A stretch of DNA of 64,000 nucleotides from an uncultured Thermoprotei archaeon (GCA_965367815.1 CBDUKN010000004.1:64001-128000), one strand, 5' to 3'; positions 1 through 64,000 are shown, numbered from the stretch's first letter. Program-made: numbers and translations. The notes: generated by a model from the letters alone, not told the origin.

Positions 1-48
1 AAGAAAAGGAGAAAGTTCTTAAGGGAGATTGGATATAAGCTAGGCTGA

Positions 49-399
49 ATGTGCAACATTAGCGGTTGTAAAAAGCCAGGAGACATAGTAGTAGAATTAG
101 AGGGCAAACACTATGTACTTTGTCAAGAGCATTTTGAAGAATTAAGTGATATTCTTTACGCTATAGCTCTGAAAAAAGGTGAAGCCGATCTTTCTCACAT
201 TAAATTTTCGAAAGCAAGAATTAAAGTGAAAATAGAGCCTGTTGAGAAAGTAGACTTAGGGTCTTTAAAGCAACTAGAGGTCAGAGTCTACGAGTACCTA
301 GGAGTATCTAAAGAAGAGTTAGGAGAAGTTCCTCAAGAGAAAAAGAAGAAAAGAAAACGTAAAAGAAAGCGAAAGAGGTCAACAAAGAAGACGAAGTAG
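49..399 (+). CDS. Hypothetical protein with N-terminal Cys/His Zn-binding-like motif and polybasic C-terminal tail
   Basis: CxxxGC...LCxxH at the N-terminus; tail EKKKKRKRKRKRKRSTKKTK. Confidence 0.65.
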   Translation: MCNISGCKKPGDIVVELEGKHYVLCQEHFEELSDILYAIALKKGEADLSHIKFSKARIKVKIEPVEKVDLGSLKQLEVRVYEYLGVSKEELGEVPQEKKKKRKRKRKRKRSTKKTK

Positions 400-1023
400 T
401 TTAGTCAAAGGAAGCAATTTTTCTGAGAAAATAGCAATATCAGCTGAAATCAAAACATCGATCGACTTAGGATTAAATGCTATAGAAAAACCAGATTTCT
501 TCATCATAGGAATGTCTACTTCGCTATCACCGATAGAAATAACTTCACTCGGATCAATTCTCAATTCCTTACAAGCCTTCGTCAGTACTTCGCCTTTATT
601 ATAGTACTCCACAAACACTTCAACATCTCCTGAAACGACACCATTCTTAAAAATGAGTTTATTAGCATATGATGAGTCAAATCTTATTCCGGAACGCTTC
701 TCGATCTCTTTTATAACAATATCAAGTCCGGCTGATATAGCTATTAACTTCACTCCTCTCTGTTTAAGTTCACGTAAAAGATCTACAGCATACTCTCTTA
801 AAGGAATTTCACTTAAACATGCATCAATATCCTTAACACTAATACCTTTCCATAACGATGCGTCTAAAATAGCCCATTCCTCATAAGAAATTTTGCCAGC
901 CCTAAATAATTCAGCATTTTTCTTAGCGTTTTCCAGCGTATTGAATTTAATATGAAGATATCTCCAAATACTATCTATCTTTGTAAGAACACCGTCAACA
1001 TCAAAGCAGACAGCTTTAAACAC
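379..1023 (-). CDS. HAD-IB phosphoserine phosphatase-like hydrolase
   Basis: FDVDGVLT (motif I), ISAG, GDSEVD; start moved to the GTG at 1023, downstream of SD GGAGGTGA. Confidence 0.85.
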   Translation of the reverse strand: MFKAVCFDVDGVLTKIDSIWRYLHIKFNTLENAKKNAELFRAGKISYEEWAILDASLWKGISVKDIDACLSEIPLREYAVDLLRELKQRGVKLIAISAGLDIVIKEIEKRSGIRFDSSYANKLIFKNGVVSGDVEVFVEYYNKGEVLTKACKELRIDPSEVISIGDSEVDIPMMKKSGFSIAFNPKSIDVLISADIAIFSEKLLPLTKLLRLLC

Positions 1024-1083
1024 GCTTTCACCTCCCTTAGAACAGCATCTTCCAGTCATGTGGTTCCAAAAATTCGGAAGGGC

Positions 1084-1130
1084 ATACCCTTATATACCCT
1101 CCTACCCTTTAACCCCCAGCTCTCAGGTGA
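1084..1130 (+). promoter_or_regulatory. Putative TATA box and Shine-Dalgarno of the large surface protein gene
   Basis: TTATATA at about 1090-1096 within repeated (AT)ACCCT units; AGGTGA 8 nt before ATG 1139. Confidence 0.5.
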
Positions 1131-1138
1131 GATAGAGT

Positions 1139-4100
1139 ATGAGTAGGCATATGAATAAAATATTAGTTACTGCCCTACTAGCTGCCCTCCTAGTAGCCCC
1201 CTTAATAGCCTACGTACCAAAAGCTCAGGCCCAGCCCTATGAATGGAAAGCCATCTATATCAAATTAGTAGACCAGCTAGGTAATCCAATTAGATGTGCA
1301 GAAGTAATAGTAATTTTATGGAATGCCTCAGTAAACCACGGAGCCTGGGACAGCACAAATAAGACAGAATGTCTACTATTATTCACTAGAACAAGTACCG
1401 ATGCTAACGGTACGCTAACTTTAAAACTTAATCTACCAGATAGTGCTCTAAGAAGTGATTCGGCCGGTCTCTATAACTTCACAATAATACTAGTAAAAGA
1501 TATCGGAGGAACAACATACTACTTCTTATTAAACTGGACCTATGACTCCTATCCCGATGGAGTACCAGCAAGCGTTCTTACAAGCTACTTCAATACCTCA
1601 GCAAACATACCGGGCATAATTACATGCTATCATTACTGGAACTTTAACTTCACAGTACTAGACAACTGTACACCAGATCACATTCCACTATACTATGAAG
1701 ATCCTAATACAGGAAAAGTAGACAAAGCCCTAGTAAAAGTATACTTCCCAGACAAAGACGGAACTAAAGTATTTGAAGAATATATCGACTCTAATGGCTA
1801 CACACCATACTTCAACTTCTCTGACACAAGAGTCGAGCTAGCCGCAGACCAGTGCCACATAAAGAACCTATATAACGTAACACTGTACAAAGAAGTATAC
1901 TGGAGCTGGGGCAACATTCTAGTAACAAAAGATTCTCTACAGTTTGTATCATACGTAGCCAATAGTAGCTGGCCATTAGGATGGGAGCCTTTCAGACATG
2001 ATTCAGTCATAACAGTAGGCACTGCACCATGGTATAACGTAACTACATACCTAGGACCAAACCTCTACGTAAATGACTTAATACTCACAGAAGATTTCAA
2101 CCCGACGACAACTCTACCATCAAATACAAATGACGTAAACATGACAGTAAGGCTAGACAGCGACCTAACAGTAGTTGATTACGCTTACACAGCAATGCTC
2201 AACTTTACTTTAACAGATGCGTGTGAAAATCCAATAGCTGGAACAACACTGATTAAGGTAGCTCTTGAATATGGAGACACTGTAGTGAGAGAAGCTCAGA
2301 CAACAAACGACACCGTACCATTACCAAACTATGGATACGAGTACCCATCTGGTTCAGGAAACTGGTATCTATGGGTTCCTGACGTTGAAACAGTATACGG
2401 CGGTAAGTACACACTCAAAGTAGTAGCAGAAAATGTCGGAGGTGGAGTGAGAATACCAATATTCGTAGACTACATATCTTACCCAACAAACTGCTCTAAG
2501 ATAGGTTATACACTGGGCATAAAGACAAGCCTAGTACCAATATCTATAAAGGTAGTAGATTCTGAGGAACCCGCACAGCCTCTAGTAAATGATCCATTTG
2601 GTGGAATAGAAGTGAAGATAGTAGTTAAAGGACCTTGGGGCGAGCTAGAAACAACCACAGCAGACTATGCTGGTTACAGAGGTTATGTCCTATTACCGCC
2701 TGCAAAACCCTTACCTACACCAGCACCTTGGTCAGCACTATATCCATATGGATACGTAGTAGTACCATATGGTGCATCTTCAGCTACATACGAAATTAAA
2801 GTATACTTCAAGGCAACTCATGGAGCCGAGTTCGTTGATGTAACTGATCCAAATAACTCAACAATAAAGGTTACAATAGACGATTGTCATAAAAACTATA
2901 TAGTAATAGCCAAAGTATATCAAGCAAAGATTAAGTTGTTAAGCCTCTGTGATGAGCCACTATCGTCAAAAGACTACCCAGATGCTAAAGTAGAAATATA
3001 CACTGAAGATGGTCTAAAGATAGCTGAAGTGCACTCAATACCAGAAGATGGAACAGTATTCATACCTAAGCTACCAGCAGGCGTATATAAGCTCAAGCTC
3101 TACTGGAAGTGCAGAGAACTAGAACCAACAGACGGAAAAGTACTAAATGTGACTGACAACATAAGAATAGCTGAAACATTCACATTCCCGGTAAGAAATC
3201 TTGCATTCCAGCTACTTTCATGGAACCCAGTACCAGGTAAAGAAGGAGTAACAGACGAAACTATAGGACTAATCGACGGCTATCAGGCAATAAGCGGACT
3301 AAACGCTACAATAATTTATGGCTGCGACTATAATGAGCCATGGCAGATAAGCAACTGTACAGGATGGGTAGAATTCAAGAAAGTACCAGTTGGATTAAAT
3401 GTAACACTAGTAGTTTACACGAACCAGACACCATTTACAAGACGCGAAGGCAAATTCGACGACAATATACTAGTATACGAGAAAAACATAACAGTACCAG
3501 TAGAGCCATGCACATACATTGAGAAAGTACACGTATGGATCTACAGCTTCTACATGCAGGCAGAGACATGTGAAGGAGAAGTACTAAAGAGCTTCAAGGT
3601 GAACGGAACAGCTTGGTACAACGTAACAGTAGTAATATGTGACACAACTTGGCAGAAAGAACCACCATACTGTGTAGAGCCAACACTACCATCCTGCCCA
3701 ACATGTGCACCACAGGCAGGTGAAATAACAGTAGACTTCAGAATAATGAACGTAAGCTATGCAAAGCCGTACCTACAGAGGGTAGGACTACCAGCAGATA
3801 TTGCTACAACTGAGCCAGAGGCCAAGTTCCTAATAACCTCAGCACAGTGGGATCCAGCTCATCCACACCTATTCGTAGCAGGAGCACGCTACACAGTCAA
3901 AGTATTCTACGGAGGAACCCTCGTATACAACTACACATTCAAGCTACCAAGACCAGACAAGGACGTAACATACATCTTCAACGAAACATACAGACTAATA
4001 CCATCCCTTGTAAACACAGCTGAATGGGACGAGTATCCAGACGGAGCAATCAAGGTAGTAGAAGAATATGACTATGAGGACGACTACAACTGGCTATATC

Positions 4101-6568
4101 ACCCAATACTCACAGTAAAAGGAGTAGAAGTAGGCGAGTATCCTGTCATCGAGCTCAGAACATGGGTAATACCACTGAGAGTCTGGACTTGGACAAAGTC
4201 CTACGCTCTAGAAGCTTGTGGAATAACACCAGACCATGAACCTTACTTAATACCCGGACTAAGAATCTACTTAAACTACAGTAGAGTACTAAACAACACA
4301 TTCACAGTAGACTACACACTATACAGCGCGATATGCGATGATGCAGAAACAGGATGGACTGAAGCGATATATAACGTATCAGCTACCGATGTAGACTTAA
4401 ATGGCTATGTAACATTCAATGTACCAGTATGGGTACCGAGAACAGCTGCAGCCAAACACTTCAACGGAATATCCTTCGGCAACAAGATAACTGGAGTACG
4501 GGTATATGCTGTAGGCGGAATAACGCCAGGTATACCGGGTGACAAAGAAGAAGTAGGACCGATTAACGAGTACTATGACTGCGACAACGAGGAATGGGTA
4601 CACTGGAACGACACTAAGGTAATTAACCCAGTTTATTACTTCCCGCCATGGAACGTAAGCGCAATTAACGAAGAGTGTATAACAATAACTGTCGTAGAGA
4701 AGGTGGGCGAAGAGTATGTATGCACAGAAACAGGCTACGAGACAGTACCAAAGTATGAAGAAGTAGAGCACATATTATGCGCTGGTCCAACATGGTGCGG
4801 TGTCGAGAAGAATGTGTCAACATCTTGTCTAGAGTGCTTCGCGGTACAAATTTATGGTTACGACGTCTGCGGTGAGGAAACACCAATAGCTTATCAGAAA
4901 GTAACAGTTGAAGTAAACACTGGTGAAGCTACACTCACAGTAGCCTCTGGTACAAAGAAGACAACTGACCCAATTAAGTTCGAGCCAACAACAGTTGAAG
5001 TATCAACACCATTCGGTACAGTCAAGAAGATAGTTGAAGGAGAGACACTGCCAGTATTCGCTTACATAGGCAAAGTCTACACAATCAAAGCGACTCACGA
5101 CATTGCAGCCAAGCTCAAAGACCTAGGATATTCACCAGACCTAGCAGACAAGTTCTGCCCAGAAGTATACTTAAGCACAACAATCGAGTTCACAAATGAC
5201 CACAATTGCGGTAAGACACCGATAGAATACGGCTGGAAGGCAATACTAATAGACCTCAAGGACATAGCTAACGTCAAGCCACTATCAAATATGGCAGTTG
5301 TTGCAGTCAAAGTAGGCACAAATGCTCCAGCAATATTCGACATTACTGACAAAGATGGTAAAGCAGTACTGTTAGTAGATGAAGGAACATACATAGTGCA
5401 AGTATACTGGAAAGACACACTATTCATCGAGACACCAATAAAGATATTCGACAGCTTCACAGACCAGCCGAATGCTTTCATAAACGGAGTAGTCGACATG
5501 AAGAGCGAAGGACCAGTAACAACAAAGACCATTGAAGCATACGTCTATGCACTAAGACTAAGACTAGTAAAGGCTGACGGAAAGACACCACTCAAGAAAG
5601 ATAATATATGGGTAGTAGTAGAGTGGCCAGATGGAACAAAGACAATACACGACTTCTGTGGAAAGTGTATAGCAGGCATTGCAGAGAACAAGGACACTAG
5701 ACTCGAACTAACAAGCAAGCTAACTCTAGAAGACAACCCAGAGTCCTGTTCAAGAGTACCTATCGGTACATACAAGGTAACTGTATACTACATTGCATCT
5801 GCTAAAGAAGGAGAGTACGCAAAAGCTAAAGAAGCAATAGAGGCCGGTAAAGTAGTCGTAATAGGAAGTGACACAGTAACTGTTGAAAAGATGAGACTTG
5901 GTACAGCGTCGAAAGTAGTAGACATTAAGTGTGATGTATACGACTTTACAGTAACAGTAGTGACACCATGGGGTACACCACTAGCAGGTGCTAAAGTCAA
6001 AGTAGAAGTACCTGCAACAGGTGAAACAATCGAAGGAACACTAGACGAAACAGGATCAATAACTCTAACAGACATTGCTAAAGGAGAAGTAAAAATCACA
6101 GTAACTGAGTGGAAGAATGTTGCAGTAAACTGGGAGACAACAGTAATTTACACTGCACCTAAAGTAGTATGTAGCAATATCGGAAAACTTGTAATCAAGA
6201 CTGTTGGTGCTCGTGGACAGCCACTAGATGCTGCTGTAGCAATCAAAGGAGTAACAACAGCTACTGCTAAGGAAGGAGTACTAGAAGTAGAGCTACCAGC
6301 AGGTAGCTATGAAGTAACAGTAGAGTACGGAGGAAAGAAGGTTACTGAAACACTCACAGTAGAGGCTGGCAAGGTAACTGAGAAGACATTCCAGCTAGAC
6401 ATCTTCATACAGCTAGCAGGATGGCCAATGACATTACCAGAGTTCTTCGGCTTCATACTGCTCATTGTCTTCATCATCATTGCACTGTTCTTATTAATGC
6501 ACGAGTACAGCGTCTGGAGAAGAAAGCGCCTAGCTAAAGCACTAGTACAAGCAAAACCAGCAAAATAA
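1139..6568 (+). CDS. Large secreted, C-terminally anchored surface glycoprotein (S-layer-like; tandem Ig/carboxypeptidase-regulatory-like beta domains)
   Basis: Signal peptide ending AQA; repeated beta modules (D..G.PI..A.V...TD.NG); many NxS/T sequons and Cys; C-terminal TM then WRRKR; strong A/C-ending codon bias. Confidence 0.8.
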   Translation: MSRHMNKILVTALLAALLVAPLIAYVPKAQAQPYEWKAIYIKLVDQLGNPIRCAEVIVILWNASVNHGAWDSTNKTECLLLFTRTSTDANGTLTLKLNLPDSALRSDSAGLYNFTIILVKDIGGTTYYFLLNWTYDSYPDGVPASVLTSYFNTSANIPGIITCYHYWNFNFTVLDNCTPDHIPLYYEDPNTGKVDKALVKVYFPDKDGTKVFEEYIDSNGYTPYFNFSDTRVELAADQCHIKNLYNVTLYKEVYWSWGNILVTKDSLQFVSYVANSSWPLGWEPFRHDSVITVGTAPWYNVTTYLGPNLYVNDLILTEDFNPTTTLPSNTNDVNMTVRLDSDLTVVDYAYTAMLNFTLTDACENPIAGTTLIKVALEYGDTVVREAQTTNDTVPLPNYGYEYPSGSGNWYLWVPDVETVYGGKYTLKVVAENVGGGVRIPIFVDYISYPTNCSKIGYTLGIKTSLVPISIKVVDSEEPAQPLVNDPFGGIEVKIVVKGPWGELETTTADYAGYRGYVLLPPAKPLPTPAPWSALYPYGYVVVPYGASSATYEIKVYFKATHGAEFVDVTDPNNSTIKVTIDDCHKNYIVIAKVYQAKIKLLSLCDEPLSSKDYPDAKVEIYTEDGLKIAEVHSIPEDGTVFIPKLPAGVYKLKLYWKCRELEPTDGKVLNVTDNIRIAETFTFPVRNLAFQLLSWNPVPGKEGVTDETIGLIDGYQAISGLNATIIYGCDYNEPWQISNCTGWVEFKKVPVGLNVTLVVYTNQTPFTRREGKFDDNILVYEKNITVPVEPCTYIEKVHVWIYSFYMQAETCEGEVLKSFKVNGTAWYNVTVVICDTTWQKEPPYCVEPTLPSCPTCAPQAGEITVDFRIMNVSYAKPYLQRVGLPADIATTEPEAKFLITSAQWDPAHPHLFVAGARYTVKVFYGGTLVYNYTFKLPRPDKDVTYIFNETYRLIPSLVNTAEWDEYPDGAIKVVEEYDYEDDYNWLYHPILTVKGVEVGEYPVIELRTWVIPLRVWTWTKSYALEACGITPDHEPYLIPGLRIYLNYSRVLNNTFTVDYTLYSAICDDAETGWTEAIYNVSATDVDLNGYVTFNVPVWVPRTAAAKHFNGISFGNKITGVRVYAVGGITPGIPGDKEEVGPINEYYDCDNEEWVHWNDTKVINPVYYFPPWNVSAINEECITITVVEKVGEEYVCTETGYETVPKYEEVEHILCAGPTWCGVEKNVSTSCLECFAVQIYGYDVCGEETPIAYQKVTVEVNTGEATLTVASGTKKTTDPIKFEPTTVEVSTPFGTVKKIVEGETLPVFAYIGKVYTIKATHDIAAKLKDLGYSPDLADKFCPEVYLSTTIEFTNDHNCGKTPIEYGWKAILIDLKDIANVKPLSNMAVVAVKVGTNAPAIFDITDKDGKAVLLVDEGTYIVQVYWKDTLFIETPIKIFDSFTDQPNAFINGVVDMKSEGPVTTKTIEAYVYALRLRLVKADGKTPLKKDNIWVVVEWPDGTKTIHDFCGKCIAGIAENKDTRLELTSKLTLEDNPESCSRVPIGTYKVTVYYIASAKEGEYAKAKEAIEAGKVVVIGSDTVTVEKMRLGTASKVVDIKCDVYDFTVTVVTPWGTPLAGAKVKVEVPATGETIEGTLDETGSITLTDIAKGEVKITVTEWKNVAVNWETTVIYTAPKVVCSNIGKLVIKTVGARGQPLDAAVAIKGVTTATAKEGVLEVELPAGSYEVTVEYGGKKVTETLTVEAGKVTEKTFQLDIFIQLAGWPMTLPEFFGFILLIVFIIIALFLLMHEYSVWRRKRLAKALVQAKPAK

Positions 6569-6602
6569 AGAAAACAAATAATAGTTAAATAAATATAATT
6601 AA

Positions 6603-6640
6603 ATTTTTGTCTTTCTTTACCTCTTCTCTCTAATTTTTCT
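6603..6640 (+). terminator. Probable archaeal pyrimidine/T-rich terminator
   Basis: TTTTTGTCTTTCTTT and TTTTTCT tracts just after the surface protein gene. Confidence 0.4.
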
Positions 6641-6674
6641 AGTAAAGTATATTAGGTGGCTCTCTAAGTGACAC

Positions 6675-9152
6675 TTGTATATGAGAAATCCGTGGATATA
6701 TAGTACTATAATTATTCTTTTCGTATTGCTTTCATGTATAAGTGCGTTTGAAGTAAACGTAAACTATGTGATTAGAGTGAGTCTTGTGGGAGAATATGTA
6801 AAGGCTTTATGTATTGACGGTATGTTATATCTAGTAACGAAGTACAATAATTCGTTTTATATGTTTGTTTTCAAGGGGGACAGCATCATTCGTGTCACTA
6901 AGCTAGATTCAGGGATTGTTGCTTACTGTCCTTATTTAAATACTCTAGCTACCTTTAATACTAGTGAAGGAAGCATAGTATTCAGGAGATTAACTTCTCT
7001 TGAAGAAAACAGTGTATTTTATTTAAATAAAAGTAATGTACATGACATTAATTTTGTAGACGACTTTTTAATAGTAACTGGCAATAGGTTTCTTCAAGTT
7101 TATTCACTAAAAACTCGTAAAAAGATCTGGGAAATATTTTTGCCTGTTATTTATAAATATGAAGCTTCTCCAGATAAAAAATACTTAGTTATTTACGCTA
7201 GTGACACTGAATGTGTAACATGTAGAGAATCCGAGGACTTTATAGAAGTGTGGAGTCTTGCTAACGGTACAGTAATTTGTCCTCGAAAAAACCTGAGGTT
7301 CGGTAGAAGTTGGTTTAAAATAGTAGAACAAGGTATTTTAGTCAGTATTGAGCAGACTTATGTTTATAATCAGAAAATTCTTCTATTAAACTATACTGGC
7401 GGAGAAATATGGTCGAAGCCTAAGAAAAGAATCGAGCATCTTTATGACGTCATAAGTAATTCAGAGTATATTGTTTTATCTAAAAGTGTAGGTAAAAATA
7501 GTAGTATTGAAATACTAAATGCGTCTAACGGAGAAACTCTGCGTACAGTTTTCTGGATTAATGAGGCTCCCTTTAAACTTCTCTTATTTAATAACACAGC
7601 GTTTCTAGCCTGCAATAATAGAGGCATATACCTCTACAATTTCGACGGAAAAATATTCTGGAACTATACGTTTGGTGAAGAAGAGCCTGTATATAAGTTG
7701 CTTAAAGTAGAATCCAATATAATTGTAGTTAAGCCGAAATACATTTACATAATTGCTTTAAGTAATTTTAGCGGTAAAAACGTTTTTAGAGAAAAATATA
7801 CTCTGCTAATTAAACTCAATAAGAAGAGCAATATAGATATTTTGAAAAATAACTCGTTACTGAAGAGAATCTACTCTACTCGGTATACAGCAATAGTTCT
7901 TTCGCCTAGTAAGTACATTGTGAATATAACTAGGGCAGGCTATACTAAAAGTATATACGTGAATATTACTTCACATAGCGTAGTATTAGATTTAACAAAA
8001 AAGGAGTATTTTAAAGAAAATACTACGAGTAAAAATGAAGTCGACATTGATTACTTAGTTGATTTATTAAAGAAAAATACTGAAAAGCATATAAAGTTAG
8101 ACAAGTATGAGGAATCCTATGTTTTAAAAGATATTTATGGTAAGCATGTTACAATAGATTCTTCAAAAAAGATAGTATTACTTTATTTCTTCTACATAGG
8201 GTGTACTGGATGTGAAAAAGCTTTGCCTTGGCTCAAAAATATAACAAAATACAGTAACTTAATGATAGTATGCGTAGATACTAGACCGAATATCGATACT
8301 TATGATAGGCTAGTAGACTATGCTTTAGGGCACGGAATGCCTTCTACTTGGCATATTATACTGGACTATAGCAACGAGCTTGTGAAAAAGTATAATGTAG
8401 TAGTTGCACCGACAATTGTTCTGCTGCATAGCAATAAGGCGTTATATAAGTTTGAAGGATATGCTGAAAAAAAGGAGGAGTATGAAATCAACATATTTTT
8501 CTACTTAGATAAATTTATCAAAGATTCCACATATTTCTTTAAAGATCTTGGAGTGGAAGGAGTACTAGTTGTTGCTTTACTTTTAGTAGCTGTGCTTACT
8601 GTATTTAAAGCATCTAATTCTAATATTTTGCGTGAAATAAAAGAGCATCCAGAGTTTTGGAGAAAGAACTTTTTCTTGCCTCTAACTTTAAGTCTGACAG
8701 CATATATAGTAGGTATACAGGTGATAGGTATTTTAACTTATTATGATAAAAAGATATGTATTATTCTGTGTAAGAATTTATATATTCTTGCTAGAAATAT
8801 TTTAAAGCTTGCAGAGCTTCAGGCTCTTATACAAGAAACAGGAATTGTTATTGAAGGAGTATTTATACCTTTTTCGGAATCACTTTTCTTTATACCTTTA
8901 TTCATTGCTGTTATTGTATTATTTTTAACTACTTCATGTATTAAAATTGGAGATAGAATAATACTGACTATACTGTCATGTATTGCTGTTACATTGGCCG
9001 AAGCTACGAGGATAATATTGATTGGTGTTATTGGGAAAGAGTACGCAGATATTAGAGTTTTCTTGGACTATATGAAGAGTCTGTATGTGCTTTTTGTAAT
9101 TATTTGCTGGAGTCTTTATATAAAGAGATACGCGTGTGAAGAAGAGGAGTGA
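6675..9152 (+). CDS. Secreted PQQ-like beta-propeller + TlpA-like thioredoxin domain + C-terminal multi-TM exosortase/archaeosortase-like domain
   Basis: Signal peptide; propeller repeats (NGTVIC, GGEIWS, DGKIFW); CVTC; FFYIGCTGC and VVVAPT (cis-Pro); TM region with AEATRI. Confidence 0.7.
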   Translation: MYMRNPWIYSTIIILFVLLSCISAFEVNVNYVIRVSLVGEYVKALCIDGMLYLVTKYNNSFYMFVFKGDSIIRVTKLDSGIVAYCPYLNTLATFNTSEGSIVFRRLTSLEENSVFYLNKSNVHDINFVDDFLIVTGNRFLQVYSLKTRKKIWEIFLPVIYKYEASPDKKYLVIYASDTECVTCRESEDFIEVWSLANGTVICPRKNLRFGRSWFKIVEQGILVSIEQTYVYNQKILLLNYTGGEIWSKPKKRIEHLYDVISNSEYIVLSKSVGKNSSIEILNASNGETLRTVFWINEAPFKLLLFNNTAFLACNNRGIYLYNFDGKIFWNYTFGEEEPVYKLLKVESNIIVVKPKYIYIIALSNFSGKNVFREKYTLLIKLNKKSNIDILKNNSLLKRIYSTRYTAIVLSPSKYIVNITRAGYTKSIYVNITSHSVVLDLTKKEYFKENTTSKNEVDIDYLVDLLKKNTEKHIKLDKYEESYVLKDIYGKHVTIDSSKKIVLLYFFYIGCTGCEKALPWLKNITKYSNLMIVCVDTRPNIDTYDRLVDYALGHGMPSTWHIILDYSNELVKKYNVVVAPTIVLLHSNKALYKFEGYAEKKEEYEINIFFYLDKFIKDSTYFFKDLGVEGVLVVALLLVAVLTVFKASNSNILREIKEHPEFWRKNFFLPLTLSLTAYIVGIQVIGILTYYDKKICIILCKNLYILARNILKLAELQALIQETGIVIEGVFIPFSESLFFIPLFIAVIVLFLTTSCIKIGDRIILTILSCIAVTLAEATRIILIGVIGKEYADIRVFLDYMKSLYVLFVIICWSLYIKRYACEEEE

Positions 9153-9154
9153 AG

Positions 9155-11032
9155 CTAGCCGCGTAATATTATTGTTGACGGCCCTGGGATTATTTTTAAT
9201 AAACTATTTGTATTTACCTTAATGCCAGTTCTTTTATAGAAGAATAGCTGTATTTTTTTAGAAATGAGATTTTTATCGATTCGTCCTGGTACTAGCACGA
9301 CGTAACACAGGGATTTTTCTAGTATTGCTGAGGGAGGGCCATAGATTACTTTATAGTCGTTTTTTCTTAAGCCTATGGCCAGTTTAAGCTCTGCTTTAAT
9401 GTAGTTTCTTTTTCCTCTTATCATGAAGGCTCCCTTAGTTAAGTATTCTCCTGAAGGAGGTGTTTTTGATACTTGGTCTGCTTTAACGTAGTAGACGTCT
9501 ATTGATGAGAATCCTGCGGTCCATGCTCTCGAGTAAGAAGCGGCGAATATGGCGGCTTCTTGTATTGACTGTGTTCCTGCTTTTTCGCCTTCTTTGAGTA
9601 CTACAGCTGAGCCTCCGTGTATATCTGCGTGGAAAAAAAGGTCTCCTGGTTTCAGATACTTTTTGACTACTACTTCGTTTTGAGCTGCAGTTTTTCCTCC
9701 AATGACTAAGAATCCTTCAGACGTATAGAACCACAGGAATTGCTCAAACCACTTCTCTTTAGCTTCGGGCTTCTTTATACTCGATAGAGTTTTTTCTAAA
9801 ATAAGCGTTTTCTTTGACTCTAGTTCCTCTATTTTCTTTAGAAGTTCTTTTATTTTCTCTCTGCCGACAGAGGCCTTTCTCTCGTATTCTTTCGCTTTTT
9901 CAAATACTTTTTCCACAATTTTTCCTGCAGTTGTGGGCAGAGGCACTTCTATGCCTTCGACAATTACTTTTCTAGAGTTTAGCTTAATGGCTGCAGGCAG
10001 GTCTACTTTTTCTCCTTGGAGAAGTTTTTCAAGTAAATGCATGTTGCTTAAAAGTATGTGGCCCTTTTCTTTAAGTAGCCTAGCTTTTTCCTCATTTTCT
10101 TTAACAGCCTCCTCTAGCTTCCTTATAGATGCTTCAAGCTTCATTTTCTTTTCTTCAAATTCACTATACTTATCTTTTGAAAGAGACTCAACAACAGTTT
10201 TCTTAAAATACTCGTATACTAGCTGACAGAAACTACTGTACTTTCTTTTAACTAAATCTCTGTATATAGTGAGGTCTACAGGTGAAAAAGAATAGTAGTT
10301 ACTGTCCTTGATGTATAGAGTAGGGTCTAGAGAATTCTCAGCAACCCTCGATAGAAGGTCTAGTGCGGCTTCTCTCAGCTTTTCGATTTCTTTTACTTGA
10401 AGAGAAGATGCTTTAGAGTTCTTAGGAACTCCAGCTCTAGCGCATACTTCTTCAGCTAGTTCGCCGGATAAATTGAAGTACCGGGCGAGAGTGCGGACTA
10501 CATCTGAGTTAGATTCACTGAAGTACTTCAAATAGTCGTCTAAACTAGAATCAGGCCTAGTTCCCCTCACCGGAGGATAAGTATAAGCAGTATTTGGTTT
10601 AACTACGTGGTCTCTGTATTCTACAAAACAGTGTGCTGAAACTACTCTACGCGCAGAATCTAAGAGAATAATGTTTCCTCCGCGCATAAGTTCGAGGACC
10701 AAGTACTGGTCACCGGCTCTGCTGCTGACTTTTACTTCAATTATTCTGTCTAACTGTGGCTGAAAAATGTCTTTGATAATACCTCCTCTCAAGTACTTTC
10801 TCAGAATTTTACAAAAAGCAGTAGGCTCTCTTTTTTCACCGAGATCTTCTTCTGATACAGTAATGAAGCTGCCCAGCTTATAGATAATAAATAATGTTTG
10901 TTCACGGGACTTTATTTTCAGTAAGAGAATGTCGCCTAAATGATATACATTTGCTATACGCCCTCCCTGAACCAAGCTGCGTGCTTCTCGGACAAAAGCA
11001 GCTACATCTAAAATATTCATTTCTCTTTTCAT
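9155..11032 (-). CDS. rqcH: Ribosome quality-control protein Rqc2/NEMF (NFACT)
   Basis: QPQLDRII, ELMRGGNIIL, KWFEQFLWF, FFHADIHGG, VSKTPPSGEYL.KGAFMIRG. Confidence 0.93.
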   Translation of the reverse strand: MKREMNILDVAAFVREARSLVQGGRIANVYHLGDILLLKIKSREQTLFIIYKLGSFITVSEEDLGEKREPTAFCKILRKYLRGGIIKDIFQPQLDRIIEVKVSSRAGDQYLVLELMRGGNIILLDSARRVVSAHCFVEYRDHVVKPNTAYTYPPVRGTRPDSSLDDYLKYFSESNSDVVRTLARYFNLSGELAEEVCARAGVPKNSKASSLQVKEIEKLREAALDLLSRVAENSLDPTLYIKDSNYYSFSPVDLTIYRDLVKRKYSSFCQLVYEYFKKTVVESLSKDKYSEFEEKKMKLEASIRKLEEAVKENEEKARLLKEKGHILLSNMHLLEKLLQGEKVDLPAAIKLNSRKVIVEGIEVPLPTTAGKIVEKVFEKAKEYERKASVGREKIKELLKKIEELESKKTLILEKTLSSIKKPEAKEKWFEQFLWFYTSEGFLVIGGKTAAQNEVVVKKYLKPGDLFFHADIHGGSAVVLKEGEKAGTQSIQEAAIFAASYSRAWTAGFSSIDVYYVKADQVSKTPPSGEYLTKGAFMIRGKRNYIKAELKLAIGLRKNDYKVIYGPPSAILEKSLCYVVLVPGRIDKNLISKKIQLFFYKRTGIKVNTNSLLKIIPGPSTIILRG

Positions 11033-11071
11033 TGGTTAAACACCCTTAAATACTGGAGACTCGCCTTAATA

Positions 11072-11332
11072 TTGATGGAGGACTACGATAAACTTTACCT
11101 CATTCGAGTATTTACAGGAGTAGCTGTAGGAGTAGTCTGCGGTATACTATCGCTGAACTTACTCTACGGAGCTGGACTATCGATTATCGTGTACTACGTG
11201 TCTCACAAGATCTCTAAGAAAATATATAAAGGGGAAAAACCCTGGGCAGTAGGCCTTGGCGAATACATAGGACTCTGGATAACACTTTGGTGTATAGTCT
11301 ACAGCCTGCTCTACTGGAAGCCGTCTATTTGA
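11072..11332 (+). CDS. EMC6/Rab5ip-like small three-TM membrane protein
   Basis: [16 protein letters not shown]...[17 protein letters not shown] matches the EMC6 pattern. Confidence 0.6.
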
Positions 11333-12039
11333 CATACAACAGAACGCCCCACTGAATCTGAAAATACTACTTTATTCTCTTCTTCCCTGAAAAACACTAT
11401 CTTAGAGAACCTCTTGAAGAAAATATTTCCTAGTCTAGGTTCGCGTATAAAAAAGAAGACAACAGCAACATTTTTCTCGAAAGCTATATGAACAGACTTT
11501 AAGTAAAGCTTAGCAATATTAGAGAGAATATTAAGTGACGATTTGCCTAAACTTAGCTCATATGATATAACATTATCGAGTGAAGAAATTAAAAGAATTT
11601 TAAAATCTTTATTAAAAAGGTCTTCAATTAGTAGAATGAGCGAAGATAGCGAGCGTGCTCTAGCGTAAATGATGTTTTTCAACACACTTTTAACATCTAT
11701 GCCTCTATCCTTAGCTAGCTGAACTATTCTCTCAGGTCTAAATGCACCCTCAGTATCGATACAGACTGCCTTAGCGCACGAGTCTTCTTCTTTGAACATC
11801 AGTTGAACTACAAAGCACAGCCAGTGCAATAGTAGACTTTTGATACGGCTGCTTTCTCCGACGAATTCTGTTACTGCTTGTGTTTCTATTCCTCCTCCGA
11901 GGAGTTCGTCTAGTGCTTTACATCCTGTTGAAATGTATTGAACCTTCTGCCTCTTACTCCAGTACTCTTCAGCAGTAATAAACCTAATACCAAGAAGCGC
12001 TGCTAGAGATTTTAAGGGATTAACTGTTTCTAAGTCCAC
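11311..12039 (-). CDS. Truncated RadA paralog with degenerate Walker A and B
   Basis: 48 codons identical to radA, then diverged; Walker A GESSRIKS, Walker B LLISS; [11 protein letters not shown] kept; no N-terminal HhH. Confidence 0.75.
11855..11998. repeat. 144-bp exact direct repeat, copy 1 (in the RadA paralog)
   Basis: Identical to 12680-12823 by direct comparison. Confidence 0.92.
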
Positions 12040-12057
12040 ATAAAAAGTACTCTGACT

Positions 12058-12999
12058 CTATATATCTACAATGCCCTCTTCTGTTATCATGAATACTGCC
12101 TCTGATTCGGGGTGTTTTGGGGAGTCAAAAATCTTAGCGATTCTTCTGCCATCCTTACTTTTTCTTAGCCATATTCTGTAAGTGCATCCATGGGCTACTA
12201 CGTGGCCGCCAGCGGGTCTAGTTGAATCTCCGAAGAATGCTTCTGGGTTTGCTAGTACTTGGTTTGTTACTACTACTGCTAGGTTGTATACGTCTGCTAG
12301 TTTAATGAGCTGGTGTACATGCCTATTAAGCTTCTGCTGCCTAACAGCCAAATTCTCCCTACCAGGATACTCTGCTCTAAAGTGACTTATCAGGCTGTCT
12401 ACTACAATGAGCTTTATGTTTTCTTTCGGCACCAAGTCCTTAAGCTCATCTACCAGCAACATTTGGTGGTCGCTGCTGTATGCTCTAGCATAAATAATGT
12501 TTTTCAGTGCTTGCTTCGGGTCAAGACCCCTATACGAGGCTATTTGTATTATTCTTTCTGGCCGGAATGTTCCCTCGGTATCTATGTATACTGCTTTAGC
12601 ATTAAGTCCTCCTTTGTCATAGGGTAATTGAACCATTACACATAACTGGTGACACAACTGAGTCTTACCAGCACCAAACTCTCCGACGAATTCTGTTACT
12701 GCTTGTGTTTCTATTCCTCCTCCGAGGAGTTCGTCTAGTGCTTTACATCCTGTTGAAATGTATTGAACCTTCTGCCTCTTACTCCAGTACTCTTCAGCAG
12801 TAATAAACCTAATACCAAGAAGCTCTCTGGCGGCTTGTGCTATTTTTGCAGCCCTGTCTTCGCTTATACCGAGTACTTCTGCGAGTACTCTCGCTGGAGT
12901 TACTGCTATAGACTCTACTGTAGTAAACCCCGCCTCTTTAAGTTTCTGTGCGGTAGCTTTCCCCACTCCTCTTATTTCAGTAATTTCGTGTTCAGTCAT
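12058..12999 (-). CDS. radA: DNA recombinase RadA
   Basis: HhH (IRGVGKATA), FITA motif, [27 protein letters not shown]. Confidence 0.98.
12680..12823. repeat. 144-bp exact direct repeat, copy 2 (in radA)
   Basis: Identical to 11855-11998. Confidence 0.92.
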
Positions 13000-13115
13000 A
13001 TTTCCTAAGTAAATGTCGTCTGCAGTGGGATATTTATAAATGTCTTAGAGGTGACTGAAAGTATTCTTTGCTATAGTGAAAGTAAAAGTTAACTGGATCG
13101 GCGCGGATTCTTTTT

Positions 13116-13304
13116 GTGGTTCAGGGAGTTAAGAAGAAAATACTTGAGCTACTTCAAGTAGAAAAGAACGAAGAGTTTTCATTAGAGGAAATAGCGGAAA
13201 GGATAGGTGAGCAGAGAATAAGCATAATTAAAGCTCAGCTGACGAGACTTATTCGAGAAGGAAAGGTAGTAGAAGTAAGAAAAGGAGTATACAAGGCTCT
13301 TTAG
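13116..13304 (+). CDS. Small winged-helix DNA-binding protein
   Basis: ILELL..SLEEIAERIG..IKAQLTRLIREGKV..VRKGVY. Confidence 0.75.
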   Translation: MVQGVKKKILELLQVEKNEEFSLEEIAERIGEQRISIIKAQLTRLIREGKVVEVRKGVYKAL

Positions 13305-13352
13305 AGTAAAGACTATCACAGAACCCACTAATCAATAAAACTTATAAAGACT

Positions 13353-14132
13353 ATGTGCAGTTCCCTTTTTGTGCAGTTTCTGGAGTGGGGAATAGAAAAA
13401 GTTTCACTTAAACCTCCTCCTACAACAGAGCCTGAGAGAAAATTAAGGGATCTTGTCAAGAAAATAGTTAAAGAGAAAATAGATCATGCTGTAGTAGTTG
13501 GCTCAGAAAATAGAGTCCTCGGGAGTATAAATATTTTTGAAATAATGAGAATAATACTATTCGATCCACTGGAGTCTCTTGATTCAAAAACTATAAACTA
13601 TACTAAACGCAATATAGAAAAAATGAGAGAAAACTCTTCTGTAGCAGACTTGCTCAGACATTGGAAGAATAAGTCTTTGAGCGAGGTATGTATTTTTTCG
13701 AGAAGAGGAGGAACTTTAGTGTCTTCTACTAGCCCCCTCATTTTTATATATAAAACTATAGGATTGTTGAAAGACATAGTATCTCCTAAAATATTTAAGA
13801 AAAGCGAGTCGCTGATAGCAACAAATACAACATTAAGGGGAGTCTTAAAGAGAGCCGTAAAATACGAGCTGACTTGCTTTTTAGTACATAGGCGGGGGAA
13901 TATCCTCGGAGTAGTCGACTGCTTTGATATATTAAATATAATAGCCGAGAATCCTGAAGAAGCTCTCCATTATACGTGTTCATCTATTTACAAGAAGTTA
14001 GAAGAAGTGACATTTCTTAATTGTCAAGAGTGCCGCTTTTCTCCCGTAGTTAGACACGAAAATGATGTTTATGTGATAAGCGAGAGAGATATAGTAAGAG
14101 AGATATGTCGAAGATATCTTGGCAGCGTGTAA
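13353..14132 (+). CDS. Degenerate CBS-domain protein
   Basis: AVVV....VLGSI...EI and LVH..GNILGVV...DIL resemble CBS repeats. Confidence 0.6.
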   Translation: MCSSLFVQFLEWGIEKVSLKPPPTTEPERKLRDLVKKIVKEKIDHAVVVGSENRVLGSINIFEIMRIILFDPLESLDSKTINYTKRNIEKMRENSSVADLLRHWKNKSLSEVCIFSRRGGTLVSSTSPLIFIYKTIGLLKDIVSPKIFKKSESLIATNTTLRGVLKRAVKYELTCFLVHRRGNILGVVDCFDILNIIAENPEEALHYTCSSIYKKLEEVTFLNCQECRFSPVVRHENDVYVISERDIVREICRRYLGSV

Positions 14133-14611
14133 AGTTCATAGTAGATGCAATGCTAGGGGATGTCGCAAAGTGGCTGAGAGTTCTGGGATACGATACTTTC
14201 TACTTTCAGTCTATAGATGATGCTGCAGTACTCAAAATTGCTGCTAGCGAAAAAAGAGTTATTGTGACTAAAGATAAGGAGCTCTCTACTAAGGCTAAGA
14301 AAATGGGCTTAAAATGCATACTTCTGAGAGGTGAAAATCTCGAAGAAAAGCTACTTCAGATAGCGAGGGAGACAGGCTTAGAGCTATACATTAACTTGAA
14401 TTATACTCGATGTCCTAAATGTAATTCTAGGCTAGTACCTGTGCCCTCTATAGAAACAATAGAAAGAGTGCCACCTTCAGTCTCCCGTCTGCAGTCTACT
14501 ATATGGCTTTGTCCTAATTGCGGAAGCGCCTACTGGACAGGGTCTCATTACAATTCAATGAATAAGATTTTAAAGAGTATTAGAGAAAAATTAACCGAGG
14601 TGAACAAATGA
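14105..14611 (+). CDS. Mut7-C (PIN-like) RNase domain protein with Zn ribbon
   Basis: FIVDAMLGDVAKWLRVLGYDT, VTKD, RCPKCN, CPNCG..YW.GSHY. Confidence 0.9.
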   Translation: MSKISWQRVKFIVDAMLGDVAKWLRVLGYDTFYFQSIDDAAVLKIAASEKRVIVTKDKELSTKAKKMGLKCILLRGENLEEKLLQIARETGLELYINLNYTRCPKCNSRLVPVPSIETIERVPPSVSRLQSTIWLCPNCGSAYWTGSHYNSMNKILKSIREKLTEVNK

Positions 14612-15246
14612 AGTACTTAACTCTAGAGGAGGGGGCATTTTTAGTAAAGCTTGCGAGAAAAGCTGTAAAGGAGTATTTAGACAAAGGTATGATAATACCC
14701 CCTCCAGACGATGTCTCAGAGAGACTGAAAGAAAAAAGAGGAGTGTTTGTAACTATTGAAAAAATAGAAATAGATGAAAAGGGTGTCTGGCAGCGTAAGT
14801 TGAGAGGATGCATAGGCTTTCCGGAACCAGTATACCCCCTTGTAGAGGCTACAATACAGGCTGCTGTTGCTGCGTCGGAAGATCCTAGATTCCCGCCGCT
14901 AACTTTGAATGAATTAAGTAGAGTAGTATTTGAAGTAAGTGTACTTTCGCCACTAGAGCTTATTAAAGTAGAAAAACCTCTTGAATACCTCAAAGTAATA
15001 AAAATAGGCAGAGATGGACTTCTAGTAGAGAAAGGTATATTCAAAGGACTTCTCTTACCGCAAGTTCCTGTAGAATACGAGTGGGATGTTGAAACGTTCC
15101 TTAACTATGCGTGTATGAAAGCAGGGCTTCCTCCAGATGCCTGGCTTGACCCTGATACTAAAATATATAGGTTTACTGCACAGATTTTCTATGAGCTAGA
15201 GCCTGAAGGAAGAGTTATTGAAAGACAGTTAGAAATATCACGTTAA
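14608..15246 (+). CDS. AMMECR1-domain protein (TIGR00296-type)
   Basis: GVFVTI, LRGCIG, DPRF, EVSVL, GLLLPQV. Confidence 0.93.
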   Translation: MKYLTLEEGAFLVKLARKAVKEYLDKGMIIPPPDDVSERLKEKRGVFVTIEKIEIDEKGVWQRKLRGCIGFPEPVYPLVEATIQAAVAASEDPRFPPLTLNELSRVVFEVSVLSPLELIKVEKPLEYLKVIKIGRDGLLVEKGIFKGLLLPQVPVEYEWDVETFLNYACMKAGLPPDAWLDPDTKIYRFTAQIFYELEPEGRVIERQLEISR

Positions 15247-15984
15247 GTCGCCGCAAGTACACCATATTTCATGTAGTAGATCGTATAGCTGATCCATTCC
15301 CTCGCCTTCTTTAGCCGAGACAGCTACTATGCGAGATGCTCTACTAAGCCTTTTTACGAGCTCTGCACAGGAAGCCGCTAAGTCTGCCATAAGTCCTACT
15401 TCTTCTTTTGAAAGTTCTTGTTCTATGTTTTCTATATCGAAGACAAATTCTCTCGAAAGCAGATCAGATTTATTAATGACGAATACGCTTTCTGTCTTTA
15501 AGCGTAATTGAACTACTAGACCTAAGAGGTTTAATATAGCGTATCCTGATGCGCTTTTTACTAGAGTAGGATCGAAGACTACGACTGTGACTACTCTACC
15601 TATGTTCTTAAGCAAGTCTAGTAGAGCTGGACCAGCATCCTTAAAGACGAATAGCTCCATTTGACCTGGAGTGTCTATTAAAATAAAAAGGCTTTCAAGT
15701 TTTTCTATACGTCGTATTATCTCTTCTCTTCTCTCATACATTATGTCCATGCTTCTCAGGTAGGCTCCATTAGGTCCTAACTTTTCTTCTTTCATTATCT
15801 TGTTTATTGAAATTAATTCTCTCACATCAAAGTCAGGAGTGTAAGGTAAATACTCGCAGCCAGGATCTAAGTTTACATAGCTTACAGGGAAATCCATGAT
15901 CTTCGTCAACCATGAGCCGAAACATGCAGTTAGTGTAGATTTTCCGCTACCAGCGGGACCTACGAACACTATTATATCTTTCAT
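15238..15984 (-). CDS. GPN-loop GTPase
   Basis: GPAGSGKS, NLDPG, LGPNGA, DTPGQ.E, NKSD. Confidence 0.93.
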   Translation of the reverse strand: MKDIIVFVGPAGSGKSTLTACFGSWLTKIMDFPVSYVNLDPGCEYLPYTPDFDVRELISINKIMKEEKLGPNGAYLRSMDIMYERREEIIRRIEKLESLFILIDTPGQMELFVFKDAGPALLDLLKNIGRVVTVVVFDPTLVKSASGYAILNLLGLVVQLRLKTESVFVINKSDLLSREFVFDIENIEQELSKEEVGLMADLAASCAELVKRLSRASRIVAVSAKEGEGMDQLYDLLHEIWCTCGDLT

Positions 15985-16058
15985 CGGCTAAGTAATGTCA
16001 GGAGGCTTACTTATTTTTAGCGCAATATCTTGATAAAGTAGACAGCAGTATTTAATAT

Positions 16059-16385
16059 GTGCATGTACTCGAGATAATTCTGCCTTACGATGTCGATCCG
16101 GAGCTCGAAGAAAAGTACCGTAGACTTAAGTATATGGTAAAAGCAGAGGTTAAGGTAGTTACTGTAAATTATAGTACATTTAAAGAATATTTAGAGTATA
16201 TTAAGGAGATGTACGGAGGACGGAGGCTTGTAGAGTATATTTATGTTGATGCAGAAGACTTACCGGTATTTATTTTAGACGGGCAGGTTATAGTCGAGGG
16301 AAATTATCCCGAAGTATATGAATTACTCGAACTTTTGCGCTATTATGGAATAAGGACGAGAAGAAAAAGACAATATGTTTTCTAG
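16059..16385 (+). CDS. Hypothetical protein, possible Cys-less thioredoxin-like fold
   Basis: LPVFILDGQVIVEGNYP resembles the C-terminal half of a Trx/Grx fold. Confidence 0.55.
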   Translation: MHVLEIILPYDVDPELEEKYRRLKYMVKAEVKVVTVNYSTFKEYLEYIKEMYGGRRLVEYIYVDAEDLPVFILDGQVIVEGNYPEVYELLELLRYYGIRTRRKRQYVF

Positions 16386-16389
16386 AGTT

Positions 16390-16930
16390 TCGGTATCTGA
16401 CAAAAGCTTCTCAAATGTTCTCCGGTTCAAACCTCTTTTACGGCTTTCTCTCTGCAGAAACACAGTAGCAGTAGCGCCCTATTAACAGGTGAATTGGATG
16501 TAAAAAGCCTTCACGGCTACGCTTAAACCTGATGTAATCTAATTCGACTTCATCTACTTCATATTCGTAGGCAATATTTGTAGCTAGTCCCCTAAGATAC
16601 TTCCTTACTTCAGGATTGTTAGGACACAGGGCCCTTGGATGAGGAGTTCCCCTAAAATCTATTAGCCTACACTCAGGATTCTGCTCAGCGTATATTGGAT
16701 CTACTACACAGACCATATTTAGCTTATAATTGTTTTCTTTTTGTTCCACCAATATAGGAATCTGTATGGTACTCCCATTAAGCTTTCCTCTACGACAACA
16801 ATTACTGTGCTATTAATCTATGAACCGAGCACTCTACCATTCACCTTAAACTCCTTTGGTAGCCTATACTCAAGTCACTCATCGTCTTCTAAAGTAAGAA
16901 CTCAAGCCCTGCATAGATACCTAAATTAAC
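16390..16930 (-). pseudogene. Fragment of a TIM-barrel glycoside-hydrolase-like protein (GHL10/DUF187-like)
   Basis: LCPNNPEVRKY...YEVDEVELDYIRF...YCYC in ORF 16438-16752, broken on both sides; boundaries approximate. Confidence 0.5.
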
Positions 16931-17206
16931 ATCAAGATTCATCGCCGCCCTCTAGCCCACTCCTATCGCTCTGAAAGAAGTAGTTGTGGAGAGCTATAAG
17001 GGAGGAGAATTTTGTTTTAATTGAGTCATGGAAACTAATATACTGTATGGCTATTTATGCAAACAGCTTATATATCTCTGAAACAACTATTACTTTAGAT
17101 GACCCACTCTACCTCTAGGGTAGAGTAGCGATGAGGCGAGAGCCCTATGGCTCAGTGAGCCCCACCCCAGGCCCACAGCTATCTAAGTGAACGACGGGGG
17201 TGTCTT

Positions 17207-18628
17207 ATGGGGCGGGAGGAGTTTGTTAAGATAATTAGGTCTAATGTTTTGAGAATAGAGGTAGATGAGAAAACAGAGAAGTTATTGAAGTGTCTTCAGA
17301 GAGAGTTTAGAAAGTATTTTAGGCTAGCGAATAGGTTTGTTAAACAGTATTATCAGAAAAACAGTAGGCTTCCTAGCGCAGCAAATGTTTACAGGCTTCT
17401 CAGGGAATATGGTGTATCTAGTACTGCTGCAAACGAGGTTTCGAAAAAGGTTCTGAAGCTTAGGAAAGCTACATTGAGCTTGAGAAAAGAGGGTTTAAGG
17501 CTAAGCCACCGGAGTTCAGGAATCCGCTTATAATTCTTCATAATCAGCAATATAGGGTTTATGTTGTAAAAGAAAGAGACGAGTGGATCGCTGAGAAAAT
17601 TGAAGTAAGGTTAAGTAGGAAGTGGGTTGAAGTAAGGGTTAGAGGTAAGTTACGGTAGGTTCCGAGGCTTGAGGAAGGACTAGTCTTCTATCTAATGGGA
17701 GGACTAAAGCATCCTATTATAGAGCTAAGACACCTGTTTACTGAAGACTACTTGATTTTAGGAGAAAAATGTCTTAGTAAGAATAAGGCAGAGGTTTTCC
17801 AACGAAACGGTAAATGATATTTTGCTTTTTCAGCGAAATTAAAGATTCCAGTGCTTCAGGGAAAGGGTGTAGCTGCTATAGACATTGGTGCACGAAATCT
17901 TATTGCTTTAATTGGAGTTGATAGTGAAGGCAACACTTTTTCACTATTGTTTAAGAGTGGTACTCCTAGAGCCTATTGGCTTAAGTGCGGGAAGCTTGCT
18001 AGACGGAGACAAAAAATCGCTTACAAGTATTTCTGGGATGCAACGGAGCACTCTGAAAACAATGATGAGGAGAAGGAGAAAGAGTTTTTCAGTAAATATG
18101 AATTGTATTTGAGGAAAGCTGGACGGTTTAAGAGGAAGGCTAGGGAGGTGAGGAAGAAGGCTGTAAATAGTATGTGTCGATTGATTGCAGAGTTTCTTGT
18201 AGAGAAAGGTGTTTCAACTATTTATGTAGGAAATTCAGTATGCTACTGTGTCTGTGGAGAAGACTTGGTTGAAGAGATCACTTCAAAGCCTGCTAGAGAG
18301 CTTTTAAGAAACTTTTTTGCTCCCCCTCAAATCATCAATTCTTTGAGAAGACACTGTGAGGTTAAAGGTATTCAAGTGGTTGAAGTAAGTGAGCGTGGTT
18401 CTTCGTCTCGGTGCCCGATATGTGGTCAAAGTGTTCAGCGAGTGTATAGAGGCTTAATTGTCTGCAAAGACCGTGGAAGCTTTAATGCGGACTTAGCGGC
18501 AGCCTACAATATTTTACGGAAAAATAATAGTGTAAAGCTTAGTGATAATGTCTTAAAAATTAGTTAATTACCCTAAGATATACATTTACTTAATTAAGGA
18601 ACAGAAATGGTTTGAGAAAAGTATTTAA
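17207..18628 (+). pseudogene. tnpB: RNA-guided nuclease TnpB pseudogene
   Basis: RuvC-I AAIDIG, VSERGSSSRCPIC, NADLAAAYNI; frameshift near 17495, stops TAG 17656 and TGA 17815, probable frameshift near 18555. Confidence 0.88.
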
Positions 18629-18660
18629 ATAAACTAAAATAAATTAAATTAGTTTCTTTA

Positions 18661-18780
18661 CCCCCGATAGAGAGACACCCCCCGCGGCTAGCCCCACATA
18701 GGGGGTAACCCGCCTGACCCTCCAGGTCGCAATGAAAGGCCAGCCTAGAGCCGAAAGAGGGGTCTAGAGACAAGTATACA
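18661..18780 (+). ncRNA. Putative TnpB omega/reRNA (right-end RNA)
   Basis: GC-rich island just 3' of tnpB; CCCC/GGGG hairpin; K-turn-like GCC-UGA..AUGA-AAGGC; CUAGA/UCUAG stem. Confidence 0.55.
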
Positions 18781-18830
18781 TAGACTTTTGCGTAAAAGTA
18801 TTAAAGGAGTAGATATAGTGTATAAAGGCT

Positions 18831-19088
18831 ATGAAGGGGACAATAGTCTCCTTCAGATTAGGTCTACGAAGACAGTACCCTAATCAAGTTATCCTAGAAA
18901 TAGAAGGAATAAAAAGCTTCAGAGAGGCCAGCAAACTCATAGGGAGAAAGGTTGTTGTAGTGGTGGGTAAAGGTAAAAGAGTTATGGGGAAAATAACTAA
19001 GGTTCATGGCAAAAAAGGAAGAGTAGTTGCTCGCTTTAGAAAACCTTTACCAGGACAGGTTCTTGGAACACCCGTCGAAATACTTTAA
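18831..19088 (+). CDS. rpl35ae: 50S ribosomal protein L35Ae
   Basis: GTIVSFRLG..RQYP.Q, GKITKVHGKKG.V.ARF..PLPGQ. Confidence 0.93.
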   Translation: MKGTIVSFRLGLRRQYPNQVILEIEGIKSFREASKLIGRKVVVVVGKGKRVMGKITKVHGKKGRVVARFRKPLPGQVLGTPVEIL

Positions 19089-19139
19089 CTTTCGGAGGGA
19101 TAGCAATATATAGTTTTATTTGAGTAAAGCATTAGAAGT

Positions 19140-20921
19140 ATGAAATACTCTATTTTGGCTGAGTTTTACGAGAAAATAGAGAAGACTACTAAACGTACTG
19201 CGATGACAACTTACTTAGTAGAGTTATTTAAGAAGACTCCGCCTGAAGTAATAGACAAAGTAGTTTATCTTACTCAAGGAAAACTTTACCCTGATTTCGT
19301 GGGAGTTGAATTGGGTGTTGCCGAAAAGCTTGCGATGAGAGCTTTATCAATAGTATCGGGTGCATCTATTAAAGAAATTGAAGCGATTTACAAAAAGGAA
19401 GGCGACATAGGGCTTACAGCTGAACGTGTGCTCGCTAGGAAGAAAACAGCATCTATTCTCGATTATTTTGGAGTCACGCAAACACAAAGAGAGCTCACAG
19501 TAGACAGAGTATACTCAACTTTAGATAGAATAGCTAAGGCTAAGGGAGAAGGGTCACAAGACGTGAAAATAAACCTTTTGGCGAGTCTTCTTCGCGATGC
19601 TTCTCCTAAGGAGGCCAAATACCTTTTAAGAACTATTACTGGAAGACTTCGTTTAGGAATAGCAGACATGACAATATTAGATGCCTTAGCTATAACATTC
19701 ACAGGCTCTAAGGCGAACAGAGACATTATTGAGAGAGCATACAATGTTCGTCCAGACTTAGGCTACATAGCCAAGGTATTGGCTACAGAAGGGCTTGAAG
19801 GGGTAAAGAGAATAAAGATAACAATAGGAATACCGGTTCAGCCAATGCTCGCTGAAAGACTAAGCAACCCAGTAGAGATTTTAGAAAAACTTGGAGGTGA
19901 GTGTATAGCTGAGTACAAGTATGATGGCGAGAGAATACAGGCCCATAAAAAGGGCGATGAAGTAGTCTTGTTTAGTAGAAGGCTTGAGAATATTACGCAT
20001 CATTATCCAGATGCATGTGAACTTATTAGAAAACATATAAAAGCTAAAGAAGCTATTATTGAAGGAGAATGTGTTGCTATAAATCCTGTTTCAGGTGAAA
20101 TGCTGCCTTTCCAGGAACTCATGCATAGAAGACGAAAGTATGATATAGAGGAGGCTATGAAGAAGTATCCGATTGCACTGTTTCTCTTCGACTGTCTCTA
20201 CGTAGATGGAGAGGACTTAACATTAAAGCCTTATCCTGTGAGACGAGAATTTTTGAAGAAAATAGTTGAAGAAGGAGAAAAAATAAAGCTAGCTATCTCG
20301 AAGCATATCAAGAGTCCTAAAGAGCTAGAAGAGTTCTTTGAAGAAGCCATATCCGAAGGCTGCGAAGGAATTATGTGTAAGTCTCTCAAAGACGACTCTA
20401 TTTACCAGATGGGAGCTAGAGGCTGGCTTTGGATTAAGTTCAAGAGAGACTATCGTTGTGAAATGACAGATACCGTAGATTTAGTAGTTGTTGGAGCATT
20501 TTACGGTAAAGGAAAAAGAGCAGGAACGTATGGAGCACTGCTCATGGCCGCTTATGATCCTTCGGCAGATATGTTCAGAACAGTCTGTAAAGTAGGTAGC
20601 GGTTTTACAGACGAAGATTTAGAAAAACTACCCGAGATACTTGACCCATATAAAATACCTCATAAGCATCCCAGAGTAGATTCTAAAATAGAGGCCGATG
20701 TATGGTTCGTACCTGCAGTCGTACTGGAAATAATGGGTGCTGAAATAACTTTAAGTCCACTACATACGTGCGCTTATGGAGTTATTAAAAGTAGCGCAGG
20801 CTTAGCTATAAGATTCCCTAGATTTACTGGCAGGTATCGATTTGATAAAAAGCCTGAGCAAGCTACTACTGTTGACGAGCTAGTAGAAATGTACAGAGCG
20901 CAGCGCAAGACAGCAGCCTAA
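19140..20921 (+). CDS. lig: ATP-dependent DNA ligase
   Basis: EYKYDGER, EGE, EGIMCK, WIKFKRDY, IRFPRF. Confidence 0.98.
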   Translation: MKYSILAEFYEKIEKTTKRTAMTTYLVELFKKTPPEVIDKVVYLTQGKLYPDFVGVELGVAEKLAMRALSIVSGASIKEIEAIYKKEGDIGLTAERVLARKKTASILDYFGVTQTQRELTVDRVYSTLDRIAKAKGEGSQDVKINLLASLLRDASPKEAKYLLRTITGRLRLGIADMTILDALAITFTGSKANRDIIERAYNVRPDLGYIAKVLATEGLEGVKRIKITIGIPVQPMLAERLSNPVEILEKLGGECIAEYKYDGERIQAHKKGDEVVLFSRRLENITHHYPDACELIRKHIKAKEAIIEGECVAINPVSGEMLPFQELMHRRRKYDIEEAMKKYPIALFLFDCLYVDGEDLTLKPYPVRREFLKKIVEEGEKIKLAISKHIKSPKELEEFFEEAISEGCEGIMCKSLKDDSIYQMGARGWLWIKFKRDYRCEMTDTVDLVVVGAFYGKGKRAGTYGALLMAAYDPSADMFRTVCKVGSGFTDEDLEKLPEILDPYKIPHKHPRVDSKIEADVWFVPAVVLEIMGAEITLSPLHTCAYGVIKSSAGLAIRFPRFTGRYRFDKKPEQATTVDELVEMYRAQRKTAA

Positions 20922-21457
20922 GTGTAACTTTTTTCCTTAGCTAACTTTTCTAAAGTCCACTTGAAAGTATTTCTTATTTCTCTTAAACGAGAATCGGTTC
21001 TGTAGTTGTAAACAATTACTTTCTTCACTAAGCCTTCTTCATCTTTTTCAATTTCGTATCTCAACACTTCATCGACAGTGAGGTCTCCTCTATCTAGAGC
21101 TTCTTCATCTTCTTTTTGCATGCCTCCAAGAATTCTTTTTATGAAGAATGTTGAGAAAGGAATATCTGTGGATTTAAATGGAACATAAGGCAGTAACTCA
21201 ACTTTATCCTTATAGATAGTTATTCTCCCTAATTCTCTTCCTTTTTTATCTCTAATAAAGTATTCTCTTAATGGCTTTTCTTCAACGCTTACTTTTGTTT
21301 TTATTAAATCAGCAGCAGATTTGAAACTTTTTTCGCTTAATGTTCTATCTATTAATTTTAATATTAACTGAAATAGCTCTAGTTCAGTCTTAAGTTCTTC
21401 TATTCTTTTCTCTATAATTTTTCTGATTTCAACTAGCTGCTTTATTTCCTCATCCAC
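20918..21457 (-). CDS. Hypothetical protein (N-terminal coiled coil, FxxA motif)
   Basis: Charged coiled coil, then SFKSAADL, then a globular domain; convergent on lig. Confidence 0.75.
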   Translation of the reverse strand: MDEEIKQLVEIRKIIEKRIEELKTELELFQLILKLIDRTLSEKSFKSAADLIKTKVSVEEKPLREYFIRDKKGRELGRITIYKDKVELLPYVPFKSTDIPFSTFFIKRILGGMQKEDEEALDRGDLTVDEVLRYEIEKDEEGLVKKVIVYNYRTDSRLREIRNTFKWTLEKLAKEKSYT

Positions 21458-21468
21458 TTTCTCATATA

Positions 21469-22167
21469 ATGTTAGGCAAATACATATTTAAGGTAATTGG
21501 CTTTTCATTTGTTGTGATAAAGTGTGTCATATTTGATTTCGATCAAACTCTGGTAGATACTCTTGGTAGATTTTATAAAGTATATAATAGTACTCTTAAA
21601 TTATTTGGATTGAATGAAATTTCTTGGAAGGACTTTATAAAAAGCTACGCTGAAGATACTTTAGATGAATACGTTCCTGCAGAACTGAGAGAGAAGTTTT
21701 GGAGAATATTTTTAGAGAAATATGGTGATTTTTTAGGCGAAATTAAACCTATTGAGGGATCTGAGTATTGTTTAAAGTATCTCAAGGCAGTGGGATTAAC
21801 AGTAGTAGTCACTACAGGTAGAAGAGCCCCTAATTCAGAGCTTATATTCGAGCTTGTGAGGGCAGGATTTATACACTATGTAGACTATGTTTTCACAGCT
21901 GAAGGTATAATGTTCAAGAATCATGTCTTTAATAAAGTTTGTTTATTGAAAAAAGTTTTAAATGAATTGATGCTTAATGTAGATGATGTTCTATTTGTAG
22001 CCGACTACAGGGCAGATGTTCTGGCTGCAAGAAAACTTGGTGTAGCTATAGTTGCGGTTGAAACAGGACTAGAAGATCCTCGCCTACTTAAAGAACTTGG
22101 AGCACTTGCTGTTCTGCCTTCAGTAAAAGAACTACCTCCCCTTTTAGAAGCTTCAAAACTTATTTAA
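21469..22167 (+). CDS. HAD-IA hydrolase (phosphoglycolate phosphatase-like); true start probably near 21514
   Basis: IFDFDQTLVDT, VTTGR, FVADY..D. Confidence 0.85.
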   Translation: MLGKYIFKVIGFSFVVIKCVIFDFDQTLVDTLGRFYKVYNSTLKLFGLNEISWKDFIKSYAEDTLDEYVPAELREKFWRIFLEKYGDFLGEIKPIEGSEYCLKYLKAVGLTVVVTTGRRAPNSELIFELVRAGFIHYVDYVFTAEGIMFKNHVFNKVCLLKKVLNELMLNVDDVLFVADYRADVLAARKLGVAIVAVETGLEDPRLLKELGALAVLPSVKELPPLLEASKLI

Positions 22168-22189
22168 TACTTAGTTCGGTAATTTTAAT

Positions 22190-23113
22190 GTGATATTGAG
22201 CATAGGTAATGCTAATCTGGACTATTTCTTTGTGGTTGATCGTATGCCTAAGGGAGATGAAGAAGTAGAGGCGCTGGATTTTTATGTAGAGCCGGGTGGG
22301 TCGGCGTCGAACTTTGCTGTTGCAGTAGCTAAACTAGGCGAAAAAGCGGGTATTTTATGTTGCGTAGGAGACGATAATGCGGGAGAGTTCTTGATAAGAA
22401 GCTTTGAAAGAGAAAATGTAGATACATCACTTATTAGGGTGCTAGAGGGAGTTAATACAGGTAGAGTGTTTGTAATTCTTGCTAAAGGAGAAAAATACAT
22501 GATAGCGTTTCGTGGCGCTAACAGATATTTATCTGCAGATATAATTACTGAAGAAAAATTAAGTAGTGTAACACACGTTCATGTCAGTGGAGGACGTATA
22601 GAAGTGGCTGAAAAAGCATTTAGAGTAGCAAAAGAAGCCGTTAATGCAGCAACATCGTATGACCCCGGAAGCGTTAATGCGAAAAAAGGACTGAGTTGTT
22701 TAGAGAGAGTGATTTCATTAACGGATATACTTTTTCTTAATACTCATGAGCTAAAATACTTGCTTAAAGGGAATGATCTAGGCAAGCTTTTTAGCATTAA
22801 TCCTGAGATAATTATAGTCATTAAAAGGGGGTCTAAAGGGTCTGAAGTAGTGACGTCCACGGGGTCTGAGTCTGCTGCAGCATTTAAAGTACAGGTCGTA
22901 GATGTAACGGGAGCTGGAGATGCTTTTGATGCAGGATTTTTAGTAGGATATAGAAGAAATCTTCGCCTGAAGGAATGCTTGATATTTGCAAACGCTGTGG
23001 CGGGAATAAAGGTTACTAGAAGAGGTGCTAGAAGCAGTCCTACTCTCTCTGAAGTAGTAGAGTTTTTAAGAGAGAAAGGACTATCACACTTAGCTGAAAA
23101 GGTGAGAACTTGA
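22190..23113 (+). CDS. PfkB family carbohydrate/nucleoside kinase
   Basis: PGGSASN, VGDD..G, DVTGAGDAF. Confidence 0.92.
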   Translation: MILSIGNANLDYFFVVDRMPKGDEEVEALDFYVEPGGSASNFAVAVAKLGEKAGILCCVGDDNAGEFLIRSFERENVDTSLIRVLEGVNTGRVFVILAKGEKYMIAFRGANRYLSADIITEEKLSSVTHVHVSGGRIEVAEKAFRVAKEAVNAATSYDPGSVNAKKGLSCLERVISLTDILFLNTHELKYLLKGNDLGKLFSINPEIIIVIKRGSKGSEVVTSTGSESAAAFKVQVVDVTGAGDAFDAGFLVGYRRNLRLKECLIFANAVAGIKVTRRGARSSPTLSEVVEFLREKGLSHLAEKVRT

Positions 23114-24009
23114 ATAAGATAATAGTCTCGGGCTCCTCTGCTAGAGCACTAGCACTCAAAGTATCTAAGCTAAGTGGAGTAGATTACGTTGAAGTTCAGA
23201 CAAAGAAGTTTCCTGACAACGAGAAGTATGTGAGAATATTAGGCGACGTCGAGGGGAAAACTGTTTTTGTTATTCAAAGCATGGGCAGGGCTCCTGATGA
23301 ATATCTGCTAGAGTACTTCTTGTTGGTAGATGCTTTAAAAGACTTAGGAGCTAAGAAAGTTATAGGCTTAATACCTTATTTCGCTTATGCGAGACAAGAT
23401 CAGAGATTTAAGCCAGGGGAAGCACTTAGTATAAAGACAGTGAGCCGGCTCATTGAGTTTGTCGGCACAGATAAACTATATACTATAGACTGCCACAGAC
23501 ATCGTGTAAAAGAAGCAGAATTCAGAGAACTGGTCAAAATACCTGTTGTAGATTTATCGGCAATGCCTCTTCTCGCGGAATATATCAAAAAGAATTATGA
23601 ACTGGAAAATCCAATAGTTATGGGCCCGGATGCAGAGGCTATTGGGTGGGCGCGAAAAGCTGCCGAAGTGTTTAACTGCGAGTATGATGTACTAGAGAAG
23701 AAGAGAATAAGCGAGAGAGAAGTAGAAATAAAGCCCCGTAAACTCGATGTAAACGGAAGAGATGTAGTCATAGTAGACGATATAATAAGCACTGGTGGAA
23801 CCATGGTTGAGGCGATAAAGGTTATAAAGAAAGAAGGTGCTAGAAAAGTAATTGTTGCGTGCACGCACCCTATATTAGTAGAAGACGCGCTAGCTAAAAT
23901 ATACGCCACAGGAGTATTTGATGTGATAGGTACAGACACCGTACCTAGCCCAATTAGCGTGGTTTCTGTTGCTCCATTACTCGCTGAAGTTGTTAAGTCA
24001 GAACAATAA
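23110..24009 (+). CDS. prs: Ribose-phosphate pyrophosphokinase
   Basis: FPDNE, PYFAYARQD, VDDIISTGGT. Confidence 0.95.
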   Translation: MNKIIVSGSSARALALKVSKLSGVDYVEVQTKKFPDNEKYVRILGDVEGKTVFVIQSMGRAPDEYLLEYFLLVDALKDLGAKKVIGLIPYFAYARQDQRFKPGEALSIKTVSRLIEFVGTDKLYTIDCHRHRVKEAEFRELVKIPVVDLSAMPLLAEYIKKNYELENPIVMGPDAEAIGWARKAAEVFNCEYDVLEKKRISEREVEIKPRKLDVNGRDVVIVDDIISTGGTMVEAIKVIKKEGARKVIVACTHPILVEDALAKIYATGVFDVIGTDTVPSPISVVSVAPLLAEVVKSEQ

Positions 24010-24033
24010 ATTTCATGAGGCAGGTGAGTTTAT

Positions 24034-24351
24034 GTGAGAAAATGTACTCCTCTATGCCCGCACTTTAGATGTCAAAGAAATGCCCTAACTTTCCGGAAAA
24101 GCCCTAGAGGAAGAACTATTGCATGGTGTACTTTTGCTGACGACTTATGTCAAGGCTATAGGTGTATGTTTGCCCAGTGCTCAGTGCATGCTCTTAATCC
24201 GAGCACTGGCGAATGCTTGATAACTCTCCGCTCTAAGAAGAGAAAAGCCGAGAAGTCTATAGAGGAAGAAGCCCGATTATTAGATGAAGAATACATGCGT
24301 ATTAAAGATAAGCTCAAGCGACTCGGAGGAAGGCTCGAGGACATAGAGTGA
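24034..24351 (+). CDS. Small Cys-rich (metal-binding) hypothetical protein
   Basis: 8 Cys (CxPxCPxFxC..WC....CxGxxCxxAxC..C); SD AGGTGA. Confidence 0.75.
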   Translation: MRKCTPLCPHFRCQRNALTFRKSPRGRTIAWCTFADDLCQGYRCMFAQCSVHALNPSTGECLITLRSKKRKAEKSIEEEARLLDEEYMRIKDKLKRLGGRLEDIE

Positions 24352-24355
24352 TAAA

Positions 24356-25588
24356 TTGAGATTTTCGTTCAGAGAATACATTTTTCTAAAAGAGAGTATT
24401 CTGCGGAAATTAGAAAGTAAGCTTTCCAGAGAGTCAAAAAATAAAGCTAGGAGCGATTGGCACGCCAAACGTAAGCCAAGGCCTTGCGGTATGACTATTC
24501 ATCCAGCGCTGGGCTGCAGTAACAGATGCCTATACTGCTACATTCAAGACATGGGATTTGATTTCACTGAATCTAGACCCTATGCTCTAAGTGGAGATGA
24601 ACTTGTCTATGCTCTACTCTCGAATAAGTATTTTGTGCCCGGGCCCTATGGTACATATCTAGCTTTCGGAAGTGTAACAGAGCCTTTTTTAAGCAAGGAA
24701 ATAACGAGTAAAACTATAGACTATTTACTATCCGCAGCCAGGCTTCTCGGCAACCCTATGCAGATCTCGACAAAAAGCAATGTATCTTCTGAAGTAGTGT
24801 CGAACATTAAGCGAGCAATTAAAGGAGCTTCGCTGAGTGTTTTAGTAACTGTACTGACCTTAAATGAAGAAAAAAGTAAAATTATTGAGCCCAGAGTTCC
24901 CTCTCCTGAAAAGAGACTTGAAACAATAAAGTTTTTTGCAAAAGAGGGATTTACGGTGTTTGTTTTCTATAGACCAATCATACCCAGTTTTCTCTCTACT
25001 GATGACTTTGAAGACGTTGTAAGTGAGGCTAAAAGATACGGAGCAGCAGGAGTAGTTATTGGAGGGCTGAGAATAACGCCGAATATAGTTAGCAGGTTAA
25101 GTAAAGCTGGAATAAATGTGTCTGAAATATTGCGAAGAGCTAAAGAGAAGCCTACTGCTACTAAACAAGTTTCTGTAAACGTAAGTGATTATAAAAAAGA
25201 GTTTTTGGTTATAGCAAAAGAAAAAGGTTTGTATTCACTTAAATCGGCTTGCTGTGCAAATACTATCAGTTATCTCCTTCAGAAGCACGAAATTATTCCT
25301 TGTGCGGGGCTCTGCTATGCAACAGGTATGTGCGCTGACTGCGGTATACAGTGCTACAAAATGGTTCCAGAAGTACTTGAAGAAGATATCGTATATGCTT
25401 TAAATAACTTGATAAAACTGAATTACAAGCCTGAGATTTTGGTGAAAAAATATAGTATTGGAATTTACTTAGATAAGAGAAGCTTGAGACGGGCCAAGAA
25501 AGAAGATATAACTAAGGTCATGAATGTTATTTACCGTAGAAAAGTAGTGCTAAAGCTTAAATCCGCACTTAACACAAACTTTAGCTAA
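24356..25588 (+). CDS. Radical SAM protein, SplB-like
   Basis: GCSNRCLYCY, GSVTEPF, STK, RPIIP; extra C-terminal Cys cluster. Confidence 0.85.
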   Translation: MRFSFREYIFLKESILRKLESKLSRESKNKARSDWHAKRKPRPCGMTIHPALGCSNRCLYCYIQDMGFDFTESRPYALSGDELVYALLSNKYFVPGPYGTYLAFGSVTEPFLSKEITSKTIDYLLSAARLLGNPMQISTKSNVSSEVVSNIKRAIKGASLSVLVTVLTLNEEKSKIIEPRVPSPEKRLETIKFFAKEGFTVFVFYRPIIPSFLSTDDFEDVVSEAKRYGAAGVVIGGLRITPNIVSRLSKAGINVSEILRRAKEKPTATKQVSVNVSDYKKEFLVIAKEKGLYSLKSACCANTISYLLQKHEIIPCAGLCYATGMCADCGIQCYKMVPEVLEEDIVYALNNLIKLNYKPEILVKKYSIGIYLDKRSLRRAKKEDITKVMNVIYRRKVVLKLKSALNTNFS

Positions 25589-25984
25589 AGTCATTTTTGA
25601 CCCGCATTTTGGACAGATGAAGGGATATTTTTTACCGCATTTAGGACATACTAATGAGTTTTCTTCCATGGGTGCGCCGCAGTAAATGCATATGCTTGGC
25701 ACAAAGTTGATGTATTTTTTACTTAAATATGCTTGTGTAAATTTTTCTTCATTGTAAATAAGGTAGTATCCTAGTTTTCCTCTGAGGGCAGCGTTTAGGT
25801 CTTTTAAAACCTTTTCTTTTATGTCTTCATTTGGAAGCAGATACTTTGCTCTAATAGTGTCTAATCCTATGTCACTAGATACTTCAATAGAGGCATTAAG
25901 TCTTGATAAAGAATACTTTTCTTCGAGAATTTCTTTTATCTTACTGAATTCTCTCCTAGGGACTATCACTTCGAGTACTTTCAC
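25550..25984 (-). CDS. Double zinc-ribbon domain protein
   Basis: CIYCG, CPKCG twice, CVKCG. Confidence 0.8.
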   Translation of the reverse strand: MKVLEVIVPRREFSKIKEILEEKYSLSRLNASIEVSSDIGLDTIRAKYLLPNEDIKEKVLKDLNAALRGKLGYYLIYNEEKFTQAYLSKKYINFVPSICIYCGAPMEENSLVCPKCGKKYPFICPKCGSKMTLAKVCVKCGFKL

Positions 25985-26019
25985 TAAAATTAAATACTGA
26001 AAATAAAGTTAATAAGTGT

Positions 26020-26310
26020 ATGGTATTTAGGCTCAGGGACTTCTTCAACAAAATTAAGTGGGATTCTAGAGAAAATCCTGGAGACTACGTAGTAATATTT
26101 CTTTCGAGAGGAGCTCCTGGAGACCGTGAAGAGGTATCGCTAGATCGCTTAATTAAGGTGTATCACAGAGGCTTTGAGGTACTCTCAGATAGAGGTGTAA
26201 AGTATATACCTTTTCACCGGGTTATAAGGATAGTTAATGTTAAAGAAGGAAAAATAATTTTTAGTAGTCCGAGACTTGATAAACGGGATGACGAGGCTCG
26301 AAAGGGATGA
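26020..26310 (+). CDS. DUF504 / MJ1316-type RNA repair-associated domain protein
   Basis: LRDFFNKIKWD...YIPFHRVIRI. Confidence 0.85.
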   Translation: MVFRLRDFFNKIKWDSRENPGDYVVIFLSRGAPGDREEVSLDRLIKVYHRGFEVLSDRGVKYIPFHRVIRIVNVKEGKIIFSSPRLDKRDDEARKG

Positions 26311-26339
26311 TCTGATGATTACCCCGCGCAGGGCTGACC
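26286..26339 (+). ncRNA. C/D box guide sRNA
   Basis: C AUGACGA; guide GGCUCGAAAGGG; D' AUGA; C' UGAUGA; guide UUACCCCGCGCAGGG; D CUGA; GG/CC terminal pairs. Confidence 0.8.
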
Positions 26340-26774
26340 TTACTCTACTCTTATTTCGTGACCATAGCTCTTTTTCGGCAGGTCTAGAATCAGTATTCCT
26401 CTCTTAAAGGTCGCTGAAGCTTTTTTCGGGTCTATTTCATGAGGCAATCTGATAACTTTCCTGTATGCAGAGAACTCTGTTTTCTTGATGTTTGAAAGAA
26501 GATCCGAGGTACTCACTTTACGATACATTTGTGCTTCAACAATAACTGTGTCTTCAGTGAGCTTGATGTTAATATTGTTCTTGTCTCTTACATAGGGTAA
26601 GTCTATTGTCACTATGTAGCGGTCAGGTAATTCTCTTACTTCAGCGAGCGGCTCTATGCATTCAGTCCAATGGTCTCCCATTAGCTCTTCTGCAAATTGC
26701 CGCTCTATATATTCTACGAACTCATCTACTTCTCTTTTAAGTCTCCTAATTATTTCGAAGAACTCGTAGGACAT
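26340..26774 (-). CDS. Small heat-shock protein Hsp20
   Basis: IEPL.EV, IDLPYV, ATFKRGIL.L.LPK; SD GAGGTGA before ATG 26774. Confidence 0.9.
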   Translation of the reverse strand: MSYEFFEIIRRLKREVDEFVEYIERQFAEELMGDHWTECIEPLAEVRELPDRYIVTIDLPYVRDKNNINIKLTEDTVIVEAQMYRKVSTSDLLSNIKKTEFSAYRKVIRLPHEIDPKKASATFKRGILILDLPKKSYGHEIRVE

Positions 26775-26787
26775 TATCTCACCTCTG

Positions 26788-27543
26788 CTATACATATGTT
26801 AAGGGAGGAGTATATTCGTATGATTTTTGAGCATGTTTAAATGTTTCAATAGTTCTTTTCATGAGTTCTTTCAGCTTAATTCTATACTCTTCTTCCTGCT
26901 CTACTAGGGGCTTTAAATCTATATCTATGTTGAAGATTTTACTAAATGTTTCTAAAACTGATGCTGCGGCTCCTGGGTCAGGATACTGTAAGTGAGATTC
27001 TGCAAGTAGAGCGATACATGATGTTTTCTTTTTCATTCGTTCCTTGAGTAGAAGTGCATAGTATCCTGCCATAAATCCCTCTTTAAGGAGTTTGACATTG
27101 TTTTTTCTTAGAAAGTCTCTGTCTTCTTCTGTTGCTCCAATGCCATAAACTTTTGGTTTTTCTATATCAATTCTATTTGGCACAGGGATTCCTCCAAAAG
27201 TAATTACTGTTTTGACGGCTTTTTCCTCAGCCCAGTCGGCGATTCTTTTGGCTAAGTGACGTAGAGCTTCAAGAGGTAGAGCTATTTCTGATAAAACTAC
27301 TGTTAAATTATCTTTAATATATATTCTCACTGGCGAAAGAGGACGTTCTTTATGGAGGACTATTATAGGAGGGAAAAGTGCTGAATCAAGATATCCAGCA
27401 TATTTCATGTCTAACTTTTCTACGAGATATGAGGAAGCTATAGCTCCTACAAGCCCTACATCCGGCAGGCAGTTGATTAATATAGAATTTTTTGGTATTT
27501 TTTCTTCCTCAACAATGAGGATTTTTTCCATACAATTGTACAC
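26788..27543 (-). CDS. Proteasome assembly chaperone (PAC2 family)
   Basis: PDVGLVG.IA, PDPGAAA, penultimate Tyr (LTYV). Confidence 0.9.
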   Translation of the reverse strand: MYNCMEKILIVEEEKIPKNSILINCLPDVGLVGAIASSYLVEKLDMKYAGYLDSALFPPIIVLHKERPLSPVRIYIKDNLTVVLSEIALPLEALRHLAKRIADWAEEKAVKTVITFGGIPVPNRIDIEKPKVYGIGATEEDRDFLRKNNVKLLKEGFMAGYYALLLKERMKKKTSCIALLAESHLQYPDPGAAASVLETFSKIFNIDIDLKPLVEQEEEYRIKLKELMKRTIETFKHAQKSYEYTPPLTYV

Positions 27544-27588
27544 TAGTTGAGAGATAATAAAACTTTTTGTTGAAATCTTTTGGTACGC

Positions 27589-28275
27589 TTAAGATTTTTT
27601 CTTATCCGTTAGATACCCGTCGATTCCGGGATACTTTGTGTCTAAGATTTCTATAATTTTCTTAATTCTCTCTGAACCGAGGCCTACTTTTCTAAGTTCA
27701 TAAGGATGAGCTGTGAAAAATTTTCTTGGACAACCAAAAAACTCAAGGATTCTTTCAGCTAATGCCGGCCCTATTCCAGGAATAGCTGTAAGTAGGCCTA
27801 TTTGGGCGTCCTTTACAGTTTTGTATATTTTAATATGTTTAGTTTTAACTGATATCGCTTTGACCGAATTTTTCTGTTTTTTCTGAGCTTTACGTAATAG
27901 GGATAGAATTACGTAAGCTGTTTCTTCTTGGTCACTAGTGTACACCACAGGAACTTTTAGCAGAGCAAGCGAAGCTAAAGCACCTAAAATCTGTTGTTTT
28001 TTCACGAGGCGGTCTTCTAGAACTGAATCTATGTTTCCCTCTATAATTACTATTGGATTTTCGTAATACTTTTTCATATATGTTATTTGTTTGAATAAAC
28101 GTTTATCTATTATTGAGTTTATAAAGTCGTTGGCAGTTTTTCTTTCTACTATAATGTCGTCTGAAATTAAGTAATCTCCTACGGGTAGTCTTTTGACTTC
28201 TACATATACTTTCATTTTTCTAAGATAGTCTATAACTCCACTACTCTCCTCTCTGTCGTCAGCTATGACTTTCAT
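27589..28275 (-). CDS. xpf: XPF/ERCC4 structure-specific endonuclease (short form)
   Basis: GDY...VERK...D, HhH IPGIG. Confidence 0.92.
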   Translation of the reverse strand: MKVIADDREESSGVIDYLRKMKVYVEVKRLPVGDYLISDDIIVERKTANDFINSIIDKRLFKQITYMKKYYENPIVIIEGNIDSVLEDRLVKKQQILGALASLALLKVPVVYTSDQEETAYVILSLLRKAQKKQKNSVKAISVKTKHIKIYKTVKDAQIGLLTAIPGIGPALAERILEFFGCPRKFFTAHPYELRKVGLGSERIKKIIEILDTKYPGIDGYLTDKKKS

Positions 28276-28286
28276 AGGATTACGCC

Positions 28287-29519
28287 TTAGCTCTGTTGTT
28301 TTTTACCTCTTCCTAGTCTTATGTGTGACTCAGCGAGCTGTCTTGTAGCTAGAACCGCTAATAAGTTTAGTTCGCCTGCCAGAACCGCCGAAGCTATAAT
28401 CTCGGCTAACTTAATAGCATTTGTTCCAGGAGGGTCTCCGGAGCCTTCACAGCCTAATAGTCGAAGAGCCTCTCTTTGAGTAGGAAGTCTTGTACCTCCA
28501 CCCACTGTTCCTACTTCAAGCGAGGGAAGAGTTACACTGATGTAGAGACTTTTGCCCCGCACTTCTGTCCACGTTATACCCATAGAGCTTTCAACTATTT
28601 GGGCGCAGTCTTGTCCTGTTGCTATATAAATAGCGGCGATAATATTGGCTATATGTGCATTAAAGCCTAATGATACTGCTCTCGCGGAGCCTAGGAGATT
28701 TTTCCTAACGTTTACTTCGTGTATGGCTTCAGCTGTAGTGTGTAAAACCTTATTTAGCACATCTTCACTTATTTCTGCCTCAGCGACTACAGTTTTGCCT
28801 CTTCCCAGAAGAAAGTTTACTGCGCATGGTTTTTTGTCTACACACATATTTCCACTTATTGCTATGCATTCTGCACCCGGATAGTGTTCCTCTATGTACT
28901 TTACTGCTTGAGTTGTAGCTATAGTGACCATGTTCATGCCCATGGCGTCTCCTGTCTTAAACTTGAATCTAAGCCAAACATTGTTGCCTGCTATGAAGGG
29001 CTCTATACCTATAAGTTTCCCATGCCTAGTTGTGCGCTCAGCTTCGTGTTTTATTTCCTCGAAATGCTCATTAATCCAGTTAATGAAGTCTATCGCTTTG
29101 ACAACTGAAGATAGCTTAAAAAGAGGAGCTCGAGTCATGTTGTCGCTAATCACTCTCGCCCGCGCTCCTCCAGAGAGAGTTATAGCTTTGCATCCTCTAT
29201 TGATCGAAGCTATTAAAGCTCCTTCGGTTGTTGCAAGGGGTATATAGTACTCTCCTTTAGCATATTCACCCTTTACGAGAAGAGGTCCTGCTACCCCTAA
29301 AGGTATTTGAGTTACTCCTATTGTATTTTCGCAATTTCTGCCTACTACTGTATTAAAGTCTATGGAGTATGTACCTATATTAGTGAGGTCTACCGAAAGC
29401 TTTATTTCGAGAAATTTTTTTCGATACTTTGTTGCTTTGTTGGAGTCCCCAAGTATTTTATCTAGTTCATGAAGTTTAATAGTGCCGGTCAATAACTTGT
29501 TCAATATCTCGTCTGTCAT
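28287..29519 (-). CDS. hmgA: Hydroxymethylglutaryl-CoA reductase (class I, NADPH)
   Basis: [29 protein letters not shown]. Confidence 0.97.
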
Positions 29520-29591
29520 TATAGAAAATCACAACTATAGTAGATTTAAGTTTTTTTAGCTATTTTTATAAGGCATAGAGAAGCATGAATA

Positions 29592-30608
29592 GTGATGTCA
29601 TCTCTTAAGGTGGCTATACTTGGCGCAGGATATATGGGGCAAGTTCACGCCAAGAGCTGGAGCAAGATACCGTACATTGAAGTAAAACTAGTTTATTCTC
29701 GAACACTAGAGAAAGCGAAAAAACTAGCAGAGAAATATAGTGCTGAATACACTGCGTCTTGGAAAGAGGCGGTTAGTCGAAGTGACATAGATATAGTCGA
29801 CATATGTCTTCCTACATTTTTACACAAAGATGTGGCTATCGAGGCTCTTTCTCGGGAGAAGCATGTGTTGCTTGAAAAACCTATGGCTGTAAACTTGGAA
29901 GAAGCCTATGAAATAATCGAGGCTGCTAAAAGATCTAAGGCAAAGATAATGGTAGCACACTGTCTACGCTTTTTTCCAGAATACTCTAAGATAAAAAGAA
30001 AGGTAGATGAAGGAGTTCTCGGAGAAGTTTTCTCAGTCAGAGCATTTAGGCAGAGCTCTTTCCCAGCTTGGGGAAGCGAAGCATGGTTTAAAGACCCCGA
30101 GAAAAGTGCTACGTTTTTTGCAGATTTACTGATACATGATTTCGATTACATTAGATGGCTTATTTCAGCAGAGCCTAAAAGAATTGTAGCCCGATTTATT
30201 CCTCGGCCTGTTCACAGTTTTGTCAGGCCAGCAGACTATGGCGTAGCGAAAATATTCTTTGAAAATAAGGTAGTAGCTCACGTAGAAGGTGGATGGGCCA
30301 TGCCAAATTCGTGGATATTTACGATGGCTATTGAAGTTTACGGAGAGAAAGGAGTTCTCGAGTATAACAGCGTTTCATCTCTTCCACTACTGATATATAA
30401 GCATGAGGGTATAGAACCTGCAAGACCTGATTTAAGTCTAGGCTACGAACTTGAAATAAAGCACTTCGCAGAATGTGTAGACAAAAATAAAGAGCCTGCA
30501 GTAACGTTATTCGATGCATATAAGGCTTTAGAAATGTCTCTGGCAGCCTATAAATCTGCTTTAATGAGAGAACCTGTATCATTACCCTTGCGTGAGGTGA
30601 AAGAATGA
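29592..30608 (+). CDS. Gfo/Idh/MocA oxidoreductase
   Basis: GAGYMG, EKP, DLLIHDFD. Confidence 0.92.
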   Translation: MMSSLKVAILGAGYMGQVHAKSWSKIPYIEVKLVYSRTLEKAKKLAEKYSAEYTASWKEAVSRSDIDIVDICLPTFLHKDVAIEALSREKHVLLEKPMAVNLEEAYEIIEAAKRSKAKIMVAHCLRFFPEYSKIKRKVDEGVLGEVFSVRAFRQSSFPAWGSEAWFKDPEKSATFFADLLIHDFDYIRWLISAEPKRIVARFIPRPVHSFVRPADYGVAKIFFENKVVAHVEGGWAMPNSWIFTMAIEVYGEKGVLEYNSVSSLPLLIYKHEGIEPARPDLSLGYELEIKHFAECVDKNKEPAVTLFDAYKALEMSLAAYKSALMREPVSLPLREVKE

Positions 30609-31495
30609 GAATGAAAGTAGGAGTATTTTCGTTTAACAGAAGTCCTGCGGAAGAAATAGTTAATGGACTTATTGCTAGAAACGATGTATCAGAAATTCAT
30701 ATGCTTAAAGAAGACTACATTAAGGGAAGAAACAGTATATCTGATGTAACTAAGATTAATGTTCATGAAGACTATGATAGCCTATTAAGAAAAGTAGACG
30801 TTGTTGTTGCGATTTTAGCTAAATTAAAAGACTATGAAATATTATCAGAGGCACTAAGTCGCGGCAAACTAGCATTAATTGAAGGACCCTTAGCTTTAGA
30901 TAGAGACAAATTTGAAGAAATCGCTAAAAGGAGGGAGTTGATATATATTCCTAGGGTATTGGACTTCAATCCCTACTTAAAAGAATTAGTAAATGTTAAG
31001 CGGAATATAGGGGAAATTCTTTCAGTGTCTATTTTAACGAGGGTAAAAATACTTGATGAAGGGAGTTCGGCAGAATTAGCACTGAGTGCGTTATATAGAA
31101 GTCTCGAAGCGGTCTACGCTTTTCTTGAAACTGAAATAAGGGATGTAGTATGTGCAGAGAAAACTAAAGACGAGTCGCTTATGGTTCTTCTTGAGAGTAG
31201 TACTGGAACTGTAGTAAGCATCGATGTTTTCTTAACAAAAATGATTAGCGATATGAAAGTAGTTGTAGTAGGGTCGGAGGGCTCTGCTACTTTAGATACA
31301 TCAAAGCAAATTTTCAAAATTTGTACAGAGAAAGAGACACAAAGTGAGTTCTTTGGCCCCGAAGTATACAGTAATTTTCTTGAATACTTCTTTGGGGCAG
31401 TTTCTAGAGGTAGTAAACCGAAAATAGACATAGATTACGTGAAGAGAGTTAATGAAATAATATTTAGGGTTAGAGAATTACTTAAAAGAATCTAA
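30605..31495 (+). CDS. Degenerate Gfo/Idh/MocA-like protein
   Basis: GK..LIEGPLA and VVGSEGS present; no GxGxxG or DxxxH; ATGA overlap with upstream gene. Confidence 0.65.
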   Translation: MRMKVGVFSFNRSPAEEIVNGLIARNDVSEIHMLKEDYIKGRNSISDVTKINVHEDYDSLLRKVDVVVAILAKLKDYEILSEALSRGKLALIEGPLALDRDKFEEIAKRRELIYIPRVLDFNPYLKELVNVKRNIGEILSVSILTRVKILDEGSSAELALSALYRSLEAVYAFLETEIRDVVCAEKTKDESLMVLLESSTGTVVSIDVFLTKMISDMKVVVVGSEGSATLDTSKQIFKICTEKETQSEFFGPEVYSNFLEYFFGAVSRGSKPKIDIDYVKRVNEIIFRVRELLKRI

Positions 31496-31915
31496 AGGAA
31501 CAGTTTTGTCAGCTAATGCACAAAGGTCCCTTAGAGTTAGTGCTTTATTTAATTTATCTAAAGTTACTTTGTAGCTTTCAGGAGTCTCTTCTAGATCCTC
31601 GACTCTTATAAATCTCCATTTTTTATTAGCTTTTGTTCTAATGGCTATTAATGCATACCCACCGGCTCTTTCAGCGAAGTCTTTTAATTTAGAAATTTTG
31701 TCTTTCTCTAAGTATATTGTTCTATCTCCTTTTCTATACTTTATCTCAAATATAAATATTATCCTATTCTTTAGAGCTACAAGATCCGGGCAAAACCTTT
31801 TCCTTAATCTAGCTCCGCTAGCAGGGCCTCTTATACAGGCAAATCCTCTATCCCAGAGTATTTGTGCAAGTTCTCTTTCAGCCCTTATTCCCTTTCCTCG
31901 TGGCATGTTATTCAA
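31478..31915 (-). CDS. hjc: Holliday junction resolvase Hjc
   Basis: KG...EREL...L...GF...R.PASG, PDLVA, EIK. Confidence 0.93.
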   Translation of the reverse strand: MNNMPRGKGIRAERELAQILWDRGFACIRGPASGARLRKRFCPDLVALKNRIIFIFEIKYRKGDRTIYLEKDKISKLKDFAERAGGYALIAIRTKANKKWRFIRVEDLEETPESYKVTLDKLNKALTLRDLCALADKTVPLDSFK

Positions 31916-32948
31916 ATAACTTTTTTATGTTTTCTTCGTAAGGAGGATACACTATGCCTTTCTCTGTAATTATAGCTGAAACTTTATCTGGCGGAGTTAT
32001 GTCAAATGCTGGGTTAAGAACTTTTACTCCCTCTGGAGCTATTCTTACTCCGCGTATTGTAGTTACTTCTGAGGGATCTCTATTTTCTATAACTACGTTC
32101 TCTACGCTAGTTTTTAGATCGAATGTTGACAAAGGAGCTGCCACATAGAAGGGTATTTTGTGTATCGAGGCGACACATGCTATGGTGTATGTGCCTATTT
32201 TATTTATTACATGGCCGTCACGAAGAATTCTATCGGCTCCCACGATTATTTTGTCGACTAAACCTTTGCTAATAACGTATCCTACCATGTTATCTGTTAT
32301 TAAGGTGACGTCTATACCTTCGTATACTAGCTCAAAGCAAGTTAATCTTGCTCCTTGAAGTAGTGGTCTAGTCTCTGTGGCAATAACTTTAATTTTTTTG
32401 CCTTCTTCTACTGCAGCCCTAATTACACCTAGAGCTGTGCCGTAGCCGGCTGTTGCTAATGCTCCTGCATTACAGTGAGTCAGAATAGTGTCTCCGTCCT
32501 CAATTAATTGTGCTCCATTTCTGCCTATTTTTTTATTTATTTCAATATCTTCTTCTAGTATTTTTAGTGCTTCGTTTATAACAGCAGTTTTCAGAGAATC
32601 TACGTCAGGAAAGTCTCTTAGGAATATACTTTTCATACGCTCTATTGCCCAGAATAGATTCCTAGCTGTAGGTCTAGTTTTCCATAGAATATCTGATGCC
32701 TTTAAAAGTTCTTTTCTTAATTCATTTACGCTAGATGCTTTACTGTGATAAGCTGCTAACGCGATACCAAGAGCTGCTGCAACACCTATAGCGGGAGCGC
32801 CCCTTATTTCCATTTTCTTAATTGCTTCCGCGACTCTTTCGGGAGAGGTAGCTTCTATATATTCGAGACGGTCTGGTAGAAGTGTTTGGTTTAAAATAAG
32901 TACTACTCCTTCTTTCCACGCTATAGGGGATAATTCTGCTTTCTTCAC
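31908..32948 (-). CDS. mtnA: Methylthioribose-1-phosphate isomerase (eIF2B-like family)
   Basis: IRGAPAIG, TRPTA.NL, THCNAGALAT, ETRPLLQGARLT, NKIGTY. Confidence 0.9.
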   Translation of the reverse strand: MKKAELSPIAWKEGVVLILNQTLLPDRLEYIEATSPERVAEAIKKMEIRGAPAIGVAAALGIALAAYHSKASSVNELRKELLKASDILWKTRPTARNLFWAIERMKSIFLRDFPDVDSLKTAVINEALKILEEDIEINKKIGRNGAQLIEDGDTILTHCNAGALATAGYGTALGVIRAAVEEGKKIKVIATETRPLLQGARLTCFELVYEGIDVTLITDNMVGYVISKGLVDKIIVGADRILRDGHVINKIGTYTIACVASIHKIPFYVAAPLSTFDLKTSVENVVIENRDPSEVTTIRGVRIAPEGVKVLNPAFDITPPDKVSAIITEKGIVYPPYEENIKKLFE

Positions 32949-32999
32949 ACATTGACTACTCGAAGAAGTTTTATAAACATTTAGCTAAATAGTAGTCGA

Positions 33000-34064
33000 A
33001 TGAAGAAAAATGCCGTATGGGTAGATTCTTTAACACCAAAGCAAGCCAGAATCGCTGTTGAGATATATAATAGTTTATCTAAATTATATAATGTTATCAT
33101 TACAGCTAGAAAATATGATTATACACTAAAAATATTCGATCTATTCGATGTACCCTATACAGCTATAGGAAGACATGGAGGAGGAACGCTCGAAGGAAAA
33201 CTTTTGGCAAGCACTGAAAGAGCACATAATTTAGCTAAGTTCATTTCCAGTAGAGGTTATGAGATTAAATGTTTAATTTCATATCCTTCTCCCGAAGCAG
33301 TTAGAGTAGCTTTTGGTCTAGGAATTCCTATAATAATACTCACGGATACTCCCCATGCACGTCATGCTTCACTACTTACTCTTCCCTTTGCAGATAAAAT
33401 AATAGTGCCCAAGTGTATTAAGCCGGAAACTTTTTCGTACGCAACACCAAATTTTGCTGAAAAAATTGTACGCTTCGAAGGAATTTTTGAAAAAATCTGG
33501 ATTCATAAGCTTCCACCGCCTAAAGAGTCTATAGAAGAACTAGGACTTGAAATAGGAAAATATATTGTAATAAGACTAGAAGAATCTAAGGCCGCGTATT
33601 ATCAATGGAGAGAAAAGTCTCCCTCTATGATCTTGGCTAGGAAAATTCAGTCAAAGATTAAGGATATTGACATAGTTTTTATGCCCAGATATGAAGACCA
33701 AAAAAGAGTCCTTAGAAAAGAGTTTCCTTACTCTGTTATTTTAGAAAAAGCTGTAGATTCATTGCCGCTTGTATACTATGCTAAAGCTGTTATAACGGGA
33801 GGAGGGACTCTTGCGCATGAAGCGGGTCTCGTAGGGACACCAGCCATAACTCTCTTCCCTAAGCACTATGAGGTAGAAGAATACTTACAGAAGAAAGGTT
33901 TTCCACTATTACATGTTTTGTGTGTCGACAATAAGTCAGTTGAAAAGATATTGCAGTTTATTGAAACTAAGGGAAGCGCTAGAGATAGATATTTATCGAT
34001 TTTGAATACACTAGAAGATCCTATGAGGGTCATTATTGAGTGTCTTAAGTTGTTGGAAAGATAA
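33000..34064 (+). CDS. DUF354 GT-B fold protein
   Basis: WVD..TPKQ, IGRHGG, RVAFGLG, GGGT.A.EA...GTP. Confidence 0.88.
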   Translation: MKKNAVWVDSLTPKQARIAVEIYNSLSKLYNVIITARKYDYTLKIFDLFDVPYTAIGRHGGGTLEGKLLASTERAHNLAKFISSRGYEIKCLISYPSPEAVRVAFGLGIPIIILTDTPHARHASLLTLPFADKIIVPKCIKPETFSYATPNFAEKIVRFEGIFEKIWIHKLPPPKESIEELGLEIGKYIVIRLEESKAAYYQWREKSPSMILARKIQSKIKDIDIVFMPRYEDQKRVLRKEFPYSVILEKAVDSLPLVYYAKAVITGGGTLAHEAGLVGTPAITLFPKHYEVEEYLQKKGFPLLHVLCVDNKSVEKILQFIETKGSARDRYLSILNTLEDPMRVIIECLKLLER

Positions 34065-34105
34065 ATTTTTAAGCTACTATTAGTGTTGATAAGAGGGGTT
34101 AAGTA

Positions 34106-34429
34106 ATGGAATATGTGTATGCATCTCTACTATTACATTACGCGAAAAAACCGATAACTGAAGAAAACGTGAAAAAGGTACTAGAAGCCGTGGGAGTGTC
34201 AGTAGACGAAGTAAAACTTAAGGCACTAGTTGCTGCACTTAAAGAAGTAGATATCGAAGAAGCTATTAAATCTGCAGCTGTTCCTGTAGCTGCTCCAGCA
34301 GCGGCTGCTGCGGCTGCTCCGGCAGCTGCTCCAGCTACAGAAGAGAAGAAGGAAGAAGAGAAGGAGGAAGAGAAGAAGGAGGTATCAGAAGAAGAGATCG
34401 CTGAGGGTCTAGCTTCGCTCTTCGGATGA
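34106..34429 (+). CDS. rpl12p: 50S ribosomal stalk protein P1/L12
   Basis: [11 protein letters not shown], Ala-rich hinge, GLASLFG. Confidence 0.97.
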
Positions 34430-34433
34430 ACAG

Positions 34434-35261
34434 CTATACTTGCCGCAAGTATTTTCTCAGCAATTCAGCTAGCTTTTTTGGTTCATCGCAGTATAGTCTT
34501 ATTATTATTTCTCTATCGCTTCCCATTGGATTAGGTATTCCTTTAACACCTACTATGTCAACGATTTTTCTTGAACCCTGAGATTTAACAGCTTTGGCCT
34601 TTAAAGGAAACTTGAGAGGAGTCGTTCGGTTGATTATAATTCCTCTGTCTGTCACTATGTAGTGAGAAGGAATTAAGTAGTAAGGTTTTCCTTGAGACTT
34701 ATAGCAGATATTGACTATCTTTGAGGGTACGTATGAAACTACTACAAATAGCCCGAAGAATGCTAAAAAGGCAAAGAATCTCGCTAAATTGATGTCGTGT
34801 ATACGTGGTTCTAGGAAACTTACAATCGAGTAAAGGAAAGTGTTTCTTAATGATGGTATGAAAAATAGGATGACTAGTATTATTAATGGAAGAAATAGTG
34901 CAGCCGAAGCAATCCATTCTGAGCCCACTTCTTTCTTTAAAAAGATTTTGTCTCTCTCCTTAAGCTTGAGTATTTTAGTGGAACCTACTTCGAATAATTT
35001 TTTTCCATTCAGAATGTATTCTATGTCTTTTAACGTTTTTCCTGTCTGTTTGCCTGTAAAGATCATAGTTAATCCCATTACTAGTACTATGTAAGCTATT
35101 ACTAGCTGTGTAGAGTACTGTGGGTAATACGCCGAAATATATGCGAAAAGAACAAGTGAACATAGACTCACTAATGTGATAAGCCTACGATTTCCGTTCA
35201 TATTTATCTCCTCAGCTGATTTAAGTAAAAGCCATTTAAATACTTGACTTAGCTCTCCCAA
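34434..35261 (-). CDS. DUF2208-like membrane protein
   Basis: About four TMs plus C-terminal Y.VTDRGI...LKFP. Confidence 0.7.
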   Translation of the reverse strand: MGELSQVFKWLLLKSAEEINMNGNRRLITLVSLCSLVLFAYISAYYPQYSTQLVIAYIVLVMGLTMIFTGKQTGKTLKDIEYILNGKKLFEVGSTKILKLKERDKIFLKKEVGSEWIASAALFLPLIILVILFFIPSLRNTFLYSIVSFLEPRIHDINLARFFAFLAFFGLFVVVSYVPSKIVNICYKSQGKPYYLIPSHYIVTDRGIIINRTTPLKFPLKAKAVKSQGSRKIVDIVGVKGIPNPMGSDREIIIRLYCDEPKKLAELLRKYLRQV

Positions 35262-38083
35262 AACATTCTAGTTTTCACATATTTACGTTCAGCCTCCATT
35301 ACTTTCCGAACAATATCTTCTTCACTGAGTGATGAAGATAAAATTCTTGTAGCTGTTGCGACACCAACTCCTCTACCAGCTAAAGCCAGTGCAGCTTTTC
35401 TGCCATAAGATAAGTATAGAAGGGCAGACTTTTGCAAATAGTTAAGAGTGTTTTTCTCTTCTTCTGTAAGTCTTTTTCTTGCTCTAGCTTTTTTAGCTAC
35501 TGCTATAGCTGTACTTAAGTCTCCTGGAACAATAGCTATAATAGAAGACTTACATACTGGGCACACTATTTTATTGGGAAGAGACTTAACTCTAAATGAT
35601 GCATACCATTTAAGACAATGAAGACACACTAAGTTCACTTTCTTATTTAGAAGTCTATTTTTGACTATATCTAATACAGCCTTGGAGGGTATTATTTCGT
35701 ATGAATGCTCGTATCTTATATATGATTTAAGTATACCTTGTGCTATTGGAGAAAATGAAGAGCTTTTAACTTTCTTATAAACTATTTTAATAGAATTATT
35801 CCTTATCAAGTTTAATACATTCAATGTATCCTCTAAGTCGAATTTTGATAAGAGTGCTTCTTTGAGGGCTTCCTCACTTAATGGAGTGTTATCATATATT
35901 TCGATAAGTTTTCTTAAAGACTTTAAGGAAGCATCTTTCTTTATTATACCGAACCTTCTGGCAGTGTGAAGGAATTTAATTCTATAGACTGTGCTTTTTT
36001 TGATAGCGTTTAGTATTATTTTCTTAGCTTTATTGGCATCTAAAAGCAGTGCATCTTTTAGATCATTAATATTAAGACTTACAGGACAGTATATCATTAT
36101 CCTATATGGATCGCTATAATGTTTTACTGAAGACGATGTTCTCATAGAAATATATTCTGCTAAGAGAACTGCTAGAGTGTTATTTATTCTTGAGCCGAAA
36201 CACCCGTGAACTACTGCTGTATCTTCACTATATTCAATATATATGGTTTTGTCGTCGGGTACTATGTGTCCACTATCTATTTGTTTTTTGATGTAGTTTA
36301 ATAAATCGTTAAAAATATTGTCGTCTATCCTGTACTGAGCTTTTATTTTTTCTTTGATTCTATTATTGTTCGTCAATATATACTGCGTGATAAGTCGCCT
36401 CAAAGCGCCTACTTCTCTCGCAGCCTTATGTGATACAGGGATCATTTCGCCGATCCATGAAGGTACTGCTCCTACAGATGTTTCAGACGGAGTTACTTCG
36501 ATTATTCCTGCAGCTTCATCTATATGCTCGATTCTCCATACTCTGCCTGCCAGAATGAAGTCGTATCCTTCTTCACAGAAGCCTGCGACATATTCTTCGT
36601 CGAGTTCTCCGATGAATTTTCCCGAGGCCATGTCTCTAACTTTGTACTTCCTAACGTCGGGTATGGTTGAAGCATGTTCAAAGTAATACTCGTAGATTCC
36701 TCGCCTGCCTTTAAGATATTTTTCGTCGATTTTTCTTAGGTATCCTAGATCTTGAAGGAAGTCTATAAGCCGGTTAAGCTCGTTGCGCGAGAGATCACTA
36801 TAGTATGTGGACCTAGAAACTACTCTATAAATATCGTTGAGAGAGATTTCTCTGTACTCAATTAGCAGCCCTATTATCTGGTGAGCTAGCACATCGTATG
36901 GTTTAGGTGGTATAGTTGGGGCTTCATAGTCACCAGCTATAGCTCTTCTCGCAAGCACGATAGATTCGAATAGATCATCATCGTCTACTACAAGAACAAT
37001 TCCCCGAGAAACTTTCTCTATTTTATGTCCTGCTCGGCCGACGCGCTGCGCTAGCTTAATTGCTTGGCGAGGAGACATATACTGGACGACAAGGTCTATA
37101 TGACCTATGTCTATACCCAGTTCAAGAGATGATGTGCATACAATGGCCTTGATTTCTCCTCTCTTGAATTTGTTTTCTACAAAAACTCTCTCTTCTTTTG
37201 AGAGAGATCCGTGGTGAACAAATACTACAGTGTTGTCTCCGGCTATTATTTTAAGTCTTGTAGCAAGTCTTTCAGCTAAATCTCGAGTATTTGTGAAGAT
37301 TAAAACGCCTTTATGTCTTTTTAAAATTTCTAGTAGAATTTTTGCCCTTGCTACAGCGTCAGGAGGAGCTCCTATTTCAAGAGAGAGTTTTTCATCGTCA
37401 GGTGAAGGCTTGGGGTATACTACCTTTATGTCTAGTTTCTTTGTTTCCTCTACATTTACATCGTAAACAATCCCGTTTACTCCTCCTAGAATTCTTTTTG
37501 CAAGCTGAATGTCGCCAATAGTTGCAGAGAGCCCTATGCGCTGTATCTTGTTTTCAGAAATTTCTTTTAAACGTTCTAAAGCTAGTGAGAGCTGCACGCC
37601 GCGTTTGTCGTCTATAAGTTCGTGGAGTTCGTCTATAATGACCCATCTAAGTTTCCTAAGTGCTGACCTTAATCTCTTTCCTACAAGTAAAAACTGCAGA
37701 GTTTCAGGTGTTGTTATGAGTATGTGAGGTGGGTAAAGGGAAAGCCGTCTTCTTTCGGCTTCAGTAGTATCGCCGTGTCTTACAGCTACGGAAAGCCCTA
37801 TTTCTTCGGCAAGAGTTTTCATGCGCCGTAAAATATCCCTATTTAAAGCCCTTAAAGGGGTTATGTATAATGCATTTATTCCTTCGGTTGGTTTTTCTAA
37901 AATCATTGAATATACTGGAAATATAGCAGCTTCAGTTTTTCCGGAGCCTGTTGGAGCTATTATTAAGGTATTTAACCTTCTCAAAATTAGAGGGATAGCT
38001 ACTTTTTGAACTTTTGTAGGCGAAATATATCCATATTTTTTCAAGACACCTGCAAGCTTAGGATGTAGTACATCGAATACCAT
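35249..38083 (-). CDS. lhr: Lhr-like SF2 DNA helicase
   Basis: APTGSGKT, DELH, SATIG, HHGSLS, QRVGRAGH, C-terminal Zn finger. Confidence 0.93.
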   Translation of the reverse strand: MVFDVLHPKLAGVLKKYGYISPTKVQKVAIPLILRRLNTLIIAPTGSGKTEAAIFPVYSMILEKPTEGINALYITPLRALNRDILRRMKTLAEEIGLSVAVRHGDTTEAERRRLSLYPPHILITTPETLQFLLVGKRLRSALRKLRWVIIDELHELIDDKRGVQLSLALERLKEISENKIQRIGLSATIGDIQLAKRILGGVNGIVYDVNVEETKKLDIKVVYPKPSPDDEKLSLEIGAPPDAVARAKILLEILKRHKGVLIFTNTRDLAERLATRLKIIAGDNTVVFVHHGSLSKEERVFVENKFKRGEIKAIVCTSSLELGIDIGHIDLVVQYMSPRQAIKLAQRVGRAGHKIEKVSRGIVLVVDDDDLFESIVLARRAIAGDYEAPTIPPKPYDVLAHQIIGLLIEYREISLNDIYRVVSRSTYYSDLSRNELNRLIDFLQDLGYLRKIDEKYLKGRRGIYEYYFEHASTIPDVRKYKVRDMASGKFIGELDEEYVAGFCEEGYDFILAGRVWRIEHIDEAAGIIEVTPSETSVGAVPSWIGEMIPVSHKAAREVGALRRLITQYILTNNNRIKEKIKAQYRIDDNIFNDLLNYIKKQIDSGHIVPDDKTIYIEYSEDTAVVHGCFGSRINNTLAVLLAEYISMRTSSSVKHYSDPYRIMIYCPVSLNINDLKDALLLDANKAKKIILNAIKKSTVYRIKFLHTARRFGIIKKDASLKSLRKLIEIYDNTPLSEEALKEALLSKFDLEDTLNVLNLIRNNSIKIVYKKVKSSSFSPIAQGILKSYIRYEHSYEIIPSKAVLDIVKNRLLNKKVNLVCLHCLKWYASFRVKSLPNKIVCPVCKSSIIAIVPGDLSTAIAVAKKARARKRLTEEEKNTLNYLQKSALLYLSYGRKAALALAGRGVGVATATRILSSSLSEEDIVRKVMEAERKYVKTRMFWES

Positions 38084-38154
38084 GGATGAACCCTTAGAAT
38101 TGAGGCGTTAAAGTATAATAGTGAGGTAAGTAAAATACTTTCTGGGAAGGAAGC

Positions 38155-38364
38155 ATGCCTCAGAAAGTTCCACCACATAAACACTGTAAAGTATGTGGTA
38201 AAGTAATACCTCCTGACCAGGACTACTGCAGCAGTAAATGTGAAGCAATAGACCTAAAACAGAAAAAGGAAGCAGAGTTTGTGAGAAAGGTCAGTCTAAT
38301 CGTAATAATATTCTTCTTCATAGCCATGGTTCTCTCATTAATAAGAAGCCTTTTCGGAGGATAA
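38155..38364 (+). CDS. DUF2116 Zn-ribbon membrane protein
   Basis: PHKHCKVCGKVIP....CS..C then a TM. Confidence 0.88.
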   Translation: MPQKVPPHKHCKVCGKVIPPDQDYCSSKCEAIDLKQKKEAEFVRKVSLIVIIFFFIAMVLSLIRSLFGG

Positions 38365-38578
38365 CGAAGCCGTCCAAAAGGCATGTGTAATTGTTTCTGC
38401 GCTATGTTTTGTATCGCAGTAAACCTAAGTCCAGCACCTAGTAATATTCGTTTAAAAGGATATTCGGCCGTGGAATATAGTCTTGTGATGCAGAAACCAG
38501 TGATATTAGAATATTATTTCGGTAATACTTTTTAAAATTGAATGATAGTTCCCTTTTATTGCTAGTGGGGGGTAATCT

Positions 38579-38875
38579 GTGGTCATGGGAAAGCCTCTTA
38601 AAATAGAGTTCTTTAAGTCAAAGACATGTGTAGTGTGTCCTAAAGTAAGAGAGCTGTTAAAGAAAATTCTGGCCGAGAAAGGCTTACGCTACGAGGAAGT
38701 AGTTATTGAACGCGATATTTCAGAGGATCCTGAAGCTTTAACAGACCTTTTAATGCTTAATGCTTTGTCAGTACCTGTAGTTAAAATAAAGGATACAATA
38801 TTATACGAGCAAGATGCAGTAAAAGAAGACAAGCTAAGAGAAGCTGTAGAGAAATTTTTATATCAAGAAAATTAG
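38579..38875 (+). CDS. Glutaredoxin/NrdH-like protein
   Basis: TCVVCP, SVPV; immediately upstream of nrdD. Confidence 0.85.
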   Translation: MVMGKPLKIEFFKSKTCVVCPKVRELLKKILAEKGLRYEEVVIERDISEDPEALTDLLMLNALSVPVVKIKDTILYEQDAVKEDKLREAVEKFLYQEN

Positions 38876-38932
38876 AGCAATTATTAAAATAGTCTGGACA
38901 CTATAATAGATAATAGTAAATGGTGGGTGTGA

Positions 38933-41131
38933 TTGATGAAAGCTAGAGGGGAGGTAGTAGCTGGGGAAAAAGGAGAGAACGAGAATAGACTTTATGTAAG
39001 AAGATCGGATGGCGTAATGATACCATTTGATAGAGAATACATAGTTCAGAGCCTCGTTAAGGAAACTAGGCTAGCCAAAATTTTGTTTGGAGTAGAGCCT
39101 ATGAGTAGAGAGGAAGCTGAGTTCATAGCGCAAGAAGTTGAGAAAGAAATTAAGCGCATGAAACTCAAGTTCTTAAGCGGACCGCTTATAAGAGAATTAG
39201 TGTGTGTTAAACTTCTTGAGCACGGTTATCACATTTATCGTAACGTATACACCAGAGTAGGATGTCCTCTTTACGAAGTATATGAAATTGATAGAGGAAC
39301 AGGGTTTGAGGCACGTGAAAATGCAAATCTCCAACTAAACCCAGAGACTTTTCATAAAAAGAAAGCTGACAGAATGTGTAAAGAAGCATACTTATTAATG
39401 ATGCCTCCATATATGGCTGACGCTCACTTGAAGGGAGATATACATATACACGACTTAGAATATTTCTTCACAAGACCTTTCTGCCAGGATCATGATTTGA
39501 GATTCTTCTTCTACTATGGGCTCATGCCCGATGGAACAGGGACACATACAGCCGTGGCTGGCCCTGCTAAACATCCAGAAGTAGCTATTCTTCATGCAGC
39601 CAAAGTTTTAGGCAGTGCGCAGGTAAACTTCTCTGGAGGACAGGGCTTCTTTAATTTCACAGTATTTTTGGCGCCCTATCTTCAAGGCCTCAGCAAGCGT
39701 AGAATAAGGCAGCTGGCTCAAATGTTTCTCTACGAAATGATGCAGGCTTATGTCGCGCGTGGAGGGCAGCCGGTATTCAGTTCTATTCAAATAGAGGCTG
39801 GAGTACCAAAAGTTTGGAGAGAAGCACCAGTAGTTTACGCAGGAAAAATATGGAAAGGACTAACGTATGGTGATCTGGAAGAAGAAGTGAAGACATTTGC
39901 ATTATCGCTATTAGAAGAGTACATTAAGGGGGACTACAAAGGAAAGATGTTTAACTTTCCCAAGCCTGAAGTAGTTCAACGCAGAGATTACTGGACAAAA
40001 AGTGAATATGAAGAAATCATGTATAAGGCGGCCGAGTTAAGCGCTAAGTTCGGGTCTACTTATTATGACAACGTAATACCGCCTTATAGAGGAGGGGAAG
40101 ATGGAGTTTCATGCTACCAGTGTTGTGCTTACTCCTTCTCAGAGGGTCCTGAAAGCGAGGGCTTCTGGGATAAAGTATACTTTGTTGACGGGGCCCATTT
40201 TGCTATGGGTGGATTACAAGTAATTACTATAAATATGCCCAGACTTGCGTATAAGGCTAAAGGTGATGATGATAAGCTTTTTGAAGAGCTGGAGCGAGTA
40301 ATGGAGATCGCGAGAGATGTACTGCTGTATAAGTACGAGGTCATGAAGAGGCAGTACGAAGCAGGGTTAATACCTTTTGCTTCACAAAAACCTAAGGGAA
40401 GCAAGTATCCACTAGTGGATCTAGATGAATTAGTGCTCACGATAGGTGTCGTGGGAGTAAATGAAATGGTTCAGTGTCATACAGGCTATCAGCTCCACGA
40501 GCACAGAGAAGCAGTGCGTTTTGCCTTGAGAACAATAATAGAAATGGAGAGAATAAAAGAGGAATTTGAAAAAGAAACAGGAAGAAAGTTTGCCATAGCC
40601 AGAACTCCTGCTGAAAGCTGTGCTCAAAGACTTGCTGTATGTGATTTAATACACTACAGAGAGTATGCTATTAAATATGCTAAAGGAGATGTGAAAGCAG
40701 CATGCGAGAAGATCAAGTATACTAGAGACCTTCCAGTTTACTACACTAATGGAACGCATGTAAATGTATCTGCGAAAATACCGCTTTGGGCTAGACTCGA
40801 CATAGAGCAGAAATTCTTCCCAATACTCTCCGGAGGAAACATATTCCACATATGGCTTGGCGAGGCAAATCCTGATCCAGAGGCTATATTTAAGCTCAAC
40901 AAAAAGATAGCTCTCAACACTTGGATAGGATACTGGAGCTACACTAAGGACTTAACAGTATGCAGGTCATGTGACTATACCATTGGGGGTCTCTTAGATA
41001 AATGTCCGCGCTGTGGGTCTGTAGCTGTAAGCTGGTACAGTAGGATAACAGGATATTACCAAGAAGTTAGTGGATGGAATGAAGGTAAGAAGCAGGAATT
41101 AAGAGATAGATATCGCATAAGAATTAGCTGA
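38933..41131 (+). CDS. nrdD: Anaerobic (class III) ribonucleoside-triphosphate reductase with ATP cone
   Basis: ATP cone, HIHDL, TPAES, YYTNG, two CxxC, glycyl loop SRITGYY. Confidence 0.96.
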   Translation: MMKARGEVVAGEKGENENRLYVRRSDGVMIPFDREYIVQSLVKETRLAKILFGVEPMSREEAEFIAQEVEKEIKRMKLKFLSGPLIRELVCVKLLEHGYHIYRNVYTRVGCPLYEVYEIDRGTGFEARENANLQLNPETFHKKKADRMCKEAYLLMMPPYMADAHLKGDIHIHDLEYFFTRPFCQDHDLRFFFYYGLMPDGTGTHTAVAGPAKHPEVAILHAAKVLGSAQVNFSGGQGFFNFTVFLAPYLQGLSKRRIRQLAQMFLYEMMQAYVARGGQPVFSSIQIEAGVPKVWREAPVVYAGKIWKGLTYGDLEEEVKTFALSLLEEYIKGDYKGKMFNFPKPEVVQRRDYWTKSEYEEIMYKAAELSAKFGSTYYDNVIPPYRGGEDGVSCYQCCAYSFSEGPESEGFWDKVYFVDGAHFAMGGLQVITINMPRLAYKAKGDDDKLFEELERVMEIARDVLLYKYEVMKRQYEAGLIPFASQKPKGSKYPLVDLDELVLTIGVVGVNEMVQCHTGYQLHEHREAVRFALRTIIEMERIKEEFEKETGRKFAIARTPAESCAQRLAVCDLIHYREYAIKYAKGDVKAACEKIKYTRDLPVYYTNGTHVNVSAKIPLWARLDIEQKFFPILSGGNIFHIWLGEANPDPEAIFKLNKKIALNTWIGYWSYTKDLTVCRSCDYTIGGLLDKCPRCGSVAVSWYSRITGYYQEVSGWNEGKKQELRDRYRIRIS

Positions 41132-41133
41132 GA

Positions 41134-41922
41134 TCATTCAATAATCTTTTGGAGCTTTTCTGCTTTTTCCTTATTGATTTCTTTTAATCGATTAATTTCG
41201 CTTTCTAATATTTTCTTTAGTTTATTTTTCCATTCATCGGGGGCTTCTTTGTATATTCTCTCAGCTTTTTCCAGCTTATCTTTAAGAAGTAGTGTTAAAA
41301 AGTAGTCTTCTAGAGGAATAGTAGTTATTTTGTTCCTTTTCATTATAATAACGTATCCTACTTCATAATCTACTCCCTCTTTAGTTTCCTCTTCTTCTAG
41401 CTCTTTTAGTAAGGAAACATCTAGAACTTTGCTTCCGTATATCTCTGTTGCTTTAGCTATTTTATCTAAAGCAGCCTCTCCCAAACTGCTTATTTCTTTA
41501 ACAGCTTCTTTAGTAAGCGGTAATGGATATCTTCGGGAACCTACTGTAATATATCCTGGAAGTCCTTCAACATTTGCAGTGGGTATTTTTGCATCAAGAA
41601 AAGAATCGCATACGAATATTTCTACTACTTCTTTTTCTCCTGAAGGATAGTGTATCTTAATTGCTTCGCTCCATAGTTTTGCGCTAACTTCACCCAGGAC
41701 AAGTGGGCCTTCGAAGAACGGAGTATTAAATTTAGATGATAAGAATTCAGCTAAGCCTTCACTTGATCCAAGTATTTCATAATAGGTCGCTTCCAACCAA
41801 CCTTTTTTAGTTTTTATTTTTATTGTTTTTCTAGTAACAATATTAATTCCAAGTTTACGAAGTTCTTTAACTACTTTATTTTCGTCAAATTCTTTTTCCC
41901 GAATAAATCCTAGGATACCCAA
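41134..41922 (-). CDS. Hypothetical protein
   Basis: 262-aa ORF with SD GGGGGTG and typical composition. Confidence 0.7.
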   Translation of the reverse strand: MGILGFIREKEFDENKVVKELRKLGINIVTRKTIKIKTKKGWLEATYYEILGSSEGLAEFLSSKFNTPFFEGPLVLGEVSAKLWSEAIKIHYPSGEKEVVEIFVCDSFLDAKIPTANVEGLPGYITVGSRRYPLPLTKEAVKEISSLGEAALDKIAKATEIYGSKVLDVSLLKELEEEETKEGVDYEVGYVIIMKRNKITTIPLEDYFLTLLLKDKLEKAERIYKEAPDEWKNKLKKILESEINRLKEINKEKAEKLQKIIE

Positions 41923-41986
41923 ATTATTGCACCCCCTGGTTTATATTTATATTTCAGCAAGATATTTTTATCTGCTGGTAAAAATC

Positions 41987-42036
41987 GATGATGAACGCGT
42001 TGGAGGGTGATCTGTGAGCTCAGATGGGCGGACTGA
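41987..42036 (+). ncRNA. C/D box guide sRNA
   Basis: C AUGAUGA; guide ACGCGUUGGAGG; D' GUGA; degenerate C' UGUGA; guide GCUCAGAUGGGCGGA; D CUGA. Confidence 0.7.
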
Positions 42037-42136
42037 GGGTCTTAAATACCTGGGTATACTTTCAGATATCTTCCCGAAACTAACTATTTCTCTAAAGAAG
42101 AAAAACATTATATATTTAAAGAAAGCAAAAATACTG

Positions 42137-44680
42137 ATGTTTCATAGTGCTACAAGGGCTTCAGCAGTTTTCCTACTATTAATTGTCTTCCTGAGTTTCC
42201 TACCTGTGTCACTGTATGAAAAGCCTGAAAATACAACTATGAAAGTAAATGTTGAAGTGTATCCGCTCAAGGACGAAGTAGTATATAAAGTGTTGAATGT
42301 ACCTGAGCTGAATTTTGTTTATGTAATTACTAGAGCTGTAGGAAATTACAGGGTTCATGTATTTAATAAAAATGGAGAAGTCAATACATCAAGGCCTTAT
42401 AGGAAGCTCATAGCTTACTCATCAGTCCTCAGGTCTATAATAAGTTTAGCTTATAATAACAGTAAAATATTGTTGCTTAATCCTCTTAATCTTTCAGTAG
42501 ATAAAAGTTTAGAGAAAATATCTCCTCCATCAAGAGCATCAACAGCTATCGATATGGTGTGTAAAGGTGATAAAGTTATAGTACAGTATACAGGGGCCAT
42601 AGAGGACGGTGGAGGCAGACGTGGTACAATGATTCAAGTGTTCTCACTGACTTTAGGCGAAACTCTCTGGTATACTAGGCTGAAAGTAGGTGAATATGTA
42701 GAGATATTTTCATATGAATTTTCTCCTGACGGCGAGTATATTGTGATATATGCAGCAGACACTCTTTGTACAGTTTGTCGTGAATGGAGCAACTTTATAG
42801 AAATTATAAAAGCTTCTACGGGAGAAAAAGTTACTCAGAGAGAAGAGTTTAGACTGGGTAAGAGCTGGTGTAAAGCGCTTTCGGGAGGAGTACTAATAAG
42901 TGTTGAAAACGAGCGAAATTTTAAATTTCGAGGAAAAACTCTTTTTGTTCAATATGATGGAACTATCAAGTGGACTTTTGCTAAAGATGATCCTAAAGAA
43001 AAGTACTATGATGCAGTGGAAGTAGGCAATGTAATTATTATATCAATTATGACGAGTACTGGTGAAGCACTAGAAGCAGTGGATTCACGTAGTGGTAGCA
43101 AGCTTTGGAGAATAGAGGCAGTAAATACTCCGGCCTACAAGCTGGCTGCTTATGGCAATTTGATTTTAGCAGCAAATAGTGGCAAAGTAATGCTGCTGAC
43201 TACTGATGGCAAAGAAATATGGGAATATGAGTTCGGCGATGGTTTCTCGGTAGCTGACTGCTTATGGATTGATGAAAATACATTTATGGTTGCCAAAACG
43301 AGTGTTATCTATCTATTTAAGATAGAGAAGAAAGAGAAGTATACACTGAGTATTAAAGTCGCGTCTAAAAGTGGTGAGGCGATACTAGGGGCCGAGGTCT
43401 TAATATATAATGCTTCAAATTCCATGCTCATTAAAAGAATGCTGCTAGTGTCAAACAGTAGTGCAAATATAGTTTTAGTTAAAGGCGAGTATATAATTCA
43501 AGTAAAGAGAGAAGGGTATGTCGATGTAACCCAAAGAGTAGCGCTTACTAAAAATATAACTCTGCAGATATCATTGACGAAAGCAAGCGGAGTCTATAGC
43601 GGAGTATCTAGTAAACTCAAGGAGGTGAAAATAAGAATAATAGACCTTTATGGTAAACCCTTAGTTAATATGATAGTTAATATATTTAAAAAAGTTAATA
43701 ATAATTACTACAAGTTTTATATGAGTACAAAAACAGATCAAAATGGTTTCATAGTATGGCAGCTTGATGAGAAGGATATCGGAACTTATAGGATAGTAAT
43801 TCCCGAACTTAATTGGAGTAAAGAGATAACAGTTCCTTTTCTTCCTTATTCTAATGAACTCCAAGTAATTTTTTCAGAAAAGTATCCAGTTGTTTTCGAG
43901 GCAGTAGTTCCACAAAGGGTGCGTTTAGAAATATTCAACAAGAATGGAATAAAAGTTTGTTCGCTGACTGTAAATGAGACAGCTGTTGTAGAACTGAAGG
44001 CAGGAATATATACGATTAAAGCCTACGTTCCAGGCTATAGGCAGTTTATCAAGAAAATAAAAGTTCCTGAGGTATCAAAAATACCCATATATCTGGAGAA
44101 AATAATTATTGATAAAAGCAAAAACATAATCGAAATAAATCGCATAATAGCTTTCCTCAAATCACACACAGTTCAACATACAGTGTTTGGAAAAAAGGTG
44201 CTGGCACCAGATTTTAAGATAAGAGACATTGAAGGAAGGCCTTTAAGCCTTAAAACATTTAGAAACGAGATTGTAATACTAGATTTCTTTTACATAGGAT
44301 GTCATGGGTGTGAAGATTTAATACCGTTGCTCAGGAATCTATCAAAGTACGACAACGTGGTAATAATATCAATAGATGTGAGGCCTAGTATTGATACAAG
44401 AGATAAGTTAATGAACTACATGGATAGATTCAATATATCTTGGCATATCGTAGTAGATACACTAAACTTAGCCGACAGATATAGAGTTACTGCGACACCT
44501 ACTGTCTTTGTTATAAAAGATGGCTATATCGTAGCATCTTTTGTAGGATATAAAGAAAATATAATTACTCAGGGACCTGGCTTATCTAAGATAGTGATAA
44601 AAGCGAAAATAACTTACTTAATAGTAGCTATTGCTGTATTACTGCTACTTTACATTATATACGAGGAGACTAGAGAATAA
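42137..44680 (+). CDS. Secreted beta-propeller + Ig-like repeats + TlpA-like thioredoxin, C-terminal TM (paralog of 6675-9152)
   Basis: YAADTLCTVCRE, FFYIGCHGCE, DVRPSIDT.D.L, VTATPT; start moved to ATG 42137 (signal peptide follows, TATA-like upstream). Confidence 0.78.
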   Translation: MFHSATRASAVFLLLIVFLSFLPVSLYEKPENTTMKVNVEVYPLKDEVVYKVLNVPELNFVYVITRAVGNYRVHVFNKNGEVNTSRPYRKLIAYSSVLRSIISLAYNNSKILLLNPLNLSVDKSLEKISPPSRASTAIDMVCKGDKVIVQYTGAIEDGGGRRGTMIQVFSLTLGETLWYTRLKVGEYVEIFSYEFSPDGEYIVIYAADTLCTVCREWSNFIEIIKASTGEKVTQREEFRLGKSWCKALSGGVLISVENERNFKFRGKTLFVQYDGTIKWTFAKDDPKEKYYDAVEVGNVIIISIMTSTGEALEAVDSRSGSKLWRIEAVNTPAYKLAAYGNLILAANSGKVMLLTTDGKEIWEYEFGDGFSVADCLWIDENTFMVAKTSVIYLFKIEKKEKYTLSIKVASKSGEAILGAEVLIYNASNSMLIKRMLLVSNSSANIVLVKGEYIIQVKREGYVDVTQRVALTKNITLQISLTKASGVYSGVSSKLKEVKIRIIDLYGKPLVNMIVNIFKKVNNNYYKFYMSTKTDQNGFIVWQLDEKDIGTYRIVIPELNWSKEITVPFLPYSNELQVIFSEKYPVVFEAVVPQRVRLEIFNKNGIKVCSLTVNETAVVELKAGIYTIKAYVPGYRQFIKKIKVPEVSKIPIYLEKIIIDKSKNIIEINRIIAFLKSHTVQHTVFGKKVLAPDFKIRDIEGRPLSLKTFRNEIVILDFFYIGCHGCEDLIPLLRNLSKYDNVVIISIDVRPSIDTRDKLMNYMDRFNISWHIVVDTLNLADRYRVTATPTVFVIKDGYIVASFVGYKENIITQGPGLSKIVIKAKITYLIVAIAVLLLLYIIYEETRE

Positions 44681-45302
44681 TTTGTGGGATATTGTTTAGA
44701 AAATTTTTTAACTTATATATTGGGACTATAAAAGTATTACCAATTCTTGGAGAACCTGTATCCTTATATACAACTATTACAGGTACTATGGTAATGTTTT
44801 CTTTCCTTAAATATTTTCTTAGCATATAGCTTTTCTCCTCGTGTTTTTGAGCTGCGCTCGATAAATTGCTGTGCCTTGACCACTGTTTGCAGTCTATACT
44901 CAAAACAATATTTCCTTTTATTGCTACGATGTCTATTTCGTATCGCTTATTATTCAATTTGAATCTATAGTTTCTTTTTATCTCGTATGAAAAATTGGAA
45001 ACTATTTGCGAACAAAGATCCTCGAATTCTTTCCACGTGAGGGCTTCAACTAAGTACTCAAGTGGACATCCATGAAGGAGACTTTTCTCTAGAAAGCCTA
45101 GCATATTTTTTATAATAATCTTTTCTTCCTTTAATTCTATTATGTTCAACTTAGCTAGTTCATCTATTAGTTTATTTAAATAACTAGTATCTATTGGCAT
45201 TTCGCTTTTTTCTATAAAATCATTTATGAATATTTTATAGTTTTTTCTTTTTGAAGAATATAGTATAAGCAGGTAAGAGGCTGCTTTAATTCCTCTAGAC
45301 AT
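44670..45302 (-). CDS. PD-(D/E)xK nuclease (Mrr/NERD-like) with N-terminal HTH-like region
   Basis: WKEFE, YEIDIVA...IDCKQW. Confidence 0.8.
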   Translation of the reverse strand: MSRGIKAASYLLILYSSKRKNYKIFINDFIEKSEMPIDTSYLNKLIDELAKLNIIELKEEKIIIKNMLGFLEKSLLHGCPLEYLVEALTWKEFEDLCSQIVSNFSYEIKRNYRFKLNNKRYEIDIVAIKGNIVLSIDCKQWSRHSNLSSAAQKHEEKSYMLRKYLRKENITIVPVIVVYKDTGSPRIGNTFIVPIYKLKNFLNNIPQIIL

Positions 45303-45389
45303 GGCAGTGGCTCTGATGCGCCAGTATAAAGGATTGTATTGCATAGAGTATACGAATAATTTTTAAGTGTATTGCGCTATAACCTTTAC

Positions 45390-46469
45390 GTGAAGATAGT
45401 TAAAGTAGAGTGGACTACATATCAAGTTAAGAATAAAGAGCCGTTTAGGATAGCCTATGGAGTATCTCTAGGAAGCACTAATGTTTTTGTGAAAGTAGTG
45501 TTAGAAGACGGCACAATAGGATATGGAGAGGCTTGTGGATCTCGTAAAGTTACAGGAGAAACTGCACGTACGATAACTTGTTTCATGAAGGATGTGGCTA
45601 ATTTACTGGTAGGCGAAGATATTTATAATCTAACGAAGATTATTGAGAAAGTATGTGGTTTTATGAAAGGAAATACTGCAGCTAAAGCCGCAATAGACCT
45701 TGCTCTACACGATGTTTGGGCCAAAGTGTATGGAGTGCCTCTCTTCAAAGCTCTAGGAGGTAAAGTTAAGAATGTTGAAACAGACTATACTATTGGTATA
45801 AAAGATATAAGTTCTATGTGTAAAGAAGCAAAAGATTTTGTTGAAAAGGGATTCACTAAATTAAAAATAAAAGTAGGTGTTACTCCTCAAGAAGATATAG
45901 AAATAGTCAAGAAAATTAGAGAAGAAGTAGGTTATGATATCGAACTTAGGGTAGACGCAAATCAAGCATGGGATCCTAAAACAGCTGTAAAAGTAATCAA
46001 TGCGATTACACGCTATGAGATAGAGTTTGTAGAACAACCAGTTCCATGGTGGGATTTAAATGGATTAAAATATGTTAAAGATCATGTAGATGTAAAAATT
46101 ATGGCAGACGAATCTGTCTTAACATCCAAAGATGCTTTAAAAGTAGTGAAAATGGAAGCAGTAGATCTAATTAATATAAAGTTAATGAAGTGTGGAGGAC
46201 TAAGAGAAGCTATGAAAATAACTAGTATTGCTGAAGCAGCAGGTGTCAAGTGTATGGTAGGCTGTATGAATGAAACATCACTTTCAATAGCAGCCGCGGC
46301 TCACTTAGCTGCAGCTACACCGAATATAGTGTATTGTGATTTAGATTCACCTCTCATGATAGTAAATGATCCTGCTAAACCTCCACTAAAGTACATTAAA
46401 GGAGTTATAGAGCTCCCTGAAAATAAGGGTATAGGAATTGATGTAGAAAATGTCTTCAAAAAACAGTAA
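45390..46469 (+). CDS. Dipeptide epimerase (L-Ala-D/L-Glu epimerase-like, enolase superfamily)
   Basis: KIKVG, DANQ, EQP, DES, KLMKCGG, DLD. Confidence 0.92.
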   Translation: MKIVKVEWTTYQVKNKEPFRIAYGVSLGSTNVFVKVVLEDGTIGYGEACGSRKVTGETARTITCFMKDVANLLVGEDIYNLTKIIEKVCGFMKGNTAAKAAIDLALHDVWAKVYGVPLFKALGGKVKNVETDYTIGIKDISSMCKEAKDFVEKGFTKLKIKVGVTPQEDIEIVKKIREEVGYDIELRVDANQAWDPKTAVKVINAITRYEIEFVEQPVPWWDLNGLKYVKDHVDVKIMADESVLTSKDALKVVKMEAVDLINIKLMKCGGLREAMKITSIAEAAGVKCMVGCMNETSLSIAAAAHLAAATPNIVYCDLDSPLMIVNDPAKPPLKYIKGVIELPENKGIGIDVENVFKKQ

Positions 46470-47037
46470 AGTAAACAGAATAATTATTACGGGAACACCT
46501 GGAGTTGGAAAAACCTCCGTATCCAAGAAAGTTGCGTCTATTTTAAATGCAAAATATGTCAACTTGGCAGAATTTGTTAAAAGTAATAAATTGTTTTTAG
46601 AGTATGATAATGAATTAAACAGTTACATTATAGATGAGGAAAAGACGCGAAAAACATTAAGGAGGCTACTAAGAGAATATAGTCGTGTAGTAGTAGACAC
46701 ACATATACTCACCGTTTTCGACCCCAATGCAGTAGATTTAGCTATAGTTCTTAGATTGAATCCTAAAATCCTTTTAAAGAGACTAAAGGAGAGAAACTAT
46801 TCCTTAAGCAAAATTAAGGTTAATATACAGGCTGAAATGCTCGGAGTATGTCTTAGCGAAGCTGTAGAAATATTCGGCTTAGATAAAGTAGCCGAAGTAG
46901 ATACTACAGCGAGAAACTTGGAAGAAGTAGTGCGAGAAGTTCTTAATGCTATTGATCATCCAAATAAATATAGGCCAGGAAAGGTAGACTGGTCCCAGTT
47001 AATATACGATGATGAATTAATGAAGTATCTAGTTTAA
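46450..47037 (+). CDS. Adenylate kinase AK6/Fap7-like
   Basis: ITGTPGVGKT, VVDTH, RL..R.Y...KI..N..AE. Confidence 0.9.
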   Translation: MSSKNSKVNRIIITGTPGVGKTSVSKKVASILNAKYVNLAEFVKSNKLFLEYDNELNSYIIDEEKTRKTLRRLLREYSRVVVDTHILTVFDPNAVDLAIVLRLNPKILLKRLKERNYSLSKIKVNIQAEMLGVCLSEAVEIFGLDKVAEVDTTARNLEEVVREVLNAIDHPNKYRPGKVDWSQLIYDDELMKYLV

Positions 47038-47435
47038 CGTTCTTCAGGCTTAGGCATAATAAATGCAACTAGTCTTCTTTGAGCTAACATATTTAGATAT
47101 GTTATTAGCGAGACTTCTGCTTCGCGGGGCCTTAGCTTGTACTTCTTGCAAAGCTCGTTAATTATGTCCTCGATTGTATGCTTTCCATCGCACAGTTCCC
47201 ATACAAAGCTTCCAACTTTGTCTAAGACTATTTTTCTTTCTCTAGATGTCTTAAAGAATTTACTGAGCCATGTTTCTTTCATTTTAATTATTAATGCTAT
47301 TTCTCCACTCTCATATTTTTTCCACTCTACAAGAGGATTTCGTATAGGTTTACTTTTTAATATTACTTCTTTGCTTGGTTGCAAAGGTTTTTTCTCTTCT
47401 TTTTCTTTTTTCTTAAAGAAAGGTAGTTTAACCAT
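47034..47435 (-). CDS. PqqD family (RiPP recognition element-like) protein
   Basis: LDKVGSFVWELCDGKHTIEDI...L. Confidence 0.85.
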   Translation of the reverse strand: MVKLPFFKKKEKEEKKPLQPSKEVILKSKPIRNPLVEWKKYESGEIALIIKMKETWLSKFFKTSRERKIVLDKVGSFVWELCDGKHTIEDIINELCKKYKLRPREAEVSLITYLNMLAQRRLVAFIMPKPEER

Positions 47436-47447
47436 TATCTCTCATCA

Positions 47448-47741
47448 CTAATAGTCATTGGCAGATTTATAGTTATCTATTTGGTAACTCTTAAGACAGT
47501 TCTTGCATATGTAAATATGCTCGTCTACTTCTTCACAGCAATATTCACATACTTGTTTTTCACATTTTTCACATAGAGCGATCGCTAAGTTAGTCTTACA
47601 TATGCTACATAAAGTGGAGCTGCATATTTTACATAAATTCTTTTTTCTATCAAAATCTTCTTCACAGACTAATCTGCCGCACTTAATGCACCTTAGAGTT
47701 CCCTGTTTCTCTAAACATATTTCACAGACGCTCATATACAA
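47448..47741 (-). CDS. Multi-CxxC zinc-finger protein
   Basis: Two tandem CxxC-CxxC-CxxC/D-CxxC modules. Confidence 0.8.
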   Translation of the reverse strand: MYMSVCEICLEKQGTLRCIKCGRLVCEEDFDRKKNLCKICSSTLCSICKTNLAIALCEKCEKQVCEYCCEEVDEHIYICKNCLKSYQIDNYKSANDY

Positions 47742-47796
47742 GTCTAGAAAAATGAGGAGAAGTAATATTTAAATTCGCTGTTTACTTTTCTTAAGC

Positions 47797-48780
47797 ATGA
47801 TTAAAACAACATATGTAGGAAGTTTTCCTTTAGACTACTCCGAAGAAAACATTGTTAGAATACTAAAGGATATTGAGCAAATACCTATAGACTATCCATG
47901 TTACCCGCAGCTGGTTGATTTTATTAAACAGTTCTTAGAACCTCTTGCCTCAGAAAATATAGGTATAGAGTACAAAGAAGACAAGTTCTTTATGGCAGGT
48001 GAACTAAAAACCTTAGATAAACCAATTGCCACAAAAGCTTTAGAAATTACAGTAAACTACTTTAAAGGCAAAGCAGCTGTAGAAGGAGTTAGAGCATGTG
48101 TTACAGGTCCTTTCACCTTAGCTTCGCAGATAATAGTGCCGGGCAAGAAGCGTGGATTAGGTTTTGAGAATACTGTATTAACTAAGCCAGAAACTGTAGG
48201 AAAATTGGCAGAAATAGTAGCCAACATATGCAAATATTATGCAGAGCTAGGCGCGGCGTGGATTAATATAGATGAACCAGTGTTGTCTGTAATAGTTGGA
48301 AGAAGAAAAATATTATATGGATATACTGAAGATCAAATAGTAGAAATTCTCAATAAAGTAATAAGTAAAGTACAGAATAAAATTACAGGGATTCATGTCT
48401 GTGGAGCAATATCGCCACTTCTAAGAGATATACTCTTGAAAACAGAGTTTAAAATACTAGATCATGAGTTTAAAGGAACTCCCTCAAATATAGATATATT
48501 CGAAAGAAGAGTTATAGAAAAATACGATAAGAAGTTGTCTTTCGGATGCGTGTCGTCTAAGGATATTAATATAGAAAAAATAGATGAAGTATTAAATCTA
48601 CTCGAAAAAGCCTTCGAGAAAATAGGCTTAGAAAACATAGAGTTTATAAAGCCCGACTGTGGGTTCAGAGGCCTTAGGACAGCTTGCGCGTCACCCGAAG
48701 AAGCCTATAAAATAGCTCTAGAGAAATTAAGAGTACTTAAGAAAGTAAGAGATCTTGCAAATAATAAGTATAGAGAATAG
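47797..48780 (+). CDS. Core (single-barrel) MetE-like methionine synthase
   Basis: VGSFP, TGPFTLA, IDEP, GIHVCG, PDCG. Confidence 0.85.
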   Translation: MIKTTYVGSFPLDYSEENIVRILKDIEQIPIDYPCYPQLVDFIKQFLEPLASENIGIEYKEDKFFMAGELKTLDKPIATKALEITVNYFKGKAAVEGVRACVTGPFTLASQIIVPGKKRGLGFENTVLTKPETVGKLAEIVANICKYYAELGAAWINIDEPVLSVIVGRRKILYGYTEDQIVEILNKVISKVQNKITGIHVCGAISPLLRDILLKTEFKILDHEFKGTPSNIDIFERRVIEKYDKKLSFGCVSSKDINIEKIDEVLNLLEKAFEKIGLENIEFIKPDCGFRGLRTACASPEEAYKIALEKLRVLKKVRDLANNKYRE

Positions 48781-48828
48781 TCAGCTGGAATGCTCTTCAT
48801 CATTTTCAGCGAAGGACGCGCTCATCAT
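48781..48828 (-). ncRNA. C/D box guide sRNA (canonical boxes)
   Basis: AUGAUGA-GCGCGUCCUUCG-CUGA-AA-AUGAUGA-AGAGCAUUCCAG-CUGA. Confidence 0.92.
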
Positions 48829-48829
48829 A

Positions 48830-49219
48830 TTAACTAGTTTTTTCATATAGTTCCTCATATACAGCATTTATATTTTTCTTTTTGTCTTCAGAAATAGTGT
48901 CTTCTATTTTCTTTAAATACATTTTTCCTCTTTTTGAAATAACTAATATTTTTGTGAAAGGAGTAATGTAGTTTGCTGTAACGTAACCATATGCTATAAG
49001 GCCTCTATCTAGTAATTTTTTAATAGCGTTAAGAGTTTTTGGACCCATGGCGTAGGTTCCATCAATACTTATTAGGTCTATTTCGTTAGATATTGCTCCT
49101 TTCTCTTTTAGCTTTGCTAAAAACTTTTCAAAAGAAGTTTCGTCAACGCCTTTTTTAAATAGCGAGAGCACGTAGAGAAGGAGTTTCTCTGTTGTACTGA
49201 GCTTAGCCATAAAAATCAC
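48830..49219 (-). CDS. Hypothetical winged-helix-like protein
   Basis: IKKLLDRGLI...ISKRGK.YL resembles a wHTH wing. Confidence 0.6.
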   Translation of the reverse strand: MIFMAKLSTTEKLLLYVLSLFKKGVDETSFEKFLAKLKEKGAISNEIDLISIDGTYAMGPKTLNAIKKLLDRGLIAYGYVTANYITPFTKILVISKRGKMYLKKIEDTISEDKKKNINAVYEELYEKTS

Positions 49220-49303
49220 TTTGGTTTCACTCTTTCATAAATATATTTTTTACGCATAACACTGAAAAAGCGTTTATATGACAATCCACATAAGTTCTGT
49301 GAA

Positions 49304-50497
49304 ATGAGTAGAGGTAGTTGGACTAAAATTAAGATAGGAACTTCTGGGTACAGTTATGATGACTGGGTAGGTGTTCTTTACGAAAAACAAGAGAGTAGAC
49401 TCAAAAAGTATTCATCTGTTTTTACTTTAGTAGAAATAGACTCTACTTTTTATTCTGAGCCTAAGCCTGAAGTAGTTAGATACTGGGTAACAGTAACTCC
49501 GATAGGATTTACTTTTACTGCTAAGATTTCTAGAGAAATTACCCATAAGCGAAAGCTAGATCCTAGACGTGGAGCTATAAAAGAGCTTACTAGGTTTATT
49601 GAACTTTTAAAACCGCTTATATCGTCAAAGAAACTCGGCTGTCTAGTAGTGCAGCTGCCTCCTTCTTTTACTTATAGTGATGTAAAGTACTTAGAGAATT
49701 TCTTAAAAGAGTCGCCTAGAGAAGTTCGTTTCGCCGTAGAGTTTCGTCATCCGAGTCTACTAAGAAGCGATGTCTATAAAATTCTTGAGCGATATGATGC
49801 AGCATATGTAATAGTTGATGAACCACTTTTACCCTCAGATGTAATTGTAACAACAGACTTTAGCTACATCAGGTGGCATGGAAGAGGTAAGGCTCCCTGG
49901 TACAATTACCATTACTCGATAAATGAGCTTAAAGAGTGGGTACCTAAAGTAAATGAAGTAGCCGATAAAACTGATGTTGTGTACGGACTTTTCAACAACC
50001 ATTTCTATGGGTATGCAGTTCATAATGCTCTGCAAATGATAGTGCTTTTAGGAATAGCTAATCAGTATCAAAGAGAGCTTTTGAAAAAACTGGATGAGTA
50101 TTTCTTGAGAAGAGAGGCTGGAATAAGGCCTCCTATTAAGGAGAAAAAACCTGTTTTATTATGTGCGCTCAGCGTAAAAGAACTACTCGAGTATTTAATG
50201 GATAAACATAGATATCGCAGAATGTTTGACATTAATATAGCCGACGTAAAGATCATAGAGGCTTCTAGTAAAATTGTAAAAGCAAAAGTAAAAGATTATA
50301 ACGTTATAATCGATGTAGAAAATAAGGTTATTCTTCACGATTGTCCTGACTGGAGTAGAGTTCTTGTAGCTAAACAGTTCTGCAAACACGTAGGCAGACT
50401 CTTTTTAGTGCTTAAGCCAGAATTAGCAAAAAGTATTCTGTGTGATATTATAGAAAATAAAGAGACTTGGAGTTTCAAGCCTCTTACTCAATATTAG
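49304..50497 (+). CDS. DUF72 (YecE-like) protein fused to a SWIM zinc finger
   Basis: [37 protein letters not shown]; C-terminal HDCPDW...FCKH. Confidence 0.9.
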
Positions 50498-51116
50498 CGT
50501 GTAGCTTCTTTAGATCTTCTTCTTCTTTCCCGAGGCGGTTCATTAGTTCAACTATAATTCCGTCAAGTAATGCCATTACAGTATCTTCAAATAGAGTTCC
50601 TAAAGGCGCTAGAGGCTCGTGTATACCCAGTATTTGTCTAGCAAAGTAGTCTTTCTCTTTAGCTACTTTAGTTCTACCTGGGACGAATACTACGTGGTCA
50701 GATATTTTTCCGAGTGGAGAGTCAGGATATGTTGTTATTGCGATTACTTTTGCTCCAACGGTTTTTGCTGTCTCGGCGGCTGTAACTATGAGCTTAGTAG
50801 ATCCCGAACCTGATATTGCTATAACTATGTCTCCTTCGCCTATACTGGGTGTAATAGTTTCACCTAGAACATATACGTTAAATCCTAAGTGCATAAGTCT
50901 CATCGCGAAAGCTTTTCCCACAAGCCCTGAGCGACCTGCACCAATTACTAATATTTTCTTGGATTTTTCGTAGGCTTCTGTAAGCATATCTACCATTTTC
51001 TCTATTTGAGCGTCGTCGATAAGGTCTATTGATTTCAAAATGAAAGTTGCTATTTCTCTCATCGCAGACTTAACGTAAGAGTTTAGTCTTCTCACGTAAG
51101 CTACACTCACTTTCAC
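50484..51116 (-). CDS. hxlB: 6-phospho-3-hexuloisomerase
   Basis: [34 protein letters not shown]. Confidence 0.93.
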
Positions 51117-51214
51117 TTAAATATTTTCTTTAACTAAAAGTAAACTCGGAGCTTCATTTTTATAATCTTTTTAGAAAAAGTAAATGTTAAATAAAATGCC
51201 CGCTATACATACCA

Positions 51215-51802
51215 GTGGAGCCGTTTATTGACGGATTTATTTTTGGAATAGCTTTTGCTCTTCTTTGTCTGCCTTCATGTGGAGTCCTTCTTTTATCTAC
51301 AGTGCTCTTAACTAAAAGAATAAAAGTGAAAGAAAATATTTCGAGTATTCTTGTATTTATTTTAGGGAAGATTTTCTCAATAATAATTCTCTTTTTACTG
51401 ATCTTTATTTTTGGTAAAGTTTTGCTTAAAGAAGAAATGAGCTATACCTTACGATTATGTTCAAGTCTCGCTTTAATTATCATAGGACTTTTAATGCTGA
51501 AATCTAGATCTGAACTCAACTCAACTAAATGTTTTGCGGTAGGCTTATGTTCTTCTATCAGAATATGTCCTCTTCACACTATAGTAATACTGAAAGCTTT
51601 TTCGCTGATATTTGACACCGATATAGTGCTGTTTACAGCGGGTTTTATCTTAGGAAATAGTTTGCTCTTCTTCTTGACGGGTATTTTTATGGCGTTTTTG
51701 AAGAAGTTGACTTTAACTTATAGTAGGCTTGAATATTTAAGGCGTGTAGGTGCAAGCATATTGGTGATAGAAGCTCTGCTTATAGCTGTTTACGGAATAT
51801 AG
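51215..51802 (+). CDS. Six-TM membrane protein, DsbD_2/CcdA/TauE-like
   Basis: TM1 LCLPSCG and central ICP; hydrophobic throughout. Confidence 0.6.
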   Translation: MEPFIDGFIFGIAFALLCLPSCGVLLLSTVLLTKRIKVKENISSILVFILGKIFSIIILFLLIFIFGKVLLKEEMSYTLRLCSSLALIIIGLLMLKSRSELNSTKCFAVGLCSSIRICPLHTIVILKAFSLIFDTDIVLFTAGFILGNSLLFFLTGIFMAFLKKLTLTYSRLEYLRRVGASILVIEALLIAVYGI

Positions 51803-51852
51803 CCATAGAGTACATACGGCTTTATATTTATCACAATAAATATAGTATAAAT

Positions 51853-52792
51853 GTGAAAAAACTTGTAGTGGCGCTGGGGGAATGCTCTTCTTAAAAAGGG
51901 AGAAAAGGGAACGCTTGAAGAGCAGTTTGCTAATGCTAAGATCACTGCAAAAGAAATCACGGACCTAGTTGCTCGAGGCTATAGAGTTATTGTTACTCAT
52001 GGTAATGGGCCTCAAGTAGGCAATATATATCTGCAGCAGGAATTAGCATCTAGTAAAATTCCCCCTATGAGTCTCGATACATGTGGGGCTATGAGCCAAG
52101 GACTTATAGGATTTATTTTAACACTATCGCTTTTAAATGAGTTTAATAGAAGGGGGCTCGGTTATTCTGTTGTAACGATCTTGACTCATGTTCTTATTGA
52201 CACAGAGGATCCAGCTTTCAGTGAACCGACGAAGCCTATAGGACCATTTTATTCAGAAAAAGATGCTTTTAAGGTTAATAGATGAGAAAGGATGGACTAT
52301 GAAGAGGGATCCGAGAGGAGGCTGGCGAAGAGTTGTTCCTTCGCCAAAGCCTATTAAAATACTGGAGGGCCCTATAATTAACTACTTAATTGATCAGGAA
52401 AAACTGTTGTTATCGCTTGTGGCGGCGGAGGAATACCTGTAGTTTTTAAAGAGGGTGAGTATAAAGGAGTGGAGGCTGTTATAGACAAAGATCTAACAGC
52501 AGCTAAGCTAGCTATCGATATTGGAGCGGATATACTGTTGATATTAACAGATGTAGAGAAAGTTGCCTTATATTTTGGGACTCTAAAACAAAAGTGGATA
52601 GATAAAATGACTATAGAGGAGGCGGAGAAGTATATTGAAGAGGACCACTTTGCTCCAGGAAGTATGTTGCCGAAAGTCCTTGCAGCAATAGAGTTTATCA
52701 AGAATGGTGGAGAAAAAGCGATTATAGCGAAGTTAGGAAAGACGATGGAAGCCCTTTCCGGGAAAACTGGGACCTGTATTCTTAGAGCTTGA
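51853..52792 (+). pseudogene. arcC: Carbamate kinase with three frameshifts
   Basis: VVALG/NALL, THGNGPQVG, PTKPIGPFY, RRVVPSP, GGGGIP, EAVIDKD, GSMLPKV spread across frames; breaks near 51878, 52272 and 52397. Confidence 0.9.
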
Positions 52793-52969
52793 TCTGATAT
52801 AGTTTAAGTAATTTAAAGCCGCTTTATGTGAAGTGAAAACAGAATATATTTTGGCGTATCTAAATGGGATTCTACGACCACAGTATCTGCACTGTATACA
52901 TGTAAACGGGTAAGATACGCACATAAAGTTGCCACATGAATTGCATTTAATTACAGCATATTTTCTCAT
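52733..52969 (-). CDS. DUF1922-like Zn-ribbon protein
   Basis: YAVIKCNSCG...QCRYCG. Confidence 0.7.
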   Translation of the reverse strand: MRKYAVIKCNSCGNFMCVSYPFTCIQCRYCGRRIPFRYAKIYSVFTSHKAALNYLNYIRSSSKNTGPSFPGKGFHRLS

Positions 52970-53024
52970 CGAAATGGGAGTATTTAGGAAAAGTATAAAT
53001 TTATTTTCTCAAAAATATGCACAA

Positions 53025-53074
53025 GATGATTAGAGAGATCCGCTCTGAGAAGTGATGAGCTCCGACCTCAATGA
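53025..53074 (+). ncRNA. C/D box guide sRNA
   Basis: C AUGAUUA; guide GAGAGAUCCGCU; D' CUGA; C' GUGAUGA; guide GCUCCGACCUCA; D AUGA; TATA-like AAGTATAAAT about 25-30 nt upstream. Confidence 0.78.
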
Positions 53075-53535
53075 TTCTTTTCTGACTCGATTATGTTTAG
53101 CCAACTTTTTGGTACATATCCTTTGGCTACAACTTTTGCTAGAAGTAAGTCTAGTCTTTTTATGATAATAGCTTTCCTACTATTAATTAGTTCTACTAGC
53201 TGATTAAAGTTAGTAAATAGTATATTTCTATTTGTAATGTCATTTAAGACTATATACCTATAAATAAAGCTACTAGGGTCGTGTGATTCGTATTTGTCGC
53301 ATTTAGAGAAGACTATGAGGTAAAATCCTGCTCTAGGAGGATATATTTCGGAGTTAATAATGTATGATACTGGAATTTTTTCTTCTGGAGGACCTATTAA
53401 GTCAATGCACTCTTCGCATGCAATAGCATATTTGCTTGTATCGGAAAGGTCTAATGAAAATATTCTGTTGTCTTCTTTTATGAGGCCTATTTTCTTCCCT
53501 TTAAGCAATATGCCTCGTATTTTAATGGGCATCAA
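53068..53535 (-). CDS. Hypothetical protein
   Basis: 155-aa ORF filling the gap between two sRNAs. Confidence 0.6.
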   Translation of the reverse strand: MMPIKIRGILLKGKKIGLIKEDNRIFSLDLSDTSKYAIACEECIDLIGPPEEKIPVSYIINSEIYPPRAGFYLIVFSKCDKYESHDPSSFIYRYIVLNDITNRNILFTNFNQLVELINSRKAIIIKRLDLLLAKVVAKGYVPKSWLNIIESEKNH

Positions 53536-53567
53536 ATATATTATAGAGGAAGTATAAATGAAAATTG

Positions 53568-53621
53568 TTGATGAATCCTGGCCTTACTGAGGTCAGGATG
53601 ATGCTTTTGGCTACCGGCTGA
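53568..53621 (+). ncRNA. C/D box guide sRNA with internal hairpin
   Basis: C UUGAUGA; guide AUCCUGGCCUUA; D' CUGA; C' AUGAUGC; guide UUUUGGCUACCGG; D CUGA. Confidence 0.75.
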
Positions 53622-53788
53622 AAACTTACTATTACGTAGTAAACTATACTACTATATTTAGTTCGTATTAAGTTAAATACAATAGGTTGAAAGCAGGTGC
53701 ATAATATTTAAAAGAATGTTTGCTCAAAAACCCTTTTTTACTTTTAGGTAAAGCTTATAAAAACTGACGAAGGAGGGTAGTTAGTAAA

Positions 53789-54064
53789 ATGAATCGTGGG
53801 TTAAATATGAGTATTGCTTTAGAAAGAATGGTTATAGACATAGTAAAAGAGATTATTGACCAGAACAAAGGTAATGTCGTCTGCGTTAAAACAAGAGATG
53901 TTGCAAAGAAGCTTGAGAGACGAGGAATCAAGGCTTTTAGATCCAAAGCTGTTTACCGTATTATAGCCAAAGTTCTCATCGAGGTATTTCATGCAAAGGC
54001 TGTTAAAAGAGGGAGAATATATAAATACTTTATATATAAGAGGCCTGTTAAGGAAGTAATATAA
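53789..54064 (+). CDS. Small basic HTH-like protein
   Basis: VKTRDVAKKL...AVYRIIAKVL. Confidence 0.6.
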   Translation: MNRGLNMSIALERMVIDIVKEIIDQNKGNVVCVKTRDVAKKLERRGIKAFRSKAVYRIIAKVLIEVFHAKAVKRGRIYKYFIYKRPVKEVI

Positions 54065-54071
54065 AGTGACA

Positions 54072-54120
54072 ATGATGAAAGTCATGCCTGCGGAGCTATG
54101 AAGAGTTCTGGGGTAGCTGA
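54072..54120 (+). ncRNA. C/D box guide sRNA
   Basis: C AUGAUGA; guide AAGUCAUGCCUG; D' CGGA; C' AUGAAGA; guide GUUCUGGGGUAG; D CUGA. Confidence 0.85.
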
Positions 54121-54290
54121 GGCCCTTACTCATTTTTAATTTTTTATTATAATTCTATTAAATACTTGCTATAGGTTATGTAAAGTATATAAGTGATTGT
54201 AAGAAAAATAACCTAATTTGTGGGAGATTTAGTGTTTTTCCAGTAAATAATAATACTGAAAATTAGATTGCATAAAAATTAAATAGATTT

Positions 54291-54758
54291 TTGAAAGTAG
54301 GTAGGTATATGGAGCATCTGAGGGGAGTAGTTGATGAAATTAAAAGTCTTTACGAGGAGCTTAATAATGCTGTTTCTCAAGGCGAAGTAGATAAGGGAAT
54401 AGAGATAGGACTAAAACTTTTTTCTAAATTAACTGAGATATCTAGAACGTATGTTTTATTAAATATTCTTGATGAAAATGTTAGAGAAACAGTTGACGAT
54501 ATTATTAGGGACTATGAGCAGGCGCTCTGTTATCTTAAAGGAGCTAATGATGCTTTAAAGGGCTTTTCAAACGGCGAAATAGTGAAGACTCGTAAGGAAA
54601 TTCTAAGAATTTTAATAGCGTATGTTCAGGGAATGATAGGGTTTGTTTTAGGTGCGTTAGCCATACTAATGGACTGCGGTAGAGTATTGGCTCCAGTAAA
54701 AAACGGTATTGAGAGGCAGTCTGGTAGAAAGAGTAATGTTTTGTTGCATATTATTTAG
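54291..54758 (+). CDS. Hypothetical helical protein
   Basis: 155-aa ORF; start uncertain (MEHL nearby). Confidence 0.6.
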   Translation: MKVGRYMEHLRGVVDEIKSLYEELNNAVSQGEVDKGIEIGLKLFSKLTEISRTYVLLNILDENVRETVDDIIRDYEQALCYLKGANDALKGFSNGEIVKTRKEILRILIAYVQGMIGFVLGALAILMDCGRVLAPVKNGIERQSGRKSNVLLHII

Positions 54759-54768
54759 GCTTCAAAAG

Positions 54769-54857
54769 CGGGCCCGCCGGGATTTGAACCCGGGACCTAC
54801 GGCTGCCTCCCCTTAAGTTAGGAGGCCGCCGCTCTATCCTGGCTGAGCTACGGGCCC
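54769..54857 (-). tRNA. tRNA-Arg(CCU) with 14-nt intron at 37/38 (54805-54818)
   Basis: GGGCCCG acceptor; GCGGC-CT-CCT-A^A-GCCGT anticodon arm after removing ACTTAAGGGGAGGC; TTCAAAT T-loop. Confidence 0.93.
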
Positions 54858-54905
54858 AATCTAAACATTTAGCTGGCATTTATAAACTTAGTCTCAAAAT
54901 AACTA

Positions 54906-55172
54906 TTATTTACGTAGAAGATTATCAAGTTCTTCTTCGTTTAATACTCTTATTACTTTCCAGTAGCTTATTCTTCCTCTGGCTTTCTGCTCTACTAGTC
55001 CCTTGGATTTGAGGAATCGTAGTATTTGGTACAAGATAGAGTATGTTATTCTTGGATTACTTTGAGAGATTTTTTGATAAAGAGCAGGTGTAGAAGTCTC
55101 TCCTAATTGCTGTAATGTCTTGTATACTTCTTTTGCTCTAGCTATAGTTAATGGGGATCTGCGGCGACCCAT
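54906..55172 (-). CDS. Winged-helix protein
   Basis: LYQILRFLKSKGLVEQKARGRISYW. Confidence 0.75.
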   Translation of the reverse strand: MGRRRSPLTIARAKEVYKTLQQLGETSTPALYQKISQSNPRITYSILYQILRFLKSKGLVEQKARGRISYWKVIRVLNEEELDNLLRK

Positions 55173-55230
55173 GGTTAAACTTAAACATACATAAAAATAA
55201 AGCTTTTAGTGTCTCTTTTGAGCAAAATAC

Positions 55231-55581
55231 TTAGGTTGGTCTCATAATTAGTATCTCTTCTCCTTTTTTAACGTATTCTCCTTCTTTTGTTTTAATTTTA
55301 AGTATAATTCCGTTGATAGGAGAGACAATAGGTATATACGTTTTCATGCTTTCTATTACTGCCAGTATTTTTCCCTTGAATACTGTATCTTTTTCAGATA
55401 TATGCAGTGATAGTATTTTTCCAGTTATTGGAGAGCGTATTGTGACATTATTATTTTTTGTAATGTCTAGTGTTTTCTCTGAGTGTACGGGGTTGTTGTT
55501 ATTGTATATAATGGTTTTTACTTCAATAATAATTGTTACGCGCTCATTATTTATACTAGTACTTATAATTGTTCTTTTCAT
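55231..55581 (-). CDS. Biotin carboxyl carrier protein (divergent)
   Basis: SPITGKI, IESMKT (EAMKM consensus), KEGEYVKKGE; follows the carboxyltransferase gene. Confidence 0.75.
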   Translation of the reverse strand: MKRTIISTSINNERVTIIIEVKTIIYNNNNPVHSEKTLDITKNNNVTIRSPITGKILSLHISEKDTVFKGKILAVIESMKTYIPIVSPINGIILKIKTKEGEYVKKGEEILIMRPT

Positions 55582-55704
55582 AGCTATAATGTGTAGAAAA
55601 TTTTTGTTATTTGCCAATATTCTATATTTTTCACTACGTATACTATTACCTTTATTTTTATATTTTTGTTGCGTTTAGTATATTTATTGTTAGATATTAT
55701 TGTT

Positions 55705-57243
55705 TTAGGTCGGTGGAATGCCATGTTTCTTAGGGATCTTGACATAGGGTCTTTTTGTAAGTAGGGTCTCTAGACACTTTATTAAGTATGGTCTTGTTGC
55801 ATGAGGTTCGATTATGTCATCTATATATCCTCTTGAAGCGGCTACAAGTGGTGTTGTTATTTTAGCTCTGTACTCTTGTGTAAATTTCGCTACAAGTTCT
55901 TGTGGATTTTCTGCTTTTTGAAGCTCTTTCTTGTATATGATCTCTACAGCTGCTTCGGGACCCATGACTGCTATTTCTGCAGTAGGCCATGCAACAACTA
56001 TATCTGCTCTCAAGTGCTTACTAGACATTGCTATGTAGGCTCCGCCATAGGCTTTCCTTACGATTACAGTTATTTTCGGTACTGTGGCTACCGAGTAAGC
56101 ATAGATTATTTTTGCTCCGTGTCGAATTACTCCTCCGTGTTCTTGGTCTATTCCAGGTAAAAATCCGGGTGTGTCTACAAATGTAATTATGGGTATATTG
56201 AATGCGTCGCAGAATAGTATGAATCTAGATATTTTGTCAGCGGAGTTTATGTCTAAGCATCCAGCGTAGAACATTGGTTGATTAGCTACTATACCTACGG
56301 TTCTTCCATTTAATCTAGCGAAACCTACTATTGCATTACGAGCATAGTTTCCTTGGATTTCGAAGAATGAATCTCTGTCTACTACTCTATTTATGATTTC
56401 GTACATATCGTATGGTTCTTTGGGATCTAGAGGAACAATACTATCTAGTTCGAGGTCTTCTCGATGAGGATTGTCGTCAGTGGGTTCTATTGGAGGATCT
56501 TCCATGTTGTTTGAGGGTAAGTAGCTTAGCAGAGTCTTTATCATCGCTATTGCTTCTTCGTCGTCTTCTGCAAGCAAATGTGCTACACCGCTAATAGATG
56601 TGTGGACTTCTGCTCCTCCGAGTTCTTCGAAAGTTACATCTTCTCCTGTAGCAGCTTTCACTACTCGAGGACCCGTAATGAACATGAAGCTCTTCTTGGT
56701 CATAATAATGAAGTCAGCTAGAGCTGGAGAGTAAACAGCACCTCCGGCGCAGGGACCCATTATTGCTACTATCTGAGGAATTACTCCTGAAGCTAAAACA
56801 TTTCTATAGAAGATTTCTCCATAGCCCTTAAGCGAGTCTACACCTTCCTGTATTCTCGCGCCACCAGAGTCGTTTAAACCTATAACTGGGATACCGAGCT
56901 CAAGTGCAAGGTCATAAAGTTGTGCTATTTTAGCTGCATGCATTTCTCCAACGCTTCCTCCCATTACTGTGAAGTCTTGAGCATAGACTGCCACTTTTCT
57001 ACCATTTATTTCTCCTAAACCTACTACAACACCGTCTCCTGGTACTCTTTTTTCGGCCATACCAAACTCAGTGCAACGTGATAAAACCAATGTGGATAAT
57101 TCTACAAAAGAATCTTCGTCGAGTAATAATTCAAGGCGCTCACGAGCTGTTAATTTACCCTTAGCGTGCTGTTTTTCAATAGCTTGAGGGCCTCCCCCTA
57201 GTTTAGCTTTTTCTTTGAATTCTTTTATCAGACTCCACGACAT
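55705..57243 (-). CDS. Acyl-CoA carboxyltransferase (methylmalonyl-CoA decarboxylase alpha / PccB-like)
   Basis: GKLTARER, QDFTVMGGS, DSGGARIQEG, GPCAGGAVYSPA, KKHGIPP. Confidence 0.95.
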   Translation of the reverse strand: MSWSLIKEFKEKAKLGGGPQAIEKQHAKGKLTARERLELLLDEDSFVELSTLVLSRCTEFGMAEKRVPGDGVVVGLGEINGRKVAVYAQDFTVMGGSVGEMHAAKIAQLYDLALELGIPVIGLNDSGGARIQEGVDSLKGYGEIFYRNVLASGVIPQIVAIMGPCAGGAVYSPALADFIIMTKKSFMFITGPRVVKAATGEDVTFEELGGAEVHTSISGVAHLLAEDDEEAIAMIKTLLSYLPSNNMEDPPIEPTDDNPHREDLELDSIVPLDPKEPYDMYEIINRVVDRDSFFEIQGNYARNAIVGFARLNGRTVGIVANQPMFYAGCLDINSADKISRFILFCDAFNIPIITFVDTPGFLPGIDQEHGGVIRHGAKIIYAYSVATVPKITVIVRKAYGGAYIAMSSKHLRADIVVAWPTAEIAVMGPEAAVEIIYKKELQKAENPQELVAKFTQEYRAKITTPLVAASRGYIDDIIEPHATRPYLIKCLETLLTKRPYVKIPKKHGIPPT

Positions 57244-57272
57244 TAAGGCACCTAAAATAAAGAAGGAACTAC

Positions 57273-57983
57273 TTATTTTAACTTAGCTTTACACCACCTA
57301 CATTCTCTTGAAGCTATTGGTATTTCTCTACTACAATAAACGCATATCTTTAGTCCGTGGTATAGGTACTCTCTACTAGTCTTGATAGTAGTTTTTGACA
57401 ATAAAAGCCAGGATAGGAAGGATCCTGTCGAAAAAAGTATTTTAGGGCTAAAGGGTTCGCTTACATAAAGTGATGCATAAGTAAACATTATGAGTATTAG
57501 TAAAGCTAAAATAACATCAGGAACTATTCTCACAAAGTATTTGCTAAAGTCTCTATGAAATCGCTTTGCGCCCTCATATATAGCGTCAAAGCCGCTGTAG
57601 CCAGCTATTACATTAGATGCTAGTCCTAGAAAGTAGAGTGGTGATAAAATAATAGTAAAAAGTGCTATAGATCCTGTAAAGCCTATGATTAGATAATCTA
57701 AGAATTTTGGAGCTATTCTTGCTACGCAGCGCTTAATTGAGGTCTTCAAGTATAGTTCTTCTTCCTTAACGTACTCTACTATTATAGCCATTAAAATAGA
57801 AGAAAATAGTAGTTCTATGAATAATATTATAAACATAAGGATTAATGCATTATGTAGTGTATCTGTATGTATCCATAAGTTATAGCTAATAATATAGTTT
57901 ATTAATGCTATGAAAGTCACTAGGAGCAGTATTTGCATGCTAATATTTCTTCGATACTCAGTATTTATTTTTTGTGAGAACAA
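57273..57983 (-). CDS. Membrane protein with C-terminal Zn ribbon
   Basis: Several TMs; CVYCS..CRWC. Confidence 0.65.
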   Translation of the reverse strand: MFSQKINTEYRRNISMQILLLVTFIALINYIISYNLWIHTDTLHNALILMFIILFIELLFSSILMAIIVEYVKEEELYLKTSIKRCVARIAPKFLDYLIIGFTGSIALFTIILSPLYFLGLASNVIAGYSGFDAIYEGAKRFHRDFSKYFVRIVPDVILALLILIMFTYASLYVSEPFSPKILFSTGSFLSWLLLSKTTIKTSREYLYHGLKICVYCSREIPIASRECRWCKAKLK

Positions 57984-58147
57984 GAGCTACAGTAGTGTAG
58001 GTAAATTTTTTGTTAAATATAATTGTTTTAAATAATATGTATCAATAGGTTGTGAAAATATATGTTCTTAGAAAATAAACTATACGTTATAAAAGTATAT
58101 GGAAGATATAGGCGGTATATATTTAAAGATGACTCTCTTCGAAATGT

Positions 58148-59491
58148 TTGATGGAAGTCAGAAAGTACAGGCGCTTTGAAAGAGTGGGGGCTCACAGCCA
58201 TATTAAAGGACTAGGACTAGATGAAAAAGGTAAAGCAAAGCCCGTAGCAGACGGATTAGTAGGTCAAATAACAGCGAGAGAAGCTGCTGGAATAATAGTT
58301 AAAATGATTAAAAGTGGAAAAATGGCGGGAAGAGCTGTTCTACTAGCAGGGCCTCCTGGGACAGGAAAAACAGCAATTGCTGTGGCTATAGCAAAAGAAC
58401 TAGGCGAGGACACTCCTTTTGTAGCAATAAGTGGTGCTGAGATTTATTCAAGCGAAATTAAGAAAACAGAAGTTCTCATGCAGGCTATGAGAAAAGCTAT
58501 AGGAGTTCGTATACATGAATACAGGAAGATATATGAAGGTCTTGTAACAGACCTTGAAATAAAGACCGATAGACACCCGTACAATCCTTACGCGCAAATA
58601 CCTGTAAGTGCAAGAATTCGTCTTAAAACAAAAGAAGAGGAGAAGACTTTCGATGTAGATCAAGACATAACATATGAGCTTTTAAGCAAAGGAGTTAGAG
58701 TAGGTGATGTAATATGGATAGATGCTGAAACAGGAAGAGTGACTGTAGTCGGTAGAGGAGAAAGTGGAGCCAAGTACGACATATCGACATTCAGGAAAGT
58801 TCCTCTACCTGAAGGAAAGATACTTAAGGAAAAAGAGTTTGTACACACTGTTACTTTACATGACTTAGATGTACTAAATGCTCGTCGAACAAGCATAATT
58901 TCGTTAATATTCGGTGGAGCGGAAGAAAAAGAAATACCCCCAGATGTTAGAGCACAAGTAGACGAGCAGGTCAAAAAGCTAGTAGATGAAGGAAGAGCAG
59001 AAATTTTGCCAGGAGTACTCTTCATAGACGACGTTCACATGTTAGACATAGAGGCCTTTAGTTTCTTATCCCGTGCTCTCGAAAGTGAGCTTGCGCCAAT
59101 AATAATACTAGCTAGTAACAGAGGATTTACACGGATACGTGGAACAGATATTGTCGCGCCTCATGGAATACCACTAGATTTGCTAGACAGGCTACTGATT
59201 ATAGAGACTAGAGCCTATTCTTCAGAAGAAATAAAAGAAATTATTAAAATAAGAGCTCAAGAAGAAGGAGTAAAGTTAACAGAAGAAGCTCTCGAGATAT
59301 TGACGAAAATAGGTGCTGAAAGAAGCCTTAGATATGCTGTTCAGCTATTAACACCAGCCAGTATCGCAGCGAAGCAAGAGGAAAGAGACGTTGTTGAAAA
59401 AGTAGACGTTGAAAGAGTGCAACAGTTATTTAGTGATGTGAAAGAATCTGCAAAGTACTTGAAAGAATACGAAGAGAAGTTCTTGAAGTAG
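58148..59491 (+). CDS. TIP49/RuvB-like AAA+ ATPase
   Basis: AHSHIKGLGL, GPPGTGKTA, PGVLFIDDVHMLDIE, HGIPLDLLDR. Confidence 0.96.
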   Translation: MMEVRKYRRFERVGAHSHIKGLGLDEKGKAKPVADGLVGQITAREAAGIIVKMIKSGKMAGRAVLLAGPPGTGKTAIAVAIAKELGEDTPFVAISGAEIYSSEIKKTEVLMQAMRKAIGVRIHEYRKIYEGLVTDLEIKTDRHPYNPYAQIPVSARIRLKTKEEEKTFDVDQDITYELLSKGVRVGDVIWIDAETGRVTVVGRGESGAKYDISTFRKVPLPEGKILKEKEFVHTVTLHDLDVLNARRTSIISLIFGGAEEKEIPPDVRAQVDEQVKKLVDEGRAEILPGVLFIDDVHMLDIEAFSFLSRALESELAPIIILASNRGFTRIRGTDIVAPHGIPLDLLDRLLIIETRAYSSEEIKEIIKIRAQEEGVKLTEEALEILTKIGAERSLRYAVQLLTPASIAAKQEERDVVEKVDVERVQQLFSDVKESAKYLKEYEEKFLK

Positions 59492-59920
59492 CTATTTCTT
59501 ATGAGCATTTTTTCTTATTTTTAATATAACTACTATTAATATAGAAATAATTGATAATTGTCCCCAGTCTAAGTACATTACTTTTCTGTAAATATAGAAT
59601 ATTGGGTAAAATGATGCGTTAAATAAGATTCCTATAGTGGCTAAAAGGCTATAATGTGAAATTGTGAAAAGAAGCGAGGAGAAAAATACCATTAGGAAGG
59701 TGCGGTTGCTTTCAGCTGAATAAATCATTACTGAGAAAAGCCAGTACAAGAACGATAACACAGCGAGTCTCCAGAGAGGATACCAAGGATAGCGTTTGAG
59801 ATATCCTAAGTAGTAAGGATATGTTGATAGGTATTGCTCTAAAGGAATTGCTTGAGAGAAAAGTATTATTGCTATAGTTATTAGGAGTGCTAATAAAAGA
59901 TCGTAGTAAGTTTTCTTCAT
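59492..59920 (-). CDS. Hypothetical membrane protein
   Basis: About four hydrophobic segments; 1 nt downstream of the M50 gene. Confidence 0.65.
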   Translation of the reverse strand: MKKTYYDLLLALLITIAIILFSQAIPLEQYLSTYPYYLGYLKRYPWYPLWRLAVLSFLYWLFSVMIYSAESNRTFLMVFFSSLLFTISHYSLLATIGILFNASFYPIFYIYRKVMYLDWGQLSIISILIVVILKIRKNAHKK

Positions 59921-59921
59921 A

Positions 59922-61046
59922 TTATCTCACCATAGAAAATGCAATATTAGCTCCTAAAAGTACGAAAAAGTATGCCGAGATAGCGATTTGCATTATTTTC
60001 TTTAATTTATCTTCTTTAGCTATTTTCTCGATTAATGCTTCAACTATTCTTTCTCCATCAAACATTATTATTGGTAACATGTTTAGAGTAGCTACGCTGA
60101 AGTTTATTACGTATATCCATTCAGCAAATAATATAAGATTTTCCGGAAGTGGTCTTAAATAGTTTTGAGATATTTCAATGCCTATGAATGCTTTTCCTCC
60201 TCTATTTCCTAAAACTAGCTCGGCAAAAACTACTTTATTATTTCTTAGAACCTTAATGGTTATTTTTTCTCCTGGTTTATATTGAGAAAGAACCCTAGAT
60301 AAATCTGATATAGTGTTTATTGTGTGGTTATCGATGCTTAAGATAATATCTCCTGGAAGAAGGTGTTCTTCAGCAGGGTATCCCTTAATAGTATTTACAA
60401 CTAGAACTCCTCTAGGCGACTGATACCACATTGCTGTGAGAAGAAAGATCCACGTTATAATAACTACTAAAAAGTTTGCAAAAGACCCTGCAGAAAGTAT
60501 TCTGAGTTTTTTCCTTGTGCTAAGTAGCTTAAGTTTATTCTCATCTAATTCAACGAAACCTGCTAATAAAAATAATATTACAGCGAAACCCGAAGAAACT
60601 ATGGGGATATCTTCACTGGCAGCGGCAATTCCGTGAGCTAGCTCATGGACAATAAAAGCTATTATAATGGCTATTATTAAGTAGGGTATCATGTTCCATC
60701 CTATAGTTACTCCAGGTATTATTAGGATCATTTCCTGGGCTTTGGCAGGCTTATATATGAATGAATAAAGATTCACGTGTAGAAAATATATTATAAATAC
60801 CATTAAAAAGAAGCCAATTAATATTGATATATCAAAAAATATATGCCAGTATTTTGAGTATCTGCGACCTATTTTATATATTATTTCATTAAATTTTGAT
60901 GTTCTGAAGAAAAGTCCTAGAGGGTATACTTCAATACCTTTTTTGCGTAGTTTTTCGAGGTGCCGAAGAGATAAAATATAGACAATAAGCCAGAAACATG
61001 CTACTGAAAGTATTATGGGCAGTATGTTGCTGGAGAGGGCTAGCAC
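59922..61046 (-). CDS. Site-2 protease (M50) with PDZ domain
   Basis: HELAH, AGSFAN, PGDIILSID (PDZ), NMLPIIMFDG. Confidence 0.92.
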   Translation of the reverse strand: MLALSSNILPIILSVACFWLIVYILSLRHLEKLRKKGIEVYPLGLFFRTSKFNEIIYKIGRRYSKYWHIFFDISILIGFFLMVFIIYFLHVNLYSFIYKPAKAQEMILIIPGVTIGWNMIPYLIIAIIIAFIVHELAHGIAAASEDIPIVSSGFAVILFLLAGFVELDENKLKLLSTRKKLRILSAGSFANFLVVIITWIFLLTAMWYQSPRGVLVVNTIKGYPAEEHLLPGDIILSIDNHTINTISDLSRVLSQYKPGEKITIKVLRNNKVVFAELVLGNRGGKAFIGIEISQNYLRPLPENLILFAEWIYVINFSVATLNMLPIIMFDGERIVEALIEKIAKEDKLKKIMQIAISAYFFVLLGANIAFSMVR

Positions 61047-61141
61047 AGTAAGCTAATTCGATAGAATGCTTAAAAATTTATCTTGAGACAAGATTCTCCG
61101 TATCCGCGAAAAGCTTATTTATTTCTAAAGGAAGTTAAAAC

Positions 61142-61214
61142 GGGCCCGTAGTCTAGGGGTTAGGATGCCGCCCTTACGAGGCGGTGGTCCCGGGTTCGAA
61201 TCCCGGCGGGCCCA
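61142..61214 (+). tRNA. tRNA-Val(UAC)
   Basis: GGGCCCG acceptor; CCGCC-CT-TAC-GA-GGCGG; TTCGAAT T-loop; T-tract follows. Confidence 0.95.
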
Positions 61215-61265
61215 TTTTTCCCGAAAAGAGAATTCTTCTAATGATGTTTTCTGAGTGTTGCCAAA

Positions 61266-62603
61266 ATGAAGAGTACTCTGGCAACTACTCTTATATACAG
61301 GAGAGAAGCTACTATAGTAATGGTAGGAAAAGCTTCTTCCTGGAGAGACCGTGTTGCCTACTCTGGCATCACTGAAGAAGACAGGAGGAGGATACTGAAC
61401 TATGTTCTTGAAGTCAAAAAAGTCAAGTACAAGGACCTAGGCTTTGACAGAACCTTTGTTTATAGGCTCAGGAAAGGAGAGAGGAGGATAACTGATAGAG
61501 TTTTGAGGAGGCTCTTAGACTTTTTGACAAAGGAAGAGCTCACCAGGCTGCTTGGAGTAGAGAAGAAGCTTGAAGCCTTAGGCATTATGAGGAACGGAGT
61601 ACTAGACTACGGCCTAGTAATAGATATTCTAGAAGCTGCTAAAAGAGACAATTATTTGAAGAATCTTATTGCGAAATGGTTTTACGAGAACCTAGCACAT
61701 GAAATACCTCATGTAGTTAAAGTCACAGAGGAGCACGTAAAGAAATTTGAGAAAAGGCTCTCCGCAAAATCGAAGAAAACCAGAGAAGATAGACTCAGAT
61801 ATCTGCTTAAAGCACTAGAGGACCTTGAGTGGGAGCTAGCACCAGATAAACTTGAAGAATACATATACGAGCTCCAGGCAGAGTCACCGCACAAAGCAGC
61901 ACACATAGCCAAAGCCCTAAAACTCTTCATTAAGACAGTTCTAAAAGACAAAGCTCTCTACTACAGCTTCAAAGTACCCAGGCCTGGAGAAAAACTCGTA
62001 GCAGAGCCACTCACACTAGAAGAAGTAGTAAAAGTAGCCAAGAAAATAAAGCACCCTGGAGCACAAGCCTACTTCATTCTACTAGCCGAGACAGGTCTAC
62101 GGCCTGGAGAAGTCCTCTCACTAACCCTCTCCTCACTAGACCTAAATAATAGAAAAATAAGGATAGGAAAAATATCTGAGACAAAAAGAAGCTACATCAC
62201 CTTCTTGCACAAAAACACTGCTAACTATCTTAAAGAACGATATCTGCCTTTCAGAGAAGAATTTGTAGAAAAATACAGACCTATCCTAGCTAGACTAAAC
62301 ATAGATATTAAAGCCTGGGAAGCCAAGCTATTTCCCTTCAAAGACTACGAGCTAAGAAAAGAAATCTACACAGCTATGAAGAAAGCACTAAACCGGCAAT
62401 TCAGACTATATGATTTGAGAGCATTTTTCGCAGCCTACATGTCTACCAGAGGAGTCTCCCCGCTAATCATAAACATACTACAAGGAAGACTGCCTCCCCG
62501 TGAATTCAAAATACTCCAATTCCACTACCTTCCTTTTACAGAAAAAGACCTGAGAAAAATCTATGAGAAAAACGCACCATGCATAACAAAACAGATACTT
62601 TAG
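61266..62603 (+). CDS. Tyrosine recombinase, SSV/pTN3-like archaeal integrase (alternative start 61320)
   Basis: ETGLRPGE, ETKR, YDLR, LQGR, FHYL; directly downstream of tRNA-Val. Confidence 0.88.
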   Translation: MKSTLATTLIYRREATIVMVGKASSWRDRVAYSGITEEDRRRILNYVLEVKKVKYKDLGFDRTFVYRLRKGERRITDRVLRRLLDFLTKEELTRLLGVEKKLEALGIMRNGVLDYGLVIDILEAAKRDNYLKNLIAKWFYENLAHEIPHVVKVTEEHVKKFEKRLSAKSKKTREDRLRYLLKALEDLEWELAPDKLEEYIYELQAESPHKAAHIAKALKLFIKTVLKDKALYYSFKVPRPGEKLVAEPLTLEEVVKVAKKIKHPGAQAYFILLAETGLRPGEVLSLTLSSLDLNNRKIRIGKISETKRSYITFLHKNTANYLKERYLPFREEFVEKYRPILARLNIDIKAWEAKLFPFKDYELRKEIYTAMKKALNRQFRLYDLRAFFAAYMSTRGVSPLIINILQGRLPPREFKILQFHYLPFTEKDLRKIYEKNAPCITKQIL

Positions 62604-62951
62604 TTCATAAAGGTTTTTCCTATAAATCAGGGCTCTGTCTCAAAAACTCTAGGTGGTGTACAAAGTTCTTTCTTTATTTGCTCAATAATTTGTATTGCTT
62701 CTTTCGCTATCTTCTTCTCACTTTCTGTTAAAACTTCTAATTTTACTTCCTTTATATTAGATATTGTGTTTTCAGCATACGTAAGTAGTCTTTCTAAGCT
62801 TTTTGAAGCTTATTGAATTATGCTGTAAGTGTATAGATATGTATGAGTATTAAAGACTTAGCTAAAGAATATTTTCCTTAAATTAGAATATATAAGTTAG
62901 TCTTTTAAAATATTTTGTTTTGATATAAGAGATATTAATTATAACTTATTG

Positions 62952-63470
62952 TTATTTAGTTATTTCTTTTATTTTTGTCTTAATTTTGTTTATCATATTT
63001 GAAAGAATATTTATTATTTCTTCATTATTATCCTCAAAAAGTATGGCTCCGCATTCAGGGCATGAGAAGTCTAGATCATATGCTTCCTCTATGGTAAATC
63101 GTCTTAGACACTGTACGCAGACATAGAAACTGTTGTTTTGTTCATACTCCATTTTTCTTTCGAGAACTTTAATTACAGCCTTGATTCTCCGCGTAAGAAC
63201 GTTTATTATATTTTCGTCCTTGAGTCTCCAGTAGTACGTATACCAGCCTATGTTTTCATCACGCTCTCGCCTGTATGTTAAGATGTCAGCTTCATGCAGT
63301 TTAATTAAAATTTTTCGGACTTCACTTGGATTATCTATTTTTAATTTGGCAGATATCTCTTCATCTGTGGCTTCGCCTTTATCTATAATTATTGAGAGTA
63401 CCTTTGCTGCCAGTGGACCACTTAAGTCGCTTGCATATTCTAGTAGCAGCTTACGCTTAAGTGGTGTTAT
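62952..63470 (-). CDS. tfe: Transcription factor E (alpha), apparent non-canonical ATA start
   Basis: 173-codon open frame: ATDEEIS..L.I...[30 protein letters not shown]; the ORF track caught only the last 66 aa. Confidence 0.88.
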
Positions 63471-64000
63471 GTACGTTTTTCATCACCTCGAACTACCTTT
63501 TTACCTCTTTTCTGCGGTATTATCTTTAGTTTTGCTGACTTATATTCTTTCAGCAGACATTTTCCTTCGAAGAATTTGTATAAAAACACGGCCAGTGCTG
63601 CTACTTCGCTATGAGGTTGATTTCCTATAGCAACATTGTAGTCTGCAATCTCGTAAAACTCGGGAGGTACTTTTTGCGAACCTACTATTACTAGAATGTC
63701 CTTGTTTTCTTGTTTTATTCGATCTATAACGTCGCTAGATTCTATATTCTCGCCATACATTGTTAAATGCACTATTATCCCTCCTCGATCTTTCCACTCT
63801 TTTACAACTTTTCTCCAGGGAGTGCCCATTTCTATGAAAAAGTCTCCTCCCCACAATTCAATTACTTTCTTTATACTTTTTTCTATTTTTTCATCGACAA
63901 CATCGGAAAGGATTATTCCATCCGCACCGAAAGCTCTAGCAACAAGGGCTACATGTGTGCTAATACGCTTATCTCTTTGAGGTCTATGTCCATATCTTAA
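63467..64000 (-). CDS. trm56: tRNA (cytidine(56)-2'-O)-methyltransferase, 5' end outside the window
   Basis: [47 protein letters not shown]. Confidence 0.95.

Follow-up and report, generated by a model that had tools for sequence, protein, structure and literature searches.

The PEF-CTERM/archaeosortase C sorting system was reportedly described by Haft et al. in 2012. Passages of PMC5244752 and PMC6098224 also cite this system. The PySLP-like S-layer family of Thermoproteota appears in a 2026 preprint (Caspy et al., bioRxiv 10.64898/2026.08.21.746120). In the sections of it drawn on here, PySLP homologues, including those of Thermofilales, have a beta-hairpin, a TM helix, a basic tail and a terminal Lys.

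The window analysed here, 64,000 nucleotides from the genome of an uncultured Thermoprotei archaeon (GCA_965367815.1), carries two co-oriented genes, P0001 and P0002, that are 106 bp apart. In an initial annotation they were taken for a candidate locus of surface-protein maturation. Our analysis suggests that they are probably two unrelated neighbours, namely a PySLP-like S-layer protein and an inserted chimeric oxidoreductase.

The candidate S-layer protein

Based on its ORF and on family matches, P0001 (1139..6568, + strand) is a candidate PySLP-like S-layer protein of 1809 aa. A Sec-type signal peptide ending in AQA can be read from the translation (residues 1-31, 1139..1231, +). The protein contains 35 Cys (1.93%) and 35 N-x-S/T sequons, in agreement with its first description as Cys-rich and with many sequons. 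PF13620 matched with 40.8 bits; of the matches that could point to tandem Ig-like domains of a stalk and lattice, CarboxypepD_reg alone exceeded its cut-off, and SpaA, MG4 and Big_1 were sub-threshold. Of 61 related genomes, 51 have a homologue, as a rule a single copy of ~1650-1950 aa, and named carriers of relatives are MAGs of Thermofilaceae, Thermofilum and Infirmifilum. The ORFs of a sister family (2657-2861 aa, ~2670) resemble P0001 in the last ~125 residues, where their tails follow a P0001-like pattern (..LDLFG..TM..IEYNNWRRRRLMQILAPPK). From homology to the preprint family we infer that P0001 is the ordinary membrane-anchored S-layer protein of the organism, of the PySLP-like type. 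It would be secreted by the Sec route, heavily N-glycosylated, and anchored through the hydrophobic helix near its C-terminus, behind which lies a basic cytoplasmic tail.

The C-terminal tail and the PEF motif

A conserved membrane-proximal segment of P0001, LDIFIQLAGWPMT (6395..6433, +), contains five residues that are invariant in 9/9 homologues (D1754, A1760, G1761, W1762 and M1764); by analogy, it might be the counterpart of the beta-hairpin of PySLP homologues. It is followed by LPEF (6434..6445, +, with P-E-F at 6437-6445) and by a C-terminal TM helix of 19 hydrophobic residues (6443..6499, +), which is present in all homologues. Next comes the cytoplasmic HEYSVWRRKR cluster with a 12-residue tail whose last residue is Lys (6500..6565, +), an arrangement also seen in the ~2670-aa sister-family ORFs. 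The PEF, helix and basic cluster that had been noted at the C-terminus are thus all present, but WRRKR is not the end of the protein, since 12 conserved residues (LAKALVQAKPAK) come after RRKR.

The reading of PEF as an archaeosortase sorting signal finds no support. Pro occurs in 3/9 homologues and in 1/13 complete tails, throughout in a single genus, and F1769 is the sole invariant residue of the motif. Other tails read SEF, AEF, TEF, GEF, SAF, SQF, NEF, MEF, GDF or GTF, and one has no motif. No PEF-CTERM model was matched when the complete protein and its 89 C-terminal residues were scanned with NCBIfam (E up to 10); the best C-terminal row was Heimdall-CTERM (E 0.35 and 1.1). No PF09721 or TIGR04178 match exceeded the cut-off in the genome, which is 99.4% complete, and none did in the sampled families of the same class (0/3, 0/1, 0/15 and 0/6 genomes). 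LPEF is carried by two of 60 C-terminally anchored ORFs of the genome, and these are paralogues with a common module of ~200 aa. A PEF-CTERM sorting signal on P0001 is thus not supported, in view of the unconserved Pro, the missing model match, the 12-residue extension and the lack of a canonical archaeosortase. The "PEF" appears to be the form that a conserved x-E-F junction at the start of the TM helix takes in this genus, and no sortase-type C-terminal processing of P0001 would be expected.

The ectodomain of P0002

P0002 (6675..9152, + strand, probable start ATG 6681) is a chimeric gene of 825 aa, and both of its junctions are found in Logan contigs. The fusion had been described correctly: a signal helix, a propeller with CVTC, a TlpA-like thioredoxin with CTGC and a TM domain are encoded in the same orientation as P0001. 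The N-terminal signal/anchor helix (residues 8-25, 6696..6749, +; helix 4-22 in the AF2 model) precedes a predicted eight-bladed beta-propeller (6765..7757, +; AF2 strands 29-359), for which the best Foldseek matches were the eight-bladed Tako8 and BamB, and also a YVTN propeller. Both Cys of the propeller CxxC, CVTC (residues 180-183, 7212..7223, +), are invariant in 19/19 family members. The propeller is followed by a beta-sandwich domain (7797..7991, +; AF2 strands 373-437), whose equivalent in the paralogue P0003 matches PEGA and CarboxypepD_reg, and by a TlpA/ResA-like thioredoxin domain (8046..8456, +), which is supported by the AF2 model and by PF13098 (33.7 bits vs a cut-off of 27). 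Within this domain, C, G and C of CTGC (residues 510-513, 8202-8213, +) and P-T of the cis-Pro motif (8403-8414, +) are again invariant in 19/19.

P0003 (42014..44680, + strand) is a conserved paralogue with a propeller-CxxC, a PEGA/CarboxypepD_reg region, a thioredoxin with CHGC and a single TM. P0002 and P0003 share 35% and 31% identity within residues 139-598, and a TM helix of P0002 (8559..8606, +) corresponds to the one helix by which members of the P0003 family are anchored at the C-terminus. The ectodomain of P0002 is a diverged copy of this order-wide membrane-anchored ecto-oxidoreductase. It is likely to act in thiol-disulfide exchange at the cell surface, on secreted Cys-rich proteins; neither CcdA/DsbD nor VKOR was detected in the genome, and thus no redox partner of the ecto-thioredoxins was found.

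Insertion into the NFACT gene and strain variability

P0002 borders on an NFACT-family gene (9155..11032, - strand) whose 3' end has been displaced by the insertion. A leftover of the original 3' end of NFACT, which reads ..IREKR-stop, lies upstream of the insert (6616..6634, -), and NFACT of the same-genus sister genome G001 ends in ..ILEKR. In G001 there are 38 bp between the S-layer and NFACT genes and P0002 is absent at the site; likewise, it is found downstream of the S-layer gene at 0/8 other loci with enough flank. Contigs of a co-occurring variant in metagenome runs X1 and X2 connect position 6568 to 9372 via 296 other letters, without P0002. P0002 is therefore a recent, accessory and strain-variable insertion within the NFACT 3' end, and synteny of the P0001-P0002 pair is absent in G001, at 8/8 other loci and in the X1/X2 variant.

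A run from a different study (X3) contains contigs, 93-96% identical, that span the junction between the end of the S-layer gene and P0002. Across 7354-8571, the P0002 allele of X3 differs by 79 substitutions and without any indel (93-94% identity). Because these contigs bridge the two genes without indels, the adjacency holds in a second population and P0002 looks maintained.

This bears on the question of whether the insertion event left a young gene that is decaying or functionless, with AT-richness and divergence as signs of relaxed selection. The GC content of P0002 (0.314, i.e. 31%) ranks within the bottom 17 of the 991 ORFs that have at least 300 aa (the lowest 1.7%), its ectodomain is only 28% identical to the nearest paralogue, presence of the gene is polymorphic, and no homologue of the fusion was found elsewhere. 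Decay nevertheless seems unlikely, as the frame of 825 codons is intact, all 11 family-invariant positions are kept (the cis-Pro and the two CxxC motifs among them), the AF2 fold of the ectodomain is confident (pLDDT 81.9), and the X3 allele is free of indels over 1.2 kb.

The membrane domain of P0002

The C-terminal part of P0002 (residues ~666-825, 8670..9149, +) is a five-helix exosortase-like membrane domain without the catalytic Cys and His. It is 34% identical to the C-terminus of P0004 (E 2.6e-15). An hmmsearch of 1.84 billion representatives with the membrane domain recovered, apart from the query, nothing but the G001 orthologue of P0004, and the domain is carried by 2/41 genomes of the order. 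LPEF as a spelling and the exosortase-like domain, as present in P0004, are limited to the same genus, i.e. they co-occur in a single lineage.

Scores with the established models were low. On P0004, PF09721 gave 18.3 bits (E 0.0017, cut-off 25.7) and TIGR04178 gave 15.3 and 19.5 bits (cut-off 23); the membrane domain of P0002 scored 7.2 and 15.3 bits against a cut-off of 23, the latter with TIGR04178. When the genome was scanned in six frames, P0004 and P0002 were the sole matches to exosortase models, both of them sub-threshold. When the membrane domain was compared with 20 archaeosortase domains by hhalign, the score was 38.1 (probability 70.6%, P 3.9e-5), whereas a reversed alignment and 20 shuffles reached at most 16.3, and 33 real multi-TM ORFs at most 22.1. 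Comparison with PF09721 clusters in the ESM Atlas gave a cosine of 0.89-0.90 and a structural TM-score of 0.71-0.74. The AF2 model of the domain was poor (pLDDT 57), and a PDB query with one archaeosortase sequence found no solved exosortase structure. Most probably, the domain is remotely related to the exosortase/archaeosortase fold, so that the likeness suggested in the initial annotation for aa ~660-825 holds for the fold but does not extend to the catalytic residues.

The catalytic Cys is absent from the aligned segment in 3/3 membrane domains, in contrast to 20/20 archaeosortases of the phylum, and there is no conserved His, which 20/20 true archaeosortases possess. An invariant Tyr, where "invariant" refers to the three known sequences only, is found at the His position or one residue off. 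At the N-x-x-R motif the three domains have R, R and K at the Arg position, and E, E and D at that of Asn. Motifs of the P0002 domain are IPFS (8865-8876), AEATR (8997-9011) and LDY (9063-9071), all on the + strand. In an ungapped reading, the invariant Ser of IPFS precedes the conserved Arg by exactly 45 residues, a distance equal to the canonical one between Cys and Arg. Because of this position a non-Cys active site is possible.

Relationship between the two genes

If P0002 or P0004 were a working archaeosortase, it would recognise the LPEF-TM-RRKR of P0001 and cleave or re-anchor the protein, while the thioredoxin and the propeller would fold its disulfides. Such a scheme would agree with the homology of the membrane domain to the exosortase fold, with the occurrence of LPEF and the domain together in one genus, with the adjacency of P0001 and P0002 in the window and in X3, and with the 33-36 Cys in P0001 of this clade vs 9-25 in other homologues. 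It is, however, very improbable: of the Cys and His found in 20/20 true members, the Cys is missing at or near its position in 3/3 domains and no His is conserved, Arg is replaced by Lys in one of the three, and P0001 has no PEF-CTERM model match and continues past the basic cluster with a conserved 12-residue extension. Moreover, the sister genome and the co-occurring metagenome variant lack P0002, and the tail module is kept in genomes in which neither the domain (present in 2/41 of the order) nor PF09721 (unmatched in those genomes of this class that were sampled) was found.

The Cys-less domain might instead bind the C-terminal helix of the substrate without catalysis, and thereby hold the ecto-oxidoreductase by the S-layer anchor as a dedicated foldase. 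The exosortase-like fold and the gene adjacency fit this, both known hosts of the membrane domain are fusions to thioredoxin-fold modules, and none of the redox residues that are invariant in its family has been lost from P0002. Yet the thioredoxin-like domains of P0004 have no CxxC and no signal peptide and are therefore probably cytoplasmic, and P0002 is dispensable in close relatives whose S-layer protein is 88% identical; docking of this kind is thus improbable.

Since the sortase-like domain of P0002 lacks the needed residues, P0001 and P0002 are best regarded as neighbours that probably form no maturation system, and a dedicated link between P0002 and the S-layer protein is at most hypothetical. 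The chimera combines a diverged copy of the order-wide ecto-oxidoreductase (propeller-CxxC, beta-sandwich and TlpA/ResA-like thioredoxin) with a copy of the mini exosortase-fold membrane domain of the genus-specific gene P0004; we suggest that the latter part serves as a non-catalytic membrane module for anchoring or docking. The proposal that P0002 captures the anchor of P0001 is not upheld, with the catalytic residues absent, PEF unconserved and the gene pair not syntenic in G001 or at the other loci compared, although an exosortase fold is discernible.

Comparison with known systems

The likeness of P0001 to the PEF-CTERM/archaeosortase C system is superficial and consists of the tripartite order of P-E-F, hydrophobic helix and basic cluster. 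Unlike substrates of that system, P0001 has no model match, an unconserved Pro and 12 residues more; its host genome is without ArtC, and the carriers of the motif are two paralogues.

With thioredoxins of the TlpA/ResA/DsbE type P0002 shares the thioredoxin fold, a CxxC, a cis-Pro and a membrane tether that places the domain outside the cell. It differs from them in that the thioredoxin comes after a beta-sandwich and an eight-bladed propeller, the latter with an invariant CxxC of its own, and in that the genome yielded no CcdA/DsbD partner.

The membrane domain resembles exosortases and archaeosortases (PF09721, TIGR04178) in its predicted core of helix, beta-hairpin and helix, with matching helix lengths and loop positions, and in the basic residues kept at the Lys and Arg positions. 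Its size is similar to that of mini-exosortase clusters of 146-204 aa (short forms, e.g., exosortase X/Y). By contrast, all of its HMM scores are under the curated cut-offs of PF09721 (Exosortase_EpsH) and TIGR04178 (exo_archaeo), it has the invariant IPFS for the catalytic Cys, Tyr for His and Glu/Asp for Asn, and it is fused behind thioredoxin-fold domains in the three sequences known.

Compared with the PySLP type, P0001 is shorter (1809 aa vs ~2670 aa) and richer in Cys (35 vs the 14 given for PySLP in the preprint sections used, bioRxiv 10.64898/2026.08.21.746120), and in searches its presumed lattice-forming part had no detectable similarity to Pyrobaculum-type ORFs, the last ~125 residues alone being matched. 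As far as those sections describe the "colossal" PySLP-like S-layer proteins, P0001 shares with them a large size, Sec secretion, Cys-richness and N-glycosylation, and possibly an Ig-like/beta-sandwich build. The C-termini agree as well: an aromatic residue lies in the conserved segment next to the membrane, one TM helix follows, and the cytoplasmic tail is basic and ends in Lys.

Organization of the putative S-layer locus

The best-supported reading of P0001 and P0002 is one of juxtaposition: an ordinary S-layer gene of the Pyrobaculum (PySLP) type (P0001, 1809 aa, 1139-6568, + strand) lies beside a young, strain-variable chimeric gene in the same orientation (P0002, 825 aa, 6675-9152, + strand, with a likely start at ATG 6681). 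P0002 itself is best explained as an accessory insertion. The same-genus sister genome G001 lacks any gene between the end of the S-layer orthologue (1796 aa) and the convergent NFACT gene, which are 38 bp apart there. What is left of the ancestral NFACT 3' end (..IREKR-stop, minus strand) lies upstream of P0002 in the window, at 6616-6634, and the present NFACT gene (9155-11032, - strand) has lost its last four codons. The GC content of P0002 is 0.314 against 0.386 for the genome, so low that P0002 ranks among the bottom 17 of the 991 ORFs that are 300 aa or longer.

The initial annotation had proposed the two genes as a single maturation locus, which the synteny data do not favor. P0002 is absent at this site in G001, and among 16 named loci, 8 of which have at least 2.6 kb 3' of the S-layer gene, none of these 8 has a match to P0002-ectodomain, membrane-domain or archaeosortase profiles downstream, outside the S-layer ORF. 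Logan contigs were compared over 5800-9900 of the window; no RNA data set appears among the runs listed. Two metagenome runs, X1 and X2, contain the form seen in the window, and since their contigs cover 6500-9174 and 6676-9401, both P0002 junctions are real. The same two runs, one of which may be the source sample, also have a contig joining 6568 to 9372 through 296 other letters, with flanks that are ~97% identical; this is a variant without P0002. In X3, a run from another study, contigs of 93-96% identity bridge the end of the S-layer gene into P0002 (6387-7363), and a further contig reaches 8571, differing by 79 substitutions without any indel. The pair thus persists, with its frame kept, in a second close population; X3 cover at a likeness of at least 85% stops before 8572-9800, so that the comparison extends up to the membrane domain. 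The other neighbors (HAD hydrolase, NFACT, RadA paralogues, NrdD, NERD and enolase-superfamily genes) revealed no functional link.

An AT-rich, TATA-like stretch (AAAGTATATTA, 6640-6660) lies ~30 nt before ATG 6681, in sequence aligning with the 3' coding end of NFACT in G001. Judging by its sequence, the insertion may have created a promoter here, at the junction.

The P0002 ectodomain and its conserved paralogue

From its N-terminus, P0002 consists of a hydrophobic helix, a propeller with a CVTC motif (residues 180-183), a beta-sandwich, a thioredoxin domain with a CTGC motif (residues 510-513; PF13098 at 33.7 bits, cut-off 27), a TM helix spanning residues 629-644 and a five-helix membrane domain (residues ~666-825). 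Residues 3-632 were modelled with AF2 from a 19-row alignment (pLDDT 81.9), and the best PDB matches of the model were the eight-bladed propellers Tako8, BamB and an archaeal YVTN propeller. P0003 (888 aa, 42014-44680, + strand), in the same window, shows 35% and 31% identity with residues 139-598 of P0002, matches PQQ_2, PEGA, CarboxypepD_reg and AhpC-TSA/thioredoxin, and has one C-terminal TM helix. Word-indexed homologue searches with parts of P0002 returned only P0002 and P0003. P0002 was matched in 28 of 61 related genomes. The propeller CxxC and the thioredoxin CxGC occur together in 17 of 19 fetched loci with P0002/P0003-type ORFs, the other two ORFs (424 and 436 aa) being short and spanning the thioredoxin part only; C178, C181, C508, G510, C511, P577 and T578 are invariant in the 19-row alignment. 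A multi-helix C-terminal domain was found in none of the 19 loci. P0002 is a paralogue of a conserved ectoprotein and has an extra membrane domain. Most likely, it would carry out extracytoplasmic thiol-disulfide exchange, as would its paralogue.

The P0003 family (loci L003-L021) is order-wide and membrane-anchored and has two invariant CxxC sites (19/19), one in the eight-bladed propeller and the other in the TlpA-like thioredoxin. In ten relatives and the own genome, the P0003-type gene is 18-42 kb from the S-layer gene and never adjoins it. The genome gave no match to DsbD/CcdA or VKOR, and a two-CxxC ectoprotein in genomes devoid of CcdA or VKOR is a candidate for extracytoplasmic disulfide chemistry in hyperthermophiles. 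A literature search found no description of an extracellular thioredoxin-propeller disulfide protein in Thermoproteota.

A probable remote exosortase relative without the catalytic Cys and His

The membrane domain of P0002 and the C-terminal part of P0004 share 34% identity (E 2.6e-15). P0004, a 417-aa protein encoded on another contig, comprises a pair of thioredoxin-fold domains free of Cys, a linker rich in Pro and Lys, and a Cys-less exosortase-like domain. Because P0004 has no signal peptide, its thioredoxin-fold domains are probably cytoplasmic. P0004 is the conserved home of this rare domain, which was found in 2 of 41 genomes of the order, both of this genus; a three-sequence profile run against 1.84 billion representatives matched only P0002 and the G001 orthologue of P0004. 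In both genus genomes (L001:691-1941 on G000:C13, G000 being the own genome, and L023:751-1980 in G001) P0004 is flanked by a nitroreductase gene and a UPP-synthase gene.

Several lines of evidence point to remote homology with exosortases. PF09721 matched P0004 at E 0.0017 (18.3 bits, cut-off 25.7), and a six-frame genome scan with TIGR04178 (cut-off 23) retrieved P0004, at 19.5 bits, and P0002, at 15.3 bits, and nothing else. Aligned by hhalign with 20 archaeosortase domains of the phylum, the three-row alignment scored 38.1 (probability 70.6%, P 3.9e-5), compared with at most 16.3 for the reversed alignment and 20 column shuffles, and at most 22.1 for 33 real multi-TM ORFs of the genome; single sequences of the set scored 31.2, 21.6 and 31.3. 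The nearest named clusters in the ESM Atlas were all PF09721 (cosine 0.89-0.90), with structural TM-scores to short exosortase clusters of 0.71/0.64 and 0.74/0.75, scores that serve as leads and not as tests. The AF2 model of the membrane domain from the three-row alignment was poor (pLDDT 57.2), and its secondary structure (helices, beta-hairpin, helices) is consistent with the aligned exosortase core. When this model was compared with the PDB by Foldseek, no structure matched at E <= 0.001, and a sequence search of the PDB with one archaeosortase found no solved relative. A further match to the domain, at G000:C4:17122-17454, was weak, antisense to real genes and interrupted by two stops, and was rejected.

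The exosortase-like domain that had been proposed for P0002 is upheld as to remote homology and fold, but the catalytic Cys and His are missing. True archaeosortases have Cys, Arg and His in 20/20 cases each. In the three domain sequences the C-S-G segment is deleted in both hhalign and HMMER alignments, no Cys occurs in the aligned stretch (3/3), no conserved His is found, and the Asn-x-x-Arg motif reads E..R, E..R and D..K. The domain thus has the fold without the Cys-Arg-His chemistry, and in P0002 it is most likely non-catalytic. Aligned without gaps, an invariant IPFS Ser would precede the Arg by 45 residues, the spacing that is canonical for Cys and Arg; Lys or Arg would occupy +27, as in true enzymes, and an invariant Tyr would fall at the His position or one residue off, where "invariant" refers to three sequences only and is hence weak. 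A catalytically stripped exosortase-fold domain thus exists in Thermofilales and is fused to thioredoxin-fold modules in both of its occurrences. This fusion of an exosortase-fold domain without Cys and His is a new variant; no description of an exosortase-thioredoxin fusion or a pseudo-exosortase was found in the literature searched, which included work on archaeosortases in Crenarchaeota and on PEF-CTERM.

The LPEF tail

The C-terminal tail of P0001 reads ..LDIFIQLAGWPMTLPEF-FGFILLIVFIIIALFLLM-HEYSVWRRKR-LAKALVQAKPAK. PEF is indeed encoded at nt 6437-6445, but the chain does not end at the basic cluster, as had been reported, and runs on past RRKR. The suggestion that PEF is a sorting signal was not borne out. 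LPEF is present in 3 of 9 P0001-family members in the protein collection, all from this genus-level clade, the remaining six having SNEF, FSEF (two), SMEF, FGDF and FGTF. In 16 genome loci, 13 of which have complete tails (three truncated loci were left out), PEF occurs in 1/13, solely in the same-genus genome. Invariant positions near the junction in the nine-row alignment are A1760, G1761, W1762, M1764, F1769, G1771, H1788, Y1790 and R1794; P1767 and E1768 are not among them. No PEF-CTERM row appeared when whole P0001 and, separately, its C-terminal 89 aa were scanned with NCBIfam models at E values of up to 10. Genome-wide, 60 ORFs end in a helix plus basic cluster, and only two have LPEF: P0001 and a 238-aa paralogue that has P0001's last ~200 residues in common.

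No exosortase-family match over the cut-off was found in the 99.4%-complete genome. Of 201 genomes sampled from the phylum, 42 have PF09721 at E <= 0.001, but none of the listed genomes of the same class has it. Reviews place the known archaeosortases in a subset of Euryarchaeota and describe Sulfolobales as lacking them (PMC6098224). The "PEF + helix + basic" look-alike on this crenarchaeal surface protein is the conserved anchoring module of a recently described S-layer family and not an archaeosortase signal.

A bolder alternative would give the two genes a functional link. In it, the Cys-less exosortase-fold domain, in P0004 and in its P0002 copy, would still recognize C-terminal anchors, as a Ser/Tyr/Arg variant enzyme or a pseudo-enzyme dock; its targets would be the two LPEF-tailed proteins of the genus, the S-layer protein and its 238-aa paralogue. 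In strains with P0002, the S-layer protein, nascent and unusually rich in Cys, would in this way be supplied with a redox module of ecto-thioredoxin and propeller. In its favor, LPEF and the exosortase-like domain are both confined to the same genus, the adjacency of P0001 and P0002 is kept in X3, and Cys is unusually frequent in the S-layer proteins of this clade (33-36 residues; other homologues have 9-25). Restricted to pure docking between P0002 and the S-layer protein, the link is improbable, and the full joint proposal is more improbable still. If true, it would represent a new kind of sortase-family function, the first in Thermoprotei.

The 238-aa paralogue (G000:C2:99382-99990, - strand) comprises two beta-sandwich domains, a membrane-proximal segment, LPEF, a TM helix and a basic tail. 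Similar ORFs of ~230-260 aa occur in many relatives, and the type is conserved widely across the order; it might serve the S-layer as a partner in the stalk or the anchor.

P0001 and the Pyrobaculum S-layer family

As initially annotated, P0001 is a giant protein rich in both Cys (35) and N-x-S/T sequons (35). A Sec-type signal peptide can be read at its N-terminus, and a CarboxypepD_reg domain scores over the cut-off. Its last 410 residues were matched in 51 of 61 related genomes, typically by one ORF of ~1650-1950 aa per genome, and its named relatives are Thermofilaceae, Thermofilum and Infirmifilum MAGs. A sister family of 2657-2861-aa ORFs matches P0001 over the last ~125 residues, with tails of the form ..GLD[LF]FGTRIPLPTL-TM-IEYNNWRRRRLMQILAPPK (two fetched). 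In a PDB search with the P0001 family profile the only match was a 114-aa assembly factor (E 6e-4).

P0001 and its Logan-sourced homologue P0007 are 88% identical overall and only 66% over the C-terminal 410 residues, near-identity resuming in the last ~200. Most of the difference falls within a replaced cassette (window ~5300-6000, P0001 residues ~1390-1620, as compared with P0007 and a second homologue, P0008), which suggests that S-layer stalk diversification is mosaic or recombinational. At six Thermofilaceae loci (L050, L056, L057, L062, L063, L064) a recurring set of co-oriented ORFs (about 250-330, 190-285 and 610-680 aa) lies downstream of the S-layer gene.

A 292-kDa S-layer protein of Pyrobaculum was identified in a preprint of August 2026 (10.64898/2026.08.21.746120). 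It reports homologues across Thermoproteales and, via HHpred, in Thermofilales (Thermofilum pendens, Infirmifilum uzonense). All have Ig-like domains in tandem, a Phe-containing beta-hairpin close to the membrane, a TM helix and a basic tail whose last residue is Lys; the TM helix, its authors propose, is what holds the layer in the membrane. P0001 agrees with this published description. Judged on its sequence, P0001 is best regarded as a putative ordinary PySLP-type S-layer protein, a new member of this just-described family.
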